Positions 1-64,000 of a DNA stretch of 64,000 nt are shown here, in pieces. Made by a program: the position numbers and the translations under genes. Origin of the DNA: Bacilli bacterium (lineage in GTDB: Bacteria; Bacillota_I; Bacilli_A; RFN20; CAG-826). The stretch is from the NCBI GenBank assembly GCA_031556235.1, contig JAVBTH010000001.1, forward strand, positions 140,982 through 204,981, written 5' to 3'. The first letter of the stretch is position 1. Each line of letters starts with the position of its first letter. Under the pieces are notes generated by a model, which made no database searches, was not told the DNA's origin, and worked only from the letters and a program-made list of their open reading frames with translations.

Positions 1-200
1 ATTATATTTTTGCAATGTACCTCAACACTGCTAAATACCGTAATAAGTGCCACTTGTCAGATTTGAACTGACACATCTAGTTAATCAACAGAGTAGTATT
101 ATGAAGTTGCAACCATCCATTGCCATAAACACTTCATTTATTCATGGTTTGTAACCTTAACTAGCGACTTCCGTTTATCTAAAGTGGCATTGAATAAAAT

Positions 201-232
201 AAAAAGGGGCTAAAATTAATTAGTCCCTTTTG
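201..232. terminator. Bidirectional intrinsic terminator: stem ggggctaa/ttagtccc (8 bp, one G-U) flanked by an A-run and a T-run
   Basis: Hairpin read directly in the sequence, immediately downstream of the stop of the small minus-strand ORF at 245. Confidence 0.5.
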
Positions 233-244
233 ACTTTTAACACC

Positions 245-423
245 TAGCCAGTTATAGATGTTTTGATTTTTACTTTTCGTTCTATTTCAATGACAACATA
301 ATTGTCTTTTTCTTTTTTTATCTCAACTACATTTCCTTTTTTAAGAATTTCATTTACTGCAAACTCTAGTGCTTTATTAAGTGAATTATTAGAATAGTCA
401 TTACTATTCAACTTTGATTCCAT
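245..423 (-). CDS. Hypothetical 59-aa protein (MESKLNSNDYSNNSLNKALEFAVNEILKKGNVVEIKKEKDNYVVIEIERKVKIKTSITG), last gene of a 4-gene coupled operon
   Basis: Hand-translated ORF just below the 60-aa cutoff of the ORF track; GGGGTGA SD 10 nt upstream; its start lies 5 nt after the stop of the upstream gene. Confidence 0.45.
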
Positions 424-428
424 TTGTT

Positions 429-638
429 TTAATCACCCCTAGTCTCTAAACGAAATTCAATTTCGTAAATCAGATTACTTAAAGTTTCTGCACTTATTAC
501 AATTTCACCATTGAAATGTAAATCATAACATTTTGGTCTTGTAGTTCCGTAGTAACAAGTATTGATCCATGCATCATCACCATATAATTTTTTAGCTAAA
601 CGCAAAGCCTTTTTTTCGATATTACTTATTTCACCCAT
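429..638 (-). CDS. Hypothetical 69-aa protein (start trimmed to the internal Met MGEISN...)
   Basis: ORF 429..686; the internal ATG is preceded by AAAGGAGAA and sits 4 nt after the stop of the 643..870 gene. Confidence 0.55.
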   Translation of the reverse strand: MGEISNIEKKALRLAKKLYGDDAWINTCYYGTTRPKCYDLHFNGEIVISAETLSNLIYEIEFRLETRGD

Positions 639-642
639 AATG

Positions 643-870
643 CTATTCTCCTTTAAATGTACGAATACGAGCATTTTTATCTGCAATTTGATTAAATTTA
701 TTTAAAGCTTCTTCATATGTTTTTGCAAATAATTCTACTATTCCAAAATCAATACTTTCTTTGTCTAAACAAATAATCTTTGTAACTACTAAATAAGAAG
801 TTTTATCATCAATAATTGCCACATCTAATAATAACGAACAATTTAATACATCTCTATTTCCGTTTTTCAT
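643..870 (-). CDS. Hypothetical 75-aa protein
   Basis: ORF track; start 2 nt after the stop of the 873..1682 gene (translational coupling). Confidence 0.55.
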   Translation of the reverse strand: MKNGNRDVLNCSLLLDVAIIDDKTSYLVVTKIICLDKESIDFGIVELFAKTYEEALNKFNQIADKNARIRTFKGE

Positions 871-872
871 GA

Positions 873-1682
873 TTAGATTCCTATATATTTCAGAAAAATT
901 GTGTATTCTTCATTTGTTAATAAAGTCTTACAATATCTTTCTATTTCTTTCATTGTTTGTCCTAATAAAATACCATAAGAGAGTAAATTATCAGAATTTA
1001 ATGTATCAATATATTCACATGATTTAAAACTTTTATCATAATTTTCTTTACTAATTATTTTTTTAAGACATTCTAAGTTACTTGTAATTTGCTCAATCCT
1101 AAGTTTCAAATTTTTAAAAACTCTAAATTTTTCAAACATAAACAAATAAGCATCTTTTTCTTTTACATCAAACTCTTTGATAACAATAAAATTATCTCTT
1201 GAAATTTGCTTCGCACCTACACTTTCATCCAAGTGTGAATAAAACATTTTCCCATCAATAATTCCAAAATCTATGGCATCACTGCACCAAGAACCTTTAT
1301 CATGCCACTTAGTATGCTTAACTAAAGAAAATCTTACATTGTCAAGTAACTGATCTTCAAAACAATAATTTCCTAATAAATCTTTTATAGATAATGAAAC
1401 TCTTTTATATTTTTTTCCTTGCTCTCTATTTAAGTGCTTACTAGCAAAAATGTTGTGAAAATGAGTTTCTAGTAATTCTTCATATGTAAGAGTTTTGCTA
1501 TAACAATAAAATTCATAATAATTTTTATATTTTCTTGATTCACTAATAAAGCTATCACTAATGGTTACAGCGTAATCTGTAATGTTAGAAAGCAAGAAAG
1601 TATAAAAGGTTTGTCCTAAATATTCATTTTCTTTCTTTTCAACCAAATGCTTTTTGTGAATATAAATTGTAATCTCTGCCAT
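873..1682 (-). CDS. Hypothetical 269-aa protein, first gene of a 4-gene operon; no recognisable motif
   Basis: ORF track; perfect AGGAGGT SD upstream of the ATG. Confidence 0.65.
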   Translation of the reverse strand: MAEITIYIHKKHLVEKKENEYLGQTFYTFLLSNITDYAVTISDSFISESRKYKNYYEFYCYSKTLTYEELLETHFHNIFASKHLNREQGKKYKRVSLSIKDLLGNYCFEDQLLDNVRFSLVKHTKWHDKGSWCSDAIDFGIIDGKMFYSHLDESVGAKQISRDNFIVIKEFDVKEKDAYLFMFEKFRVFKNLKLRIEQITSNLECLKKIISKENYDKSFKSCEYIDTLNSDNLLSYGILLGQTMKEIERYCKTLLTNEEYTIFLKYIGI

Positions 1683-1998
1683 TTTACTTTACCTCCTAAA
1701 ATAAAAACGACCCACATTTCTGCGAGTCGCTTGTTTATTCACTATTTTTTCTAGTGTGCAATAATCAACTCGCACACTAATCATATATTAACAATATCGT
1801 AGCGTAAGAGATAATTTTCCATGAAACCGCTTTTATTTTTCTATAAATATCTGTTCAATATTTCTTGGCATTTAATAAACTTTTTAGCGTTTACTGGAAT
1901 CGTATTATTAGTCAGTGCTAATTTGGAAAGAGAATCTTGCAAAATTGACTTTTACCCATTATTACATTATAATCTTTTCATAGTTTTGGAGGTAATTT

Positions 1999-2976
1999 AT
2001 GGAAAGAATATTGAGTGGCATTAAACCAACTGGTCAACTGACACTAGGCAATTATATTGGTGCATTAAAGAATTTTAAAGACTTTCAAAATCAAGGCGAA
2101 ACATTTATTTTTATCGCTGATTTACATTCACTAACTTTACCAATTGAGCCCGCTACACTTCGCACTAATTCGCGCGATTTAGCGGCGTTTTACCTTGCTT
2201 CCGGCTTGGATCCTGAAAAATGTACAATATTCTTACAAAGTCACGTATCTGCTCATTCGGAGTTAAATACAATATTACAGAACTACTTATATATGGGTGA
2301 ATTATCCCGCATGACTCAGTTCAAAGAGAAATCCGCAACATTAAATAACGACGCTATTGGATTAGGATTATTCGCGTATCCAGTTTTAATGGCTGCAGAT
2401 ATTTTACTTTACGATGCAACTATTGTGCCAGTGGGCGAAGATCAGACTCAACACGTTGAAATCACTCGTGACTTAGTCAAAAGATTTAATCATCGTTATG
2501 GCGATGTTCTCATCATGCCAAAGGCTGTTATAACTAAAGTTGGGGCACGTATTATGTCATTAAGCGACCCAAATAAAAAAATGTCTAAATCAGACCCTAA
2601 AGGTGATATATTTTTAAAAGATGATGAGACCACGATTAGAAAAAAAATCATGGCGGCCGTTACAGATTCTGAAGCTTGCGTTAAATATGATGTAACAAAT
2701 AAACCAGGAATCTCAAACCTACTAACCATTTATGCTTCACTAAAAGGTATCACACCACAAGAGGCTGAAAAATTATTTAAAGACGCTAGATATGGTGATT
2801 TTAAAAAAGCTGTCGCGGACACTGTCGTAGAAGAATTAATGCCATTCAAAGCTCGCTATGAAGCTCTTATTAATTCTGGCGAGGTTGATGCGGTTTTACA
2901 AAACGGCGCCATTAAAGCAAGAAAGATCGCTGATAAAGTATTAACTCGCGTAAAAAATGTTGTGGGTCTTCTTTAG
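1999..2976 (+). CDS. trpS: Tryptophanyl-tRNA synthetase (class I aaRS; KMSKS present)
   Basis: N-terminal GIKPTGQLTLGNYIG and a KMSKS motif; GGAGG SD. Confidence 0.9.
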   Translation: MERILSGIKPTGQLTLGNYIGALKNFKDFQNQGETFIFIADLHSLTLPIEPATLRTNSRDLAAFYLASGLDPEKCTIFLQSHVSAHSELNTILQNYLYMGELSRMTQFKEKSATLNNDAIGLGLFAYPVLMAADILLYDATIVPVGEDQTQHVEITRDLVKRFNHRYGDVLIMPKAVITKVGARIMSLSDPNKKMSKSDPKGDIFLKDDETTIRKKIMAAVTDSEACVKYDVTNKPGISNLLTIYASLKGITPQEAEKLFKDARYGDFKKAVADTVVEELMPFKARYEALINSGEVDAVLQNGAIKARKIADKVLTRVKNVVGLL

Positions 2977-3025
2977 TTTTTAAAAGATACACAGAATTTT
3001 TGCTACGCATTGAAAGGATTTACAC

Positions 3026-3835
3026 ATGAAACGTTATTTGATTGCCTTAGACATGGACGGAACATTATTAAACGACAAAGGAGAAATCTCCGACACAACT
3101 GCCGAGTATTTAAAACATTTAAATGAACTTGGTCATATCGTTGTCATCGCGTCTGGGCGACCAATTCGCTCAATTATTAAATACTATCACCAGTTAGGAT
3201 TAACAAGTCCAGTGATTTGCTATAATGGAGCTTCTATTCTCTCACCAAATGATAAAACTTTTGTGGAAAGGAATTTCTCTTTCCCAAACAAAGTCATTAA
3301 AGAGATTTATAATGATGTGGGTTCTAATCATATTGATAACGTCATGTGTGAAACAAACAAAGATATTTGGTTAATCCGCGAAGATGAAACGTTAAAGGAT
3401 TTCTTTTGGCACGATGGAATGAACGTCATCTATGGTGAGTTAGAAAAAATACTACATGAAAATCCCATGACGATGATAATAAAAAGCCATAGTACCGAGA
3501 GTGACCATTTAGTGGTTAAAGCCGTTAGTAGACATCCCGGAATTAAGGTAAGATTTTGGAATGGCATGTATGAATTATTTTCAGAAATCTATTATGAGCA
3601 CATTTCAAAAGCGGAAGGATTAAAATATATCGCTGATTTTTATAACATACCACACGATCAGACGATTGCATTTGGGGATGCCTGTAACGACATCGAAATG
3701 CTTCAGTTCGCCGGCATCGGGGTCGCAATGATTAACGGTGACGACACGATAAAAAAATACGCAAAAAGGATTACGCGTTTAGATAATAATCACGATGGAA
3801 TCATCGATGTATTAAAAGATATTATTCAAGAATAG
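3026..3835 (+). CDS. Cof-type HAD-IIB phosphatase
   Basis: LIALDMDGTLLND motif at the N-terminus and typical Cof C-terminal motifs (GDxxND). Confidence 0.85.
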   Translation: MKRYLIALDMDGTLLNDKGEISDTTAEYLKHLNELGHIVVIASGRPIRSIIKYYHQLGLTSPVICYNGASILSPNDKTFVERNFSFPNKVIKEIYNDVGSNHIDNVMCETNKDIWLIREDETLKDFFWHDGMNVIYGELEKILHENPMTMIIKSHSTESDHLVVKAVSRHPGIKVRFWNGMYELFSEIYYEHISKAEGLKYIADFYNIPHDQTIAFGDACNDIEMLQFAGIGVAMINGDDTIKKYAKRITRLDNNHDGIIDVLKDIIQE

Positions 3836-3902
3836 AGACTTAATGTCTCTTTTTTTGTATGAAAAACGAGTAGATTGGCATATATTTTCTTGAGGTATAT
3901 AT

Positions 3903-4508
3903 ATGAACTTTGAAAACAGTGTAACCAAAAACAACTTACTAAAAGCATTCGCAGGAGAATCACAAGCAGCGGAGCGTTACAAATTATTTGCCGAAGTCGC
4001 AAGAAATGAGCGTCTAGAATTTGTCGCGCAAGTATTTGAAATAACCGCAGGAAATGAAAGAGCGCATGGAAAAGAATTTTTCGAAAAACTACCTGGTGGA
4101 TACGACACAATTAATGCTACTTATCCTTCTGGAAAAATTGGTACAACTTTAGAAAACCTACGTTCTTGTATGGAAAATGAATATAAAGAATGCACCGAAA
4201 CGTATCCAGAATTTGCAAAAACTGCTGAACAAGAGGGTTTTCCAAATATTGCGATCAAATTTAGAGAAATTGCAGAAATTGAACGCTTTCATTTTAATCG
4301 CTATAGTATAATTTATAATCTGCTTCAAACTAATCGTTTATATCAAGGTCGAGATAATCGGATTTATGAATGTCTAAATTGCGGCAATCACCAAATTGGT
4401 CCAAATGTTCCTGCCAAATGTCCGGTATGTGGCAAACCATTTGGATGGTATGAACTATATGGCATAAACGAGCTTGCTGTTACAGGTAATGATCAAAATA
4501 AATCATAA
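3903..4508 (+). CDS. rbr: Rubrerythrin (ferritin-like diiron domain plus C-terminal rubredoxin-like CxxC...CxxC)
   Basis: ExxH pairs in the ferritin-like domain; CLNCG...CPVCG at the C-terminus. Confidence 0.85.
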   Translation: MNFENSVTKNNLLKAFAGESQAAERYKLFAEVARNERLEFVAQVFEITAGNERAHGKEFFEKLPGGYDTINATYPSGKIGTTLENLRSCMENEYKECTETYPEFAKTAEQEGFPNIAIKFREIAEIERFHFNRYSIIYNLLQTNRLYQGRDNRIYECLNCGNHQIGPNVPAKCPVCGKPFGWYELYGINELAVTGNDQNKS

Positions 4509-4524
4509 AAAAAGCGTAATTTAA

Positions 4525-6234
4525 TTACGCTTCAATCTTTAATTGTTTAAGTAGATTCTCGTGAAGTATTTTAGGAAGTTTTTTAACTTCCTCTTTTGAT
4601 TTACCCACCGCTCCATAATAGAATTTACATTTTGGTTCAGTGCCACTTGGGCGAACTGTAACCGTCGAATTATTATCTAAGAAGATTTTTACAACATCGG
4701 AAATTGGTAAGTCAATTTTTGTAATATTTCCTTGACTATCAATCGCTTTTTGAAGTTGATAATCTTCTACTCTTATAACTTTATATCCGGCAATTTCCTT
4801 TAAAGGATTTGCATGTAAGCCTTCCATCAGCTCTTGCATCTCCGTTAATCCTTGTTGGCCTTTAAACGCGATTGAATATTGAGTATCGTTATGATAGCCA
4901 AATTTCTTTTGCAAATCCTCCATAACTTCATCAAGGCATTTACCGCGCAGATGATGGTACAATCCCATTTCTGCGAGTAATAATAGTGCTTGCAAGCCAT
5001 CTTTATCGCGGGCAAATGGTGCGACAAGACATCCATATGATTCTTCATAGCCGAACTCAAAGTGCGGACCATTATTTTTTTCATACAGTTCAATCTTATC
5101 TCCGATGAATTTGAATCCTGTTAACAGCGACTCAACTTTCACTCCATAACTTAGAGCAATTTCACTGCCAAGTGTAGAAGTCACAATTGTATTAAATAAG
5201 ACACCATTTTTTGATAATTTGCCTTGTTTCTTTCTTTCACCTAAAATGTAATCAATAAGTAAAGCACCTGATTGATTTCCTGTTAAAAGTTCATATTCAC
5301 CAGTCGAAGAGAGATACGCAACACCAACGCGATCAGCATCAGGGTCCGTCATGACGACTAGATGTGCACGTTGCTCTTTTGCAATTTTAAGTGGCTCAAT
5401 ATATGCTTTTTCTTCCTCTGGATTTGGCGATAAGGTACCTTTAAAATCTGGGTCTGGATCACATTGCGATAATACAGGAATAATTCCACTATATCCCGCG
5501 ATTTTAAACATCTTCATTGCGTTTACATAGCTTGTCCCATGTTGAGGAGTGAAAACAATTTTATAATCCTTCTTATCTAAGTCGGGATTAAGCCTAATAG
5601 AAAGCACTTTTTCAATATATTCATCATCGTATTCAGATGTAAGTATACTAGTCGTGCCTTTTTTTCCGTTTGGAGCATCTTCGATTTCTAATTCATTAGG
5701 TAACGAAGCAAGTATCTCCAATAAACGATCAATGCGATAAGGAACTAATTGACAACCGTTTTCATCATAAACTTTGTAGCCATTGTATTCTTTAGGATTA
5801 TGGCTTGCAGTAATCATAATACCTCCAACGGCTTTCGCTTTGCGCACCGCAAAAGAAAGTTCAGGTGTTGGTCTTAAAGCATCAAAAATATATACATTTA
5901 TGCCATATTCGTTAAGCTTTTCAGCTGTATTTAAAGTAAATTCCCGCGACATATGACGATTGTCATGCGAAATAACTACGCCTCTTGTTTTAGCGTCTTG
6001 AAATTTTTCGAGCAAGTATAATGCGAACGCCACAGTCGCTTTATTAACAGTAAAGTTATTCATGCGATTGCACCCTGGACCAAGTATTCCACGCATACCT
6101 GCCGTACCAAATTCAACATCCTTGAAAAAAGCATCATCAATTTCAGCTTGATTCATGTTTTTTAATATATCTTTAACCTCTTTACTTACTCTTGGTGAAT
6201 TCAACCAGCGATTGTAGTTTTCTAAAGCACTCAT
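4525..6234 (-). CDS. Phosphoglucomutase/phosphomannomutase family protein
   Basis: GIMITASHNP active-site serine loop and alpha-D-phosphohexomutase architecture. Confidence 0.85.
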   Translation of the reverse strand: MSALENYNRWLNSPRVSKEVKDILKNMNQAEIDDAFFKDVEFGTAGMRGILGPGCNRMNNFTVNKATVAFALYLLEKFQDAKTRGVVISHDNRHMSREFTLNTAEKLNEYGINVYIFDALRPTPELSFAVRKAKAVGGIMITASHNPKEYNGYKVYDENGCQLVPYRIDRLLEILASLPNELEIEDAPNGKKGTTSILTSEYDDEYIEKVLSIRLNPDLDKKDYKIVFTPQHGTSYVNAMKMFKIAGYSGIIPVLSQCDPDPDFKGTLSPNPEEEKAYIEPLKIAKEQRAHLVVMTDPDADRVGVAYLSSTGEYELLTGNQSGALLIDYILGERKKQGKLSKNGVLFNTIVTSTLGSEIALSYGVKVESLLTGFKFIGDKIELYEKNNGPHFEFGYEESYGCLVAPFARDKDGLQALLLLAEMGLYHHLRGKCLDEVMEDLQKKFGYHNDTQYSIAFKGQQGLTEMQELMEGLHANPLKEIAGYKVIRVEDYQLQKAIDSQGNITKIDLPISDVVKIFLDNNSTVTVRPSGTEPKCKFYYGAVGKSKEEVKKLPKILHENLLKQLKIEA

Positions 6235-6924
6235 TCATTTGTTCTCCTTTGCCGTAATTAATTCGACTAAACTATGATACCGCGTCAAAACCGCCTCGTA
6301 TCCCAAGTATTTCAACCACGCGAATACATACTGATTCTTTTCAAATTCGAGAGCGAATTCCGTAATATTGCTATCATTTGTCATATATTCAAAAAATACT
6401 TTAGGATAAACATATGGTCTTCCTTTATATATTATAACTTTTACACCACTTAATTGAAATCCCAAAGTGAAATAAGCAAAATTACTATTTGATTGATACT
6501 CGTTTTCTATTTCAAGAATTCTCTTATATAGCACCTTATTCGTCTTATTTTTGCCTTGCAACTCCATATGCCATGATAGCAATCGAAACTTTAATATGTC
6601 TTCTAGATATGCATCAATTTGAGGCGCAAAATGAAGAATTCTTTCACCTAATTCTTTAAAGTTTTCAAACTTATATCCTGCATATCTAAATGTCATGTAT
6701 GGGCAAAAAATATAACTTGCTTTAAAAACAAATAAATAATCATCCTCAACATCCATAATACTTTGTAATTTGGCAAACAAAAATGGCTCATGCACACTAA
6801 GATCCAGTAAAAAATCTTCACGCATGATAAAACTATATGCTTGATCAACATATAAATACATTTTTTGTCCTAACTCAACTAATGAAGTTATATGCTCTTC
6901 GCCAAAGTATAAATCCAGTTCCAT
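6235..6924 (-). CDS. Hypothetical cytoplasmic protein (229 aa), co-operonic with pgm
   Basis: ORF track; its stop abuts the pgm start. Confidence 0.6.
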   Translation of the reverse strand: MELDLYFGEEHITSLVELGQKMYLYVDQAYSFIMREDFLLDLSVHEPFLFAKLQSIMDVEDDYLFVFKASYIFCPYMTFRYAGYKFENFKELGERILHFAPQIDAYLEDILKFRLLSWHMELQGKNKTNKVLYKRILEIENEYQSNSNFAYFTLGFQLSGVKVIIYKGRPYVYPKVFFEYMTNDSNITEFALEFEKNQYVFAWLKYLGYEAVLTRYHSLVELITAKENK

Positions 6925-6925
6925 A

Positions 6926-7996
6926 TTATATCATCTCCCCTGTCACTAAACATGCGATGATTAAAACCATTAATAAAATAAATGAAAAAATCAATAGTCC
7001 TATTAATGAGGCTTGGATGTAACTTTTCTTCTTGCTTATTTTAACGTCTGGATCTTCCATATTTAAAAAGATAATAATGCGACGATAATTGCTCAGATAG
7101 TTAAATTTGGATAATGAAATCTTTTTAATCTTTTTGTCTTTTAAACTATCAAGTAGTTGCATCCTTAATTTAAAACTAGCTTCTTCTAACTGTTTCAAGG
7201 CGTGTTTGCCATGGTTTCTTAAATATACATAGCATAGTTTTCGCTCATTTACGCGATATCTTTTTATAAAATTCATAACTAAAAACTGAACTTCATAGAT
7301 AAATAGAATTCCAATAAAAACTAGGTAACAAATGACAGAAACATACGGTTTATTGCTTAGCCTTAAATTTTTAAAAACATAATGCTGACTAAGCAAGGTA
7401 ATTAATAAAAATGCATTTCCGCCGAGTAGCAACATAAATAAACTTCGAACACTCCAACTGGTACGATAATTCTTTTTGTGTTTTAAATCGTCCCTTTTCA
7501 CTAAATTATTGATTTCATCTATCACAACTTCTTTAGCGTTTTGCCGCCATAAATTTGTTAAATCCTCAATCGCATGGATTTTCTCTTTAGTTTCAATGCT
7601 AGAAGATTCAATCATTTCTTGGACACTGCATTCTTTGCCTTTGATATATATTGGCAATTGCTCAATTGTATTAATATCGCTCTTCATTTCTTGATTGTTA
7701 TACGTAATCGGATTTATAAAATACTTTGGTGAGCTTATAGTTGCTAAGTGATCAATTGTTGCCTTGGCAATTAAAGCGTCGCGAAACGTGGAAATTGTCG
7801 CAAACTTCATTTCATCATAAGTTGTTAAAAATTCATCAGTATATGGGACTTTGTATTTTTTTGCACGCTCAACGTTAACTAAAAGTGTCTGATATGAACC
7901 ACTTGCTTCAATATTCTGTAAGACGTTTTGAATATTCATCGTAACATCAGCCTCAAATAGCTCCGCGAGGAGTAAAACTTTATCATGCGCTTTCAT
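6926..7996 (-). CDS. Hypothetical membrane protein (356 aa; soluble N-terminal domain and several TM helices)
   Basis: ORF track; hydrophobic segments; 4-nt overlap with the upstream gene. Confidence 0.6.
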   Translation of the reverse strand: MKAHDKVLLLAELFEADVTMNIQNVLQNIEASGSYQTLLVNVERAKKYKVPYTDEFLTTYDEMKFATISTFRDALIAKATIDHLATISSPKYFINPITYNNQEMKSDINTIEQLPIYIKGKECSVQEMIESSSIETKEKIHAIEDLTNLWRQNAKEVVIDEINNLVKRDDLKHKKNYRTSWSVRSLFMLLLGGNAFLLITLLSQHYVFKNLRLSNKPYVSVICYLVFIGILFIYEVQFLVMNFIKRYRVNERKLCYVYLRNHGKHALKQLEEASFKLRMQLLDSLKDKKIKKISLSKFNYLSNYRRIIIFLNMEDPDVKISKKKSYIQASLIGLLIFSFILLMVLIIACLVTGEMI

Positions 7997-8508
7997 AACC
8001 CCACCCCCAGTTTAAATATTGGAGCTAAGAAACCTAAGGGCAATTCCATTAGCTTATTAGAAATAATTAACGCAAAAATCAGAAACATATTGCATCCAAT
8101 GAACAAAACTGATTTCCATAAAAAAGCGTTCCAAAAAATTACTTGTTTTTCTTTTTTAGAACGAAGAATTGGTGGAACATAAGAAAATAAATTAGCGTAA
8201 ATGGCGTATAACATGAAATAGAAAGCCACAGTCTCTACGATGATTAACAATCCTGCGATAAATGTCGCATATCCTACTTGGTCGGTTGTTTCTATTGGAA
8301 TGATTTTTAGATTCATTATTAATTCTACAAACCATAATTTTATTCTTGATTTATTAATATACGCATCAAATAAATATACGAGCCATAACAAAATCGCGGG
8401 CGGAAGTAACGCCGTCGCATTCTTTCGAGCTTGAAAACCATTAACAAAAATGAGCCATATTATTAATAAGGCGTTTAACAATAAGAATAAAATTGTTAAA
8501 TCAAGCAT
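7993..8508 (-). CDS. Hypothetical polytopic membrane protein (171 aa)
   Basis: ORF track; strongly hydrophobic. Confidence 0.55.
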   Translation of the reverse strand: MLDLTILFLLLNALLIIWLIFVNGFQARKNATALLPPAILLWLVYLFDAYINKSRIKLWFVELIMNLKIIPIETTDQVGYATFIAGLLIIVETVAFYFMLYAIYANLFSYVPPILRSKKEKQVIFWNAFLWKSVLFIGCNMFLIFALIISNKLMELPLGFLAPIFKLGVGL

Positions 8509-8516
8509 TCAGTTTC

Positions 8517-9485
8517 CTACTTTCTTAAGGCACTTAATATCTCTTGTTCTTTTTTACCTAGTTTAGCCGTAAATGTTTTTCCACTTAAATAACTAAGTGG
8601 ACCATTGATAGTCTTAAAAACTATTCTATCTGCATGTAAGAATTGTGTTTCATATTTAAAATTGACTTTAAAAAACTTATTTGTGTTAAAATCGCCGTAT
8701 TTACCATCTCCAACGACAGGATGATTAATTGCAAGCATATGTGCACGAATCTGATGTGTGCGTCCAGTAATAATCTGTACATCGAGTAACGTAAATCCTT
8801 GGAGTTGCTCTTTAGCGGAAAAAAGTGTCAACGCTTCTTGACCGTCGCGTTCATTATGAGCTACAGTAACTAATCCAGATTCAGCATCTTTTTTTAAGGG
8901 AAAATCAATTTTACCTTCGCCTTTAAGAATTCCGGCAACTAAGGTTAAATAGTGCTTTTCAATTTGATTCTTATTCTTAAAAAGTTGCAGCAATTGTTGT
9001 AACGCTTGGATATTCTTGCCGAACACCACAATTCCAGATGTATTACGATCTAATCTATGGGCTGGAGCGGGAGTAAATCCTACATCGCGTTTTGGATCAT
9101 AAACTCCGGTCGAAAATAGATAATTTAAAACCTGATTTGTCAGGGTTAAACGCTTTTCTTTTTCATCGCCATGAACTAATAAGCCTTTTGGTTTATTAAT
9201 TAAAAGAATATTATCATCTTCATAAATTATTTCATGTGTAAGTTTAACATCCTTAACTGGTCGTGGATTATTAAACTCTTCTAGTTGAGCATCAGTAATA
9301 TACACTCTTAAAACATCATCTGTTTGTAAAATATAATCAATAGTAACCCAACGTCCGTTTATTTTTACATCTTTTTTACGGAATAATTTATAAATAAAAC
9401 TTAGAGGCGCATCGTTGAGCATCTTTCGGACGTATTTATCCACACGTTGATTACATGCTTCTTTGCTAATTTGAATCTCTTTCAT
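8517..9485 (-). CDS. rluD: RluA-family (RluD/RluC-like) 23S rRNA pseudouridine synthase with N-terminal S4 domain
   Basis: HRLDRNTSG catalytic-Asp motif and an S4-like N-terminus. Confidence 0.85.
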   Translation of the reverse strand: MKEIQISKEACNQRVDKYVRKMLNDAPLSFIYKLFRKKDVKINGRWVTIDYILQTDDVLRVYITDAQLEEFNNPRPVKDVKLTHEIIYEDDNILLINKPKGLLVHGDEKEKRLTLTNQVLNYLFSTGVYDPKRDVGFTPAPAHRLDRNTSGIVVFGKNIQALQQLLQLFKNKNQIEKHYLTLVAGILKGEGKIDFPLKKDAESGLVTVAHNERDGQEALTLFSAKEQLQGFTLLDVQIITGRTHQIRAHMLAINHPVVGDGKYGDFNTNKFFKVNFKYETQFLHADRIVFKTINGPLSYLSGKTFTAKLGKKEQEILSALRK

Positions 9486-9570
9486 ACTTTACCTCACTAT
9501 TTTAATATCATAGATATTATGACTTAAAATGCGCCCAATTGCAAAAACATAATGACATAAATAGTATTTC

Positions 9571-9579
9571 TTGATATAA
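9571..9579 (+). promoter_or_regulatory. Extended -10 element (TGaTATAAT) about 11 nt upstream of tRNA-Ser
   Basis: Sequence motif only. Confidence 0.3.
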
Positions 9580-9590
9580 TAACTTTCGTT

Positions 9591-9681
9591 GGAGAAATAC
9601 CCAAGTGGCTGAAGGGGCTGGCTTGGAAAGCTAGTAGGCCTGTAACAGGGCGCGGGGGTTCAAATCCCCCTTTCTCCGCCA
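9591..9681 (+). tRNA. tRNA-Ser (anticodon GGA), type II with long variable arm and encoded CCA
   Basis: Hand-folded cloverleaf: acceptor GGAGAAA/TTTCTCC, anticodon loop TTGGAAA, T-arm GGGGGTTCAAATCCCCC. Confidence 0.9.
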
Positions 9682-9753
9682 TATTGCGCTCCATACGAAC
9701 CCCAAAGTAAGGTATATTTTAAAACTTCAGGTATCATTGGCATATATTTAAAA

Positions 9754-9783
9754 AGAGAATCAATGCATTGATTCTCTTTTTTG
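9754..9783 (+). terminator. Intrinsic terminator after tRNA-Ser (agagaatcaatg/cattgattctct followed by T6)
   Basis: Perfect 12-bp stem and T-run. Confidence 0.7.
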
Positions 9784-10030
9784 CTTTATAGTGCGATTTT
9801 TTTGTTGGGGAATCGCTTAATAATCGAACATAAGCGAAATATTAACAGTTTAACGATTACTCTGAAGTTAAGATTTTACCAATACTTAAGAGATTAAAAG
9901 AAATATCTCAAGAAGAATAATTAAATATTAAAACATCAGACTAATTAAACCCCTAGATAAAATCATTGATTATTGTATAATATATACAATTATTATTTTG
10001 TTTTGTAATAATTTAGAAGGAGAAAATAAT

Positions 10031-10702
10031 ATGAGTTTATTTAGGTTTTTACAAAAAAAAGATAAACCGACTTCAAATAATAATAAACAGTTAGAAAATG
10101 AAATTAGCATATTGTATAATGCTAAAAAATATGATGAGGTAATTTCTAAGGTGATCACTTTATCTGATGTAGAGCAAGAAGTTTCTTTGAAAAACAAGCA
10201 AATGCTCGCATTATCATATTTCTATAAAACCAATTATGTAGATTCATTAGCTGTTTTTAAAGAAATTGCAAAAAAGAAAAATGATGTAGAAAGCTGGTTT
10301 AATTGTTTAAATCCATTGCTCTTGCTAAAAAAAATGCAAGAGGCAAAAGAAGTTTTTACTATAATACTTAAATTGCATAAAGGACTTAATACTCAACAAC
10401 CACGAGAGTTAGGCTTGCCTTTTATTCGATATTATTACGCTTGGGGACTTAACGACGCTGGTTTATTTGAGGAAGCATTAGAACAATTAGAAGAATTAAA
10501 AAAAGTATATATAGCATTAAGAATTACAGATGATACATTTGTATATATTCGTGGAGTTCCATTCATTTCTAATACATTGGATTTAGCTAAAAAGGTTTTT
10601 GCTGGTTTAGGAACGGACTTAGCTAAATCGAACTATCTTAGAGAATTGAAAAGTAAAGTTGATGATAATGGAAAAATACTTATTAAAGCATACGAAAACT
10701 AA
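10031..10702 (+). CDS. Hypothetical protein, probably helical-repeat (TPR-like)
   Basis: ORF 9998..10702 trimmed to the ATG preceded by GAAGGAGAAAATAAT. Confidence 0.55.
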   Translation: MSLFRFLQKKDKPTSNNNKQLENEISILYNAKKYDEVISKVITLSDVEQEVSLKNKQMLALSYFYKTNYVDSLAVFKEIAKKKNDVESWFNCLNPLLLLKKMQEAKEVFTIILKLHKGLNTQQPRELGLPFIRYYYAWGLNDAGLFEEALEQLEELKKVYIALRITDDTFVYIRGVPFISNTLDLAKKVFAGLGTDLAKSNYLRELKSKVDDNGKILIKAYEN

Positions 10703-11008
10703 ATTAGTGTGGAAGTGACGAAGATTTATTGGCGCTTTATAATCTTAATAGAAAGGTACTTTAAAAACAAATAATCAGACTATAAAATTTCTTTTTTCCA
10801 AAATTAATTTGATATCTGCTTTTTAAATTTAAAAGCAATTATAGACGCAAAACAGATTAATTAATTCCTAATGCTTCAAATGGAAACCAGCTCACTCCGC
10901 CATTTACTTCAATATAAATACACTTAAAAAGGAATCTAATGAAGTGAACCCCAAATAGTTCACAATATAAAAAAGTGGTTTTTTGATTTCTTTATTTTAT
11001 TCTAGTGA

Positions 11009-12088
11009 TTAACCTACAAAAGAGAATTCAATAGATTTAATCTCGATTATTCCTTCTTCTCGTAATTCCTGAAAATCCAACTCTAGATATTGACATAGAT
11101 TTTTCACAATCTTATTATGCTCTTCTTCTCTTATGATGCCGCCATAGTTTGAATAATAGAAGGTATATTTAACTTTGTTTGAATCTTTGCCGTATTTTTT
11201 GAAAATAGACTTAAACAAATATAAGTCTTGTAAAGAAAATGAAGAACCATAAAACGCAATTCTGTCTATATTATTCTTAAGGATATCTGCCAAAATAGGT
11301 AAATGATTCCTACGCCTCCTATCTGATTTTGTAAATAAATCAAGATCATTAGATTTTTCGGAAATACCAAAAATGATATTTGCATCACTTAATCTGCCGT
11401 GGACATTTTGTATGTTATGTGCAGAACATTTTATATCTGTATAGTTAAAGGATATTATAGATAACTCTGCTGATTTTTGTTCGTTGCGAATAGTATGCAT
11501 AAGTTCTCTTTGCGAAGAAAAATATTGTTCACTTTGCTGTGAAATCAAATAATCCTTAAATCTCTCTTCAAAAACGTTTAGCTCTTGAAAAAGGTTCTGC
11601 ATTAACTCATCTTTTGAAACTTTAACAATCTTTAGTCTGCTTCTTGCATAACCGATATCTTGCACTTGCCAATTATCATTATTATAAAAACGCTCATTCA
11701 GGAAATAAGCAAAAAGCCAATGAGGAAAGTCTTCCCTGTGCCAGGCACCAGTTCTTTGAAAAGAGTTAATTGTATTCAAAACCTCATCCCAAATTTTTGT
11801 ATCAAATGAATCTTTAATCTCCTGTTCAACATCACACCAATTATTTCCATGTAATTTTTCTGATTTGGTCAGGAAGAGCAAATCCCAAACCGTAAAATCA
11901 ATGCTTTTAACGGCACTCATAACCGCATATTTTTGTTTTTCTTTAATCCCAACGTATATGTTGGAATTAAGAAAATCTTTATAGTCTTTTCTTTTTTTTG
12001 AATTTTCAAAAAAGTCATCATATGAAGATTTTAAACCACATTGTAAATCAAATCCATTTCCAATAATAAGCAATAATTTGTTTGCCAT
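11009..12088 (-). CDS. AbiH-like abortive-infection protein (N-terminal LLLIIGNGFDLQCGL motif)
   Basis: The GNGFD N-terminal motif and ~350-aa size are characteristic of the AbiH family; GGAGGG SD. Confidence 0.6.
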   Translation of the reverse strand: MANKLLLIIGNGFDLQCGLKSSYDDFFENSKKRKDYKDFLNSNIYVGIKEKQKYAVMSAVKSIDFTVWDLLFLTKSEKLHGNNWCDVEQEIKDSFDTKIWDEVLNTINSFQRTGAWHREDFPHWLFAYFLNERFYNNDNWQVQDIGYARSRLKIVKVSKDELMQNLFQELNVFEERFKDYLISQQSEQYFSSQRELMHTIRNEQKSAELSIISFNYTDIKCSAHNIQNVHGRLSDANIIFGISEKSNDLDLFTKSDRRRRNHLPILADILKNNIDRIAFYGSSFSLQDLYLFKSIFKKYGKDSNKVKYTFYYSNYGGIIREEEHNKIVKNLCQYLELDFQELREEGIIEIKSIEFSFVG

Positions 12089-12283
12089 AAGAATCCCTCC
12101 AAAACCTCTACAAGAATAGTAGTTAAATTTACTTCATATAAATTAATAAAATTCTAATTAAAAAATATAATCGCTTTTATTTTTTTTGCATTGCTTGTCG
12201 TAAAACCGACTCTTTAAAAAAACGATAGCAACTAACTCAACTAAGTTAAGTTTTCTTCAAGTTTATTTTCATTTTTTATTAAT

Positions 12284-12976
12284 CTATTTTATTGGCAAGA
12301 TCTTTTCAGCTTCTCTCGTTTCATAAATCATTTCAATCCAATGAACAGTAAGTCTAATTAGTCTTTTCAAATCTTCAATGTCTTTATCTGCAAACTTCTG
12401 AACATAATGAGTTTGATCATTTCCTAGCCAAACTGCACGACTTGCGGCAGTTTTCAAATTTGGGTCATTAACATATTCTTTAATACATTGACCTAATTGT
12501 GAGTTTTCAATTTTATCTTTTTTATCAGGATTTTCCTTTATAGAAAAATCTTTTATTAAAAACTCTAGAGCTTTTCTATAACCAATTCCCGCTATTTCAG
12601 TTAATTTGTAACTTTCAGAGGCTAAAGATTGATTAAAAATATTTACAAAGTCAGATGAAACTTCTTTAATAAAATCAGAAAAAATTGATTGCTCTGGTCT
12701 AACAGGGTCAAGAGACAACTGAATAGATGTATACCCTGTGAAATTGCCATTGAGATTAGTATTTCTAATTAATTTATTGTTAGCAATAAATGGATCGTAA
12801 CATTTTGTACAAAGATAGCAAATGCAGAGAAACTGATCTCCAGCAGTGTTCTTAAAATGCTTAACATTAAGTATACTAGGCTTTAGATTACACTTACAAA
12901 TTGGACATTTTTCCGGTTCTTCTACTACAACAGACGACGTTGAATTATCCAAATTAAAATTTACTCTTTCTTTCAT
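12284..12976 (-). CDS. Zinc-ribbon (CxxC x2) plus DUF4145-like domain protein
   Basis: CPICKC...CTKC cluster at the N-terminus; C-terminal AASRAVWLGNDQTHY resembles the DUF4145 core; start set at the ATG behind a GAGGTGA SD. Confidence 0.55.
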   Translation of the reverse strand: MKERVNFNLDNSTSSVVVEEPEKCPICKCNLKPSILNVKHFKNTAGDQFLCICYLCTKCYDPFIANNKLIRNTNLNGNFTGYTSIQLSLDPVRPEQSIFSDFIKEVSSDFVNIFNQSLASESYKLTEIAGIGYRKALEFLIKDFSIKENPDKKDKIENSQLGQCIKEYVNDPNLKTAASRAVWLGNDQTHYVQKFADKDIEDLKRLIRLTVHWIEMIYETREAEKILPIK

Positions 12977-13017
12977 TATTATCACCTCATTATTTTGAAA
13001 GTACATCCATCAACTAG

Positions 13018-13668
13018 TCACACAGCCTTCGTTTTTTTATTTGCCAAATCTATGATTTCATCATTCAATTCATTTATGCACTTAACCACATTTTGCTCTT
13101 TCTCGTAGAAAACCCAATTGCAAATTGTGTATAAATCATCATCAATGTCGAGTTCATAATATAATGAAATTCTTAAAATACATTGACCAAAGATAATCCT
13201 AAGTTCTACAAGAGCTCTTAAAATAATTATAGCAGCTCTTTCACTTATAGAAGGCATATCACAATAGGAATCTACAAGATTTTTAGATGCTAATTCATTA
13301 TAAAAATCTCTACAAGCTTTTCTCATAGTTTGAATGTTTGCTAGTAATACAGCATCAGTTGCTAAAAAGGATTTTTCAGTTAAAAAATCTCTAATATGTC
13401 TAATAGATATAACACAATGTCTTTCTTCAATTATTGCACAATCTATATAAAGCGCTCTTTTATCTTCAAGAAATCTAATAATTTCTCTAGCAAGTTGCCG
13501 CTGATTTGATTTATTATTCCACGTTATTCCAAATAAAGGAGTGCTTATCCCATTTATTGATCGAACTTTTTCAAAAATATCTTTGAATTTCACTTTTCTT
13601 CCCCCTATACTAATTTTATCTGCATCAATATCATAATGCAACACTATTTTTCTCATCCTTTTCATCAC
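13018..13668 (-). CDS. Hypothetical 216-aa protein, upstream partner of the DUF4145 gene
   Basis: ORF track; 41-nt gap to the downstream gene on the same strand. Confidence 0.55.
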   Translation of the reverse strand: MMKRMRKIVLHYDIDADKISIGGRKVKFKDIFEKVRSINGISTPLFGITWNNKSNQRQLAREIIRFLEDKRALYIDCAIIEERHCVISIRHIRDFLTEKSFLATDAVLLANIQTMRKACRDFYNELASKNLVDSYCDMPSISERAAIIILRALVELRIIFGQCILRISLYYELDIDDDLYTICNWVFYEKEQNVVKCINELNDEIIDLANKKTKAV

Positions 13669-13689
13669 AAATATTCATCTATAAAAAAT

Positions 13690-13732
13690 ACAGTGCCAAA
13701 TTATGTTTACAGTGCCAAAAAAATGGTATAAT
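13690..13732 (+). promoter_or_regulatory. Two direct repeats ACAGTGCCAAA (13690-13700, 13709-13719) followed by an extended -10 (TGgTATAAT, 13724-13732), upstream of fic
   Basis: Exact 11-nt direct repeat and TGnTATAAT read in the sequence. Confidence 0.35.
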
Positions 13733-13755
13733 ATAAATGTAAAGGGGTGTTCAAA

Positions 13756-14769
13756 ATGAGCGTCTTTGATGAATACAAGAAACTTGGAGAACCAAGCAAA
13801 AACGAAAAGGCGGCGATTTGGGAAACCGCAATAGGATTACAAGAAGTTGATGGTCTCACTCCTTCATCATATTTAATAGAAACAGCAAAAAATCATATTG
13901 AAGGTTCCATTACAATAACTGAAGTAAAAACGCGTCTTGAAGAGTACTATACAAAACATGATAACCGCAATGAAATTGAAAAGCGTACAGAGGAAGCCGA
14001 CAAAGTCTCAAGTCGGATTGCGGAGATATTATCAGAAAAGGCTTTCACATTTTCTCCTGCTGAGTACATTACAATTCATAAGAGACTCTTTCATGAAATA
14101 TACGAATTTGCTGGTAAAATTAGAGACTATAATATTTCAAAAAAAGAATGGGTATTAAATGGAGATTCAGTATATTATGCATCTGCAGATAGTATTAATG
14201 CCACACTCAATTATGATTTTGCTATTGAAAAAGAGTTTGATTATTCAAAAATATCAAAGGAAGAAATAATCGACCATATTTCTAGATTTATTTCAAACAT
14301 ATGGCAAATCCACCCTTTTGGAGAGGGAAATACGCGTACTACTGCAGTTTTTGCGATTAAGTATTTGCGCAAGCTTGGCTTTCATGTGAGCAATGAATTA
14401 TTTGCAAATAATTCATGGTATTTTAGAAATGCTCTTGTTCGCGCTAACTATTCTTTTGCGGATCACGGTATTTACGCAACAACAAAATATCTTAATCTCT
14501 TTTTTGAAAATCTAATATTAAAGAAAAATAATGTTTTAAAGAACAGAACAATGCAAATAGATTTTGGCACCGTAAATCAACAACATGACACTGCAAATGG
14601 CACTGTATTTGACTTAATTAAAAGTAATAATTCAATTACTGCCATGGAAATAGCTCAGCAACTAGAAATAAGTTTGCGCACTGTAAAGCGCAGAATAAAA
14701 GAGCTTAAAGAAATAGGACTTATGGAAAGAATTGGGTCGGATAAAAATGGAAGTTGGAAAATAAAATAA
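13756..14769 (+). CDS. Fic/Doc-family protein with a degenerate Fic motif (HPFGEGNTRTTA) and a C-terminal winged-helix HTH
   Basis: HPFxEGN core; C-terminal HTH (SITAMEIAQQLEISLRTVKRRIKELKE); start set at the ATG behind an AAGGGGTG SD. Confidence 0.8.
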   Translation: MSVFDEYKKLGEPSKNEKAAIWETAIGLQEVDGLTPSSYLIETAKNHIEGSITITEVKTRLEEYYTKHDNRNEIEKRTEEADKVSSRIAEILSEKAFTFSPAEYITIHKRLFHEIYEFAGKIRDYNISKKEWVLNGDSVYYASADSINATLNYDFAIEKEFDYSKISKEEIIDHISRFISNIWQIHPFGEGNTRTTAVFAIKYLRKLGFHVSNELFANNSWYFRNALVRANYSFADHGIYATTKYLNLFFENLILKKNNVLKNRTMQIDFGTVNQQHDTANGTVFDLIKSNNSITAMEIAQQLEISLRTVKRRIKELKEIGLMERIGSDKNGSWKIK

Positions 14770-14775
14770 CTTCAC

Positions 14776-14802
14776 AAAAAAACTCCCAATTGGGAGTTTT
14801 TA
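14776..14802. terminator. Bidirectional terminator (palindrome aactcccaattgggagtt flanked by A/T runs)
   Basis: Perfect 18-nt palindrome between convergent genes. Confidence 0.7.
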
Positions 14803-14825
14803 AACTATTAAATTCTTTAAAGAAA

Positions 14826-15422
14826 TTAAAGTTTTGCAAATCTACTTTTAAAATCATTAAGCGGTATAGTAACAGTTATAGTTTCTTTCGCGCTTGCTTT
14901 TGAAAATTCAAAAGTATAAGTAAAATCACTTGTAATATCAACAATCATCTTCTTTGGCTTATTACCCACGATAGCAAAATGATGCATCGTAAATGTTTCG
15001 CCTTCTTTTTTATTTTCTTCAAAGTAAGTTTGAGTCTCACCTTTATTGTTGTATGGAACAACAGTTCCGGAGATGGTTCCTCCTAACTCACCATTTTCTA
15101 TCTTAATGCCTGCGTCCAAGGCATTTTGAGGATCACCAATTAGCCATCCGTCAGTTGGCGATAACTTATGTTGAAGACTATCAAGTACAAATTCTTCTTC
15201 AACATTTTTGCTAATCGTCACTGAAACCACATACCACATAAGTGTTGTCGTATTTGATTCTTTATATTTAATAACTGAATTAGACAAAATCGTAAGAGTT
15301 GGAAGCCCTTGAGTTCCCATCGCCGTAAATTTTTCCTTACCACCACTACCTCCACAAGCTGTCACACAAACGGCAGTTGCAGCACAGGCAAATAATAACC
15401 CTGCAAATTTAAATTTTTTCAT
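14826..15422 (-). CDS. Lipoprotein (signal peptide plus lipobox VTAC)
   Basis: MKKFKFAGLLFACAATAVCVTACGGSGG. Confidence 0.75.
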   Translation of the reverse strand: MKKFKFAGLLFACAATAVCVTACGGSGGKEKFTAMGTQGLPTLTILSNSVIKYKESNTTTLMWYVVSVTISKNVEEEFVLDSLQHKLSPTDGWLIGDPQNALDAGIKIENGELGGTISGTVVPYNNKGETQTYFEENKKEGETFTMHHFAIVGNKPKKMIVDITSDFTYTFEFSKASAKETITVTIPLNDFKSRFAKL

Positions 15423-15644
15423 TTTTTCTCCCTTTAGAAATCGTCGATTTCTCTATTTATCCGTTTAATCGCGGAATACGAACATATGCTATCACTTACA
15501 AGATAATTATGCAATTACAAAATTATTAATGACCATATATTAATTCTTTTATAGTTGTAAATATTTCATCCAATCAAAAACACCCAAATTATTACGATGG
15601 GTGTTTAAGAATTTATATATTATAAATTGAATCTCTTACTAAAA

Positions 15645-16190
15645 TTATTTATCTTTTGTAAAGATGCCTTTTGCGGCATAAACCATTGGTATAACTGCAA
15701 AGATAAGCATATTAACGATTGATCCATAAATATTTGCAGTAAGTGTAAATTGGTTAGCATCTAACATACTAATGAATTGTTCTTTAGTAATGTTTCCGAT
15801 TGCTGGGATAGCAACGCCTGATGGCAATGCTTCAGCGGTCTTGTAGCCTGTTGTAATTTGATCTTGCGCATAATTTGTGTAAGCAGATCCATTAGTGAAA
15901 CTTAATATAGCAAAGACAAGCGCAATAACTGCAATTGTCATTAAAACATAGTTATTAATTTTTTTGCATTTTTCAATTGTTCCCAAAGTGCAAAAACTGA
16001 GTAATCCCACAAAGAATAGTTCTTGTGCAATTAGCATAAAGAACTTACTATTAGCAACTTTATCAGTGTACTCTCCTAATGTCACATCTTTAACAATGCC
16101 ATTTGATAAAAGTATTGTTGTTAATATAAGACCTACTAGGGCTACAACACCCATCGCAATTTTTGCCCAATGTTTTTCGATTAATTTCAT
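15645..16190 (-). CDS. Hypothetical membrane protein
   Basis: ORF trimmed to the Met behind AGGAGGAG; several TM segments. Confidence 0.55.
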   Translation of the reverse strand: MKLIEKHWAKIAMGVVALVGLILTTILLSNGIVKDVTLGEYTDKVANSKFFMLIAQELFFVGLLSFCTLGTIEKCKKINNYVLMTIAVIALVFAILSFTNGSAYTNYAQDQITTGYKTAEALPSGVAIPAIGNITKEQFISMLDANQFTLTANIYGSIVNMLIFAVIPMVYAAKGIFTKDK

Positions 16191-16300
16191 AACTTCTCCT
16201 CCTTTCATCTTATGCAAATATTGCAAAAGACAATTAGAGTATACTCCGCAGATATTGCGAAGTCAATCACTTAGTTAGTTAAACTAATTAATCTTGTATT

Positions 16301-16756
16301 TCATTCTAGTTGCGAGTCATTAAACAACTCGTTTAAGGTCTTAAGACCTTTATACATAACCTCTCGCTCTGTATCTGTGAGGTTTTTACAAACATTATCC
16401 ACCATTTTTTTGTGAAAATTAATATGCTCTTCATTGATTCTCTGTCCAAGTAATGTTAATTGCACAAAAGTGTTTCTAGCATCATTTTCGCATTTCTTCT
16501 TGCTTAAGTATCCCGATGCGACTAGTTTATTTACCATCACGGTGACACTTGCTAATGTAATATCAAACTTTTTTGCAATTTTACTAATTGTAATGGCATC
16601 GTCTTCACTAACTAATTCTATGAGGTGCATTTCGCGCATCGATAAGCTAGCTAATGTAACTTTATTAATCAACTTCATTTCTGTTTTTAATATATTGTGA
16701 AAAGTATCCACTAAAAGTAAGTTAAACTCCTCAATAAATTTTGAATTATAATCCAT
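16301..16756 (-). CDS. MarR-family transcriptional regulator
   Basis: Winged-helix MarR signature region. Confidence 0.8.
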   Translation of the reverse strand: MDYNSKFIEEFNLLLVDTFHNILKTEMKLINKVTLASLSMREMHLIELVSEDDAITISKIAKKFDITLASVTVMVNKLVASGYLSKKKCENDARNTFVQLTLLGQRINEEHINFHKKMVDNVCKNLTDTEREVMYKGLKTLNELFNDSQLE

Positions 16757-16845
16757 AAGTGTTCCTCCACCTTATTATCTTTTTCATTATAACAAAAAAA
16801 CCACAAAACAATTGAACACTTTCAGACTAAATTTCAACCAATATT

Positions 16846-18891
16846 TTACCGATTAATGGTTTCATAGATACTTTTCGCTAACTGTTTCCAATCAGTGTCC
16901 TTATTTATAATAAACTTTTCGACATGGGAGTCTTTGCTTTGAACTTCAAAAACATCCCATCCAAATGTAATTATATTTCCATTAAAGTCATAAAGAAAAT
17001 GATCATTGTATCTACCGTGGTTTTCATCGAAATGCACCATCCCTGGTTTAATTATATTTAATTCGTATTCTAACACACATAAATGCACCTCATATATACG
17101 TCCCTTAGGTTGCTTATTTGGTATTAAAAAATAATTATCATCGCTATATAAAGGAGATTGACAAAATCTAAGGTGAGTCTCACTCATTGTTTTAAAGAGA
17201 TGTGGATAGTATATCATACAAAACCGCCAGTCATTAGAATCAATTACGTAACTAGTAATGATCTCTTCATAGTTTTTACCACTTAACAACTCATTTATAA
17301 GTGTTCTAACGATAGAACTATTTTGAGAGAATAGCTTCATTATACTAGGGGTCTTAGCTTGAACACTGTTATAATCAGGAAAAAAAGTCATCAAGTCTTC
17401 TGTCCTACCAGCTGATGTAGTGTAATCACCTATTGACAATAAAGCTCTCCTTAAACTCAATCCATCCTTAGGCCCCTTATCGTTAAAAATGTCTTCAATA
17501 ATTTTCCAGTTTCTTACGAAAATATCTGAGCAATAATTATTATTTTCATCCATTGAAATATATAACCCGCAACGAATTTGTCCGCGAAAATATGGTTGCT
17601 TTTCAGCATGATAAATTTGATCATTAAACTTCTCATTGCCTCCTAAGATTATATTAGCCTTTACTTGCTCTTCTTTGAATTGTTCTTTATCGAAAACAAA
17701 TACTTCATTTTTACTAATAAATTCTAATAAGTCTTTCGTATGAGTCGACAAATTATTAATTCCGAGAATAACTTTTTGAAACGTATCTTCTTTGTCAGTA
17801 AGAGAATTCTTAATGAGATTTTTTAATACTCTAAACCACTGAAAGAAATCTTTCTCCTCTACTAAGCCTTCATTATTGTACAAATACTGCGTCACGGCGT
17901 GTAATAATGCAAAATGTTCATTACTGGAGTCAATTTCTCCTACACAGGTTATGATTGATTTATACTCATCACTTATATTTTCATCACATAAAAAATCGAA
18001 CGTGTATTTTAGTATATCAAAAAAATTCTTATCAATCTTTTTATACCATTTACTGCTGACATTAAAGTTTTTCTCACTATAAGAAACATAATCATAATTA
18101 ACTAAAACATTACGTAAAAGTTTTAACAACACATCATCCGTATTTTCTTTATACTTATCCCAAAAATAATCTAGCCATTTACCATCAATGTTTATCTCAA
18201 AATCTTTACGATTTTGATACTTTAAAACAATCATTTGGTGAGACAAAATAGCCTTGAAGTTTTCATATTGAGTAAGCATTTTTCCTCGTGCATTAAGCTT
18301 GATATACAGACTATCCTCCATCCCTAGTTTTTCCATTTCTAAAAACTCAAAAACAACTTTATTGCCTATAAGAGCGCTTTTCAGTTTTTCTTCTTCTATT
18401 CCACCAAAAATAGTAACAATTTTTTCAAAAACTGCTATGGCAGATTGTACAGTTGGGTCAAACTCCCATCCATTTATAAACCATTCAGCGTCTAAAATAA
18501 AATCTCTAAATCTTTCTGACGAGAATACTATTTTTCTTTTTTCAACAATTCTTTTAAAGAATTCTCTAGAACTTATTCTTGTCTCATATGTAAACTTACT
18601 CAGCAATGATGTTTTCGTATCATCATTTCTAAAAGCAAAAATATTTAGCAAAAACAAAGTTGTAAGCCTTTGCTGCCCGTCAACTGGAACGAACCTATCA
18701 TTTTGTAACTTTCCATAAACAAAATTAAGATTAAGAGTATTTCCCTCGATAGCTGAAAAAATATCGTTAAGCAAATTATCACATACTACTTGTGCGTGCT
18801 TATCTTTTCGACCTTGTACATAGTCCCTTTGAATAATTGGGATTTCAATGGTATAATCATTTAATAATCCCATGAAACTTTTTTGCGCCAT
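16846..18891 (-). CDS. DUF262 (ParB-like nuclease/NTPase, DGQQRLTT motif) protein, 681 aa, with an unassigned C-terminal region and no clear DUF1524/HNH motif
   Basis: IQRDYVQ...VDGQQRLTTLFLL at the N-terminus; ATG at 18891 lies 1 nt after the stop of the upstream gmrSD-like gene. Confidence 0.7.
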   Translation of the reverse strand: MAQKSFMGLLNDYTIEIPIIQRDYVQGRKDKHAQVVCDNLLNDIFSAIEGNTLNLNFVYGKLQNDRFVPVDGQQRLTTLFLLNIFAFRNDDTKTSLLSKFTYETRISSREFFKRIVEKRKIVFSSERFRDFILDAEWFINGWEFDPTVQSAIAVFEKIVTIFGGIEEEKLKSALIGNKVVFEFLEMEKLGMEDSLYIKLNARGKMLTQYENFKAILSHQMIVLKYQNRKDFEINIDGKWLDYFWDKYKENTDDVLLKLLRNVLVNYDYVSYSEKNFNVSSKWYKKIDKNFFDILKYTFDFLCDENISDEYKSIITCVGEIDSSNEHFALLHAVTQYLYNNEGLVEEKDFFQWFRVLKNLIKNSLTDKEDTFQKVILGINNLSTHTKDLLEFISKNEVFVFDKEQFKEEQVKANIILGGNEKFNDQIYHAEKQPYFRGQIRCGLYISMDENNNYCSDIFVRNWKIIEDIFNDKGPKDGLSLRRALLSIGDYTTSAGRTEDLMTFFPDYNSVQAKTPSIMKLFSQNSSIVRTLINELLSGKNYEEIITSYVIDSNDWRFCMIYYPHLFKTMSETHLRFCQSPLYSDDNYFLIPNKQPKGRIYEVHLCVLEYELNIIKPGMVHFDENHGRYNDHFLYDFNGNIITFGWDVFEVQSKDSHVEKFIINKDTDWKQLAKSIYETINR

Positions 18892-18892
18892 T

Positions 18893-20440
18893 TTATTCCC
18901 CGCCTTTTTCAACAAATTGATTTATCATGTCCGCAAATGATTCAATATAGTCAGATTTATCAATATCTGTCCATTTATCCATTTGAGATTTCGTTATATC
19001 TTTTGTATACGCTTTAAGAAAAATATTCCTTGTGCAGAGCGGAAGAAATCTTCCATCTTTTCCGTATTGATTAATTATGACATTTCTTTTTTTATCAAAC
19101 GGTGAATCCTTACAACCTCGGTTAAGATCCGAGGATAATAAAGTAAGATTTCCTAAACTATCATCTTCCTCTTGCGTACCATCCGCACTAGCATGTATAT
19201 GATCGATATCCCACTTACCTTTTTTATATAACTTAAATGGAAATCTTGTCTCTTTAGCACTTTTACAATACAAAGTCGCAATGTTAAATAATAACAGCAT
19301 ATAACGTACTTTCTCTTTCTCGTCATAAGTTAGATTTGCTAATTTATCTCTTTCACTACAAAAACTTTTGTGCGTTTTTATTTTTTTAAATAATATTTTT
19401 GATACATCACTTTTTTTCTTTCCGGACAACTCTAACAAAAGCCTTCTCATATCTTCGCCTCTATCAATAACAAACCCAATCAGGTGATAATTGTCTACAT
19501 CATCGTACCAATAACATAAATCTCCATATAATTTTTCTATATCGTTCCAAAATGAAATTATGTATTCTTTTTTGCTGGGTATATCATTCATTTTTTTCGA
19601 AAAAGTTAAATAAGACCGACGACTATCGCTTTGAAGATTTTTGTCTAAGTATTTAGGTTGTAATGACAAAATGTCAAATAACACATCAATTCTTGTTCCA
19701 GTTTCATTTTCATCTGCATTGATTTCATTGTTAAAATAAGACCAAAAGTTATCATCTTGTAATCTCTGTTCTATCTTATCCCAAGATATAGAAATCTCTT
19801 TTTGTATAGCACCACTGTCAATTCCAAGATTGTCTTTGCTCAAAAGCAAAGCTTTAATAAGTTCTGCGTTAGTGAGTGGAATTTTTCCTAAATTCACTTT
19901 TTCAAACATTTCTATTGGCTGAACTTCTTCAGATATTTCGTACCAAATAAAAACTACACTCTTAAGAAATTTCGATACAATATCCCATAACACAACATTG
20001 GATGATGTTTTCTCTTTTGCAGCTAATTCCCGTGTCCACTCATTTATTACTTTTCGAGTAGAAGTTATGTGAAAATAATCTATATTACTATCATCGATTT
20101 CGCCATCTTCCTTTAATACGGTTAAGAATTCTTCACTGTTTTTTCTTGTATCAAAGGACAAGATAAACGGCTTAACGGATAGCTGCGTCGCAGTTTTTAG
20201 CAAAATAAATATCGTAGTTAGACGTTGTTGCCCGTCAACCACTTCCCATCTTTCACCTTTTTCCTTTACTATTAATGGTTGAATACAATATTCTAATGTT
20301 CCACCCTTCGTGTCAAACTCGTAAACGTCATCAAGCAATTCAACTACTTCTTTTTTTGTCCATCTGTAACCTCGTTGATACGAAGGAATAAAAAAAGACT
20401 TATCTAAAAGTTCACCAATTTTTACTACTTTTACTGACAT
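18893..20440 (-). CDS. GmrSD-family type IV restriction endonuclease-like protein (DUF262 plus DUF1524 His-Me finger)
   Basis: YQRGYRWTK...VVDGQQRLTTIFILL at the N-terminus; C-terminal WDIDHIHA...GNLTLL...N. Confidence 0.75.
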   Translation of the reverse strand: MSVKVVKIGELLDKSFFIPSYQRGYRWTKKEVVELLDDVYEFDTKGGTLEYCIQPLIVKEKGERWEVVDGQQRLTTIFILLKTATQLSVKPFILSFDTRKNSEEFLTVLKEDGEIDDSNIDYFHITSTRKVINEWTRELAAKEKTSSNVVLWDIVSKFLKSVVFIWYEISEEVQPIEMFEKVNLGKIPLTNAELIKALLLSKDNLGIDSGAIQKEISISWDKIEQRLQDDNFWSYFNNEINADENETGTRIDVLFDILSLQPKYLDKNLQSDSRRSYLTFSKKMNDIPSKKEYIISFWNDIEKLYGDLCYWYDDVDNYHLIGFVIDRGEDMRRLLLELSGKKKSDVSKILFKKIKTHKSFCSERDKLANLTYDEKEKVRYMLLLFNIATLYCKSAKETRFPFKLYKKGKWDIDHIHASADGTQEEDDSLGNLTLLSSDLNRGCKDSPFDKKRNVIINQYGKDGRFLPLCTRNIFLKAYTKDITKSQMDKWTDIDKSDYIESFADMINQFVEKGGE

Positions 20441-20527
20441 ATTTTTCCCCTTTGACTACGATTATAACAAAAAAAGCAGACTTAGTCATTGCTATGTCCA
20501 CTTTATTTGTTTTTTAAATTTAAATTA

Positions 20528-23266
20528 CTATTCTGATCTTAAGGCCACGACTGGATCCTTTTTAGCCGCGGATCTCGATGGGATTAGACCTGAGATCGTT
20601 GTTAAAAGAATACTTATTAGCATCATTGTAGCTGCATAACTTATTGGGAATTTTGCAATTGCAATACCGGTTAAGCCGTATACAATTAAGTTTATCAGCG
20701 CAGATAGTGCGTAAGTCACAGTAATACCAATCACGCCAGAGGCAAACCCAATCATGAAGGTTTCAGCGTTAAATAATCGAGAAACGTCTTTTTTACGTCC
20801 CCCTAACGAACGAATAACACCGATTTCTTTGATGCGTTCAACAACTGAAACATATGTGATGATTGCAATCATGACACATGAGACCACTAGAGCTAGTGAG
20901 GTAAAACCGACAAGAGCAATTGTTATAATGTTAATGAGACTATCAATCGTAGAAATAATTACTGCTAGATTATCCGTATAAGTAATAACATTTCTATCTT
21001 CATGTTGAACGACAACCCCATTAATTTCTAATGGAATATCTTCATTCCATTGATCTAAGTATTTGGTTACATTATCTTTTAAATCAAAGTTAGTTGGATA
21101 AATTGATATTTCATCTGGCAGAATAGATCCACCAAGTTGTTGCAATGTAATTGTATATGATTCTGGCATTTCTCCACCCATCATACTGCCAATCATACTT
21201 TCAATCATATTTGTTTTACCAATAAGACCAGTTTGAGTATATGTTGTAGAGTTATAGGAATAGTGATAATCATAAGTAATACCAGTTAAGATACTTCCTT
21301 TATAAGTTGTTCCTTGAAAGCCATCAAGCCCCGCGGTTGAAAGTGTAGTAACTATTTCGGAATTAATGTTTGTTTCGATGATTTTATCCGCTAAAGCTTC
21401 AGTATAGAAGAATCCACTTTGTAGTGCTCCAAAGTTTACAGTGCTCTTTGGTTGTAAAATACCAACAATTTTTAAAGGTAGTTTGCTAGCTTCAAAAGAA
21501 GCATCTGAGTAAGCTTTATAGGTAAATGGTCGAGTTTCTTGCAACATTGGAATCGTTTGTGCGGCAAATACTGTATCATTTGGATACCAATTGAATTCTC
21601 TTCCAAGCAATTCATCGTAAGTAAAGATTTCTTTATCCAAGTCTTTATCGTAATTGTCAACGTCATTACCAGCTTTTGCAATTAAGTTAACGAATTCATC
21701 TTGTGTGTAATACCCAAGTTGGGCAAGAAGTAAGTCAGTCAATAAGCTTCCTTTTTCAAGAACAATCATTACTTCATCTTCTTCGGTAGCAAATTTACCT
21801 TCCATGATGTCATATTGACTTAAAATATAATCTTCATTATTTGGTGATTGCATGAAGACATCACTGAGAGTCGTGATTAATGATGCATAATCGCTATAAG
21901 GAGTTTGTTTTAAAATTGAAGTATAAACAGTTCTCATCGCGCTTAGCGACATGTTTTCAACTGTACCACCTTCGCCAGTGAAATCAGTGTATATATTGTT
22001 TGTAATATCAATACCATAGTTGAAATAAATTGCCGCGGCATCTTCACTTGAAATACCTTTGACAAAATCAACATATTCTTGAGTGATTTCATTACTAATC
22101 ATCATTCCATCGGTCACTGTCGCGCGTTCGACAAGCATATCGATTAAAGAATCGACACCTATTTCTCTAGCCGCGGTTGTGGTTTGAATTTTTTCGCCAA
22201 TTGTCATCCCGTCCATCATCGCACTTAAATCTAAAGCAGTCTTGGAAATCTTAATTGGATATCCTGAAAGCATATCATTTTGCATGGTGTCTATATAAGA
22301 TTGGATACCATATGATATTGAAAGAACAAGCGAGACACCGATAATACCGATTGATCCCGCGATACTTGTCATAATTGTTCGCGCTTTTTTTGAGACTAAA
22401 TTATTTAAAGAAAGTCTAAAAGCAGTCCAGAAAGACATTTTAGCTTTCTCTTTTTTTGCAACACCAGTTTGTTTAAATTCTTCTTCAGCAATTTTTCTTA
22501 AAGCAGCATTTCTTTTCGCGGTATCTAATTTTTCAATTTTCAAATTGTAAGGATTACTATCGGAAAGTAATTCTCCGTCTAATAATTTAATAATTCTTGT
22601 TGAGTATTTTTCAGCTAACTCAGGGTTATGAGTAACCATGATGACGAGTTTTTCATGAGCAATTTCTTTAATAATTTCCATGATTTGAATAGAAGTTTCA
22701 GTATCAAGCGCTCCGGTTGGCTCATCTGCTAGTAATATTTCTGGATCATTAACTAACGCTCTTGCAATCGCAACACGTTGGCATTGTCCACCCGATAGTT
22801 GGTTAGGACGTTTATAATATTGATCAGTAAGTCCTACTCTATCTAAAGCTAGTTTAGCCTTCTTTTGGCGTTCAGATTTACTTAACCCCGCAATAGTAAG
22901 TGCCAATTCGACGTTACCCAAAACAGTTTGGTGAGGAATCAAGTTATAACTTTGGAAAATAAAACCTACGCGGTGATTACGGTAAACATCCCAATCTCTA
23001 TCGACAAATTCAGCAGTACTTCTGCCTGAAATTGAAAGATTTCCACTGGTGTATTTATCAAGACCACCAATGATGTTTAATAAAGTGGTTTTACCACATC
23101 CGCTTGGACCTAAAATTGAGACAAATTCGTTTTCTCTAAAAGCAAGATTAATTCCTTTTAACGCGTGAACTTCACTGTCGGCAACTTTATAATCCTTAAT
23201 AATGTCTTCTAATCTTAGCATATTTTTATCCTCCTTTACACTATCGTTTTTGACATTGACTATCAT
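20528..23266 (-). CDS. Fused ABC transporter: ATP-binding domain plus MacB/FtsX-type permease (912 aa)
   Basis: Walker [15 protein letters not shown] signature, C-terminal FtsX-like 4-TM domain. Confidence 0.8.
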
Positions 23267-23275
23267 GTTTTACAT

Positions 23276-23294
23276 ATGATACAATTCGTATCAT
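23276..23294. promoter_or_regulatory. Palindrome ATGATAC-AATTC-GTATCAT in the divergent ABC/TetR intergenic region (candidate TetR operator)
   Basis: Perfect 7-bp inverted repeat. Confidence 0.35.
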
Positions 23295-23394
23295 GTATCC
23301 ATGTGTCTGATACATAATGTACCACTATTAAATGTCGTGCGCAATGAAAATATATCAAAAAAAATATTATGATACAAAAAAGGAGATTTTGTAT

Positions 23395-23952
23395 ATGGAC
23401 AAACGTAAAGAAACTAACAGATTAGTTAAAGAAAGCATTACTGAAGCGCTTTTTGCTTTAATGTCTGCAAAAAATTTCTCTGATATTACAATCACAGAAA
23501 TAATTGAAAAAGCTGGTGTTGCACGTGTGTCTTATTATCGCAATTATAAGTCAAAAGAACAAATCATCCAAGATTGCGTATTTGACTTCATTCAAGTCTT
23601 CAAAGATAAAAATGTTATTCATTTCCACTCGAAACTCACTGAAGAAAAAGTCCAAGCAATATTTGAGTTAGTATATGGACAAAAAGAGCAATTAAAAATA
23701 ATTTTTAACGCTGGTCTTTCTGGACTCTTTTTAAACTCTTTAAATGCATATTTTGAGGAAATAAACTTTGGCGATAAAGAAATCGGCCCAACTAAACATG
23801 AAAAAAAGTGGATATTCTACGCTGCTTGTGGTGGATTTTTTAATATCATGGCTAAATGGATCATGGATGACTTTAAGGAAAACCCCCAAGAAATTATTAA
23901 ATCATTGATTCAAGGATGGAATGCTATTCAAAGTACGGAGTATAAAGCATAA
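23395..23952 (+). CDS. TetR/AcrR-family transcriptional regulator
   Basis: N-terminal HTH ITITEIIEKAGVARVSYYRNY; start set at the ATG behind AAGGAG. Confidence 0.8.
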   Translation: MDKRKETNRLVKESITEALFALMSAKNFSDITITEIIEKAGVARVSYYRNYKSKEQIIQDCVFDFIQVFKDKNVIHFHSKLTEEKVQAIFELVYGQKEQLKIIFNAGLSGLFLNSLNAYFEEINFGDKEIGPTKHEKKWIFYAACGGFFNIMAKWIMDDFKENPQEIIKSLIQGWNAIQSTEYKA

Positions 23953-23974
23953 AAAAAGGAACTATTTAAGTTCC

Positions 23975-24283
23975 TTATAATCCAAGACGTTGCGCTCTAC
24001 GTTGCGCTTTTTCGATTTGTAAATCATGCTTTTTCGCATGCTTTAATAAAATAAACATTGCTATTAAGGCGCCAACAATCAGAATTATTGCCCCCCATTG
24101 GCGGAAGTTTAAATTAATTCCAGTAAAATTAACAAACTGTGCTTCGGCAATTTTCACAGGATTACTTGCAGATGGTCCTGAGTAAGTGCCAATTAATCCA
24201 GTAATCATTAAGCCAAGCCCAGAGATTAAAAATAATGCACAAATGCTAAATCCAATAATTTCACTAACTTTAAGTTTTTTCAT
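23975..24283 (-). CDS. Small membrane protein (102 aa, 2 TM)
   Basis: ORF track; hydrophobic. Confidence 0.5.
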   Translation of the reverse strand: MKKLKVSEIIGFSICALFLISGLGLMITGLIGTYSGPSASNPVKIAEAQFVNFTGINLNFRQWGAIILIVGALIAMFILLKHAKKHDLQIEKAQRRAQRLGL

Positions 24284-24342
24284 AATCTCTTACCTCGCAT
24301 TTGTTAATTTTAACACGCATAGATAAAATCTGCAATAATCAA

Positions 24343-24558
24343 TTAAACACTTATGACATCTTCGTAAAATAAGTCATCAGGTCTAACGTCAAATATACTC
24401 GCCATTTTAATTGCCATCTTATAATCTAGACTACGTTTTCCTGTTTCCATCATCGAAACATATGCTTTGGATACTTGGAGAACCTCAGCAATGTCACCAA
24501 GGTTTAAACCTTTTTTCTTACGCATATCGCGGAACTTAACTAATTTTGCTTTATTCAT
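24343..24558 (-). CDS. XRE-family HTH transcriptional regulator (71 aa)
   Basis: LGDIAEVLQVSKAYVSMMETGKR helix-turn-helix. Confidence 0.75.
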   Translation of the reverse strand: MNKAKLVKFRDMRKKKGLNLGDIAEVLQVSKAYVSMMETGKRSLDYKMAIKMASIFDVRPDDLFYEDVISV

Positions 24559-24709
24559 TTTTACTCCTTACCTTTCATAACCTTATAATAATGAAACAAT
24601 AAGTTATCGACAACAATTTCTAAAACGAGTTGTTTACAAAAAGAAAAATTCGACAATATATACCCCGTTTTGGGTAACAATTTGTCGAATTTTGTTATAA
24701 ATTAAGCAA

Positions 24710-25528
24710 CTAGGCGTTATTTTCGCGAATTTGAAGCTCTTTAATAATCGGAGTATATACTGCGATCCACTTCTTTTCTGCATCCGCGACCGACTTATCG
24801 ACAGCTTGTTTAGCAAGAATAAAGATTGCTTCACGTTCTTCTGCCTTCTCTAATGTGAGTTTTCCCTCTATTAATTGGGTTTGTTTCAATGTAGCTTCAG
24901 CCAACTCATCAAATAATGGCTCTTCAAAAAATTTACGTGACTTAACAAAGTTTAGCATGCCAATATATTGTCCAATATCATTAGCAACGAAATTGCTTTG
25001 TGGAGTTCTTTCGCCTTTACTTTCATTTAGATACTTATTAAATTCAACAAAACTTAATCTCATTGCATCCACTAAGATAAATGAGGCTAATGAACGATAT
25101 AAATAATCTTCCATTTTAATAAGTTTTTCAAGTTCAGGAGTTAGCTTATCCACTCCACGGAGATATTCAATATGAGATATGACAATATCCATAAATGTTT
25201 CACGCATTCCGACTACTTCTTGAAGAATTTTAATAGTTTGAGCAGAGTCAACGCGAATGTCTTCTCCAGACACGACGATTACATTACTTTTATAAACTTC
25301 ATCAAGGAAATTAACTAATCTTTCTTTGACTTTCTCGCCATTTTCGCCATTGTTATTTATCAAAGTATGAAGAACTTCACCTTCATTCATTGAGTCTTCT
25401 AAAAAACTACGGCGGTTCTTAAAATCGAATGCTTTTAATTTAGCATCCTTTACCGCGTACTCTAATGTGTCTCTTGTAACTTTTAAATAGTGATAGAACC
25501 TTAAGGCAATTTGTTCTTCTTTTGTCAT
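24710..25528 (-). CDS. Hypothetical protein (272 aa)
   Basis: ORF trimmed to the Met behind AAAGGAGAA; its start is 2 nt from the stop of the upstream Cof gene. Confidence 0.55.
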   Translation of the reverse strand: MTKEEQIALRFYHYLKVTRDTLEYAVKDAKLKAFDFKNRRSFLEDSMNEGEVLHTLINNNGENGEKVKERLVNFLDEVYKSNVIVVSGEDIRVDSAQTIKILQEVVGMRETFMDIVISHIEYLRGVDKLTPELEKLIKMEDYLYRSLASFILVDAMRLSFVEFNKYLNESKGERTPQSNFVANDIGQYIGMLNFVKSRKFFEEPLFDELAEATLKQTQLIEGKLTLEKAEEREAIFILAKQAVDKSVADAEKKWIAVYTPIIKELQIRENNA

Positions 25529-25529
25529 G

Positions 25530-26372
25530 TTAATTTTTCTCCTTTTCATCTAGAACGAACTTTTCTAGATCTGCGACCATATCCACGGTCTCTTTTGCGT
25601 ACTTTTTTATTTTATCAGAAGCATGATTCATACAGAAACTATTTTTGAACATACTTAGCATCGATATGTCATTTCCTGAGTCGCCAATTACATATAACTG
25701 GTCCTCACTAATCTTCATTGCCTCGCAATAAGATTTCAAACCTTCGGCTTTATTAACATTGCTCGCGGTTATTTCAATAAATTGACCACTCCATGAAGAT
25801 TCAATATCTGAGTAATTAGCTCGTATGTATTTATTTGCTTCACATGCTCGATCGTGAGCTTTTTTGCCAAGACCGAAATATAACATCATTTTATAAAGTT
25901 TACCCGATTTTAACTCTTCTTTAAAAATCGTATTTGAAGTTACATATTTTTCAGCATAGATTCCTTGGGCTCCATAAATCATTTTATACCCTAACGATCT
26001 AATCCAGTTCAATTTTTTTCCCGCGATAACTAAGCTTTCCTTTTTACTAAGCACCATATAATGACTACATCCAAAATGATTTGATAACTCATTAAGTATT
26101 TCTTGGGCGCGATCATTAGGAATAAAGTGTTCGACAACCATTTCTTTTTCAATGTTGATGAAAGCTCCATTACAGCCGATGACATCAACTGGACGCTCAA
26201 GCTTTTCGATGACTTGCTTTGCAAACGGCATATTGCGGCCAGACACGATTACTACTCTTCCACCCAGGTCTATAAAACGACGTAAAAAAATAATGTTCCG
26301 TTTCGGGATCATTGTTATTTTTTTCTTTGGGTAAAATAAAGTACCGTCTAAGTCAGTGGCAATAACCTTGTT
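25530..26372 (-). CDS. Cof-type HAD-IIB hydrolase
   Basis: VIATDLDGTLFYP motif. Confidence 0.8.
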   Translation of the reverse strand, partial: NKVIATDLDGTLFYPKKKITMIPKRNIIFLRRFIDLGGRVVIVSGRNMPFAKQVIEKLERPVDVIGCNGAFINIEKEMVVEHFIPNDRAQEILNELSNHFGCSHYMVLSKKESLVIAGKKLNWIRSLGYKMIYGAQGIYAEKYVTSNTIFKEELKSGKLYKMMLYFGLGKKAHDRACEANKYIRANYSDIESSWSGQFIEITASNVNKAEGLKSYCEAMKISEDQLYVIGDSGNDISMLSMFKNSFCMNHASDKIKKYAKETVDMVADLEKFVLDEKEKN

Positions 26373-26481
26373 CATTAAAATCACCAATAGTATTATACAC
26401 CAATTACTATTTAAGATAAATGTTAATATCACTTATTCATATTAAACTCTCTCTTAAAATAATAAAGCATATACATTTAGT

Positions 26482-27444
26482 TTAATTGTTTGTGATTAAA
26501 TATTTTGTCATAATAATTCTTTTTGCTAAAAAGACCTGGCTTGATGCTAACTTAAAGCACACCATGTTACCATCAATTTGGACTTCTTTAGTATATATAT
26601 GTTGATTTTTTAGCATCACTTCGATTTCATTTTTTATTTCTTCAGGATAAAAAGTTGCTATTCTTAATTCATTTTGCTTGGTATTAATTCCAATAACTCT
26701 TTCATCCATCGCTTTGTCACTTATTAAAGTTCCTTCATTTTTACGTAAGTAATTCTTAACTAATATTGATATATTGTTTCTTTTCGCCTCCAATAGGGCA
26801 TCTTTTTGAATTACAGCATATCCGGTTTCAAGTAACGCAAGCATTTCATCATAACTTAATCTTTTTAAATAACTTATATTTGCGCCCATCAATGGATGCA
26901 TTGGAAAAATTCCATCGACATCTTTATATAAAATAACTTCGTTTACCGATAATAAACTCGCTAAAAGTATCGCAGACAAGTCCGAACCACCTCGTTTAAA
27001 AGTAATTGGCTCTGATTCTTCACTTAACGCAATAAATCCCGGTGCAACTAACACATCGTAAGATTCGAAAAGATTTGCAATATACTCATTATTTAACTCA
27101 CTTACATATCCGTCTCCATAATTATTATTACTAACAAGACCTAATTCCTTCATCGAAAGGCTGTAGGCCTTGATTCCTTGCACGTTTAAAGCTGAGGTAA
27201 GAACTATACTTGAAACAACCTCTCCCACGCTTAAAAGACGATCTAGTTCTTTTTTAGTGATATTTTCTTCGTTTACTAGTTCCTTTAAAGTATCTGTAGC
27301 ATATGGAAAGCCATTTCTACCCATTGCGCTAACTATCGCAAGCACTTTATTAGGTTGCTGTTCTTTAATATTAGCAATCACTTTATCTCGATCGCTCTTG
27401 GTCTTTGTTGCGGTACCGCCAAACTTTACAATTTTAATTTCCAT
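26482..27444 (-). CDS. Amino-acid kinase family protein, aspartokinase-like
   Basis: KFGGTA N-terminal motif and RGGSDLSA...KDVDGIFPMHP resemble aspartokinase. Confidence 0.6.
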   Translation of the reverse strand: MEIKIVKFGGTATKTKSDRDKVIANIKEQQPNKVLAIVSAMGRNGFPYATDTLKELVNEENITKKELDRLLSVGEVVSSIVLTSALNVQGIKAYSLSMKELGLVSNNNYGDGYVSELNNEYIANLFESYDVLVAPGFIALSEESEPITFKRGGSDLSAILLASLLSVNEVILYKDVDGIFPMHPLMGANISYLKRLSYDEMLALLETGYAVIQKDALLEAKRNNISILVKNYLRKNEGTLISDKAMDERVIGINTKQNELRIATFYPEEIKNEIEVMLKNQHIYTKEVQIDGNMVCFKLASSQVFLAKRIIMTKYLITNN

Positions 27445-27545
27445 AAGTGCACCTCTTTTAATTAGATGCTTGAATCTCTTAAAAGAGAATAATAAAAGAG
27501 CCAACTAGTAATGTTACTAATTAGCTCAATTAATCGTTTCTATAT

Positions 27546-28091
27546 TTATTTCAATTTATTTTCGCCTTGAATGATGCCGAATCCGCCATCATTACGACGA
27601 TATAGTACTGATATCATTTCATCTTCTGCGTCTAGATACATAAAGAAACTGTGACCTAATGCATCCATTCTAGTGATTGCTTCTTCAACCGTCATTGGTT
27701 TAAGCATCAAACTCTTTGTTCTAATAATTTCCTTGTTCTCAATTAGTTCCTCTGTCTCAAAGTTTTCAAAAGCGACAGCTCTACCAAGACTCTCACGATT
27801 ACGACGATCTAGTCTTGTCTTCAACTTTCTCATTTGACCTTCAAGTTTATCGATAGCGAGATCAAACGCTGAATATAAATCTGCATCTGATACTTCTGCT
27901 CTGATATCAATCATTTTTGTAAAAATTGTTATTTCTACTTTTTGCACTGCTTTTACTGCGGAAACGACTGCTCGGCATGTAACTTCCTCATCGATTACGA
28001 AGTACTTGTCCATTCTTGCCAGTTTTTTAATTAAAACTGCTTTGATTGCCTCAGTAACTTCGATGTTTTTGCCAACAATTTGGTATTTCAT
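27546..28091 (-). CDS. hpf: Ribosome hibernation-promoting factor (long HPF/YfiA)
   Basis: MKYQIVGKNIEVTEAIK N-terminus, 181 aa, two-domain long form; GGAGAA SD. Confidence 0.85.
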   Translation of the reverse strand: MKYQIVGKNIEVTEAIKAVLIKKLARMDKYFVIDEEVTCRAVVSAVKAVQKVEITIFTKMIDIRAEVSDADLYSAFDLAIDKLEGQMRKLKTRLDRRNRESLGRAVAFENFETEELIENKEIIRTKSLMLKPMTVEEAITRMDALGHSFFMYLDAEDEMISVLYRRNDGGFGIIQGENKLK

Positions 28092-28217
28092 AATATGTTC
28101 TCCTTTCCAAACTTTGTGCCTAACATCACATTTATATTTTCGCATTTTTTTGCATTAAAATATAGTATGTTTTTAATATTATTTATATGCTATACTTGTA
28201 AAGGAAGCGGCTTTCTA

Positions 28218-29369
28218 TTATAGAAGGCTTTTTATTTTATCTACTTGATCAAGGCGTTCCCACGGCAAATCTAAATCAGGTCTACCAAAGTGTCCATACT
28301 TTGCTAAGTCTTGATATTTAAATGTTGGTTTAAATAACGAAAACTGTGAGATGATTCCCGCTGGAGTCATGACAAAAACTTCTTTAATAATTTCTAGGAT
28401 TCTTTCATTGCTGCATTTTGCAGTTCCGAAATCATAGACTGAGATACTTAATGGCTCCGCGACACCAATCGCATAACTTAATTGAATTTCAAGTTTTTTA
28501 GCGACTCCCGCTGCAACAAGATTTTTAGCAATATATCTTGCCATATATGCCGCTGAACGATCAACTTTTGAAGGATCTTTTCCTGAAAACGCTCCTCCTC
28601 CATGACGAGCACTGCCACCGTATGTATCAACTATAATCTTCCTACCAGTTAATCCAGTATCTCCTTTTGGTCCTCCAACTACAAATCTTCCTGTAGGATT
28701 GATTAGATATTTAAAGTCATCATTTAAATTAAATGATTTGGCTACGGGTTGCATAATTTCTTCATGAATAAACTTTTTAAACTTAACTTCATCATATTCG
28801 CTATCATGTTGAACCGACATTAATACTGTATCAATTCTAATATTATTTTCATCGGTATAATCAATTGTCACTTGTGATTTCATATCAGGACGTGCATATT
28901 TAAATGCTCCTGTTTTTCTTAGCATCGAAGCACGTCGCACTAGTTTGTGAGCAATTACTAACGCTAAAGGCATAAGACCTTCTGATTCATCGCTAGCGTA
29001 GCCAAACATAATTCCTTGGTCGCCTGCGCCCATAATTTTTTGATTGACGCCTTGCGCAATATCTGGACTTTGTTCTTTTACTAATACTTGAATTTTGCAA
29101 GTATCCGCCCCGATTCCGTAAGCACGATTGGTATATCCAACATCTCTTAAAACATTTCTAGCAATTTCTTCATAATTTGGTTTTGCAGTTGATGTGATTT
29201 CTCCACCAATTATAAGCATTTCTGTGCTCGCGAAGCATTCACAAGCGACATGTGATTTTTCATCAATACTTAAGCAATAATCCAAAACTGCATCACTAAT
29301 TTGATCGCATAATTTGTCTGGATGTCCTTCCGATACCGACTCACTGGTAAATAAGATTTTTTGTTCCAT
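28218..29369 (-). CDS. metK: S-adenosylmethionine synthetase
   Basis: GHPDKLCDQISDAVLD and a GGGAFSGKDPSKVDRS-type motif. Confidence 0.92.
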   Translation of the reverse strand: MEQKILFTSESVSEGHPDKLCDQISDAVLDYCLSIDEKSHVACECFASTEMLIIGGEITSTAKPNYEEIARNVLRDVGYTNRAYGIGADTCKIQVLVKEQSPDIAQGVNQKIMGAGDQGIMFGYASDESEGLMPLALVIAHKLVRRASMLRKTGAFKYARPDMKSQVTIDYTDENNIRIDTVLMSVQHDSEYDEVKFKKFIHEEIMQPVAKSFNLNDDFKYLINPTGRFVVGGPKGDTGLTGRKIIVDTYGGSARHGGGAFSGKDPSKVDRSAAYMARYIAKNLVAAGVAKKLEIQLSYAIGVAEPLSISVYDFGTAKCSNERILEIIKEVFVMTPAGIISQFSLFKPTFKYQDLAKYGHFGRPDLDLPWERLDQVDKIKSLL

Positions 29370-29440
29370 ATTTTTACTTCTTTCCCCAAAAAGAAAAAGC
29401 CTCCCACAAAGGAACGCTTTACGTTAACTATTCCATATCA

Positions 29441-29541
29441 ACTTATCGCTCAGGGTGGGCCCTGCTAAGGAAAAGCACCTGCTAATTAATTAGGGTTGCT
29501 ACCGCGCTTGTTCGTTCCTTTATGCGTCGGTTCTTGATAAG
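29441..29541 (-). ncRNA. Candidate SAM-I (S-box) riboswitch aptamer in the metK leader, followed by a candidate terminator (about 29385-29417)
   Basis: P1 CUUAUC/GAUAAG; P2 CCG(A)CGC/GCGCGG; P3 CUAAUU/AAUUAG; P4 CAGGG/CCCUG; GGUGC and GCAACC elements; position upstream of metK. Confidence 0.5.
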
Positions 29542-29542
29542 T

Positions 29543-29731
29543 CTACTTATTCTTTTTAGCCTCTTCATTATCTACTATCTTGTCGTCAAAGTCAACTAAA
29601 TCAGCCTTGCTTAGTAAAAGCTCCTGCGCGGTCACTCCAGAAATCTTTTCAATAACTTCGAAGTCCATCCCCATCTCAAACAATGCATCCGCGATTTGAA
29701 ATTGTTCTTTTTTCTTTTTTTCTTGTTTCAT
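29543..29731 (-). CDS. Small acidic hypothetical protein (62 aa)
   Basis: ORF track. Confidence 0.45.
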   Translation of the reverse strand: MKQEKKKKEQFQIADALFEMGMDFEVIEKISGVTAQELLLSKADLVDFDDKIVDNEEAKKNK

Positions 29732-29791
29732 ATTTACTCACCTTACTAATAAGTATGAGTATTTAGCGCTTACTTATACATTAAAAATTAA

Positions 29792-30037
29792 CTATTTTAT
29801 ACTTTCTAACGCTCTTGCGATTTGATCTCCGCAAGAAGTAGATTTAAAACCACATTCAATTCCTTTTAGTTTGGCGATCACATCTTCAATTTTCATGCCT
29901 TTAACTAAAGCAGTTATTGCCTTAATATTGCCAGAGCATCCACCGATTACAAATAAATCTAAAACGATACCATTTTCATGACAAATTTTAATTTCGCGCG
30001 AGCACACTCCACGTGGTTGATATATAATTGTTTCCAT
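29792..30037 (-). CDS. TSCPD-domain-like small protein (conserved Cys pattern, KSTSCGDQ)
   Basis: ORF trimmed to METIIY behind GAGGT; TSC-x-D-like motif near the C-terminus. Confidence 0.55.
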   Translation of the reverse strand: METIIYQPRGVCSREIKICHENGIVLDLFVIGGCSGNIKAITALVKGMKIEDVIAKLKGIECGFKSTSCGDQIARALESIK

Positions 30038-30183
30038 ATAATACCTCAATATTAATATTACCATATTATAAATATAATTAATCGCGATATGCAACTAAAA
30101 GAAAAAAACCTAATAATTCAAATAGTCACAATTATTTACAAAAAAAAATCTAGTTATTGACTAACTAGATACTTATTTTCAAC

Positions 30184-30756
30184 TTATTTAACTATTGTGC
30201 CGTATACTAATCCGCTTAATGCCGCGGCGTTACTTTCATCAGTGTCAATATGCATTGCTAACGCAAATGAATTATTTACACGAACCACTACATCACCAAA
30301 GACTAAAGAACGATTAGCGCTTTCCACTTTAACTGCGACCACTGCTTTATCCTTTAAATTTAAATCCTTAGCATCATCTTCAGTCATATGGATATGTCTT
30401 TTAGCTACAATTAAGCCTTCTTCTATAACGACCTCTCCGCAAGGGCCAACAAGTTTAATGGCAGCACTGCCTTTAATGTCGCCTGATTCACGAATTGGAG
30501 ATTCAACACCTAAGTTACGAGCATCCGTTAAAGACACTTCAGCTTGTGTAAACGCTCTTACTGGTCCTAATATTGAAGCGCCTGGAATAGTTTTTTTAGG
30601 TCCTACTAAATCAACTCTTTCATGGCATAAATATTGTCCTGGTTGTGATAAATCTTTCTTAATTGTTAATGTCGCACCTTTTCCAAATAACACCTCTAAA
30701 TGTTCTTGGCTTAAGTGTACGTGTCTTGCCGATGTTTCGATTAATATTTGTTTCAT
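30184..30756 (-). CDS. pduL: PduL-type phosphate acyltransferase (two RHxH repeats)
   Basis: SARHVHLS and AKRHIHMT duplicated motifs. Confidence 0.75.
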   Translation of the reverse strand: MKQILIETSARHVHLSQEHLEVLFGKGATLTIKKDLSQPGQYLCHERVDLVGPKKTIPGASILGPVRAFTQAEVSLTDARNLGVESPIRESGDIKGSAAIKLVGPCGEVVIEEGLIVAKRHIHMTEDDAKDLNLKDKAVVAVKVESANRSLVFGDVVVRVNNSFALAMHIDTDESNAAALSGLVYGTIVK

Positions 30757-30797
30757 TGTTCTTCTCCTTTAATGCGCATCAATTATACACAATTTTA

Positions 30798-32006
30798 CTA
30801 AACTTTTGTAGTCATTTGCGCTTTTTCTAGTAAATACTCGACAGCCTTAGTCCATAAATACGCGGACCATTTCCATCTTTTTGTATAAAACCGCAAGCGA
30901 TCTTCATCAACAATAATTTCTAGCACATCCTTATATTGCAAAAATGCGCGATCCATATCCTTCAAATAGATTGTATGGACAACTGAATCTTTTTTTGTTT
31001 GATAAGTTATTCTATCGTTATATAGCACTAGATCAGCACGATCGAATGGTTTTTTAAAGAATTCTCCAAGTTTTGTGTAAGCTACGTCAATATCTTCTAC
31101 TTTTAAAATAATTTCATCATCTTGCTTATCAAAACAAATCTTTCTTAATTCGCTTAATTGCCAATCGTCCCAAAGCGAAGTGCAATCAAACGGCATATCA
31201 CAGTTTGCGTGAAAGAAACTATAATGATCTAGTTTTGCTTCAAAGTCACATTCTTTGCAATAAACCGTGCAATTCTTACTTTTAAGCGTTTCTAACTTAT
31301 GACATTTCGGACACATAAATAGTCCTAATTCCATCCATTCCGCACGTTTTTTGCCGTATTGTTTAACTCTTGCGGTTCTTTGCCACTTCATTTCGTCCAC
31401 CGTTATTCCGTTGACAATTCGTTCGTGTAAATTATCTATTTCCATTGCTTCCAATTCATTAGGAAGTATCACATCATTAACTGAATATGTTATATGACTA
31501 TGATATGGATATTTTGCCACACGCGTTGCCCTTAAATGTGCTCCAGTAAGTGACAATATGACAACTGGACATTTAAACTTTTTCACTAGCTTAGCAATAC
31601 TATTTTCAATTGGCAATGTTCGGCCAAACATATGAATGTCGCCTTCAGGATATATGCCGATACTTTTACCACGTTTCAAGTACTTCATCATTTCACGAAT
31701 TGGAGTAATATCTTGATGCGTCGCGCCCCGTTTGATTTCACCTAAAACAGTTCCTGAGAAAAATCTTAGGAACTTATTTTTAAATAGTTCATCATGAGCA
31801 ACAAAATGTATGATTCGCGATGGAAACATGACATTCATATACAAACCATCCCAATTGGAATGGTGATTACTTATAAATACAATTGGACCTTTAGGAATTT
31901 TAAAGCCATTACGCTTAAATCTTACGTGCTGACACACATAAAAGTAAAAGCTGAAAATTACTTTAAAAATCGAGTAGGTAATTGCCTGAATAATACTCTT
32001 AAACAT
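30798..32006 (-). CDS. PlsC-family acyltransferase (1-acyl-sn-glycerol-3-phosphate acyltransferase-like) with a C-terminal extension
   Basis: NHHSNWD (HxxxxD) acyltransferase motif. Confidence 0.7.
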   Translation of the reverse strand: MFKSIIQAITYSIFKVIFSFYFYVCQHVRFKRNGFKIPKGPIVFISNHHSNWDGLYMNVMFPSRIIHFVAHDELFKNKFLRFFSGTVLGEIKRGATHQDITPIREMMKYLKRGKSIGIYPEGDIHMFGRTLPIENSIAKLVKKFKCPVVILSLTGAHLRATRVAKYPYHSHITYSVNDVILPNELEAMEIDNLHERIVNGITVDEMKWQRTARVKQYGKKRAEWMELGLFMCPKCHKLETLKSKNCTVYCKECDFEAKLDHYSFFHANCDMPFDCTSLWDDWQLSELRKICFDKQDDEIILKVEDIDVAYTKLGEFFKKPFDRADLVLYNDRITYQTKKDSVVHTIYLKDMDRAFLQYKDVLEIIVDEDRLRFYTKRWKWSAYLWTKAVEYLLEKAQMTTKV

Positions 32007-32008
32007 TT

Positions 32009-34327
32009 TTATTCGCTTTCCTTCTCATAGTATTCTTTTAATACTTTACGATATTCACGACGAACTTTTTTAGCAATATCGGACCAAGAATTAGGCAATG
32101 TTTCTTGTGCTTTCTCCCCGACTTGTTTCATGAGTTTTGGTTGTGAGAAAATCTCTTCGATTCGTTTTGTTAAAGACTCAACATTTTCCTCAGCAAGGAA
32201 ACCATTATCGTTGTCTTTCATATTTTCAGCGGCGTTTGAACCTTTAATTAAAAGTGAAGGGACTTTCATCGTCGCGGCTTCACAAACCACTATTCCAAAT
32301 GTGTCATAAGTTGAAGGGAAAAAGAATAGATCGGATGCTCCATAAATTCCTTGTAATTGTTCCATCTGAGCGATTTTACCAAGAAATTGCACGCCTTTTT
32401 CAAGTAAGCCTTTCTTTTCGGCGTATGATTTGACAGCTTTTTCATTGCCACCTTCGCCTACAAGAAGTAATTTATAGCGAGAATCTTTTTTATGAAGCGA
32501 TTCAAAAGTATCTAAAATTAATTTCAGGTTCTTTTGCCAAATCAAGTGACCAACAAATAATAATACGCGGTCATCTTTATTAATTCCATAAGCTGTTTTT
32601 GCATCTTCAATCAATTTAGATGGATTACTTGGCGCAACAAAATTAGTTCCATTAGGCATCACTGTAATTTTACCTTTGTAACCATATCCTCTTAATGTTT
32701 CCGCGGTGGATTCACTTACGGTCCAAACTGCATCACATTTATTTAAGAAGTTTACAACATACTTGACGCCTTGTTTAGCAATGAACTTTGATTTAGACAT
32801 TGTTAAGAAATCATCATAATATTTGCTGTGTAAAGTAGCAATCACCGGCACATGATTTCTGCGAGCCATTTTCACTGCATAATGTCCCATAACGAATGGA
32901 GAATGAGCGTGATATAAAGTTATTTTACCTTCACTAATACGATCTTTTAACTTTTTGCTTCTTTTTGGTCTTGCCATTGGATATTCAATTTTTGGAACGC
33001 GCATCGATGGAGTTCTGACAACCTCGTATCCACGTTTTTCTTCAACATAATTTTTACTTTTCGGTGCGATAACGATGGTTCTAACATGCTTTTTATTTAA
33101 TTCAATCGCATAATTATCCACCACTTTAACAACGCCATCAATTATCGGATAAAAGTTATCATTAAATAACGCCACTGAAAATTCATCATCTGTTTCTTCA
33201 TCGACGCGTTCAATAACATTTTCAATTTTCTGCTTAATTTTTACAGCCTTTTTCTTATTAATATTACCAACTATAACAAGTATCAATCCCACGATAATAA
33301 TTAAATAGAAAGTAATAAATCTCCATAACAACATGCCAAATACTAAGTATCCAGCGTTTAAAATAAACTGCTCAAAGATCATCTTAAAGCTATATTCTGC
33401 TGCGCCAGCGGTACCAGGCGTTGGAATAAATGTCACCGATGCATAAGCAAAGAAAGCTAAAGCCACGCATTGAACATAACTCGCCGATTCTCCTGAAGCC
33501 AAAATCACAAAGAATGGGATACTTGTTAAAGCAAGGTGTGTAAGCATCGAGAACACTAAGCATATAACTAGTATTAGCTTCGCATCTTTAAATTCGCGAA
33601 TACTTTCGCTATAACTATTAATAGTGTTATGAACATTATTAAGTTGTTTTTCTTCATTTCTAACAATTTTCATTTTTGCTAATAAGTGAATAAAGCCATC
33701 AATAATTTTCATGATTGCTTTTGGGAAAATTGATAAAAGAATTATTAATAAAGGTACTAAAATGGTAATTGACGCTCCTACATAAGCAAGAATACGAATT
33801 CCATCGGTTACCATTGAAATTGGTACAATGATAAAAGCACCAACACATAATATAACGAACCCTAATCTACTTAGAAAAAATGATATAATCGGCAATGCAC
33901 CAGCTTGACCAGCGGTTAGACCTGCCTTTTTTAGGTAAAATATTTGGAATGGTTGTCCTCCACTAGCAAGCGGAGTAATATTATCGTAGTATTTACCAAT
34001 AATTGTTGTCTTTAGCGAAATACGAAAGTTTGTTGTTCCGGTTTTTTTGCGAATCATTAAGAGATATTTCAAAGATTCAAAGATTTGAGCTAAAAAGTAT
34101 AGACCAAATGCTATGACTAGGAATACCCAATTATCCATCCAAGTGGCAAAAACAGTTCCAAAGCTAGCAACTTGCGCTCCGGAAGCGTCGCCCTTAAGAC
34201 TAGACCAAATAACATATACGACAAGCGCGATACTTGCGATAATAAGTAAAGTAGAAAATATTTGTTTCTTCTTATTTTTAGGTGCTTTATCAACTTCGTT
34301 TTCTATTACGATTTTTTCAGTTTCCAA
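32009..34327 (-). CDS. Fusion protein: N-terminal flippase-like polytopic membrane domain (MprF/UPF0104-like) plus C-terminal GT4 glycosyltransferase
   Basis: About 350 aa of TM helices followed by a GT-B domain with a ...FFFPSTYDTFGIVVCEAATMKVP motif. Confidence 0.7.
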   Translation of the reverse strand: METEKIVIENEVDKAPKNKKKQIFSTLLIIASIALVVYVIWSSLKGDASGAQVASFGTVFATWMDNWVFLVIAFGLYFLAQIFESLKYLLMIRKKTGTTNFRISLKTTIIGKYYDNITPLASGGQPFQIFYLKKAGLTAGQAGALPIISFFLSRLGFVILCVGAFIIVPISMVTDGIRILAYVGASITILVPLLIILLSIFPKAIMKIIDGFIHLLAKMKIVRNEEKQLNNVHNTINSYSESIREFKDAKLILVICLVFSMLTHLALTSIPFFVILASGESASYVQCVALAFFAYASVTFIPTPGTAGAAEYSFKMIFEQFILNAGYLVFGMLLWRFITFYLIIIVGLILVIVGNINKKKAVKIKQKIENVIERVDEETDDEFSVALFNDNFYPIIDGVVKVVDNYAIELNKKHVRTIVIAPKSKNYVEEKRGYEVVRTPSMRVPKIEYPMARPKRSKKLKDRISEGKITLYHAHSPFVMGHYAVKMARRNHVPVIATLHSKYYDDFLTMSKSKFIAKQGVKYVVNFLNKCDAVWTVSESTAETLRGYGYKGKITVMPNGTNFVAPSNPSKLIEDAKTAYGINKDDRVLLFVGHLIWQKNLKLILDTFESLHKKDSRYKLLLVGEGGNEKAVKSYAEKKGLLEKGVQFLGKIAQMEQLQGIYGASDLFFFPSTYDTFGIVVCEAATMKVPSLLIKGSNAAENMKDNDNGFLAEENVESLTKRIEEIFSQPKLMKQVGEKAQETLPNSWSDIAKKVRREYRKVLKEYYEKESE

Positions 34328-34616
34328 GATTTTGCTCTCCTGATTTTATCTATATTTTTGAAATGCACTCAATTATATTTAAGTGCATTGTATATTATAC
34401 ACTAATATCATCAAAACTAGTAAAAAAATTACTATTTTATTAACAAAATATTAAAAAATCTTTTCTCTAGTGGTTTTATTTCAAAAACTAAGAAAAAAAT
34501 AGTTCTTTTAAGGAGTATAAGCCAATTTATTTTGCAATTTTGGCAACTTAAGAGTAATCTTGAGATAACAACGCAGACTAGTTGCGTATTATATTATATT
34601 AAGATGGAGAAACCAT

Positions 34617-36005
34617 ATGGAAAACAACTTACTCACAATTGAGCAAATCAATGAGATCATTAGCGAAAAAAATGTAAAAAAATTACGTCTAATATTTGAA
34701 GAGGTCGACGCAATTGATATCGCAGAAGTGTGCAATAAAATTGACAACATTTCTGAACTTCTTTTCATCTTTAAGACTGTCAAAAGTGAATACACTGCAG
34801 AACTTTTCGCATATCTTGACTCTGAACAACAAGAAAAATTAATTAGTGCATTTAGTGATAAAGAGATTACCGAATTGATTGATAACTCATTTACTGACGA
34901 CATTGTTGACTTCATTGAGGATTTGCCTGCAAATCTTGTAAATCGTGTTCTTAATGCTTCAAGCAAAGATATGCGCACCCATATCAATCATCTTCTTAAC
35001 TATAAAGAAGGAACCGCTGGTTCAATCATGACGACCGAATATGTCCAACTCAAAAGCACGATAACCGCCGAAGAGGCACTAAAGAAAATTCGCAAAGACG
35101 GCAAAAACGCAGAATCAATTTACTCGACATTCGTCGTCGATGAAAAAAGAAATCTCGTCGGCGTATTATATCTTGAAGAACTTATATATGCAGAGCCAGA
35201 AGCATTAGTCGCAGATATCATGAATAAAGAGTTTAAAACCGCGAATGTATCTGACGATCAGGAAGATGTCGTTACAACCTTTAAACGTTATGACTTACAC
35301 ATACTACCGGTCCTTAATCAAGATCAACGGTTAGTTGGAATGATTACGATTGACGATATTGTCGACGTTATCGAAGATGAAGCTAGTGAAGATATCGAGA
35401 AAATGGCGGGTTTACAACCTCTTGATGATACATATTTTAAAACTTCTGCGCCAAAAATGGCGAGTAAGCGCGTTACTTGGCTATTAATCCTCATGATCTC
35501 TGCAACTTTTACAAGCATGATTATTTCAAAATTTGAATCATCACTCCAAAAAATCACTATTTTAAGTGCCTTCATTCCGATGCTAATGGATACGAGTGGC
35601 AACGCCGGAGGGCAAACTACTTCATTAATTACACGTGGATTAGCCACTAAAGAATTCACTACTCGCGATTATCTAAAAGTACTTTGGAAAGAATTTCGTG
35701 TTGCACTTATCGCCGGTTTAATTGTCGCTGTGGCTAACTTCCTTTGGATTTTCCTTGAGTTAAGTATAGGCTTAGTTGAGCCATCTCCTGAAGTTCAAAA
35801 TTGGCAAATCGCCGCGTTAGTGGCGTCAACATTATTTATTACCATTTTATTTTCAAAAACAGTGGGTGCATCGCTTCCAATGCTTGCAAAAAAACTACAT
35901 TTAGATCCGGCATTAATGTCTGGACCATTAGTTACTACAATCGTCGACGCAATCGCACTTATTACCTACTTCACTATTTGTACACAAATTCTGCATTTAG
36001 TCTAA
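34617..36005 (+). CDS. mgtE: Magnesium transporter MgtE (MgtE-N, CBS pair, 5-TM domain)
   Basis: Domain order and the GNAGGQTTSLITRGLA motif. Confidence 0.9.
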   Translation: MENNLLTIEQINEIISEKNVKKLRLIFEEVDAIDIAEVCNKIDNISELLFIFKTVKSEYTAELFAYLDSEQQEKLISAFSDKEITELIDNSFTDDIVDFIEDLPANLVNRVLNASSKDMRTHINHLLNYKEGTAGSIMTTEYVQLKSTITAEEALKKIRKDGKNAESIYSTFVVDEKRNLVGVLYLEELIYAEPEALVADIMNKEFKTANVSDDQEDVVTTFKRYDLHILPVLNQDQRLVGMITIDDIVDVIEDEASEDIEKMAGLQPLDDTYFKTSAPKMASKRVTWLLILMISATFTSMIISKFESSLQKITILSAFIPMLMDTSGNAGGQTTSLITRGLATKEFTTRDYLKVLWKEFRVALIAGLIVAVANFLWIFLELSIGLVEPSPEVQNWQIAALVASTLFITILFSKTVGASLPMLAKKLHLDPALMSGPLVTTIVDAIALITYFTICTQILHLV

Positions 36006-36034
36006 AAAAAGAATCCATGAAATTCATGGATTTT

Positions 36035-36592
36035 TTATTTTTTATATTCACTTTTTAGTATTCCGTAAAATGCACAATCACAAAGTCCATTATTTCCGGT
36101 ATAACGCGCTCTAAGGGTACCTTCATATTTCATGCCGCATTTCATCATAACGCGACCAGAGTTAGGATTTTCTGTGTCATGGCGAGCTTCAACCTTATTA
36201 AACCCAACCTCGTTAATAAAGAATTCTATTACTCTTGCCAGCGCTTCTGAAGTAATACCTTGATTCCACCAGCTATGACCAATGCAATAGCCAATGCATA
36301 CTACTTGCGTTTTATCATGAACTTCCGCGGCACTGATTGTACCGATAGGATTATTTTCGTCTCCTTTAAGTGTGATGCCCCATTGATAGAAATCTTTATT
36401 ATTATATTTGTTAATCCATTCCATCAAAACATCCTTTGTTACTTCTTCATTTCCATGTGGAGCCCATGATAAATACTTTGTGACTTGTGGGTCGTTTGCC
36501 CAGTTTAAAAACATTGGGTGACTATCTTCAATTATTAGTCTTCTTAATACTAATCTTTCTGTCTCTAATTTGATCGTACCTAAATGATTCAT
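36035..36592 (-). CDS. GNAT-family N-acetyltransferase (RimJ/RimL-like)
   Basis: LVLRRLIIEDSHPMFLNWANDPQVTKYL and a GNAT core. Confidence 0.8.
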   Translation of the reverse strand: MNHLGTIKLETERLVLRRLIIEDSHPMFLNWANDPQVTKYLSWAPHGNEEVTKDVLMEWINKYNNKDFYQWGITLKGDENNPIGTISAAEVHDKTQVVCIGYCIGHSWWNQGITSEALARVIEFFINEVGFNKVEARHDTENPNSGRVMMKCGMKYEGTLRARYTGNNGLCDCAFYGILKSEYKK

Positions 36593-36651
36593 ATTGGCTC
36601 TCCTATCTGCTTTATGACTAGTTTAGCACAGTCTATACTGTAATTAAATCT

Positions 36652-37236
36652 TTACGCCATGCCAATAGAAATTCCAACGATAAAAGCAAACAATATAATG
36701 AATAATGATATGATAAAGAAAACATAAGCAATCCATCTCAAGACAAATTGGTTTTTTGGTCTTTTTGCAATAAATGCTGACAATAAAACCAAAATAACAT
36801 TAACTATGCAAACTATTAGCGATATTAGGACCATTGGGTTATTTTTACTAAATGCGTTACTCATCAAAGAATACTCTATAACCTTGGTATTAGGGAATGG
36901 ATTTACATATCTTTCATAAGAGAAAATAGGTAAAAAAATGAGAATTGACCAAACTGTTGAGAGACTAATTATTATCCACGATGCAATCTTATTTGCATTT
37001 CTACTCGTTTTAAAATAATCTAGCATAAGTTGCGCGGATTGTTCTTGATCAATTAAATCTGAGAATTTTTTATTAAAATAAATCGCGATTTTTTCGACAT
37101 TTTCTTTAGAAGGAAGTACCGCGCCAGTTTCATACTTAGTAATTAAAGTTCGCGAAACAAAAATAGCGGCCGCCAATTCTTCTTGCGTAATGTTTTGTTC
37201 TGTTCTTAGTTTTTTAAGTTTCTCACCAAAGTTCAT
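36652..37236 (-). CDS. XRE-family HTH regulator fused to a C-terminal membrane domain
   Basis: LKKLRTEQNITQEELAAAIFVSRTLITKYETG HTH plus 3-4 TM helices; start set at the ATG behind GGTGAGGTGAAG. Confidence 0.7.
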   Translation of the reverse strand: MNFGEKLKKLRTEQNITQEELAAAIFVSRTLITKYETGAVLPSKENVEKIAIYFNKKFSDLIDQEQSAQLMLDYFKTSRNANKIASWIIISLSTVWSILIFLPIFSYERYVNPFPNTKVIEYSLMSNAFSKNNPMVLISLIVCIVNVILVLLSAFIAKRPKNQFVLRWIAYVFFIISLFIILFAFIVGISIGMA

Positions 37237-37284
37237 ACTCTTCACCTCACCATTATTATACACAAGCGCATAACTTTTTCGTTG

Positions 37285-37326
37285 TGAATTAATAATTCAC
37301 AATGTGAAATCTGGGTGAATTATTGA
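37285..37326. promoter_or_regulatory. Candidate operator upstream of the XRE gene: perfect palindrome GTGAATTAATAATTCAC plus two further GTGAA(T/A)T half-sites
   Basis: 17-bp perfect palindrome at 37285-37301; repeats at 37305 and 37316. Confidence 0.35.
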
Positions 37327-37375
37327 AAAAATTAAAATAAATCCTTTTCAAGTGAGCCAATCTTCCCAATAACAA

Positions 37376-37407
37376 ACAAAAAAAGTCCGACGGTAACGGA
37401 CTTTTAC
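37376..37407. terminator. Intrinsic terminator downstream of tRNA-Leu (agtccg/cggact stem flanked by A/T runs)
   Basis: Hairpin plus a U-run on the minus strand. Confidence 0.6.
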
Positions 37408-37414
37408 ACTTATA

Positions 37415-37498
<84 letters not shown>

Positions 37499-37958
37499 AT
37501 CGTAGACTATTATAGTAAATCTTCGTAATGTATTCAAGATTTTTATAAAATATTATTTATAAAAGCATTACATGTAAATTGCAAATTATAGACACAACAC
37601 AAATATCAAATATAAATAAACCCTTTTTGTCATTAAAAAACTTTTTTCAATTTTTAAAACAATTTAAAACTCTTCTTCACTTTTACTATTATATAAGTAG
37701 TCATTTTTGATTTTTTAGAATTTTACATATGAATGAAGGGGGATTTTTATTAAAGAAGAGAATTATAAATCAAAGTTATTTAAACCGATAGATGATAAAA
37801 TCTCTCAAACACAGCCTGAAGAAGATATAAATAGTAACTCTAATTCTAAAGATTCAATTAAAATCAAACATAAATTAAACTTTAAAGAACTAAAAGAATT
37901 ATCTTTTGAAAATCAATTAGATAAATATGAGAATGGAGAAATTCATGAAACGGCAATT

Positions 37959-38333
37959 TTGTATGTGGGAAATGTCCCTAACATTTATAAACTATTTGGT
38001 TCTCAAGGAGAATCAATTTTAATTTCTAAGGCCATAATCGATAAAATTGTAAGTCAGCACGATATTTCAGTTAAGGAATTAAAACTAATACCAAAAAGAA
38101 TTAATGATCCAATATTTATTTTTAAAGGAAATTCTTCAAATTATAACTCAATTGTTTCAGTTATTGATATGGTCGACAATAATGGGAGACAAATTATAAT
38201 CCCTATCTATATGAATGAAGTTAGAGGAAAAAAACTAGTTAATCGTATAGCGAGTATTTATGGTAGAAATAACTTTCAAAACTACGTTCAAGAACAAGGT
38301 TTAAAAGGAAATTTATTATATAAAAAGCAATAA
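37959..38333 (+). CDS. Hypothetical protein or gene remnant: reading frame open from 37737 but no in-frame ATG, TTG start assigned at 37959
   Basis: ORF track (TTG start); see finding. Confidence 0.35.
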   Translation: MYVGNVPNIYKLFGSQGESILISKAIIDKIVSQHDISVKELKLIPKRINDPIFIFKGNSSNYNSIVSVIDMVDNNGRQIIIPIYMNEVRGKKLVNRIASIYGRNNFQNYVQEQGLKGNLLYKKQ

Positions 38334-38337
38334 AAAA

Positions 38338-38384
38338 AGAAATATTCAGCATGTTCGCTACAATTGCCCCAAGTGAATATTTCT
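38338..38384. terminator. Hairpin (agaaatattca/tgaatatttct, 11-bp stem) between convergent genes
   Basis: Inverted repeat read in the sequence. Confidence 0.45.
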
Positions 38385-38475
38385 ATATTATTATTTTATG
38401 CAATTTTAAATAAATATGCAATAGTTTTCTTTAGCATTTTGTGTCAATTTTGTCACTATAATTTTCGATTTAGAA

Positions 38476-39198
38476 CTACTCTTCTTTAGTTTCGATGCTG
38501 ACATCAATAATTTCTTGCTCTGCTATTCTATCATGCATTTCGATTTTATTTTGTTGTTCAATTTTCTTAATTTTAGTATCATTCTTGCGATGTTTTTTAT
38601 TGTGCTTTTCATGGTGATCAACTTCTTCACCTTCAATTTGCTCTTTTTCCTGTTTTTTCTTGGCGCGTTTTACGCTTTCAGTAATGAATAAAAGCAACAC
38701 AGTCATAAACCCATCAAGAATCATCACGATCGCTGTGAACAATGTTAAGAATTTAGAATGTTTAGTAGTGTCTAGTACACAAAGAACAATTCCACAGGAA
38801 ATCATAATGACAATTAATATATAATCAAACCATAATTTAGATAAGCCCTCTTTTTTGTAACTGATACACTCTGCAAGTTTAAATGCATTTTTAATTATGA
38901 TAATTAAACCTACAATAATGGGATATAAACTTAAAAGTAGTTCTGATTGAATTACAAGTACTAATCCAATTACTGCCCAGCAAATCGCCTCTGCTATATT
39001 GTCGCTATCGTGATACTTCTTTTTGGTGATAATATATGCAAAAAGTTTCACTAAGCCGATAAAAGCAAAAACGCCACCTAAACAGTAGCAAGTAATCTCT
39101 TCTGTTTTCTCAGGATATATCATTAATAATACACCAACGACGACAAGTACTAATGAAAATACAACATTTCCAACTGTTTGTTTACGAAAAAAGTTCAT
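38476..39198 (-). CDS. Polytopic membrane protein with a charged/His-rich C-terminal tail (DUF308/HdeD-like?)
   Basis: Six hydrophobic helices, then a KKKQEKEQIEGEEVDHHEKHNKKHRK tail. Confidence 0.5.
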   Translation of the reverse strand: MNFFRKQTVGNVVFSLVLVVVGVLLMIYPEKTEEITCYCLGGVFAFIGLVKLFAYIITKKKYHDSDNIAEAICWAVIGLVLVIQSELLLSLYPIIVGLIIIIKNAFKLAECISYKKEGLSKLWFDYILIVIMISCGIVLCVLDTTKHSKFLTLFTAIVMILDGFMTVLLLFITESVKRAKKKQEKEQIEGEEVDHHEKHNKKHRKNDTKIKKIEQQNKIEMHDRIAEQEIIDVSIETKEE

Positions 39199-39403
39199 AA
39201 AATCACCTCATATATTTATTATAACTTAGGAGTAACTTATTGACTAGTGAGAATCAATTTTTGTAGCAATTAAAATCCAAAAATTACCAAAAATATTTTG
39301 TATATATAAATTTATCTTTCACATAATAATAGTGCAGTAAGGAAAACGATTCGATTCGTAGACCAAGACTGCACAGGTGGTCTTAACCACCAAAACAAAT
39401 GTC

Positions 39404-40057
39404 CTACCCACGTAGGACATTTATTTTTTTATATAACTCTTCGGCATTATGGACAATTACTGCATTTTCTAATGTATTTAACCTTTCGATGCTTGCAAAT
39501 CCCCATGATACAAGAATAGATTTCACTTTCGCGTTTTGCGCTGCTTCAAAATCAAGTGGAGTATCGCCAACATAAACAGTTTCTTTATCGCTTACTCCTA
39601 GTAATTGCATTGCATAATTAATACCTGTGGGATTTGGTTTTTTGGGAATAGTTGATGTTTCTCCTATAAAAACTTCCATTCTATCCATAAAAAATGAACC
39701 TAATGATTTTACAGCCCGATCATACTTATTAGACACTACCGCCATTTTAATACTATTTAAGTGGAGCTTTTCTAGTAGCTCTAAGATTCCTGGATATGGC
39801 ATTGTATTATCTTTACAATGTAAATCATAATGGCATCTAAAGTCCGCGACGCATTTATCGAGCACAACTGGACTTGTCGATTCCGGCAATGCGCGCGTGA
39901 GCAAAACCCGAATGCCATTACCAATAAATCCTAATACTTCTTCTTTTGAATGGCTATTGAATCCATTTTGCACTAAAGCGTGATTTACCGAAATAGTTAA
40001 GTCATTTAGTGTATCTAACAAAGTGCCATCTAAATCAAAAATAACTGCTTTAATCAT
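39404..40057 (-). CDS. HAD-IA family phosphatase (phosphoglycolate phosphatase-like)
   Basis: MIKAVIFDLDGTLLDT motif; start trimmed to the internal Met. Confidence 0.8.
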   Translation of the reverse strand: MIKAVIFDLDGTLLDTLNDLTISVNHALVQNGFNSHSKEEVLGFIGNGIRVLLTRALPESTSPVVLDKCVADFRCHYDLHCKDNTMPYPGILELLEKLHLNSIKMAVVSNKYDRAVKSLGSFFMDRMEVFIGETSTIPKKPNPTGINYAMQLLGVSDKETVYVGDTPLDFEAAQNAKVKSILVSWGFASIERLNTLENAVIVHNAEELYKKINVLRG

Positions 40058-40073
40058 GATATCCTCCTTAAAA

Positions 40074-40096
40074 ATAAAAGTCCGCGAGGGACTTTT
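40074..40096. terminator. Hairpin terminator aaagtcc-gcgag-ggacttt between the pepF stop and the HAD gene start
   Basis: Stem-loop with flanking A/T runs. Confidence 0.5.
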
Positions 40097-41789
40097 ACAT
40101 TTTTGTATCGTCAAAACTGTTAAGTATCTTTTTCAACGGACGAATAATTTTCTTCAAGCTTCCATCCACAAATGGATTACGTAATTTGGCTTTATCTAAT
40201 AAACTCAAAAATGGTAATGAACCTCCAAGTTTGCAAAGTTTAACGTATTTTTTCCACGCTTTATCATAGTCTGCTTGGGTTTCAACTAAGAATTGGAATG
40301 CGACAACTTGTGCGAGAGTGTAATCAATATAATAAAATGGAGTTTGGAAAATATGTGATTGTCCCATCCATCTATTACCACGTTCTAAGTAATCAAATCC
40401 CTTATAATTTTTATATGGCGTGTATTTCTTTTCTATTTCTCGCCATTTGGCACATCTTTGTTCATGGGTTGCGTTAACATTTTCATAAACATAATGCTGG
40501 AATTCATCTACACTTGCGCCGTATGGAATAAAATTAATCGCAGAAGCAAGGTGGACAAATCTATATTTCTCCGCATCTTTACCAAAGAAACCTTCTGCGT
40601 ATGGCCACGCAAAGAATTCCATGCTCATCGAATGTATTTCACATGCTTCAAGCGTTGGGCTACGATATTCTGGCACTTCAATATCTCTTGAACAATATCC
40701 TTGGAAAGCGTGCCCCACTTCATGAGTTAAAACATCGACATCGTCGGATGTACCATTAAAGTTTGCAAAAATAAATGGTGCCTTGTAATCTGGGAAATAT
40801 GTCATAAATCCACCGCCAGATTTACCTGGTTTCGCCTCTAATTCAAGCAAATGATTATCAATCATAAAATTAAAGAATATGCCTGTTTCATTTGACATCG
40901 TGTCGTACATTTTTTTAGCTTCATTTACTAAGTATTGTGAATCACCAGCTGGTGTAGGATTACCACTTAAGAATTCTAAGGACATGTCATAAAATCTTGG
41001 CGAGCGAATTTGAATGCGCTTTGCTTGCTTTTTATAAAGTTTTTTCCAGATTGGCACAAAACATTCTTCAATTTGCTTACGATATGTTGCCACCATTTCA
41101 GCGTTATAGTCAGTTCTTCCTAGGCGATTATAGCCAAACTCAATATAGTTTTTATAACCTAGTTTTTTAGCCATCGTGTCGCGAACATGAACTAACTCAT
41201 CAAATATTTCTGAGATTTCTTTTTCATGTTTAAGATTGAATTTCTGTACAGCTTTAGCAGCACTTTTACGTACATTACGATCAAGGTTAATCATGAATTT
41301 TCCCATTTGTGAGAGATTATAAACTCCACCTTGGAATTTAATTTTGGCGCTAGCGTAAATCTTAGTGTATTTGCTAGTTAATCGGTTTTCAGTTTGCAAG
41401 TCTTCAACGATTTTTTCGTCAAAGCATTTTAAACTTTGTTCCGCCATTTTAAATAATAGACTGCCAAATGTTTTTTCTAAGTCCGCTCTAAAAGGTGAAT
41501 TGACTAGTAACCGACTGTATTTATCTTGATAAACGGCAATTTGTGGTCCCATTTCATCACATGCATCTTGAGCTTCAACATACTTTTCATTCGTTGTATC
41601 AACGCTATAACAAACTGAGATATTTGTCATAACTGTATTGATATTATCTTCAAGTTTCATAATCTTTTTAATTACTTTAACTTGTGCTTTAGCAGTACTT
41701 GCCGCCTCAAATTCAGTTAATAAGGCTGTATATTTAGTTTCAATTTCCTTTAAATCAGGAATAATAAATGGATATTCTTCAAATTTCAT
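40095..41789 (-). CDS. pepF: Oligoendopeptidase F (M3B family)
   Basis: HEVGHAFQ zinc-binding motif in an M3-family context; 564 aa. Confidence 0.85.
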   Translation of the reverse strand: MKFEEYPFIIPDLKEIETKYTALLTEFEAASTAKAQVKVIKKIMKLEDNINTVMTNISVCYSVDTTNEKYVEAQDACDEMGPQIAVYQDKYSRLLVNSPFRADLEKTFGSLLFKMAEQSLKCFDEKIVEDLQTENRLTSKYTKIYASAKIKFQGGVYNLSQMGKFMINLDRNVRKSAAKAVQKFNLKHEKEISEIFDELVHVRDTMAKKLGYKNYIEFGYNRLGRTDYNAEMVATYRKQIEECFVPIWKKLYKKQAKRIQIRSPRFYDMSLEFLSGNPTPAGDSQYLVNEAKKMYDTMSNETGIFFNFMIDNHLLELEAKPGKSGGGFMTYFPDYKAPFIFANFNGTSDDVDVLTHEVGHAFQGYCSRDIEVPEYRSPTLEACEIHSMSMEFFAWPYAEGFFGKDAEKYRFVHLASAINFIPYGASVDEFQHYVYENVNATHEQRCAKWREIEKKYTPYKNYKGFDYLERGNRWMGQSHIFQTPFYYIDYTLAQVVAFQFLVETQADYDKAWKKYVKLCKLGGSLPFLSLLDKAKLRNPFVDGSLKKIIRPLKKILNSFDDTKM

Positions 41790-41866
41790 ATCAAAATCCT
41801 TCTTTCTAGGAGTTATTATAGTGGAATTATTAAAAATCTACAAGCAAAGTACTTACCAAATAAACA

Positions 41867-43147
41867 CTATTTTTTCACTAGATAATCGCGAATATAATTA
41901 CCAGCAAACTCCGCGCCGACGCCTAATTCTTTTTCAATTTCTAGTAATCGATTATATTTACATGTTCTTTCACTTCTCGCTGGGGCACCCGTCTTAATAA
42001 AAAGAGAATTTACCGCGACTGACAGATCAGCGATGAAACTGTCTTCTGAGTCACCTGATCTATGTGAAATAATCGTAAATATGTGCGATTTTTGCGCTAA
42101 TTCGATTGTTTCTAGAGTTTCAGTCAATGTCCCAATTTGATTTGGTTTAATGATAAGTGCATTAGCTAATTTATTCTTAATTCCCTTTTTAAGTAATTCT
42201 TTGTTTGTGACGAAAAGGTCATCTCCTACTAAAATGGTTTTATGCATGAGACGCTCACTTAATTCCTTCCAATAAGGATCATCTTCCATTAATCCATCTT
42301 CAATTGATAAAACTGGGAATTTGTTTGTTAAATATTCATAAAAATCAATCATCCCTGTCGCGGTCTTTTCTTTTCCTTCAAATAAATAAATTTTTCGTTT
42401 TTCATCATAGAACGAACTTGCTGCGACGTCAAAACTAATCATAAAGTCTTTTCCAAGTTTAAATGGCGTAGTTTTGATTGTTTCTTGTAGGAACATGAGT
42501 GCTTCTTCTGTCGTATCAAAAGGAAGAACAAATCCTCCTTCATCACCTAGAGAAGTCGAATATCCTTGTTTTGTGATATTTGCTTTTAAGGCTTTATATA
42601 TCACGACTCCCATTTCGATGGCTTTAGAAAAGCTTTTAGCTCCAACCGGAACAAGCATAATTTCTTGCACATCAATTTTATTGTTAGCGTGTTTCCCGCC
42701 ATTTAAGACATTAAACATTGGCATTGGTAGTGTGTGGGCATGTAATCCGCCTAAATGCCGATAAAGTGGAGCCTTGCAGACGTTTGCGCTAAGTCTTGCG
42801 ATAGCTAATGAACAACCAAGCATTGTGTTTCCACCTAAATTCTCTTTAGATTTAGTTCCATCAAGTTTGATTAAAGTATCATCGATTAGTCTTTGATCCA
42901 TAAAATCAAGATCCTTAATCGCGGTGAATATTTTACCTTCCACCAGTTTGACAGCTTTCATCATGCCTTTGCCATTAACACGTTTTTCATCGTTATCGGT
43001 TAGTTCGACAGCTTCATAGATTCCTGTTGAGGCCCCTTTTGGCACAATCGCAGTGCCACATGTTTCTTCATAGATTGCCTCGACCTTAATTGTATAGTCA
43101 CTTCTAGAATCAAGTACTTCTAAACCTTTTAATTTTGTTAATTTCAT
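41867..43147 (-). CDS. eno: Enolase
   Basis: LEVLDSRSD...TGIYEA and a canonical C-terminal enolase domain; start trimmed to MKLTKL behind GGTGGGTGAT. Confidence 0.9.
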   Translation of the reverse strand: MKLTKLKGLEVLDSRSDYTIKVEAIYEETCGTAIVPKGASTGIYEAVELTDNDEKRVNGKGMMKAVKLVEGKIFTAIKDLDFMDQRLIDDTLIKLDGTKSKENLGGNTMLGCSLAIARLSANVCKAPLYRHLGGLHAHTLPMPMFNVLNGGKHANNKIDVQEIMLVPVGAKSFSKAIEMGVVIYKALKANITKQGYSTSLGDEGGFVLPFDTTEEALMFLQETIKTTPFKLGKDFMISFDVAASSFYDEKRKIYLFEGKEKTATGMIDFYEYLTNKFPVLSIEDGLMEDDPYWKELSERLMHKTILVGDDLFVTNKELLKKGIKNKLANALIIKPNQIGTLTETLETIELAQKSHIFTIISHRSGDSEDSFIADLSVAVNSLFIKTGAPARSERTCKYNRLLEIEKELGVGAEFAGNYIRDYLVKK

Positions 43148-43228
43148 TTTATCACCCACCATATTATGGTCAGCAAACTTCAAAAATAGACTATAAAAAA
43201 ACTCATGTCGCTAAACATGAGTTAAAAA

Positions 43229-44827
43229 CTACTTAATAATTAAGCTAGGCTCATCCATTTCAGTGGGTGGCACATCTCCAAGTAACTCAATAATTGTCGG
43301 CGCAATATTGGCAAGTTTACCATCATCACGGAGTTTTACATTTGGAATATTGATGACGAACGGAACTTTACTTGTCGTATGGGCTGTAAATGGACGATTA
43401 TCTTCATCAAGAATAAATTCAGCATTACCGTGATCAGCAGTAATCATCAATGTTCCACCGTTTAAATCAATGTAATCGATAATTCTGCCAACGCAGGTAT
43501 CCACTGTTTCGACGGCTTTAACTACTGCTTCACGAACGGCAGTGTGACCAACCATGTCGCAATTAGCAAAATTTAATATCACGACATCTAAATCATTTTT
43601 AGCTAGTTCAATAAGCAATTTATCTGTTACTTCAATCGCGGACATCTCTGGCTTTAAATCATATGTTGCTACTTTTGGTGAATTTACTAAGGCGCGTCTA
43701 CAACCTTTAAGTTCTGGTTTTTCAACACCATCATAATTTATGGTGCCATCAAAAAAGAAAGTGACATGCGCATATTTTTCTGTCTCGGCAATCCGTAATT
43801 GTTTATAGTTGTGACTTGCTAAGAATTCACCAAGGGTATTATTTAAAGTTGGTAGTTTAAAAGCGATTTCGCCTTTAACAGAATCAGCATACTTCATCGT
43901 TGAAACAAAGAAAATATTTTTTAGAATATGTTTTGGGGTATAAGGCTTAAATGCCAAACTGCCATCAGCGTTCATTTTTGGATGCGCATAGAAGTCTGGA
44001 TTTGATAAGATTGTTGCAATTTGAATCGCACGATCTGGACGGAAATTCATAAAGATAATTGCGTCATTATCATTAATTCTTCCATCGACTGCTTGATTGA
44101 AATGCGGAATTAAGAATTCATCACTTGCATCTTTGCCCGTCGTTGGTAGGTATTTATATTGATCAATAAAGAATTGTTTATAATCGGTATAACTTGGGCC
44201 ATCTTGGTCAACCATGACGCGATACGCAATATCGTTACGATCAAGATTCTTATCGCGATCCATCGCGTAATATCTACCGCTTATCGTCGCAATATGTCCA
44301 AAGTTTTCTTTATCCATCACTTCTTGAATTTTGCTAATATACATCGCTCCAAGTTGAGGATCAACATCTCTTCCATCCATAAAAGCGTGGACAAAAACAT
44401 CCTTTAATCCTTCTTTTTTAGCCATGCGAATCATCGCAATAATGTGGTCAATGTGCGAGTGTACGCCACCGTCAGATACAAGACCTAAAATATGTAATTT
44501 AGAATCATGTTGCCTGGCGTAGTTAATCGCGTTTAAATAGTGTTCATTGCTGTTAAATGTTTGTTCACGAACAGCTTTATTAATTAAGGTTAGGGATTGA
44601 TAAACAATTCGTCCCGCACCTATATTAAGGTGACCAACTTCTGAGTTGCCCATTTGCCCCATCGGTAATCCGACTGCTTCTCCAGATGCTTCAATTAGCG
44701 TGCCTGGATATTTTTTCATAAACTTATCTAAGTTAGGTTTATGCGCCTCAACAATCGCGTTTCCATGCTCTTCTTTACGTATACCGTATCCATCAAGAAT
44801 ACAGAGAATAATTGGTTTTTTGTGCAT
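43229..44827 (-). CDS. gpmI: 2,3-bisphosphoglycerate-independent phosphoglycerate mutase
   Basis: N-terminal ILCILDGYGI and a metalloenzyme-superfamily C-terminal domain. Confidence 0.9.
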   Translation of the reverse strand: MHKKPIILCILDGYGIRKEEHGNAIVEAHKPNLDKFMKKYPGTLIEASGEAVGLPMGQMGNSEVGHLNIGAGRIVYQSLTLINKAVREQTFNSNEHYLNAINYARQHDSKLHILGLVSDGGVHSHIDHIIAMIRMAKKEGLKDVFVHAFMDGRDVDPQLGAMYISKIQEVMDKENFGHIATISGRYYAMDRDKNLDRNDIAYRVMVDQDGPSYTDYKQFFIDQYKYLPTTGKDASDEFLIPHFNQAVDGRINDNDAIIFMNFRPDRAIQIATILSNPDFYAHPKMNADGSLAFKPYTPKHILKNIFFVSTMKYADSVKGEIAFKLPTLNNTLGEFLASHNYKQLRIAETEKYAHVTFFFDGTINYDGVEKPELKGCRRALVNSPKVATYDLKPEMSAIEVTDKLLIELAKNDLDVVILNFANCDMVGHTAVREAVVKAVETVDTCVGRIIDYIDLNGGTLMITADHGNAEFILDEDNRPFTAHTTSKVPFVINIPNVKLRDDGKLANIAPTIIELLGDVPPTEMDEPSLIIK

Positions 44828-44923
44828 TTTTTTATCCTTCTTTCAACTTTATTATTATATTACAATCGCTAGTACAAGTAAAAGTAAAACGATAATAATA
44901 TGCTTAAGCAATCATCATAATAA

Positions 44924-45946
44924 TTAATCAAAAAAGCAATCATCTAATCCAAAAGGATCTTCAATATTTTTAATGTAACTATTAACCTCTTCAATAAAAT
45001 AATCATCATAATTCCAACTAGAGAACGTACTATCTTCATCAAATGCTAATCTAAACAGTTCTTTAAAGAAATCGCTTATGCCTTTAATCGTATTTTGGAT
45101 AAATCCCTTTTCCCAATTGCTCCAATTTATAAAATAAATAGCGAGTTGTCCGTTTTGATAAGGCTTTGAATTAGATACTATCATTTCAGGATAATCCTTC
45201 TTTAATTTATCATAAGTAGAAACTGTATTATGTTTTAAAAAGTTCCAAATTGCGTAAATCCTCCCATAAGATGGATAACTAGGAAGATCAGCAACTTTCT
45301 TTGACTCTTCTTTACTAATTAGCGCCTCAAAGAAAGAATAAAAGCGACTCCGATCAAATTCATCGTCATCATAACCCTTAATTTTCATGATTCTAATTGT
45401 TACCGCTTCAAGTCGAGAAACAAATTCATGCACAAACTGCGCATAATTTGTAACAATTAGTTTTGTTAATTTGGCTTCAAGTCTAGCGGTACGCATCATA
45501 TTTCTTATGTTCATAGTGTAACTTGCTTCTTCATGATCGCTAATTCCACTCATAAAGTTAAAGTCATCTGAAACATTTTCTTGTTTTTTATAAGCAGGGC
45601 GCTTTTTCTCTTCTTTGCACATAATAGTAATCATTTCTAATTGTTCTGACCAATCGCGTGATACTTCATCAAGGAAATCAGAGATTATATTATACATATA
45701 ATCATTCCTATGTTTTTTTGTTGGACTAAAGTAAACAGTCTTTCTTTGTTTCTTAATGCCTTCAGGCAAATCAAAATTGCGGCTATATCTTTTTACATCT
45801 ATACGAAGTTTCCCTTTTTTCATTAATAGTCCGTAAAACTCGAGAGTGTTGTATCCACCCTTTTCATATACTGCAGAGTAGTCTTTTCTTAAGACCTTCG
45901 AATTCCTCTTCACTATTTTCCCCTCCATCATATAAAAAGGATACAT
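44924..45946 (-). CDS. Hypothetical protein (340 aa)
   Basis: ORF trimmed to the Met behind GGAAGGA. Confidence 0.5.
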   Translation of the reverse strand: MYPFYMMEGKIVKRNSKVLRKDYSAVYEKGGYNTLEFYGLLMKKGKLRIDVKRYSRNFDLPEGIKKQRKTVYFSPTKKHRNDYMYNIISDFLDEVSRDWSEQLEMITIMCKEEKKRPAYKKQENVSDDFNFMSGISDHEEASYTMNIRNMMRTARLEAKLTKLIVTNYAQFVHEFVSRLEAVTIRIMKIKGYDDDEFDRSRFYSFFEALISKEESKKVADLPSYPSYGRIYAIWNFLKHNTVSTYDKLKKDYPEMIVSNSKPYQNGQLAIYFINWSNWEKGFIQNTIKGISDFFKELFRLAFDEDSTFSSWNYDDYFIEEVNSYIKNIEDPFGLDDCFFD

Positions 45947-46147
45947 TATAGTATCCTTCCAACACTTTAAATTCCGATTGTTAAAGTATTTGATAGATAC
46001 TCGCGATACCACTCATCGTTCTTATAGGTAAGGTTTTGAAATACTATCAAAACTTGCATTGAGTATCCATCAGAATAGTAACATTTAATGAATAAAATGT
46101 AAAATAATAAAAAAATCCCAAAGACATATGCTTTGAGATTTATCTAT

Positions 46148-46957
46148 TTAGTTTTCTACAAATTTAAATCTAGCATCTCCAGCGGAGATTTTACCGGTAA
46201 TACTTTTTAGACTACCTGTCGTGATGCGATCACTAATATTACAACTACCTGCACTTATTTTAACACTTACGTTATAATCATTTATATTTCCGATTAGTTC
46301 CATGTTTAGTGAGCCGGCGGAGATTTTGAAATCGACAATATCACAAGTTGAATGGTACGCTCTAAGTGCTCCGGCACTGATTGTTGCGTTTAATTTGCCC
46401 ATCGTGGATTCTTTTATCGTTAAATCACCTGCCGCAATTCTAGCATTAAGAGTGGAGACATTTATATTTGTTGCGTTTATTTCGCCAGCGCCTAAATATA
46501 TATTAATTGTATCCGCTGTCACATTTTTAACATCCATTTGACCCGCCGCAACATCTAAGCGATAATTGCCGACATAATTTTGTGGAACTAGTACTTCAAT
46601 TTCGCACGAACTGACAACATTCATTACATTCCACCAGACGAATTTATTGTGTGATGAGATAGTTAATTTACCTTCTTCATTCGTAATATCGAATTTAATA
46701 TTGTCATAATACTCATATTTCACCACTATTTCTGTAGTGGGTTCTGGATTTACTTCTACTTTGACTTCACATGCCGCAGCTATCAAAACGATTTCAGAAA
46801 TCTCACTGGATTCAATATTACTGCTGCCGACTACTTGCTCGCCATATACCGCAAGAGGTATGTTATGAACATTAAAATCAAGTTTATAAAATGAGTATGC
46901 TCCAAGTCCTAATCCAAGCGTAAAGAGTACGCCGTATACTGCAAATTTCTTACTCAT
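46148..46957 (-). CDS. DUF4097-like beta-repeat protein (putative adhesin-type repeats) with an N-terminal TM helix
   Basis: Repetitive pattern (ISAGS..., AAGD..., LGAGE...). Confidence 0.55.
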   Translation of the reverse strand: MSKKFAVYGVLFTLGLGLGAYSFYKLDFNVHNIPLAVYGEQVVGSSNIESSEISEIVLIAAACEVKVEVNPEPTTEIVVKYEYYDNIKFDITNEEGKLTISSHNKFVWWNVMNVVSSCEIEVLVPQNYVGNYRLDVAAGQMDVKNVTADTINIYLGAGEINATNINVSTLNARIAAGDLTIKESTMGKLNATISAGALRAYHSTCDIVDFKISAGSLNMELIGNINDYNVSVKISAGSCNISDRITTGSLKSITGKISAGDARFKFVEN

Positions 46958-47627
46958 AAATAATCTTACCTCCATCTTTAGCAAAGACATCTTTCATCCA
47001 CTTAAAGACACTCTTAAGTACCTTTTTAGTAAAGACACAAATGACTACTACTAACTTTTTAAAGACTGAGAATAATGATAATCCTAACGATAGTAACATT
47101 AACCCAAGGGCAAATTGCAATAGTCCGGTGTATAAACTAATCGTCATATGGTATAGGGAAGTAACCATGGCATAGATTCCAGCGATTGGTAAAGCTAGAA
47201 CACCAATACAAACTCCAATAAAACCTGTCGCGATTCCAACCACAGCGCCAATTAATCCGCACATTAATCCAAAGATAACTGGACATAGAAGGATGATAAT
47301 TAGTACTTTAACCCATGAAACTTTACGTGTCTCTTTTGATGCTACGCGGGTTGCTCTTGCTTCTTCTTTTTTATTGCTGGTTGATTCAGAATTAGCTGCT
47401 GCGGCAGTTTTTCCTTCTTCAGCTTCAGCGGATTTTAACACATCATTAATATTGAAGATAATGTAATCAACAGTGCCTAGACTATCAATTGCATCTTTTT
47501 CTGATGCGCCTGAGTCGATCTTATCCTCGATAAGTTCGTTGTAGTATTGCAAGACGCTCATTCTTTCATCTTGTTTTAAATGTTGGATTCTCTTAGACAG
47601 CTCTTTCATGAATGTTTCTTTATTCAT
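46950..47627 (-). CDS. DUF1700-like membrane protein (PadR-associated)
   Basis: MNKETFMKELSKRIQHL N-terminus typical of PadR-operon DUF1700 proteins; C-terminal TM helices; GGGAGGT SD. Confidence 0.55.
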   Translation of the reverse strand: MNKETFMKELSKRIQHLKQDERMSVLQYYNELIEDKIDSGASEKDAIDSLGTVDYIIFNINDVLKSAEAEEGKTAAAANSESTSNKKEEARATRVASKETRKVSWVKVLIIILLCPVIFGLMCGLIGAVVGIATGFIGVCIGVLALPIAGIYAMVTSLYHMTISLYTGLLQFALGLMLLSLGLSLFSVFKKLVVVICVFTKKVLKSVFKWMKDVFAKDGGKIIYE

Positions 47628-47943
47628 AACTATGTACCTCCCGTTTAGCGATGAAGCGATATACGCTTTCCATCTCGTGCCACTCATCTTTAAAATCTCG
47701 TAGTCTTAATCGACCTTCGCCTGTAATTTGATAATACTTTCGCAATCGTCCATTGTAATCCCTAGAAAATGTCGTTAGTAATTTCGAAGTTTCAAGTCTT
47801 CGCAATATCGGATATAAGGTAGATTCTGACAAGGACATAATCTCCTCCATATCCGCGATAATCCTATATCCGTACGACGGTTCTTTATTAAGGATGGACA
47901 ATACACACATTTCAACAAGTCCTTTTTTAAGTTGAATATTCAT
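47620..47943 (-). CDS. PadR-family transcriptional regulator
   Basis: LKKGLVEMCVLSILNKEPSYGYRI...LYPILRRLE. Confidence 0.8.
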   Translation of the reverse strand: MNIQLKKGLVEMCVLSILNKEPSYGYRIIADMEEIMSLSESTLYPILRRLETSKLLTTFSRDYNGRLRKYYQITGEGRLRLRDFKDEWHEMESVYRFIAKREVHSYE

Positions 47944-48021
47944 GCTATTACCTCCCAACACACAATATTATACATTGCATAGTATGGCTGTGCAATATAT
48001 TTTATGAATTTTTTTACAAAA

Positions 48022-48043
48022 TAAAAAAGACACTATAGTGTCT
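48022..48043. terminator. Terminator: 16-nt perfect palindrome AGACACTATAGTGTCT with an A-run (a U-run on the minus strand)
   Basis: Downstream of the 48096..48623 gene on the minus strand. Confidence 0.6.
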
Positions 48044-48095
48044 AATTTGCAATATTTTTTATTTACCACGCAATCTTTACAATTAATCGTTATTT

Positions 48096-48623
48096 TTAGG
48101 ACAATAATTCCTTTTCTTTAAACTTCATCAATCTACAAACAGGTCTTAAATACCAGACTTTAATCCAATAATTAAACCCTAGCACGTCAGCGTTATATAT
48201 CGCTGATAAACGGCGGTGGTTATCATCAAGCTCAACAAGCGCGCGTTTTAATACTTGATATTCATGATCTTCACGAATTGATTGGCTTTGTTCAGCATAG
48301 TAGATAATACTTTGACTTGTCTTCATTAAATACGTTTTAATTGTTAATCTTTCGGTGAATGTTAAACTCTTTAAATTTTCATCTAGAACTGGCGTTAAAT
48401 CATCGACAAACTCTTTTGGTAATAAGACATGATACTTCTTAAATAACTTGGCCATGATGACAAGTAGATCTTGTTTCTGCGCCATTAAGACATTAATCGC
48501 GTGCATCTTCTTGCTCATTTGCCGTTCAAACTTAGTAAGTGAGCGTGAGGCAAAAAAGCCAATAAGAATTAATAGTACAACTAAAATTGTTAAAATCAAT
48601 AAAGTAATTTGTACCCAATCCAT
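48096..48623 (-). CDS. Membrane-anchored hypothetical protein (LemA-like?)
   Basis: Single N-terminal TM helix and a soluble helical domain; size and architecture only. Confidence 0.4.
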   Translation of the reverse strand: MDWVQITLLILTILVVLLILIGFFASRSLTKFERQMSKKMHAINVLMAQKQDLLVIMAKLFKKYHVLLPKEFVDDLTPVLDENLKSLTFTERLTIKTYLMKTSQSIIYYAEQSQSIREDHEYQVLKRALVELDDNHRRLSAIYNADVLGFNYWIKVWYLRPVCRLMKFKEKELLS

Positions 48624-48787
48624 ATCATCACCTACTTATTAATTAAGTCTATCATATTTTGCTAAGAACCGTAAGGAATAAAAAGAAAATGTAATTTAAG
48701 ACAAAGACACAAAAAGAGTGCCAAAACCGCATATTTATTGACTATTTTTCATTTTAGTTGCTATAATGTCTTTAATGGGGTGATTTT

Positions 48788-49621
48788 ATGGAAAAACGAC
48801 CAATCGTAGCGATTATGTATGACTTTGATAAGACACTGTGCAGTGAAGATATGCAAAACTACAGTTTTATTCCTGCTTTAGGTATGACACCAGCCGAGTT
48901 CTGGCGGGAGACTTCCATATTTTCAGAAAAAACAAATGTCGAAAAGATTCTATGCTATATGTATGTAATGGTGGATATGGCTAAGAAAAAAGGCATTAAA
49001 TTAACTAAAGAATATTTAAAATCGCTTGGTAAGGATATTAAGTTTTTTAGTGGTGTGAGCACTTGGTTTAAACGTATTAATGCATATGGTGATACGCAAG
49101 GTATCAAAATTGAGCATTATCTTGTATCATCAGGCACTAAAGAGATCATTGATGGTTGCAGCATCGCCAATGAGTTCACTGCGATTTATGGCTGTGAGTT
49201 CTTATTTGATGAGACTGGCGTGCCAGTCTGGCCAAAGATTGCGATTAACTACACCGCGAAGACACAGTTCTTCTTCCGTATCTCGAAAGGTGCGATGGAT
49301 TTAAATGATGACATCAAGTTAAATCAACGCACAAAAGAAAGAAGAATACCTTATAGAAATATTATTTATTTAGGAGATGGTATGACTGATGTACCTGTCA
49401 TGAGCCTAGTTAAAGAAAATGGTGGTAAATCAATCGCTGTCTATCCAAAAGGATTCCGCGAAAAGGTAATGAACCTTTATGAAGAAAACCGCGTTAACTT
49501 TGTCTGTCGAGCGGATTATAGCACGAACAGCGAATTAGAAAAGGTTATTAAATTAGTCATTAACCAAGTGCATATTACTGAAGAACTACTAAAAGTCGAA
49601 AACAAATTGACTGAAAAATAA
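48788..49621 (+). CDS. HAD-superfamily hydrolase-like protein
   Basis: N-terminal IMYDFDKT (DxD) motif and GDGMTD. Confidence 0.6.
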   Translation: MEKRPIVAIMYDFDKTLCSEDMQNYSFIPALGMTPAEFWRETSIFSEKTNVEKILCYMYVMVDMAKKKGIKLTKEYLKSLGKDIKFFSGVSTWFKRINAYGDTQGIKIEHYLVSSGTKEIIDGCSIANEFTAIYGCEFLFDETGVPVWPKIAINYTAKTQFFFRISKGAMDLNDDIKLNQRTKERRIPYRNIIYLGDGMTDVPVMSLVKENGGKSIAVYPKGFREKVMNLYEENRVNFVCRADYSTNSELEKVIKLVINQVHITEELLKVENKLTEK

Positions 49622-49623
49622 CA

Positions 49624-49659
49624 GAAAAGAGAACTGTGATATCATGCAGTTCTCTTTTT
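49624..49659. terminator. Bidirectional terminator (agagaactg/cagttctct)
   Basis: Perfect 9-bp stem with T-runs on both strands, between convergent genes. Confidence 0.7.
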
Positions 49660-49667
49660 ATATCATG

Positions 49668-50366
49668 TCATATATCGTAGTTCAATACATCCCATAAAGT
49701 TATAATACCGATAAGTTTTTCTTTTGCTAATCCGTTTTCAGTGACAAACAACATGCCCAGTCTTTTTCCGTCTTTGAATCCGGTTAAATACTTCTTCTTG
49801 ATGTTATGATATGATTCGCTTCTTTTGACAAACTCAAATCTTTCAGAATGAGATTTTATACCGACATAATCGAGTAAGTTATTAAATAGATTAGACTTTT
49901 CAAGTGCGATGCCACCATTTTTACTAATATAATTAAAAATTGTTGATTCTCCGAACACACCAATAACTACGTCGTTTTCTAAGATAGGTATGTGCGTGAA
50001 GTTCTTAATTACCATCTCTTCCATTACCTCTATAACGTTATCTTGCCTCGACGCAAATAATATATCACTTCTCTTAGTTGATAAAGAAAACGCTGTCGGT
50101 GGATTTTCAATTTTCCTAATTAGTTTTTTTAAGAAATCAATTAGTTTTAAAGAAGGATCAACAAGATAATCCTCATTAAATTTGGGCTCATGACTAAATA
50201 AATTCCTAACTTTTTGGCATATTCCAATTTCGTATTTATCTTGAGCAAACTCATTTTTCTTTTTAACATGTTCTATTGGACTATCCCATTCATTTAAATT
50301 ATATTTTTCACGGATAGTTTTTTCTAATAATTTGTATAATTCAATAAATTCCTCTGCATTTTCCAT
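49668..50366 (-). CDS. CBS-domain pair protein
   Basis: Two CBS-like segments (HIPILENDVVIGVF; LIGIITLWDVLNYDI). Confidence 0.65.
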   Translation of the reverse strand: MENAEEFIELYKLLEKTIREKYNLNEWDSPIEHVKKKNEFAQDKYEIGICQKVRNLFSHEPKFNEDYLVDPSLKLIDFLKKLIRKIENPPTAFSLSTKRSDILFASRQDNVIEVMEEMVIKNFTHIPILENDVVIGVFGESTIFNYISKNGGIALEKSNLFNNLLDYVGIKSHSERFEFVKRSESYHNIKKKYLTGFKDGKRLGMLFVTENGLAKEKLIGIITLWDVLNYDI

Positions 50367-50381
50367 TGTTTCCCCTCCATA

Positions 50382-51461
50382 TTATCTTTTTACTATTATC
50401 GATAACAGCTCTTTTTCAATCCATGTTCTAACATTATCTATTATTGGAAGAAAGGATCCATCTAAAGGAAAACGATATCCTTGACAAGCGCCTTCACAAT
50501 GGTCACCACCAGTTTTGCGATAGCAACCAAATCCTTTTAGAATTTTTTGCTGTAAGGTTCCTGGAAAACTTTCAATAATACTAGGGAAATTAATAATGTT
50601 ATTTGATTTGATAATAAAACATATTCCATTTATTGAAGATGAAAATGTAAAAATCTCTTTGCTTTTATAAGAATAGATAATCTTAATACGAAAATATTTT
50701 GATTCAACTCTTTGTGTTAATCCTGATTGAATAAACAACTTATCAGTTTGCATAACAAAATCTTTTAAATCTGTTGGTAAAGGATTAATGAAATCCTTAA
50801 AATCCATATCTATTTGATCATTGCTATCTATTAGTATTTTATAATCGCAACTTAGAAAATAGTCTTGATATCCGAAGGTTCTTAATTTGCATTGCGCGGT
50901 AGCCATTGCTTTCATCCCTACTAGCATCATAGGATTATCTGGATATGATATCTTCAAAAATTCTAATTTTTCAATATTTGGATTTTTTTCATCTAAATTA
51001 ATTCCTTCAAAGCAAAAGCCACAGTTCTTTAGGTGTCGAAATCCTTCAATTAATTTTGAAATGCTCATTTTTGTTTTTGAATTCAAATTTGCGTTTCCTA
51101 CTAAACAAAGCGACTCGAAATCTTTTAATAATAAAGATTTATTGACATCAGATAGTTCACCATAGAAACCAATATTCACTAATATGCTAACTAAGTTATT
51201 GAATAAAGGAAAATCCTTAGATAAGGTTGTATTATCTTCAAACCCATGAGTTTTTTTAGTAACCTCTTCTCCAACAGTTTTATTGTTTGAAATATAATCA
51301 CAGAATCTATACAGAAACTTTCTAAAACCAAAAACACCTTCTCTAATACTCTCTTCATTGGAAATATTTTTGAATATTGGTTTAATTGAATAATTTTCAA
51401 GGATAGAGGTTGGCATTATCCCTTTTATGAATAAAGCCATATCTTTAGTTTGTTTTGGCAT
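50382..51461 (-). CDS. Hypothetical protein (359 aa) with a Cys-rich C-terminal patch (GFGCYRKTGGDHCEGACQGY)
   Basis: ORF track. Confidence 0.5.
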   Translation of the reverse strand: MPKQTKDMALFIKGIMPTSILENYSIKPIFKNISNEESIREGVFGFRKFLYRFCDYISNNKTVGEEVTKKTHGFEDNTTLSKDFPLFNNLVSILVNIGFYGELSDVNKSLLLKDFESLCLVGNANLNSKTKMSISKLIEGFRHLKNCGFCFEGINLDEKNPNIEKLEFLKISYPDNPMMLVGMKAMATAQCKLRTFGYQDYFLSCDYKILIDSNDQIDMDFKDFINPLPTDLKDFVMQTDKLFIQSGLTQRVESKYFRIKIIYSYKSKEIFTFSSSINGICFIIKSNNIINFPSIIESFPGTLQQKILKGFGCYRKTGGDHCEGACQGYRFPLDGSFLPIIDNVRTWIEKELLSIIVKR

Positions 51462-51746
51462 AGTATTGTCCTCATCTCTTATTTCGTTGTATTACTTTTT
51501 AAGTTTTTATAATTATCCATCAACTTTTCTATTTTTTGCTTTCTTAAAAACGAAAACTCATTTTGTTTTCAAATTTATCGAGAACACGCTGCCATATTAC
51601 CTGTCTATGGCAAAGTAATCTAATAGTCTGCTGTGTGCCATGGACCAGTTAAATGATGAAATATCGCTCTCTGAAACTAGCAAAGCAACATATTTTTAGC
51701 AATTTTCATATCGAAAATTTTCATGATTTTATTGATTTTTTAATAA

Positions 51747-52277
51747 TTATTTTAACTTTTCCAAAATATCCTCTTCTATTTTTTTTATATAATCGGACAT
51801 ATATATCCAATTCGGTTTTGCATTTTCATCAACTGGCAGTTTTATTTTAATTGTTTTCATTTGTTTATATCTAAATTGTTTTTTAAAACTAAAATTCGAG
51901 CAAATAGTATTGTGTATAACCGTGCATAAAAATAATCCTACATTTTTTCCATAGTTACCTATTACTGGATAAACGTTATCATCACAGACAAAACTATAAT
52001 CGTGATAAAAACAATTTCCAAACATATCTATTGTCACGCAATTGCTATATATTCTATTTCTTTCGGGAGGTGTAATATATTCTGATATGCCATTATTAAA
52101 CTGACCTGCCGTTATTAAAGGAACATCTCCAATTTTTCTATCGCTTTTCTTTAACCTAGCACCATGTTCACAATTTGGAAACAAATCAGTAAAATCAAAA
52201 TCCATCCAATCAAATGTTTCTAAAATTGTTTCTTTTTTAATTTTGCAAATAAAATTATTAATAAACGGAAAATTCAT
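51747..52277 (-). CDS. hsdS: Half-size Type I restriction-modification specificity subunit (single target-recognition domain HsdS)
   Basis: GDVPLITAGQFNNGI TRD pattern and a C-terminal conserved region ...IKIKLP...; start overlaps the stop of the upstream MTase gene. Confidence 0.6.
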   Translation of the reverse strand: MNFPFINNFICKIKKETILETFDWMDFDFTDLFPNCEHGARLKKSDRKIGDVPLITAGQFNNGISEYITPPERNRIYSNCVTIDMFGNCFYHDYSFVCDDNVYPVIGNYGKNVGLFLCTVIHNTICSNFSFKKQFRYKQMKTIKIKLPVDENAKPNWIYMSDYIKKIEEDILEKLK

Positions 52278-54025
52278 TATTTTACCTCCTTATTTTTCAA
52301 AGCGAATATATACCAGTCATAGTCTTTAATCGCCTGAATTTCTTTTTTAATACTATCCATTTTTATTTTAGCTTCTTCATTTTCAAATAAAACTCTTTCG
52401 AGCACTGTCTTGTAAAATTTTTCTTCACTAAGCACATTTTTTTCAACTTCCACATCATATTCTAATGTTCTTGAAATTTGTTTTGTTTCATGATCTAAAT
52501 TATTTGTGATTATATTAGTCCAATATGAAAGAAGATTATCCTTCCCGTCATCAATCCAGCGATCATTTATATCTTGTTTTCCAGCATTCTTTACTGTTAC
52601 TAATTCATCTTCTTTTATCCAATACTTGATTATGTGTTTATCATTATGTGGAGCATCAGTTTGGAAGATAAATATTGACGTTGTAACTCCTGCTATACCT
52701 TGCCATGTTTTTTCAGGCATTTTAATGATTTTTAATAAAGTATGTTTATTAAAAATGGATTTGACTATTTTTTCTGATTTTGTACATAGCGTTCTATCTG
52801 GTAGAATAAAAGCACAAAGAGAATCTTTTGAAACATTATCTAAAACATTTTTAACAATTTTAATGCCTGTTTGGTTTTCAAAAGGTGGATTCATGAGTAC
52901 TTTATTAATTCCCAGAGACTTTATCCATTCACCTACCTTATTACTTGTTGAATCTCCTTGTATAATATTTGTCTTTCCATCTTTATGCATTAGCATATTT
53001 ACGCATGATAATACATACAATTCTCTTGCCCATTCAATTCCGTAAAGACTATTTACAATTTCATTTTTTCTATCGGGTCTTTCTTTCAGCATTTTGCTCA
53101 TTGATTTAGTTAAAAAAGTACCAGACCCGCAAGCAGCATCCAAAATTCTGGAATTACTGTTTACACTTATAATTTTATACATTAAATCAGTCCAAATTTC
53201 AGGAGTAAATACTTGACCATGCTCTCTTTTCCCAGCATATCTTCTAAATTCATTAAAGAAAATTGCCATCGCATCTTTCCCATCCCATGAATATGAATTA
53301 ATCCATTCACTTATTTCATAAATATCATTATATATAGATTCTACACTTTTTTGTCCATCTTCATTCAAAGAGATTTTTTCAAATTCTTCAGACAGTAAAA
53401 ACAATTTACTATCCTTATGCATTGATCCGGTAGGGATTCTTTCCTTTATAATTTTAGCAATTGATTTTTTCATATCTTCAAAAGAAGTTGTTGGTACAGC
53501 TAAATCTTCATCTATTGCTATTCTAATACCTACTAGTGCCAATCCAGTAAATTTCATTCTAGATATTAAATCTGCGAGACCTAAACTATGTAATTTTTTA
53601 TTAATAGATTGAACTTTTAAATATATTGATTCTTTTGGAACAGGAACTTCAAATAATCCTTCATAATATGACATGGGTTTCAACAATTTTTCTGATGGAT
53701 GAGTTAAAGAAATGCATTCCTCTGTTTCAATATCATAAAGTATTCCAACTATTTTTCTTGTTTTCATTGCTTTTTCTAATTTTATGTAATTCTCTAATTG
53801 CTCTATATAAAATTCCAATTTTTTATTTTGTTTTTTTTCTATTAATACAGCAACACCATTATGGTAAAATCTCCTATCCAAAAACTTGTTTAACTTATCT
53901 CCTTCATTTTTTTCCAAAATTTTAGTTATTTGCTTTTTTGAAAAATACTTTTGGTATGAATATTCATTGTTTTCAATATTTGAAGTTAAAAATTCTTCAC
54001 CTATTATTTTTTCGAAATCTCTCAT
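52277..54025 (-). CDS. hsdM: N6-adenine DNA methyltransferase (HsdM-like, gamma-class)
   Basis: Motif X GQVFTPEIW, motif I ILDAACGSGTFL, motif IV NPPF. Confidence 0.8.
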   Translation of the reverse strand: MRDFEKIIGEEFLTSNIENNEYSYQKYFSKKQITKILEKNEGDKLNKFLDRRFYHNGVAVLIEKKQNKKLEFYIEQLENYIKLEKAMKTRKIVGILYDIETEECISLTHPSEKLLKPMSYYEGLFEVPVPKESIYLKVQSINKKLHSLGLADLISRMKFTGLALVGIRIAIDEDLAVPTTSFEDMKKSIAKIIKERIPTGSMHKDSKLFLLSEEFEKISLNEDGQKSVESIYNDIYEISEWINSYSWDGKDAMAIFFNEFRRYAGKREHGQVFTPEIWTDLMYKIISVNSNSRILDAACGSGTFLTKSMSKMLKERPDRKNEIVNSLYGIEWARELYVLSCVNMLMHKDGKTNIIQGDSTSNKVGEWIKSLGINKVLMNPPFENQTGIKIVKNVLDNVSKDSLCAFILPDRTLCTKSEKIVKSIFNKHTLLKIIKMPEKTWQGIAGVTTSIFIFQTDAPHNDKHIIKYWIKEDELVTVKNAGKQDINDRWIDDGKDNLLSYWTNIITNNLDHETKQISRTLEYDVEVEKNVLSEEKFYKTVLERVLFENEEAKIKMDSIKKEIQAIKDYDWYIFALKNKEVK

Positions 54026-54388
54026 AAATACTGCTCCTTAATGCATTTTATTATTTACATGCTGCTTTATATTATTTTATTTGCTTATTCAGAATAGGCA
54101 ATTATTTTATGCTGCCACTTCATAATACAGTTGCTATCAAATTGTTGAATACTGATTTTCTACAATAAACAGCTATGTGACAATACTTTTATCTACTGTA
54201 AAGCAATACGACTGTCTCAACGTGTGCGGAGTTATAGAAATTGCTTTAAAAAATATTGCTGAGACTATGCAAGAGATATAGCATTTAAGTAATTAATTGA
54301 ACTCAAAAATAAAAAATTACTATATAATAAAAAAAATCAACTTTGAGAAATTGATTCTTTTTGGTAAAATATTAATGGTGATTAGATT

Positions 54389-55009
54389 ATGATAACAGTA
54401 AGAAAAATACAAAATGTTATAAAAGAAAATGGCAGAATCTCGACTCTTGCAGATATTTATTCTACATATGAAAAATTATATCCAGAAGATTTAATTGGAA
54501 AGAAAGCTTGGACTTCTTTGATTAGAAATTTAATATATTTTCATGCCGAAGAATGTGATAAACATAACAATAAATATCCTATTCTTTTTTATTCAGTAAA
54601 TGGAAAGGGCTCTGGGGTTTGGGGGCTATGTGATGTTCCAAATAGCGAGGTTAATTTACCAAGTATATCTTCACTAAATGATATGGTATTTCCTGAAGGA
54701 GCATTGTATGAATATCGTCATATGAAAAAAGAAAGAAATAGCAAATTAATTCATGAAGCAAAAAAACGTTTTTTACAACAACATGGAAAAATATATTGTC
54801 AGATATGTGGTTTTAATTTTTATGAAAAATATGGAGTTATTGGCAAAGATTTTATTGAAGCTCATCACATAATTCCGATTTCAGATGTAGATGCTGAATA
54901 TGATGCAAAAGTAGAAGATATTATTTTAGTATGTTCAAATTGCCATAGCATGCTTCATATTAAGCGTCCTTGGCTTACTGCAGATGAATTGAAAAAATTA
55001 TTAAAATAG
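54389..55009 (+). CDS. HNH endonuclease with an N-terminal winged-helix-like domain
   Basis: CQICG...EAHHIIP...VCSNCHSMLH His-Me finger with two CxxC pairs. Confidence 0.75.
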   Translation: MITVRKIQNVIKENGRISTLADIYSTYEKLYPEDLIGKKAWTSLIRNLIYFHAEECDKHNNKYPILFYSVNGKGSGVWGLCDVPNSEVNLPSISSLNDMVFPEGALYEYRHMKKERNSKLIHEAKKRFLQQHGKIYCQICGFNFYEKYGVIGKDFIEAHHIIPISDVDAEYDAKVEDIILVCSNCHSMLHIKRPWLTADELKKLLK

Positions 55010-55025
55010 AAGCACTATCAAATAA

Positions 55026-55056
55026 AAAACGACTTCAGTAAATAGTCGTTTTAAAG
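55026..55056. terminator. Bidirectional terminator (aacgact/agtcgtt stem flanked by A/T runs)
   Basis: Between the convergent HNH gene and the 395-aa gene. Confidence 0.6.
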
Positions 55057-55068
55057 TTTATATGCTTT

Positions 55069-56256
55069 TTAATCGTAAATTCCTAAATTTAATCTTTTTT
55101 CTAATATTTCAAATATTTCTCTTGTGGAACTTAAGTATTTTGGCCTTGCATCCAAATACCTATTTACTCCTTCTTCATCCATGCTTTTAATTGTATTTGA
55201 TAAAAATGAGTGAACAACATTTTCTATTGATGAAAAAGTTAAATATAATTGATAAATACAATCTGCATGAAAAGCTCCTCTATTATAAGTCGCATGAACT
55301 GCAGACGAATGGATAACCTTACTAGCATCTTTATAAAAATTATAGCGATGACTCTGATTTGCTAACTTAGATAAGGTTTCTTTAAAATTTAAATTTCTAT
55401 TCTCATAATCTTTTATTCTTAAAATCCAACCTAAATTTATAAAAGCTTTTTTATTATTCATTTTATAATATTCCATCTCAGTTTTTAAGGATTCAGATAG
55501 TTCCTTATTCTCTTCATTATCATCATAGTCTAGTGGCAAGTATTTTAAATGATCAACATATGCTTTACTTAAAATATTATCATAATTATTTAATAAAATT
55601 ATAGTGCATTCTAATTCATGACAAGTTCTCCAAAGGCTATAAGCTTCACTATCATATCCATTTGATAGCAAGTCTGCAATTGCATTAATTGTACATAATG
55701 ATTTTACAAACAAATTAAGTAATGTGGTTATTTTTTCATCATTAGTTTTTAATTTCGGATAAATTTCCAAAATGCAATGATTAATAAACCTTGTATACAT
55801 TTTTAAATTTCCTATTTCAGGCGAATATTTATTAGTAAATGACAACGGATTTATCTGAAGATGCTCATTAAATATTAACTTTGCAGTAACTTCTTCAACT
55901 ATTTTATTTTGATAATTTATATCATCTTGTAGAGATGCTCTTGCACTGTCTTCTAGATGGGATGTTCTAAAATAATGTTCATATGCAATATATGGAATCA
56001 TGTCTTTGAATTGCATATATTCATGAAGAGGAACATTTAAATTTCTTTTTGCCATTTCTTGAAAATAAAAACCATTAACCATTCCTAAAATCTTTTTAAC
56101 AAAATTCTTCTTGATTTTATCCCTATTATTTATTTTGGACCAAATCGAATCAAATTCCATTTCCAAAAAAGATTGCATTTGCTTATTCATTAATTCAAGT
56201 GCTTGTTTTTGACTATTACTAAGCATAACTTTATTATTTATAGTTACAGAATTCAA
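55069..56256 (-). CDS. Hypothetical protein (395 aa from a TTG start with a GGGGTGA SD; alternative ATG at 56226)
   Basis: ORF track; predicted all-alpha; no motif recognised. Confidence 0.5.
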   Translation of the reverse strand: MNSVTINNKVMLSNSQKQALELMNKQMQSFLEMEFDSIWSKINNRDKIKKNFVKKILGMVNGFYFQEMAKRNLNVPLHEYMQFKDMIPYIAYEHYFRTSHLEDSARASLQDDINYQNKIVEEVTAKLIFNEHLQINPLSFTNKYSPEIGNLKMYTRFINHCILEIYPKLKTNDEKITTLLNLFVKSLCTINAIADLLSNGYDSEAYSLWRTCHELECTIILLNNYDNILSKAYVDHLKYLPLDYDDNEENKELSESLKTEMEYYKMNNKKAFINLGWILRIKDYENRNLNFKETLSKLANQSHRYNFYKDASKVIHSSAVHATYNRGAFHADCIYQLYLTFSSIENVVHSFLSNTIKSMDEEGVNRYLDARPKYLSSTREIFEILEKRLNLGIYD

Positions 56257-56350
56257 TTTATCACCCCATAATTATAAATATTATATCATTTAAAGTTGTT
56301 TTTTCAAAATGAAAACCACTTAATCTTCATATGTGGTCTTGCTTATATTT

Positions 56351-57205
56351 CTACACTTTCAATTGATTTTTATATTTTTCACCGAAATTATTAATCAAAT
56401 CCTTTGCCCAGTTCTCAATATTAATATTTTCTTCAATAACAAATTCTTGACCTCTACATGCCGATTTAAAGTGATCATCTTTCCAATTATCCGCTGTATG
56501 GTACGTAATAGTTAAATTTTTAAAAAAATCTGGTAAATCCCATTTAGTTCTAGTCATCCCTTTTTTAGTTAAATTCAATTTTTCATTATATGAAAACATT
56601 CCATAACCTTTAATTCCTTCATTAAATGAACATTTTTCTCTAGCGATATATATGCAATTATTATCATTATACTTTTTATAATCAGCATGAGGATGCAGTT
56701 TCAGCCAGTTTGGTATTTCATCCTTTTTTGGATGAATAATTTTCCCAATTTCTAAGTATCCAAATATAATGTGCTTATCTTCATTATTTTTGAATTTATT
56801 CTTATTGTTTACAATTTCGACCTCCCTAAACCAGCCAAAAAATAAAAATAGATCTCCTTCTTTAATTTTCTCTTTTTCCAGATGTCCTTGTGCACTATCT
56901 ACTTGTCCAAAACTCCCTAGCCAATCATTATCCCTTTCAACTGAATTAAAAGTAATATCTGGATCTAAATGACAAGTTATATTATCATCTAGTTCTCGCT
57001 TTAACTTATTTAGCCAAACATGATCATTTAGCTGGTACATTATATCTATTAATCTTTTCCCGCTGGATGTTTTTAAATTTGAATAACATCTTTTATCATC
57101 TAAACTTGGTATTGGAAAAGTAACAAGTTCGCCATCTGGCAATATAACACTAGGGTATCCACCATATCCAGAATCAAACCCTTTTCTACTTAAAATAACC
57201 TTCAT
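56351..57205 (-). CDS. Hypothetical protein (284 aa), N-terminus MKVILSRKGFDSGYGG; possible PUA/ASCH-like beta-barrel segment
   Basis: ORF track; AAAGGAA SD. Confidence 0.5.
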   Translation of the reverse strand: MKVILSRKGFDSGYGGYPSVILPDGELVTFPIPSLDDKRCYSNLKTSSGKRLIDIMYQLNDHVWLNKLKRELDDNITCHLDPDITFNSVERDNDWLGSFGQVDSAQGHLEKEKIKEGDLFLFFGWFREVEIVNNKNKFKNNEDKHIIFGYLEIGKIIHPKKDEIPNWLKLHPHADYKKYNDNNCIYIAREKCSFNEGIKGYGMFSYNEKLNLTKKGMTRTKWDLPDFFKNLTITYHTADNWKDDHFKSACRGQEFVIEENINIENWAKDLINNFGEKYKNQLKV

Positions 57206-57236
57206 TAATAATCATTCCTTTTTAAAACTTTTATAA

Positions 57237-57518
57237 TTATTTCTTATTTTCAACAAATATTTTATAAGCTCTTAATGCACTAATTACAGAATTATGGCTT
57301 TTTCTGCCATTGGCTTCTTTAATTCCTCCGACACCATAGTCGATTACGAATCTATTAATTTGTGATGCTAGTGCTTCCCAAGTAAGTCTTTCATCAGCAC
57401 ATACTCCTGCTATTCTTTTACAATAATCATAAACAGTGCTAGGATTACCGCTAGGCGTTAGCACTTTATATCCTTTATTAATAAGAAATTGTCTAAATTG
57501 CTCTTCTAAATAATTCAT
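57237..57518 (-). CDS. Hypothetical small protein (93 aa), first gene of a 3-gene cassette
   Basis: ORF track; AGGAG SD 10 nt upstream. Confidence 0.5.
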   Translation of the reverse strand: MNYLEEQFRQFLINKGYKVLTPSGNPSTVYDYCKRIAGVCADERLTWEALASQINRFVIDYGVGGIKEANGRKSHNSVISALRAYKIFVENKK

Positions 57519-57527
57519 TAAAATACA

Positions 57528-57555
57528 CTCCTATTATGTTACAAATATTATACCA
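57528..57555 (-). promoter_or_regulatory. Extended -10 promoter (TGgTATAAT) and AGGAG SD driving the 93-aa gene
   Basis: Minus-strand reading: ...TGGTATAATATTTGTAACATAATAGGAGTGTATTTTATG. Confidence 0.4.
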
Positions 57556-57580
57556 TACAATCATCATGTCTTTGTAAACA

Positions 57581-57618
57581 AAAAAAGCCACTATCCCCCG
57601 ATTAAGGAAGTAGTGGCT
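57581..57618 (-). terminator. Intrinsic terminator ending the phage late/lysis transcript (agccacta/tagtggct stem with a U7 run on the minus strand)
   Basis: 8-bp stem, 17-nt loop, and TTTTTTT on the minus strand immediately after the stop of the 57624..58112 gene. Confidence 0.65.
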
Positions 57619-57623
57619 TACTT

Positions 57624-58112
57624 TTATTTTGAATTCAAATATTCATCTATTAATTTTTCGGATTCCGATAAAGTATTTTTACCTTCCATTTTATTGCTGA
57701 AAGATACATATTCATCAATAATTGAATTTATCTTACTTTCATTTAATTCTACAAAATCTACTGCTTTAGAAATTGATCCAGTGGTATTAGTAATCCATTC
57801 CGATAAGCGAAGGATTACTTCTTTTTTCTTTTCATCACCACTTAGATACTGCTCTCCTTTTTCTTTAGCGATAGCATTCTTTTCTTCTACAATAAGAATG
57901 AACTCTTTTATTGCTTTTTGGACATTGTCATCAAAAATAATGTCTTTTGCTTTTATTACCAAATCAGCAACATTCGAAGAAGTCTTTTTTAAATCATCTT
58001 TAACTTCTTTTATAACATCAGCAAAACTTTTATTCTTACCTAATTTACTAGTTACATATAAAGCTAAAACTGCTAATAAAGCAATTAATAACATAATCTC
58101 AAGTGTTGTCAT
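57624..58112 (-). CDS. Phage membrane protein (N-terminal TM plus coiled coil; XhlA/holin-associated-like)
   Basis: MTTLEIMLLIALLAVLALYV TM segment, then a charged helical region; position at the end of the late operon. Confidence 0.4.
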   Translation of the reverse strand: MTTLEIMLLIALLAVLALYVTSKLGKNKSFADVIKEVKDDLKKTSSNVADLVIKAKDIIFDDNVQKAIKEFILIVEEKNAIAKEKGEQYLSGDEKKKEVILRLSEWITNTTGSISKAVDFVELNESKINSIIDEYVSFSNKMEGKNTLSESEKLIDEYLNSK

Positions 58113-58416
58113 TTTTCTTTCCTCCTAATTTTTCATAAAGATTGACATGTGAATCCTCGAGTCTTGAAACACGATGTTCCAAAACATTAACATCTTTTTT
58201 TATTGATTTGATATCCTGTGAATGGATTTCCAGTAGATTCAGCATCTTACCATTTTGCTTTTCTATTTTAGAAAGGTTTTGCAAGACTTCTGCATTATTA
58301 CTATCATTCTTTTTTTGTTGTGATTTGAACTGCTTAATAGTTGTTAATACAACTACAACAACCATAACAATTAAATAGATAATATTATCTAATTTAAAAA
58401 GTTGATCTATGCTCAT
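58099..58416 (-). CDS. Phage membrane protein (TM plus coiled coil; XhlA-like)
   Basis: IIYLIVMVVVVVLTT TM segment plus a coiled-coil region; overlaps its neighbours. Confidence 0.4.
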   Translation of the reverse strand: MSIDQLFKLDNIIYLIVMVVVVVLTTIKQFKSQQKKNDSNNAEVLQNLSKIEKQNGKMLNLLEIHSQDIKSIKKDVNVLEHRVSRLEDSHVNLYEKLGGKKNDNT

Positions 58417-59066
58417 TTGTTCAATTCCTCCTTAAATTTTCTTATGTATTCTAAAGACTCTTTTATTTCTGCGTGGAGTCTTACTCCAGTTTCACTATTC
58501 CAATTATGCTTATAACTTAATAATTTAGTTCGCCATGGTTCTGCTATATCAAGAGTCAGCTTTCCAGTTTCTTTATAATTTTCAATGACTCCTCTTAACC
58601 TAAAGACATGATACATTTTTTTAGTTGGCTTGGCTGATTCATTATAGTGGTAATAATAATACTGCAGATTCTTATCTAAGAATTCTTTATATCTATCAAT
58701 CAATTTGATATTTATAAATTCTTTATATTCACTTTCATATGCTGGATTTAAATAAATTAATGTTTCATCAATTGATAAAGCATCATCAATAAAAATCTTA
58801 TTATAAATAGGTAAGTCGCTACTCATATCTTGTCTTGTTAAGAATTTATCCTCGCCATAAATAAAATAATCAATCCCATCTATTTCTGTATGTATAAAAC
58901 CTTTTAATCCATTTACAAATACATTAACATCAATGTCACTGTATTCATCTTCATAAATTCCAAACGCTAAAGAACCACCAAAATACATAAACATAATATC
59001 CTTGTCTTTTAATAGTCCTTTTGCATAAGTAATAATTTTTTCTTTATCAATATTCTTTGGTACCAT
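58413..59066 (-). CDS. Nucleotidyltransferase (NTP_transf_2 / pol-beta superfamily; ANT(4')/Lnu-like architecture)
   Basis: FGGSLAFGIYEDEYSDIDVNVFV matches the G[GS]...DxD minimal-NTase signature; compare KNTase GVYGSLGRQTDGPYSDIEMMCVM. Confidence 0.6.
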   Translation of the reverse strand: MVPKNIDKEKIITYAKGLLKDKDIMFMYFGGSLAFGIYEDEYSDIDVNVFVNGLKGFIHTEIDGIDYFIYGEDKFLTRQDMSSDLPIYNKIFIDDALSIDETLIYLNPAYESEYKEFINIKLIDRYKEFLDKNLQYYYYHYNESAKPTKKMYHVFRLRGVIENYKETGKLTLDIAEPWRTKLLSYKHNWNSETGVRLHAEIKESLEYIRKFKEELNK

Positions 59067-59385
59067 CTTTCTTTTCCTCCTTATTTTCTAGATTCAACGA
59101 TTCCATATCATCTTCTGCATCTTCAAAATTTATTGCATTTTCTTTTAACCACCAATAAGCTGCTTCAATCACATTTGAATTTAAAAAAAGTGGAAAATCC
59201 TCTTCAGGAACTTCCACATCGACCATGTCCAATGGTTCACAGTTTTGCCTTCTAGTTTCTTTTGAAACGAATGAAGCAATACATATAATTACTTTTTTCA
59301 CTAAATAATTAACTGATATTGCAACGACTCGATGGTAACTCGCACTACAACCATAACTTGAATTAATTTCTTTGATTATTGCCAT
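59047..59385 (-). CDS. Hypothetical protein with an acidic C-terminal tail (112 aa); its 3' end overlaps the NTase start by 20 nt
   Basis: ORF track. Confidence 0.45.
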   Translation of the reverse strand: MAIIKEINSSYGCSASYHRVVAISVNYLVKKVIICIASFVSKETRRQNCEPLDMVDVEVPEEDFPLFLNSNVIEAAYWWLKENAINFEDAEDDMESLNLENKEEKKDGTKEY

Positions 59386-59393
59386 TTATTAAC

Positions 59394-60071
59394 CTACTTT
59401 CTTCTTGACCGATAAACTGAAATACTAAATGACAAACTTCCAATATCTAATCCTGGATTAATCAATATTCCACCAAGTGAAGCATCAATGACATGAGCAA
59501 ACATACAGTTGGTTATAGGTGTATTACTTTGATCAGATGCACCAGTTATACTTGTCCCATGAACCATCCACGTATATGTCGAGCTTATACTACTTTCAAA
59601 TGTTGGAGATATTTCAAAATCAATAATCTTGGTTGTTGCATACGAAGCTGACGTCGAATTCGTATAAGCATCATAGATATAAAAAGAAGTGGTGTTTTTT
59701 CCACTTGCTTTCGATATTGAAGTATAATTATCACCTAAGTACATGCAAGTGAATGAACCACTCATTGCAGATGAGCCATTATAAGTGTAATAATTAAAAA
59801 CCGTATTTGAAGTATCTGTTCCTGATGTAGCTGCTATAATATGAATTTTATATACATAGTTCCTATCGAAGTTATAGTTTAATTTATAGTTGCTAACTGC
59901 TCCTTCATAACTAAAAACAAGTTCATAGTCTCCACCACCAATTTTGACCATTGATGAGGCACTTCTTATATAAAGTTCATTAGCACTATAGTTAAATGCC
60001 ATCTCACCAATATTAGTAACATTTCCAGTTGACGGAGTTGAAGTTCCTCTTTTTAATTGGATAACTGCCAC
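59394..60071 (-). CDS. Phage tail-fibre-like protein (N-terminus MAVIQLKRGT..., paralogous to the neighbouring gene)
   Basis: Shared N-terminal motif with the 60071..60754 gene; Ser/Thr/Asn-rich. Confidence 0.55.
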   Translation of the reverse strand: MAVIQLKRGTSTPSTGNVTNIGEMAFNYSANELYIRSASSMVKIGGGDYELVFSYEGAVSNYKLNYNFDRNYVYKIHIIAATSGTDTSNTVFNYYTYNGSSAMSGSFTCMYLGDNYTSISKASGKNTTSFYIYDAYTNSTSASYATTKIIDFEISPTFESSISSTYTWMVHGTSITGASDQSNTPITNCMFAHVIDASLGGILINPGLDIGSLSFSISVYRSRRK

Positions 60072-60754
60072 TAGAACGTTCCTCCATCAATTATTGAAGA
60101 TGGTGTTAAAACTTTAGACTTATCAATTCCATATGAGTAAATTCTTCTATTTGGTGTATATCTTGTATCAAGTGATGAATAAAGGATTAATCCATTTGTG
60201 ATTACGCTTGAATTAAATGTTGTTAGAGTCGCTTCATAACTTGCCCCATTATTAACATTGATTCCAGTATTCAATACATTTGATAATGTTGTGATTTGAG
60301 TAGTAGATAAATGCTTTGAAGTATTGTTCGCATGATCATTAAATGTAGTTGTTGATACTCCGCTTAAATCTGTTAAAGTAACAGTAACTGCTCCAGTTTT
60401 TCCATTAACTGAACTAACAGCATTTGGAACAACTGAACTTGGTAATTTTCCACTCGAATCTAGCACTGGTATATTTCCATTACTTGTTCCGGTGTTTTTA
60501 TAAGCTGCTGTTCCTAATCCAAGGTTAGTAATTTTATTATCAATCCGATTATCTACAACTGATGTTGACGGAATTTCCATATAATCATTTGAGGATAAAG
60601 GAGTACTGCTACTACCAGTTTTATCAGCTTTAGCAATATAAAGATTACCGCCATTAAAATCAACCTGAGGCTCACCTGCTTTTACTGTTCCGCTATTTCC
60701 GGTTAATGGACCAGTTCCGGCAGTAGTTCTTCTTTTAAATTGAATCGTTGCCAT
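60071..60754 (-). CDS. Phage tail-fibre protein (N-terminus MATIQFKRRT...; GNIPVLDSSGKLPSSVVP motif)
   Basis: Conserved tail-fibre N-terminal motifs. Confidence 0.6.
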   Translation of the reverse strand: MATIQFKRRTTAGTGPLTGNSGTVKAGEPQVDFNGGNLYIAKADKTGSSSTPLSSNDYMEIPSTSVVDNRIDNKITNLGLGTAAYKNTGTSNGNIPVLDSSGKLPSSVVPNAVSSVNGKTGAVTVTLTDLSGVSTTTFNDHANNTSKHLSTTQITTLSNVLNTGINVNNGASYEATLTTFNSSVITNGLILYSSLDTRYTPNRRIYSYGIDKSKVLTPSSIIDGGTF

Positions 60755-60768
60755 GTTTTGTTTCCTTT

Positions 60769-61536
60769 CTAATAATATAAATAAATCGTTGAAATGGTAT
60801 GTAGTGAGCTTCCAGTTGTAATATACAAGAAACCAGCATTTGTATAAATCGCCAATGAATATGCCAATGTTCCAACTCCATATGAGATGCTCTTTTGAGA
60901 AGATGAAGTTTTAACAAGTGATCCTGGAATCGTTACTATATAAGTTCCAGTTTGAAATGTAATTAATGCATCTGCTAGAGTAAGTCCTCCATAATCAAAA
61001 CAATAAGTATTTCCGGAATAACTCGTTCTAAAAATTGCTTTCCTTTTTGTCTCAGCCAAGATTTCATTTTTTGTAGTTGTTAGATTAGATTTGTTGGTAC
61101 GAATATACGATGGAACAAAACTTGTATTTGCCTGAAGTGATGTTGTTGATTTCGTGTATGCAAAAATTGGTAGTTGATAGATACCATCTTCATTTAATAA
61201 ATTTGTTTGAATTAATGAAGGATAAGTACCTGTTGCTTCTAGTTTTATTAAATCCACTTTATTTGTTATCGTATTTATTTCAATTACTATATAGCCTGAT
61301 TTATTTGAATCTAACGCTATATTAATAGTTGTTCCTTCTTCTACAAAAACTCTTCTTCCATAGACCGAAACATAGCCACTTCTAAAAGTAACATTACCGT
61401 TACTGATACTGTAGTATAAATTGTTTGCTAGTCCACTAATAATTCCATTTTCATAATTTGTTAAAAATGCATTAACAAATGCATCATGCTTGGCGGTATT
61501 CATTGCACCGTCAAAAGTTAACTTTACTAGTCCCAT
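60769..61536 (-). CDS. Phage tail/baseplate structural protein (hypothetical)
   Basis: Synteny within the tail module; beta-rich composition. Confidence 0.45.
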   Translation of the reverse strand: MGLVKLTFDGAMNTAKHDAFVNAFLTNYENGIISGLANNLYYSISNGNVTFRSGYVSVYGRRVFVEEGTTINIALDSNKSGYIVIEINTITNKVDLIKLEATGTYPSLIQTNLLNEDGIYQLPIFAYTKSTTSLQANTSFVPSYIRTNKSNLTTTKNEILAETKRKAIFRTSYSGNTYCFDYGGLTLADALITFQTGTYIVTIPGSLVKTSSSQKSISYGVGTLAYSLAIYTNAGFLYITTGSSLHTISTIYLYY

Positions 61537-62660
61537 TAAAAGACACCTCCATCCAGGTCTGTAATTCCACCTTTTGATACTGCTATATTTCCAATGTTTG
61601 AATTAACATTTTTTGATAATATCTTTATTTTTTCTGTCAGCTTTATTCTATATTCACCAAGCGTAAGCTCTGCTTCGTTGAAGCTATTCTTGAACTTGAT
61701 TTGTGTAACTACCGAGTCATATACTTTTTGCTTTGCATAAAATTCTATATAATCTCCTAAGAACAAATTTTCAAGCGGATTAATTAATCCATTGCTTGCA
61801 TGAATCATAAAAGTTATATTGTGATCTAAACTTGAACCTATCATTTCACTTCTTGCCTTTGTACTAAGCGTAGAATACTCATTATCAGAATAATAAAAAG
61901 ATGATAACGATACATTCTTGTATCTATTACCTTCGTTTTTGTTTTCAGTTATATCTCCATTTGTAAGAAGATAATACGTTTTAGTCGCTTTATAAGTCTT
62001 ATTTTCTGCTTTTGGATAATAAACAACTTTATTAATCATTTGCTCATCACTGTCATTTATTACTAAATCTCTTATTGCCTTAAAATCACTTTTTAACTTA
62101 ATACCTTTATCAGTACTATCGATAATAATTACTATTTTTGAGAACTTTCCATTTTTAAATTCGACCTTGTAATGTAGATTAATTCCATAAGTTTTTGTGA
62201 TAAGCTCTATCAAATCTGTTATCTTCATTAGATTATCATCATCAAAAGTTAAATTACCTTGTTTTGATACTTTTAAATCAATTTGCAAATAGCTAAGATT
62301 TTGATATAGATCATTATTATTAATAAAATGCGTTGCAATTGTAGTACTTAGAAAATTAGCAACATCACCACTAAAACTTTTTATTGGCACTTTAACATTA
62401 AATAATTCTTTGAAATCTTTACATTGAACTTTTGTTTTTCCTTTATCAGCTAACTCAATTGTTTCAACTAATCCAACATAAGAATAGTTTTTTTCTTTTA
62501 ATATAGTAATATCTCCAATCGTTATTTGCATATTTTCTTTATTAACAACGAATGATGATTTTTGAGGTATTACCAAATCAACTATTAACTCGAAATCATT
62601 ATCAACAAATCCGTAATCTTTATAATCTAAACTATTTTTATCTAAAAATATTAATTGCAT
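61536..62660 (-). CDS. Phage tail-associated (Tal-like) minor structural protein
   Basis: Position immediately downstream of the Dit-like gene. Confidence 0.45.
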   Translation of the reverse strand: MQLIFLDKNSLDYKDYGFVDNDFELIVDLVIPQKSSFVVNKENMQITIGDITILKEKNYSYVGLVETIELADKGKTKVQCKDFKELFNVKVPIKSFSGDVANFLSTTIATHFINNNDLYQNLSYLQIDLKVSKQGNLTFDDDNLMKITDLIELITKTYGINLHYKVEFKNGKFSKIVIIIDSTDKGIKLKSDFKAIRDLVINDSDEQMINKVVYYPKAENKTYKATKTYYLLTNGDITENKNEGNRYKNVSLSSFYYSDNEYSTLSTKARSEMIGSSLDHNITFMIHASNGLINPLENLFLGDYIEFYAKQKVYDSVVTQIKFKNSFNEAELTLGEYRIKLTEKIKILSKNVNSNIGNIAVSKGGITDLDGGVF

Positions 62661-62661
62661 A

Positions 62662-63486
62662 TTAATTACCTATATACCCTTCGATAAATGTTAACTTACA
62701 AGTTGTCGATGCACTAACTCCTGGTCGAAACTCAATCTCATATGTTCCTGGATCAATAAAAATAAAATTATCACAAGTAAAATCTTGATATTGATATACA
62801 TCTACTTCCTCTCCAGTTTTATAAAATAAAGTCATCTTTTGATTTGTAACTTCTGAATTAACTACTAACTTGCAATCATTACTTTTAAGATACATTCTCA
62901 TCATCGACACTACTTCATCATTCTTCTTAATCAAAACTTCCGGATTATCAAAAGCTCCATTAATCTCAATAATTAGTGGTGCCTTAACAAAACCATTATT
63001 TGTTACTTTGATTTTCCCTTCAAAAGATATTGAATAAGTATATGGATAGGTAAAAGGATAAATCTTTGCACTATTATTAACATCAACATCAATTTCAACT
63101 ACAACATCAACTCGCCATAAGCCAAGTCGTTCAATAACCACTTCGCATTGTAGCACACCACTAATTAATTCAGTTTTGCTAATAGATTTAAAATTAACAT
63201 TACAGTACTTCTTTGAATTAGAATGATAATGAAGTTCTAATGATTTACTACCTTTCAAGTATTCTAGGAAAGTGTTATAGCCTTTATACTGATTTAAAAA
63301 GATTAATGATCCACCAATCTCTGCAATGGGATTGTCTTCTTTAATTAACAAGTAATCATCATCAAATTTTAAGTAAGTATTTTCTTTTATAATTCCAAGT
63401 CCAGTTGGCGAAGCATAAAGCGTTGAAGTTCGATAGTCAAAATGATATTCAATACCTAAATCATTTACTAAATATAGATGTCTCAT
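62662..63486 (-). CDS. Phage distal tail protein (Dit-like)
   Basis: Position directly after the tape-measure gene. Confidence 0.45.
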   Translation of the reverse strand: MRHLYLVNDLGIEYHFDYRTSTLYASPTGLGIIKENTYLKFDDDYLLIKEDNPIAEIGGSLIFLNQYKGYNTFLEYLKGSKSLELHYHSNSKKYCNVNFKSISKTELISGVLQCEVVIERLGLWRVDVVVEIDVDVNNSAKIYPFTYPYTYSISFEGKIKVTNNGFVKAPLIIEINGAFDNPEVLIKKNDEVVSMMRMYLKSNDCKLVVNSEVTNQKMTLFYKTGEEVDVYQYQDFTCDNFIFIDPGTYEIEFRPGVSASTTCKLTFIEGYIGN

Positions 63487-64000
63487 TATAGATAATTTCC
63501 TCCTAACGCTTTATTAATCGAATCAATATCAAATTCACTAGATGAAGTATTTACCGTTACATTGTTTGTTGTATTTTGACTATTATTATTGGTTGTAGTT
63601 GATTTCTTATTGTTTGTTATTCCTAGAGTACCTCCGAGCCAATTGCCAAAGTCTCCTAGTCCTTTTCCAATCTTGCCAAAGAAATCTCCTACTTTTCCAA
63701 ATACTTTTGACACTGCATTGATAATCTTTTCTAGTAGCCAAAGAATCGGTTCTAGAATCTTAAATAGTAATTCTAATATTGGTAAAAGAATAGCACTTAT
63801 TACCTGAGCTACTATTTCAATTAATGGAGCGATGAGTTCTAGGAACCCTGCTAACATTTCAAATTGTCCTAATAAAGGAGCTAGTAACGCTTCAATTAAT
63901 GGCATCAGCAGATCTATAATTCTAACAACCAAATTTATAATCACTTCAAATATTGGCATTAAGGCATCCAATAAAACTTGAACGATATCCATAATAGGTT
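63486..64000 (-). CDS. Phage tape-measure protein, C-terminal part (ORF runs off the window edge)
   Basis: Helical heptad-like LxxLL repeats and a Gly-rich segment; the frame is still open at position 64000. Confidence 0.5.
   Translation of the reverse strand, partial: PIMDIVQVLLDALMPIFEVIINLVVRIIDLLMPLIEALLAPLLGQFEMLAGFLELIAPLIEIVAQVISAILLPILELLFKILEPILWLLEKIINAVSKVFGKVGDFFGKIGKGLGDFGNWLGGTLGITNNKKSTTTNNNSQNTTNNVTVNTSSSEFDIDSINKALGGNYL

Follow-up and report, generated by a model that had tools for sequence, protein, structure and literature searches.

A Pol-Beta-Superfamily Nucleotidyltransferase Heads a Putative Lysis Gene Block in a Prophage Lineage of Gut Mollicutes-Like Bacteria

Results

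The window, by which we mean the whole 64,000-nucleotide stretch of DNA that was analyzed, contains the end of a phage late operon, in which the gene for a 217-aa nucleotidyltransferase (NTase) lies between tail genes and the genes for two membrane proteins, here called c3 and c4 (Table 1). Both the NTase ORF and the 112-aa ORF upstream of it are real and lie on the minus strand where the initial annotation had placed them, with the start of the NTase gene and the end of the 112-aa ORF overlapping by 20 nt (59047-59066), and the motif quoted there, MYFGGSLAFGIYEDEYSDIDVNVFV, is present in the 217-aa protein. The start of c3 overlaps the NTase stop by 4 nt, c4 and c3 overlap by 14 nt, and c4 is the final gene of the late operon. 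Upstream of the NTase start lies a strong Shine-Dalgarno sequence, AAGGAGGA, and c3 and c4 likewise have strong ones. Across the four-gene block we found a strong Shine-Dalgarno sequence at each gene and no internal sigma-70-like promoter or terminator. Pfam matches to PhageMin_Tail and Dit_N are present in syntenic loci.

Table 1. Positions of the NTase gene, its neighbors, and the surrounding modules within the window
Feature	Position	Strand	Basis or remark
217-aa nucleotidyltransferase (NTase)	58413..59066	-	ATG start, ORF list
112-aa acidic-tailed, tail-fiber-associated protein (phrog_5084)	59047..59385	-	ATG start, ORF list
c3, 105-aa XhlA-like protein, N-terminal TM helix and coiled coil	58099..58416	-	
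c4, 162-aa LL-H-type holin-like protein, N-terminal TM helix and helical C-terminal domain	57624..58112	-	
Upstream tail module, whole	59394..63992	-	ORF list, gene-order clustering
Tape-measure C-terminus	63486-63992	-	
Dit	62662-63486	-	PF16774 in syntenic loci
374-aa protein	61536-62660	-	
255-aa protein	60769-61536	-	
227-aa fiber-like protein	60071-60754	-	
225-aa fiber-like protein	59394-60071	-	
Variable cargo beyond the late operon	51747..57518		Context only, outside the module
93-aa ORF	within 51747..57518		Variable cargo
Nmad3	56351-57205		Variable cargo
DUF5677	55069-56256		Variable cargo
HNH	54389-55009	+	Variable cargo
Type I R-M M and S subunits	51747-54025		Variable cargo

The 217-aa protein is a Pol-beta-superfamily NTase with an intact catalytic acidic triad. 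Members of this superfamily carry hG[GS], a D-x-[DE] motif about 10-13 residues on, and a third acidic residue on a following strand, and all of these elements are present in the NTase family (51 homologues). The residues concerned in the N-terminal domain are GGS30-32, D44, D46, D66, and D94, and those in the C-terminal helical domain are K149, Y152, H153, R156, and K186. G31, D44, and D46 are each invariant in 51/51 homologues, and all 51 have an Asp or Glu at position 66, which bears out the minimal NTase signature recognized by the initial annotation. Conservation in at least 47/51 homologues was also found for S32 (50/51), S43, D94, K149, Y152 (49/51), H153, R156, and K186, with the near-invariant Y152 and R156 lying on one helix face. 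The Pfam models NTP_transf_2 (PF01909) and Polbeta (PF18765) match 35/51 and 29/51 members, respectively, and members P0085 and P0078 exceed the Pfam cut-off for PF01909. The NTase genes are under purifying selection (dN/dS = 0.02-0.13), and the alignment of the 112-aa homologues has 26 invariant columns; since their homologues are conserved in this way, neither gene is a chance ORF. Judged from its intact predicted active site, the NTase is apparently an active enzyme.

The AF2 model of the NTase (pLDDT 90.8) contains an NTase domain and a helical domain, and Foldseek matched its alpha/beta NTase fold to many solved NTases with a probability of 1.00. This modeled architecture resembles that of KNTase, RlaP, and HalB, a likeness at the level of the fold only. 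The fold matches that span the whole protein are to two-domain NTases, namely HalB, ANT(4'), and phage NTases. The protein had previously been described as resembling ANT(4') and LinB in layout, and this holds for the two-domain fold of ANT(4')/KNTase, a generic resemblance common to HalB and phage NTases, but not for membership in the ANT/Lnu families, whose models it does not match. The family is small, with 90 cluster representatives. We found no match in 50,697 deposited phage genomes by tblastn with either the window NTase or member P0036, none by megablast with 20 kb of the window, and none in NCBIfam, PADLOC, or PHROGs when the window NTase was searched alone, and a search of PDB sequences with profiles A1 and A2 returned only motif-level MNT and CdnD matches along with spurious NOS matches. 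By these sequence comparisons, it is a new small Pol-beta NTase family, undescribed until now, and as defined here it is confined to a lineage of phages from gut Mollicutes-like bacteria that has received little study.

In all loci that extend far enough, the NTase, c3, and c4 genes are next to one another, an order that holds down to 24-30% NTase identity and that recurred in 8 further loci from a metagenome scan. They overlap by 4-14 nt in most loci, and their order persists in loci without the upstream fiber genes and the 112-aa gene. The constant partners of the NTase are the two downstream membrane proteins, not the 112-aa ORF, and the NTase is a fixed core gene of one temperate siphophage-like prophage lineage. 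The hosts of this lineage are gut "Mollicutes"/RF39-like Bacilli, Acholeplasmatales, and some Clostridia.

The 112-aa protein does have the acidic C terminus attributed to it, as it ends in FEDAEDDMESLNLENKEEKKDGTKEY, and this tail is disordered. It matches phrog_5084 (E 1.3e-11). Its homologues lie directly after tail-fiber genes in phiCDKH01 and BCD7, where there is no adjacent NTase, and the gene is missing from NTase loci L031, L049, and L050. Since each gene is found without the other, they are not always paired, and the 112-aa ORF is a tail-fiber-module accessory protein and not an obligate partner of the NTase. Its AF2 model (pLDDT 75) is alpha/beta and has no fold match in the PDB, HEPN included, and it contains no Rx4-6H motif, because its single His directly precedes an Arg.

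Five of the eight positional homologues of c3 match XhlA (PF10779; best E 1e-6), and five of the eight for c4 match Holin_LLH (PF09682; best E 6e-4). The window copy of c3 has weak phrog_1625 and holin matches, is 13-19% identical to the gut-lineage copies, and misses the XhlA model, so its assignment as XhlA-like rests on position and architecture. The window copy of c4 does not match the Holin_LLH model, and it is only through the positional homologues that window c3 and c4 may be tied to these two families. For the gut lineage, the family matches establish the downstream pair as lysis-type proteins. Gut-lineage c4 homologues are annotated as holins, beside endolysins, in Faecalibacterium and Roseburia phages; in FP_Lagaffe and Shimadzu, the c4-homologue holin directly follows the endolysin, and related phages of walled hosts have an endolysin directly upstream of an LL-H-type holin. 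The bulk of both c3 and c4 is predicted to face the cytoplasm by the positive-inside rule. The NTase thus has neighbors of lysis families at the end of a late operon, and its earlier placement between tail and lysis genes stands as to position, although the "lysis genes" encode just two proteins, one XhlA-like and one an LL-H-type holin, with no recognizable endolysin.

We found no endolysin after c4 in any locus. A representative contig of 39 kb, which begins inside a DNA polymerase gene and was scanned up to its last 3.7 kb, yielded no peptidoglycan hydrolase family in 23 other ORFs. Mollicutes-like host lineages may be without peptidoglycan altogether (PMC10868615), and given that many hosts may lack it, the absence of an endolysin could be explained without any replacement. 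In an Anaeroplasmataceae phage, this holin type occurs along with a small TM protein but without the NTase, and thus the LL-H holin type does not require the NTase. Among the NTase, c3, and c4, it is the NTase that evolves fastest. Between loci L006 and L008, the N-terminal part of the NTase has been swapped while c3 is 100% identical, which argues against tight coevolution of the NTase and c3. In addition, because the entire tail-lysis block is syntenic, the adjacency of the NTase to the lysis genes may be merely inherited.

Discussion

We favor, tentatively and with a probability of roughly 40%, the explanation that the NTase is a cytoplasmic enzyme working as part of an endolysin-less lysis module, as a regulator or co-factor. 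The NTase is the fixed first gene of a translationally coupled block that continues with the XhlA-like protein and the LL-H-type holin and ends the late operon, and it would be made late, together with both membrane proteins. The enzyme would pass on an NMP or dNMP to the hydroxyl group of an acceptor that is most probably a macromolecule (the 3'-OH of a nucleic acid or a tyrosine of a protein), and this transfer would tune or assist holin-mediated lysis. Distant members of the family occur outside phages, in gene clusters that also encode radical SAM enzymes, kinases, and ABC transporters, and the acceptor used by the family therefore does not have to be a macromolecule. The one observation that suggests a functional link between the NTase and lysis is that their genes stay adjacent, and this within a single lineage of related phages.

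The block is similar to the PBSX-type XhlA-holin-endolysin cassettes, and to the endolysin and LL-H-type holin gene pairs of Faecalibacterium and Roseburia phages, in that an XhlA-like protein and an LL-H-type holin stand at the end of the late operon. It differs from those cassettes in that no endolysin was found and an NTase is translationally coupled at its head. A literature search joining NTase, XhlA, holin, and prophage found no report of such an arrangement. The usual account of holin timing invokes antiholins and membrane potential, and an enzyme whose gene always leads a holin block would represent a new class of lysis component, particularly in phages that seemingly lyse their hosts without an endolysin.

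Alternatively, the NTase may be an RlaP-like RNA 3'-end NTase that adds one or a few NMPs to, or blocks, damaged or cleaved tRNA or RNA ends during counter-defense or host takeover, in which case its position ahead of the lysis genes would be incidental. RlaP consists of an NTase domain and a helical domain that form a cleft, and it tails RNA 3'-OH ends (PMC12776372); the modeled layout of the window NTase is similar. PF10127 is also the only full-length Pfam family that recurs among the homologues (18/51 members, best E 1e-4), with the match of member P0088 covering residues 23-194; phrog_388, "nucleotidyltransferase," matches 31/51 members, and among viral proteins the closest folds are those of phage and giant-virus NTases (TM 0.55-0.63). 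However, all of the PF10127 matches fall below the curated cut-off (13.8-18.3 bits versus 23 for those viewed individually), the window NTase itself has none, and the hhalign alignment with T4 NrdC.11 is confined to 22 columns of the motif. Furthermore, members of the RlaP family (PF10127; T4 NrdC.11; phrog_388) are RNA 3'-end NMP-adding enzymes whose genes characteristically occur with RNA ligases, whereas the window NTase lies in a lysis block, and we found no RNA ligase, PNK, or repair family among the 23 ORFs of the representative contig or in the neighborhoods examined. Counter-defense genes are also usually early and do not head a lysis block. We therefore consider an RlaP-like role unlikely, if worth keeping in view.

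Returning to an NTase that acts within the lysis module, a mechanism can be proposed in which the enzyme controls, from the cytoplasm, a lysis switch that works without an endolysin; the timing of the membrane lesion would be set either by a nucleotide polymer that the enzyme makes or by its direct nucleotidylylation of c3 and c4 in their cytoplasmic domains. We regard this as rather improbable. If true, a phage lysis cassette would be run by a Hailong-like logic, in which a membrane effector is gated by an NTase, and it would hint at a common ancestry of Hailong-type defense systems and phage lysis modules.

The same likeness raises the potential that the NTase is, by analogy, a HalB-like template-independent, tyrosine-primed oligonucleotide synthase, whose product would either gate the adjacent membrane proteins or replenish oligo-dA to silence a host Hailong system. 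The top PDB fold match of the window NTase is Hailong HalB (9dbj, E 7e-6, TM up to 0.51), and the two are alike in length (216-222 versus 217 aa) and in having their genes beside those of membrane proteins. Y152, which like R156 is nearly invariant and lies with it on one helix face, may be a candidate priming tyrosine. HalB (9dbj/9dbh/9dbi) is an anti-phage NTase whose oligo-dA holds the membrane channel HalA closed; it is encoded beside this effector and keeps it closed (PMC13434031). Yet HalB belongs to a host defense operon, whereas the window NTase is a phage late gene with XhlA-like and LL-H-holin-like neighbors, which are ordinary lysis-type proteins and whose profiles match no HalA or channel among PDB sequences. 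The TM scores are modest (0.43-0.51) and no better than those for ANT(4'), whose fold match has E 1.3e-5; at the level of sequence, HalB went unmatched even at E<=10, and PADLOC gave 0 matches at E<=1 for the NTase in its 2023 release, which may not contain a Hailong model. A HalB-like synthase thus seems improbable.

We also weighed whether the NTase could be a soluble lysis effector that replaces the endolysin, an enzymatic "amurin" that nucleotidylylates an envelope precursor (e.g., a sugar hydroxyl of a lipid-linked intermediate). Immediately before the holin-type genes, the NTase gene occupies the place that the endolysin has in FP_Lagaffe and Shimadzu; no endolysin was recognized in the lineage, and the fold relatives ANT(4') and LinB modify sugar hydroxyls. 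Nonetheless, many of the hosts may lack peptidoglycan, so that no replacement would be needed, and the Anaeroplasmataceae phage manages with holin genes alone, leaving such an effector very improbable.

The initial annotation had proposed an antibiotic-resistance moron, but an aminoglycoside or lincosamide NTase carried as resistance cargo now has only a slim chance of being correct. The fold is similar to those of ANT(4'), LinB, and ANT(9), with PDB matches to ANT(4') structures 6p01, 6un8, and 1kny at E 1e-5 to 4e-4 and TM 0.38-0.45, and ANT(4')-Ia/kanamycin nucleotidyltransferase and LinB/Lnu(B) have the two-domain fold and G-S...D-x-D/E motif in common with the window NTase, which also has a weak Pfam match to ANT(6) (PF04439 Adenyl_transf, E 0.034). 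That match, however, reaches 13.7 bits where the cut-off is 22 and occurs in only 1/51 members, NCBIfam/AMR models gave 0 matches at E<=1, and hhalign of A2 against ANT(4')-Ia of pUB110 gave a probability of 4% over 42 motif columns only. Unlike sporadic resistance cargo, the NTase is a conserved phage core gene, fixed and translationally coupled in the late operon across deep divergence. This removes a false alarm, as phage-borne resistance to aminoglycosides or lincosamides is very probably not what the gene confers. Membership in Lnu/LinB was rejected separately, with no NCBIfam match and a fold match to 3jyy of only E 6e-4 and TM 0.36.

Also put forward earlier, a toxin/antitoxin-like pair of an MNT-type protein with the overlapping 112-aa acidic protein has next to no chance of being correct: the two genes overlap, and the motif region, which has an N-terminal helix and GS...SDxD in common with MntA, matches it (5yep) at E 0.0066 over ~45 residues, but the NTase at 217 aa has an extra, second domain of ~110 aa compared with the ~130-aa MNT and no HEPN partner, the alpha/beta 112-aa protein has neither an Rx4-6H motif nor a HEPN fold match, and its homologues follow tail fibers without the NTase, which in turn occurs without the 112-aa gene. 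A minimal single-domain MNT (about 100-140 aa) was rejected on account of the NTase's length and conserved helical C-terminal domain. The suggested CD-NTase, AbiEii, or other defense families fared no better, with no PADLOC or Pfam match: CdnD matched in the motif only (E 0.076), the CdnC fold probability was 0.18, and PF08843 (AbiEii-MenT) matched neither the window NTase nor the 51 members. Beyond the late operon and outside the module, the cargo region (Table 1) varies from locus to locus.

A conserved NTase-c3-c4 block ends the late operon

The 217-aa nucleotidyltransferase (NTase) and 112-aa ORFs lie on the minus strand with the 20-nt overlap reported in the initial annotation, and we recovered both the quoted motif MYFGGSLAFG...SDIDVNVFV in the former and the acidic C terminus of the latter. 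The overlap chain extends past the NTase to two further genes, of 105 aa (c3) and then 162 aa (c4), each encoding a protein with a single N-terminal transmembrane (TM) helix. Reading the sequence, we found a AAGGAGGA-type ribosome-binding site ahead of the NTase gene, c3, and c4, and a consensus scan of the minus strand found no sigma-70-like promoter or terminator inside the block. The tape-measure C terminus, Dit, and fibre-like genes lie upstream. A 171-aa ORF antisense to c4 (57613-58128, plus strand) is low-complexity and Ser/Phe/Ile-rich, and is a shadow ORF.

Features of the NTase block and of the adjoining prophage end
Feature	Position	Strand	Remarks
NTase, 217-aa ORF	58413-59066	minus	ORF listing
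112-aa ORF	59047-59385	minus	ORF listing
c3, 105-aa gene	58099-58416	minus	ORF listing; 4-nt overlap with NTase
c4, 162-aa gene	57624-58112	minus	ORF listing; 14-nt overlap with c3
Cargo after late operon	54389-57518	mixed	Comprises the next four rows
93-aa ORF	within 54389-57518		Cargo
Nmad3, full-length	56351-57205		PF18754, E 6e-67
DUF5677 protein	55069-56256		Cargo
HNH endonuclease	54389-55009	plus (opposite strand)	Cargo
Type I restriction-modification: N6 methylase (582 aa), short specificity subunit (176 aa)	51747-54025		Adjoins prophage end

The window's cargo is common only in part to the closest relative, L001, which carries an ADP-ribosyl exotoxin-like gene instead. At the same relative position as the window's restriction-modification genes, L001 encodes all three parts (M-S-R) of a type I system.

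We clustered NTase-flanking ORFs from 26 loci and then inspected more distant representatives and metagenome loci. In every sufficiently long locus, c3 (98-105 aa, a TM helix plus a coiled coil) directly follows the NTase, with a 4-14-nt overlap in the majority of loci, and is itself followed by c4 (125-162 aa, N-terminal TM helix). The late operon stops after c4, giving way to variable cargo, serine recombinases, or host DNA. Pfam XhlA is matched by five of eight c3 homologues (best E 1e-6) and Holin_LLH by five of eight c4 homologues (best E 6e-4), establishing the lysis-type identity of both genes in the gut lineage, the related prophages of "Mollicutes"-like hosts that carry this block. 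The window's own c3 and c4 are too diverged to match these models directly, and are assigned to the two families by position and architecture. Faecalibacterium phages FP_Lagaffe and FP_Brigit carry c4 homologues with a holin annotation, and Roseburia phage Shimadzu has one annotated as hypothetical. Of the proposed setting between tail-fibre and lysis genes, the fibre genes upstream and lysis-type genes downstream hold, but the block contains no recognisable endolysin.

The 112-aa protein belongs to a tail-fibre module

The 112-aa protein matches phrog_5084 (E 1e-11). Both C. difficile phage phiCDKH01 and Bacillus phage BCD7 encode a homologue directly after large tail-fibre genes, in neither case beside an NTase. 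Conversely, the 112-aa gene does not always accompany the NTase: together with the two preceding fibre genes, it is missing from NTase loci L031, L049, L050, and apparently L048. Given that each occurs without the other, we conclude that the 112-aa protein is a member of the tail-fibre module rather than an obligate NTase partner. The constant neighbors of the NTase are c3 and c4. The 112-aa protein is not HEPN-like either; the Rx4-6H motif is absent, and its model, in which a disordered acidic tail extends from a small alpha/beta domain, has no match among solved structures. A further homologue occurs in an Izemoplasmatales MAG.

The N-terminal ~60 residues of the neighboring 225-aa fibre-like protein (59394-60071) match a 62-aa ORF that stands alone in gut-lineage loci (L006 9496-9684), so that the gene there is a truncated or modular form. 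In some loci, three genes are missing entirely: the 225-aa gene, the fibre gene before it, and the 112-aa gene.

The NTase represents a distinct family

Searched alone, the window NTase gave a Pfam ANT(6) match under the cut-off (E 0.034) and no match in NCBIfam, PADLOC, or PHROGs. We found 24 homologues in a 5.8-billion-protein index, and an exhaustive profile search brought the family to 90 representatives at 50% clustering; neither the window NTase nor P0036, the two members queried, matched deposited phage genomes. In a 51-sequence alignment of the family, G31, D44, and D46 are invariant, position 66 is Asp or Glu throughout, and S32, S43, D94, K149, Y152, H153, R156, and K186 are kept in at least 47 sequences. 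This pattern is the Pol-beta NTase signature plus a conserved basic/aromatic patch in the C-terminal half, and the intact acidic site upholds the original nucleotidyltransferase call. Pairwise dN/dS values of 0.02-0.13 show purifying selection. When the 51 members were scanned singly, 35 matched NTP_transf_2, 29 Polbeta, and, weakly, 18 RlaP; phrog_388 ("nucleotidyltransferase") was matched by 31, and ANT(6) by the window protein alone.

In the AF2 model, which is confident (pLDDT 90.8), a helical domain follows the NTase domain. The model's top Foldseek matches in the PDB were Hailong HalB (E 7e-6) and ANT(4') (E 1.3e-5), at TM 0.43-0.51, with LinB, ANT(9), OAS, and MNT ranking next; among viral models, the best were jumbo-phage and giant-virus "nucleotidyltransferases" (TM 0.55-0.63). 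PDB sequence searches returned motif-level matches only, and the family profile aligned by the motif alone both with ANT(4')-Ia (4% probability), leaving the suggested resistance function unsupported, and with T4 NrdC.11 (63%, 22 columns), an RlaP member (PMC12776372). The 217-aa protein probably shares a fold class with KNTase, HalB, and RlaP. Judging from its sequence, it is a real NTase with an intact catalytic site, of an already known Pol-beta kind although in a distinct, uncharacterised family.

A possible role in endolysin-free lysis

FP_Lagaffe and Shimadzu, the two phages inspected, encode an amidase endolysin immediately upstream of the c4-type holin. In the NTase lineage (window 57624-59066; loci L001-L062), the lysis block has no recognisable endolysin before or after c3/c4, and no peptidoglycan hydrolase family turned up in a Pfam scan of 23 further ORFs on a 39-kb representative contig. 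Among the named hosts of the genome loci, "uncultured Mollicutes", Acholeplasmatales, and Mycoplasmatota MAGs predominate, along with a Mobilisporobacter and a Cloacimonadota MAG; such gut lineages mix peptidoglycan-positive and peptidoglycan-deficient species (PMC10868615). The host enolase in the window (41867-43183) is unusually divergent (best non-self match 73% identity, next 59%, bulk ~52%), as would be expected if the host lineage evolves fast or is poorly sampled.

The order NTase-c3-c4, with overlapping frames, is invariant, and the three genes would be co-expressed late. By the positive-inside rule, the Lys-rich segments after each TM helix would place most of c3 and c4 on the cytoplasmic side, where the signal-less NTase should also reside. 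This likely co-expression and shared location lead us to favor, tentatively (probability about 0.4), the hypothesis that the NTase acts within an endolysin-less lysis module, as an enzymatic component or as a regulator, transferring NMP or dNMP onto a hydroxyl acceptor. Several observations weigh against it. The lineage-wide synteny may simply be inherited, and this holin type works without the NTase in an Anaeroplasmataceae phage, where it accompanies a small TM protein and where an endolysin is missing as well. The NTase also diverges faster than its neighbors (identity 0.37-0.39 versus 0.52-0.62), its N-terminal part is swapped between L006 and L008, two loci with identical c3 and 112-aa proteins, and distant family members sit in non-phage clusters.

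Alternatively, the NTase may be an RlaP-like RNA-end enzyme serving counter-defence, as the family's weak affinity to RlaP and phrog_388 would allow; we consider this unlikely given its late-operon position and the failure to find an RNA ligase. A HalB-like gating synthase, suggested solely by the top fold match and the adjacent membrane proteins, is more doubtful still. The position of the NTase also suggests an envelope-precursor modifier replacing the endolysin, but wall-less hosts account for the missing endolysin more simply, making this role quite improbable. Antibiotic resistance and, even less credibly, an MNT/HEPN toxin-antitoxin pair with the 112-aa protein failed their defining tests, a clean negative for both.

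Our literature search found no NTase with XhlA and a holin in a prophage and, as far as our searches reach, this family and its fixed, translationally coupled place heading a holin block are undescribed. The block offers a testable lead on enzyme-assisted, endolysin-free lysis.

Mosaicism and distant family members

The NTases of L006 (9968-10657) and L008 (9956-10645) are 66% identical, but the two loci share 100% identity in the 93-aa and 105-aa proteins on either side. By eye, the NTase divergence falls mostly in the N-terminal ~130 residues, the catalytic domain, with the C-terminal ~100 nearly identical.

The non-phage clusters of distant members contain radical SAM enzymes, kinases, SAM synthetase, and ABC-2 transporters. 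One such member, P0088 (L029 6001-7680; 559 aa), carries a fused radical SAM domain and lies with genes for a MazG-like/AAA kinase, an APH-like kinase, an AbiEii-like NTase, a methylase-HAD protein, SAM synthetase, and ABC-2 transporters; the P0085 cluster is similar, and its genes include those for an ABC-2 transporter and a radical SAM enzyme. These clusters, noted at L029 and L032, look like a nucleotide or natural-product tailoring pathway.

Two tandem proteins (274 and 294 aa) with C-terminal NTP_transf_2/Polbeta domains are encoded at L049 9684-11401 and downstream in L003 and L012, beyond the prophage end and beside a very large RHS/YD-repeat toxin gene. The representative phage contig L040 (1-9000) has genes of its own for a family A DNA polymerase, a D5-like primase, and an SNF2 helicase, as well as a SAM synthetase, an N6/N4 DNA methylase, and a VRR-NUC nuclease.
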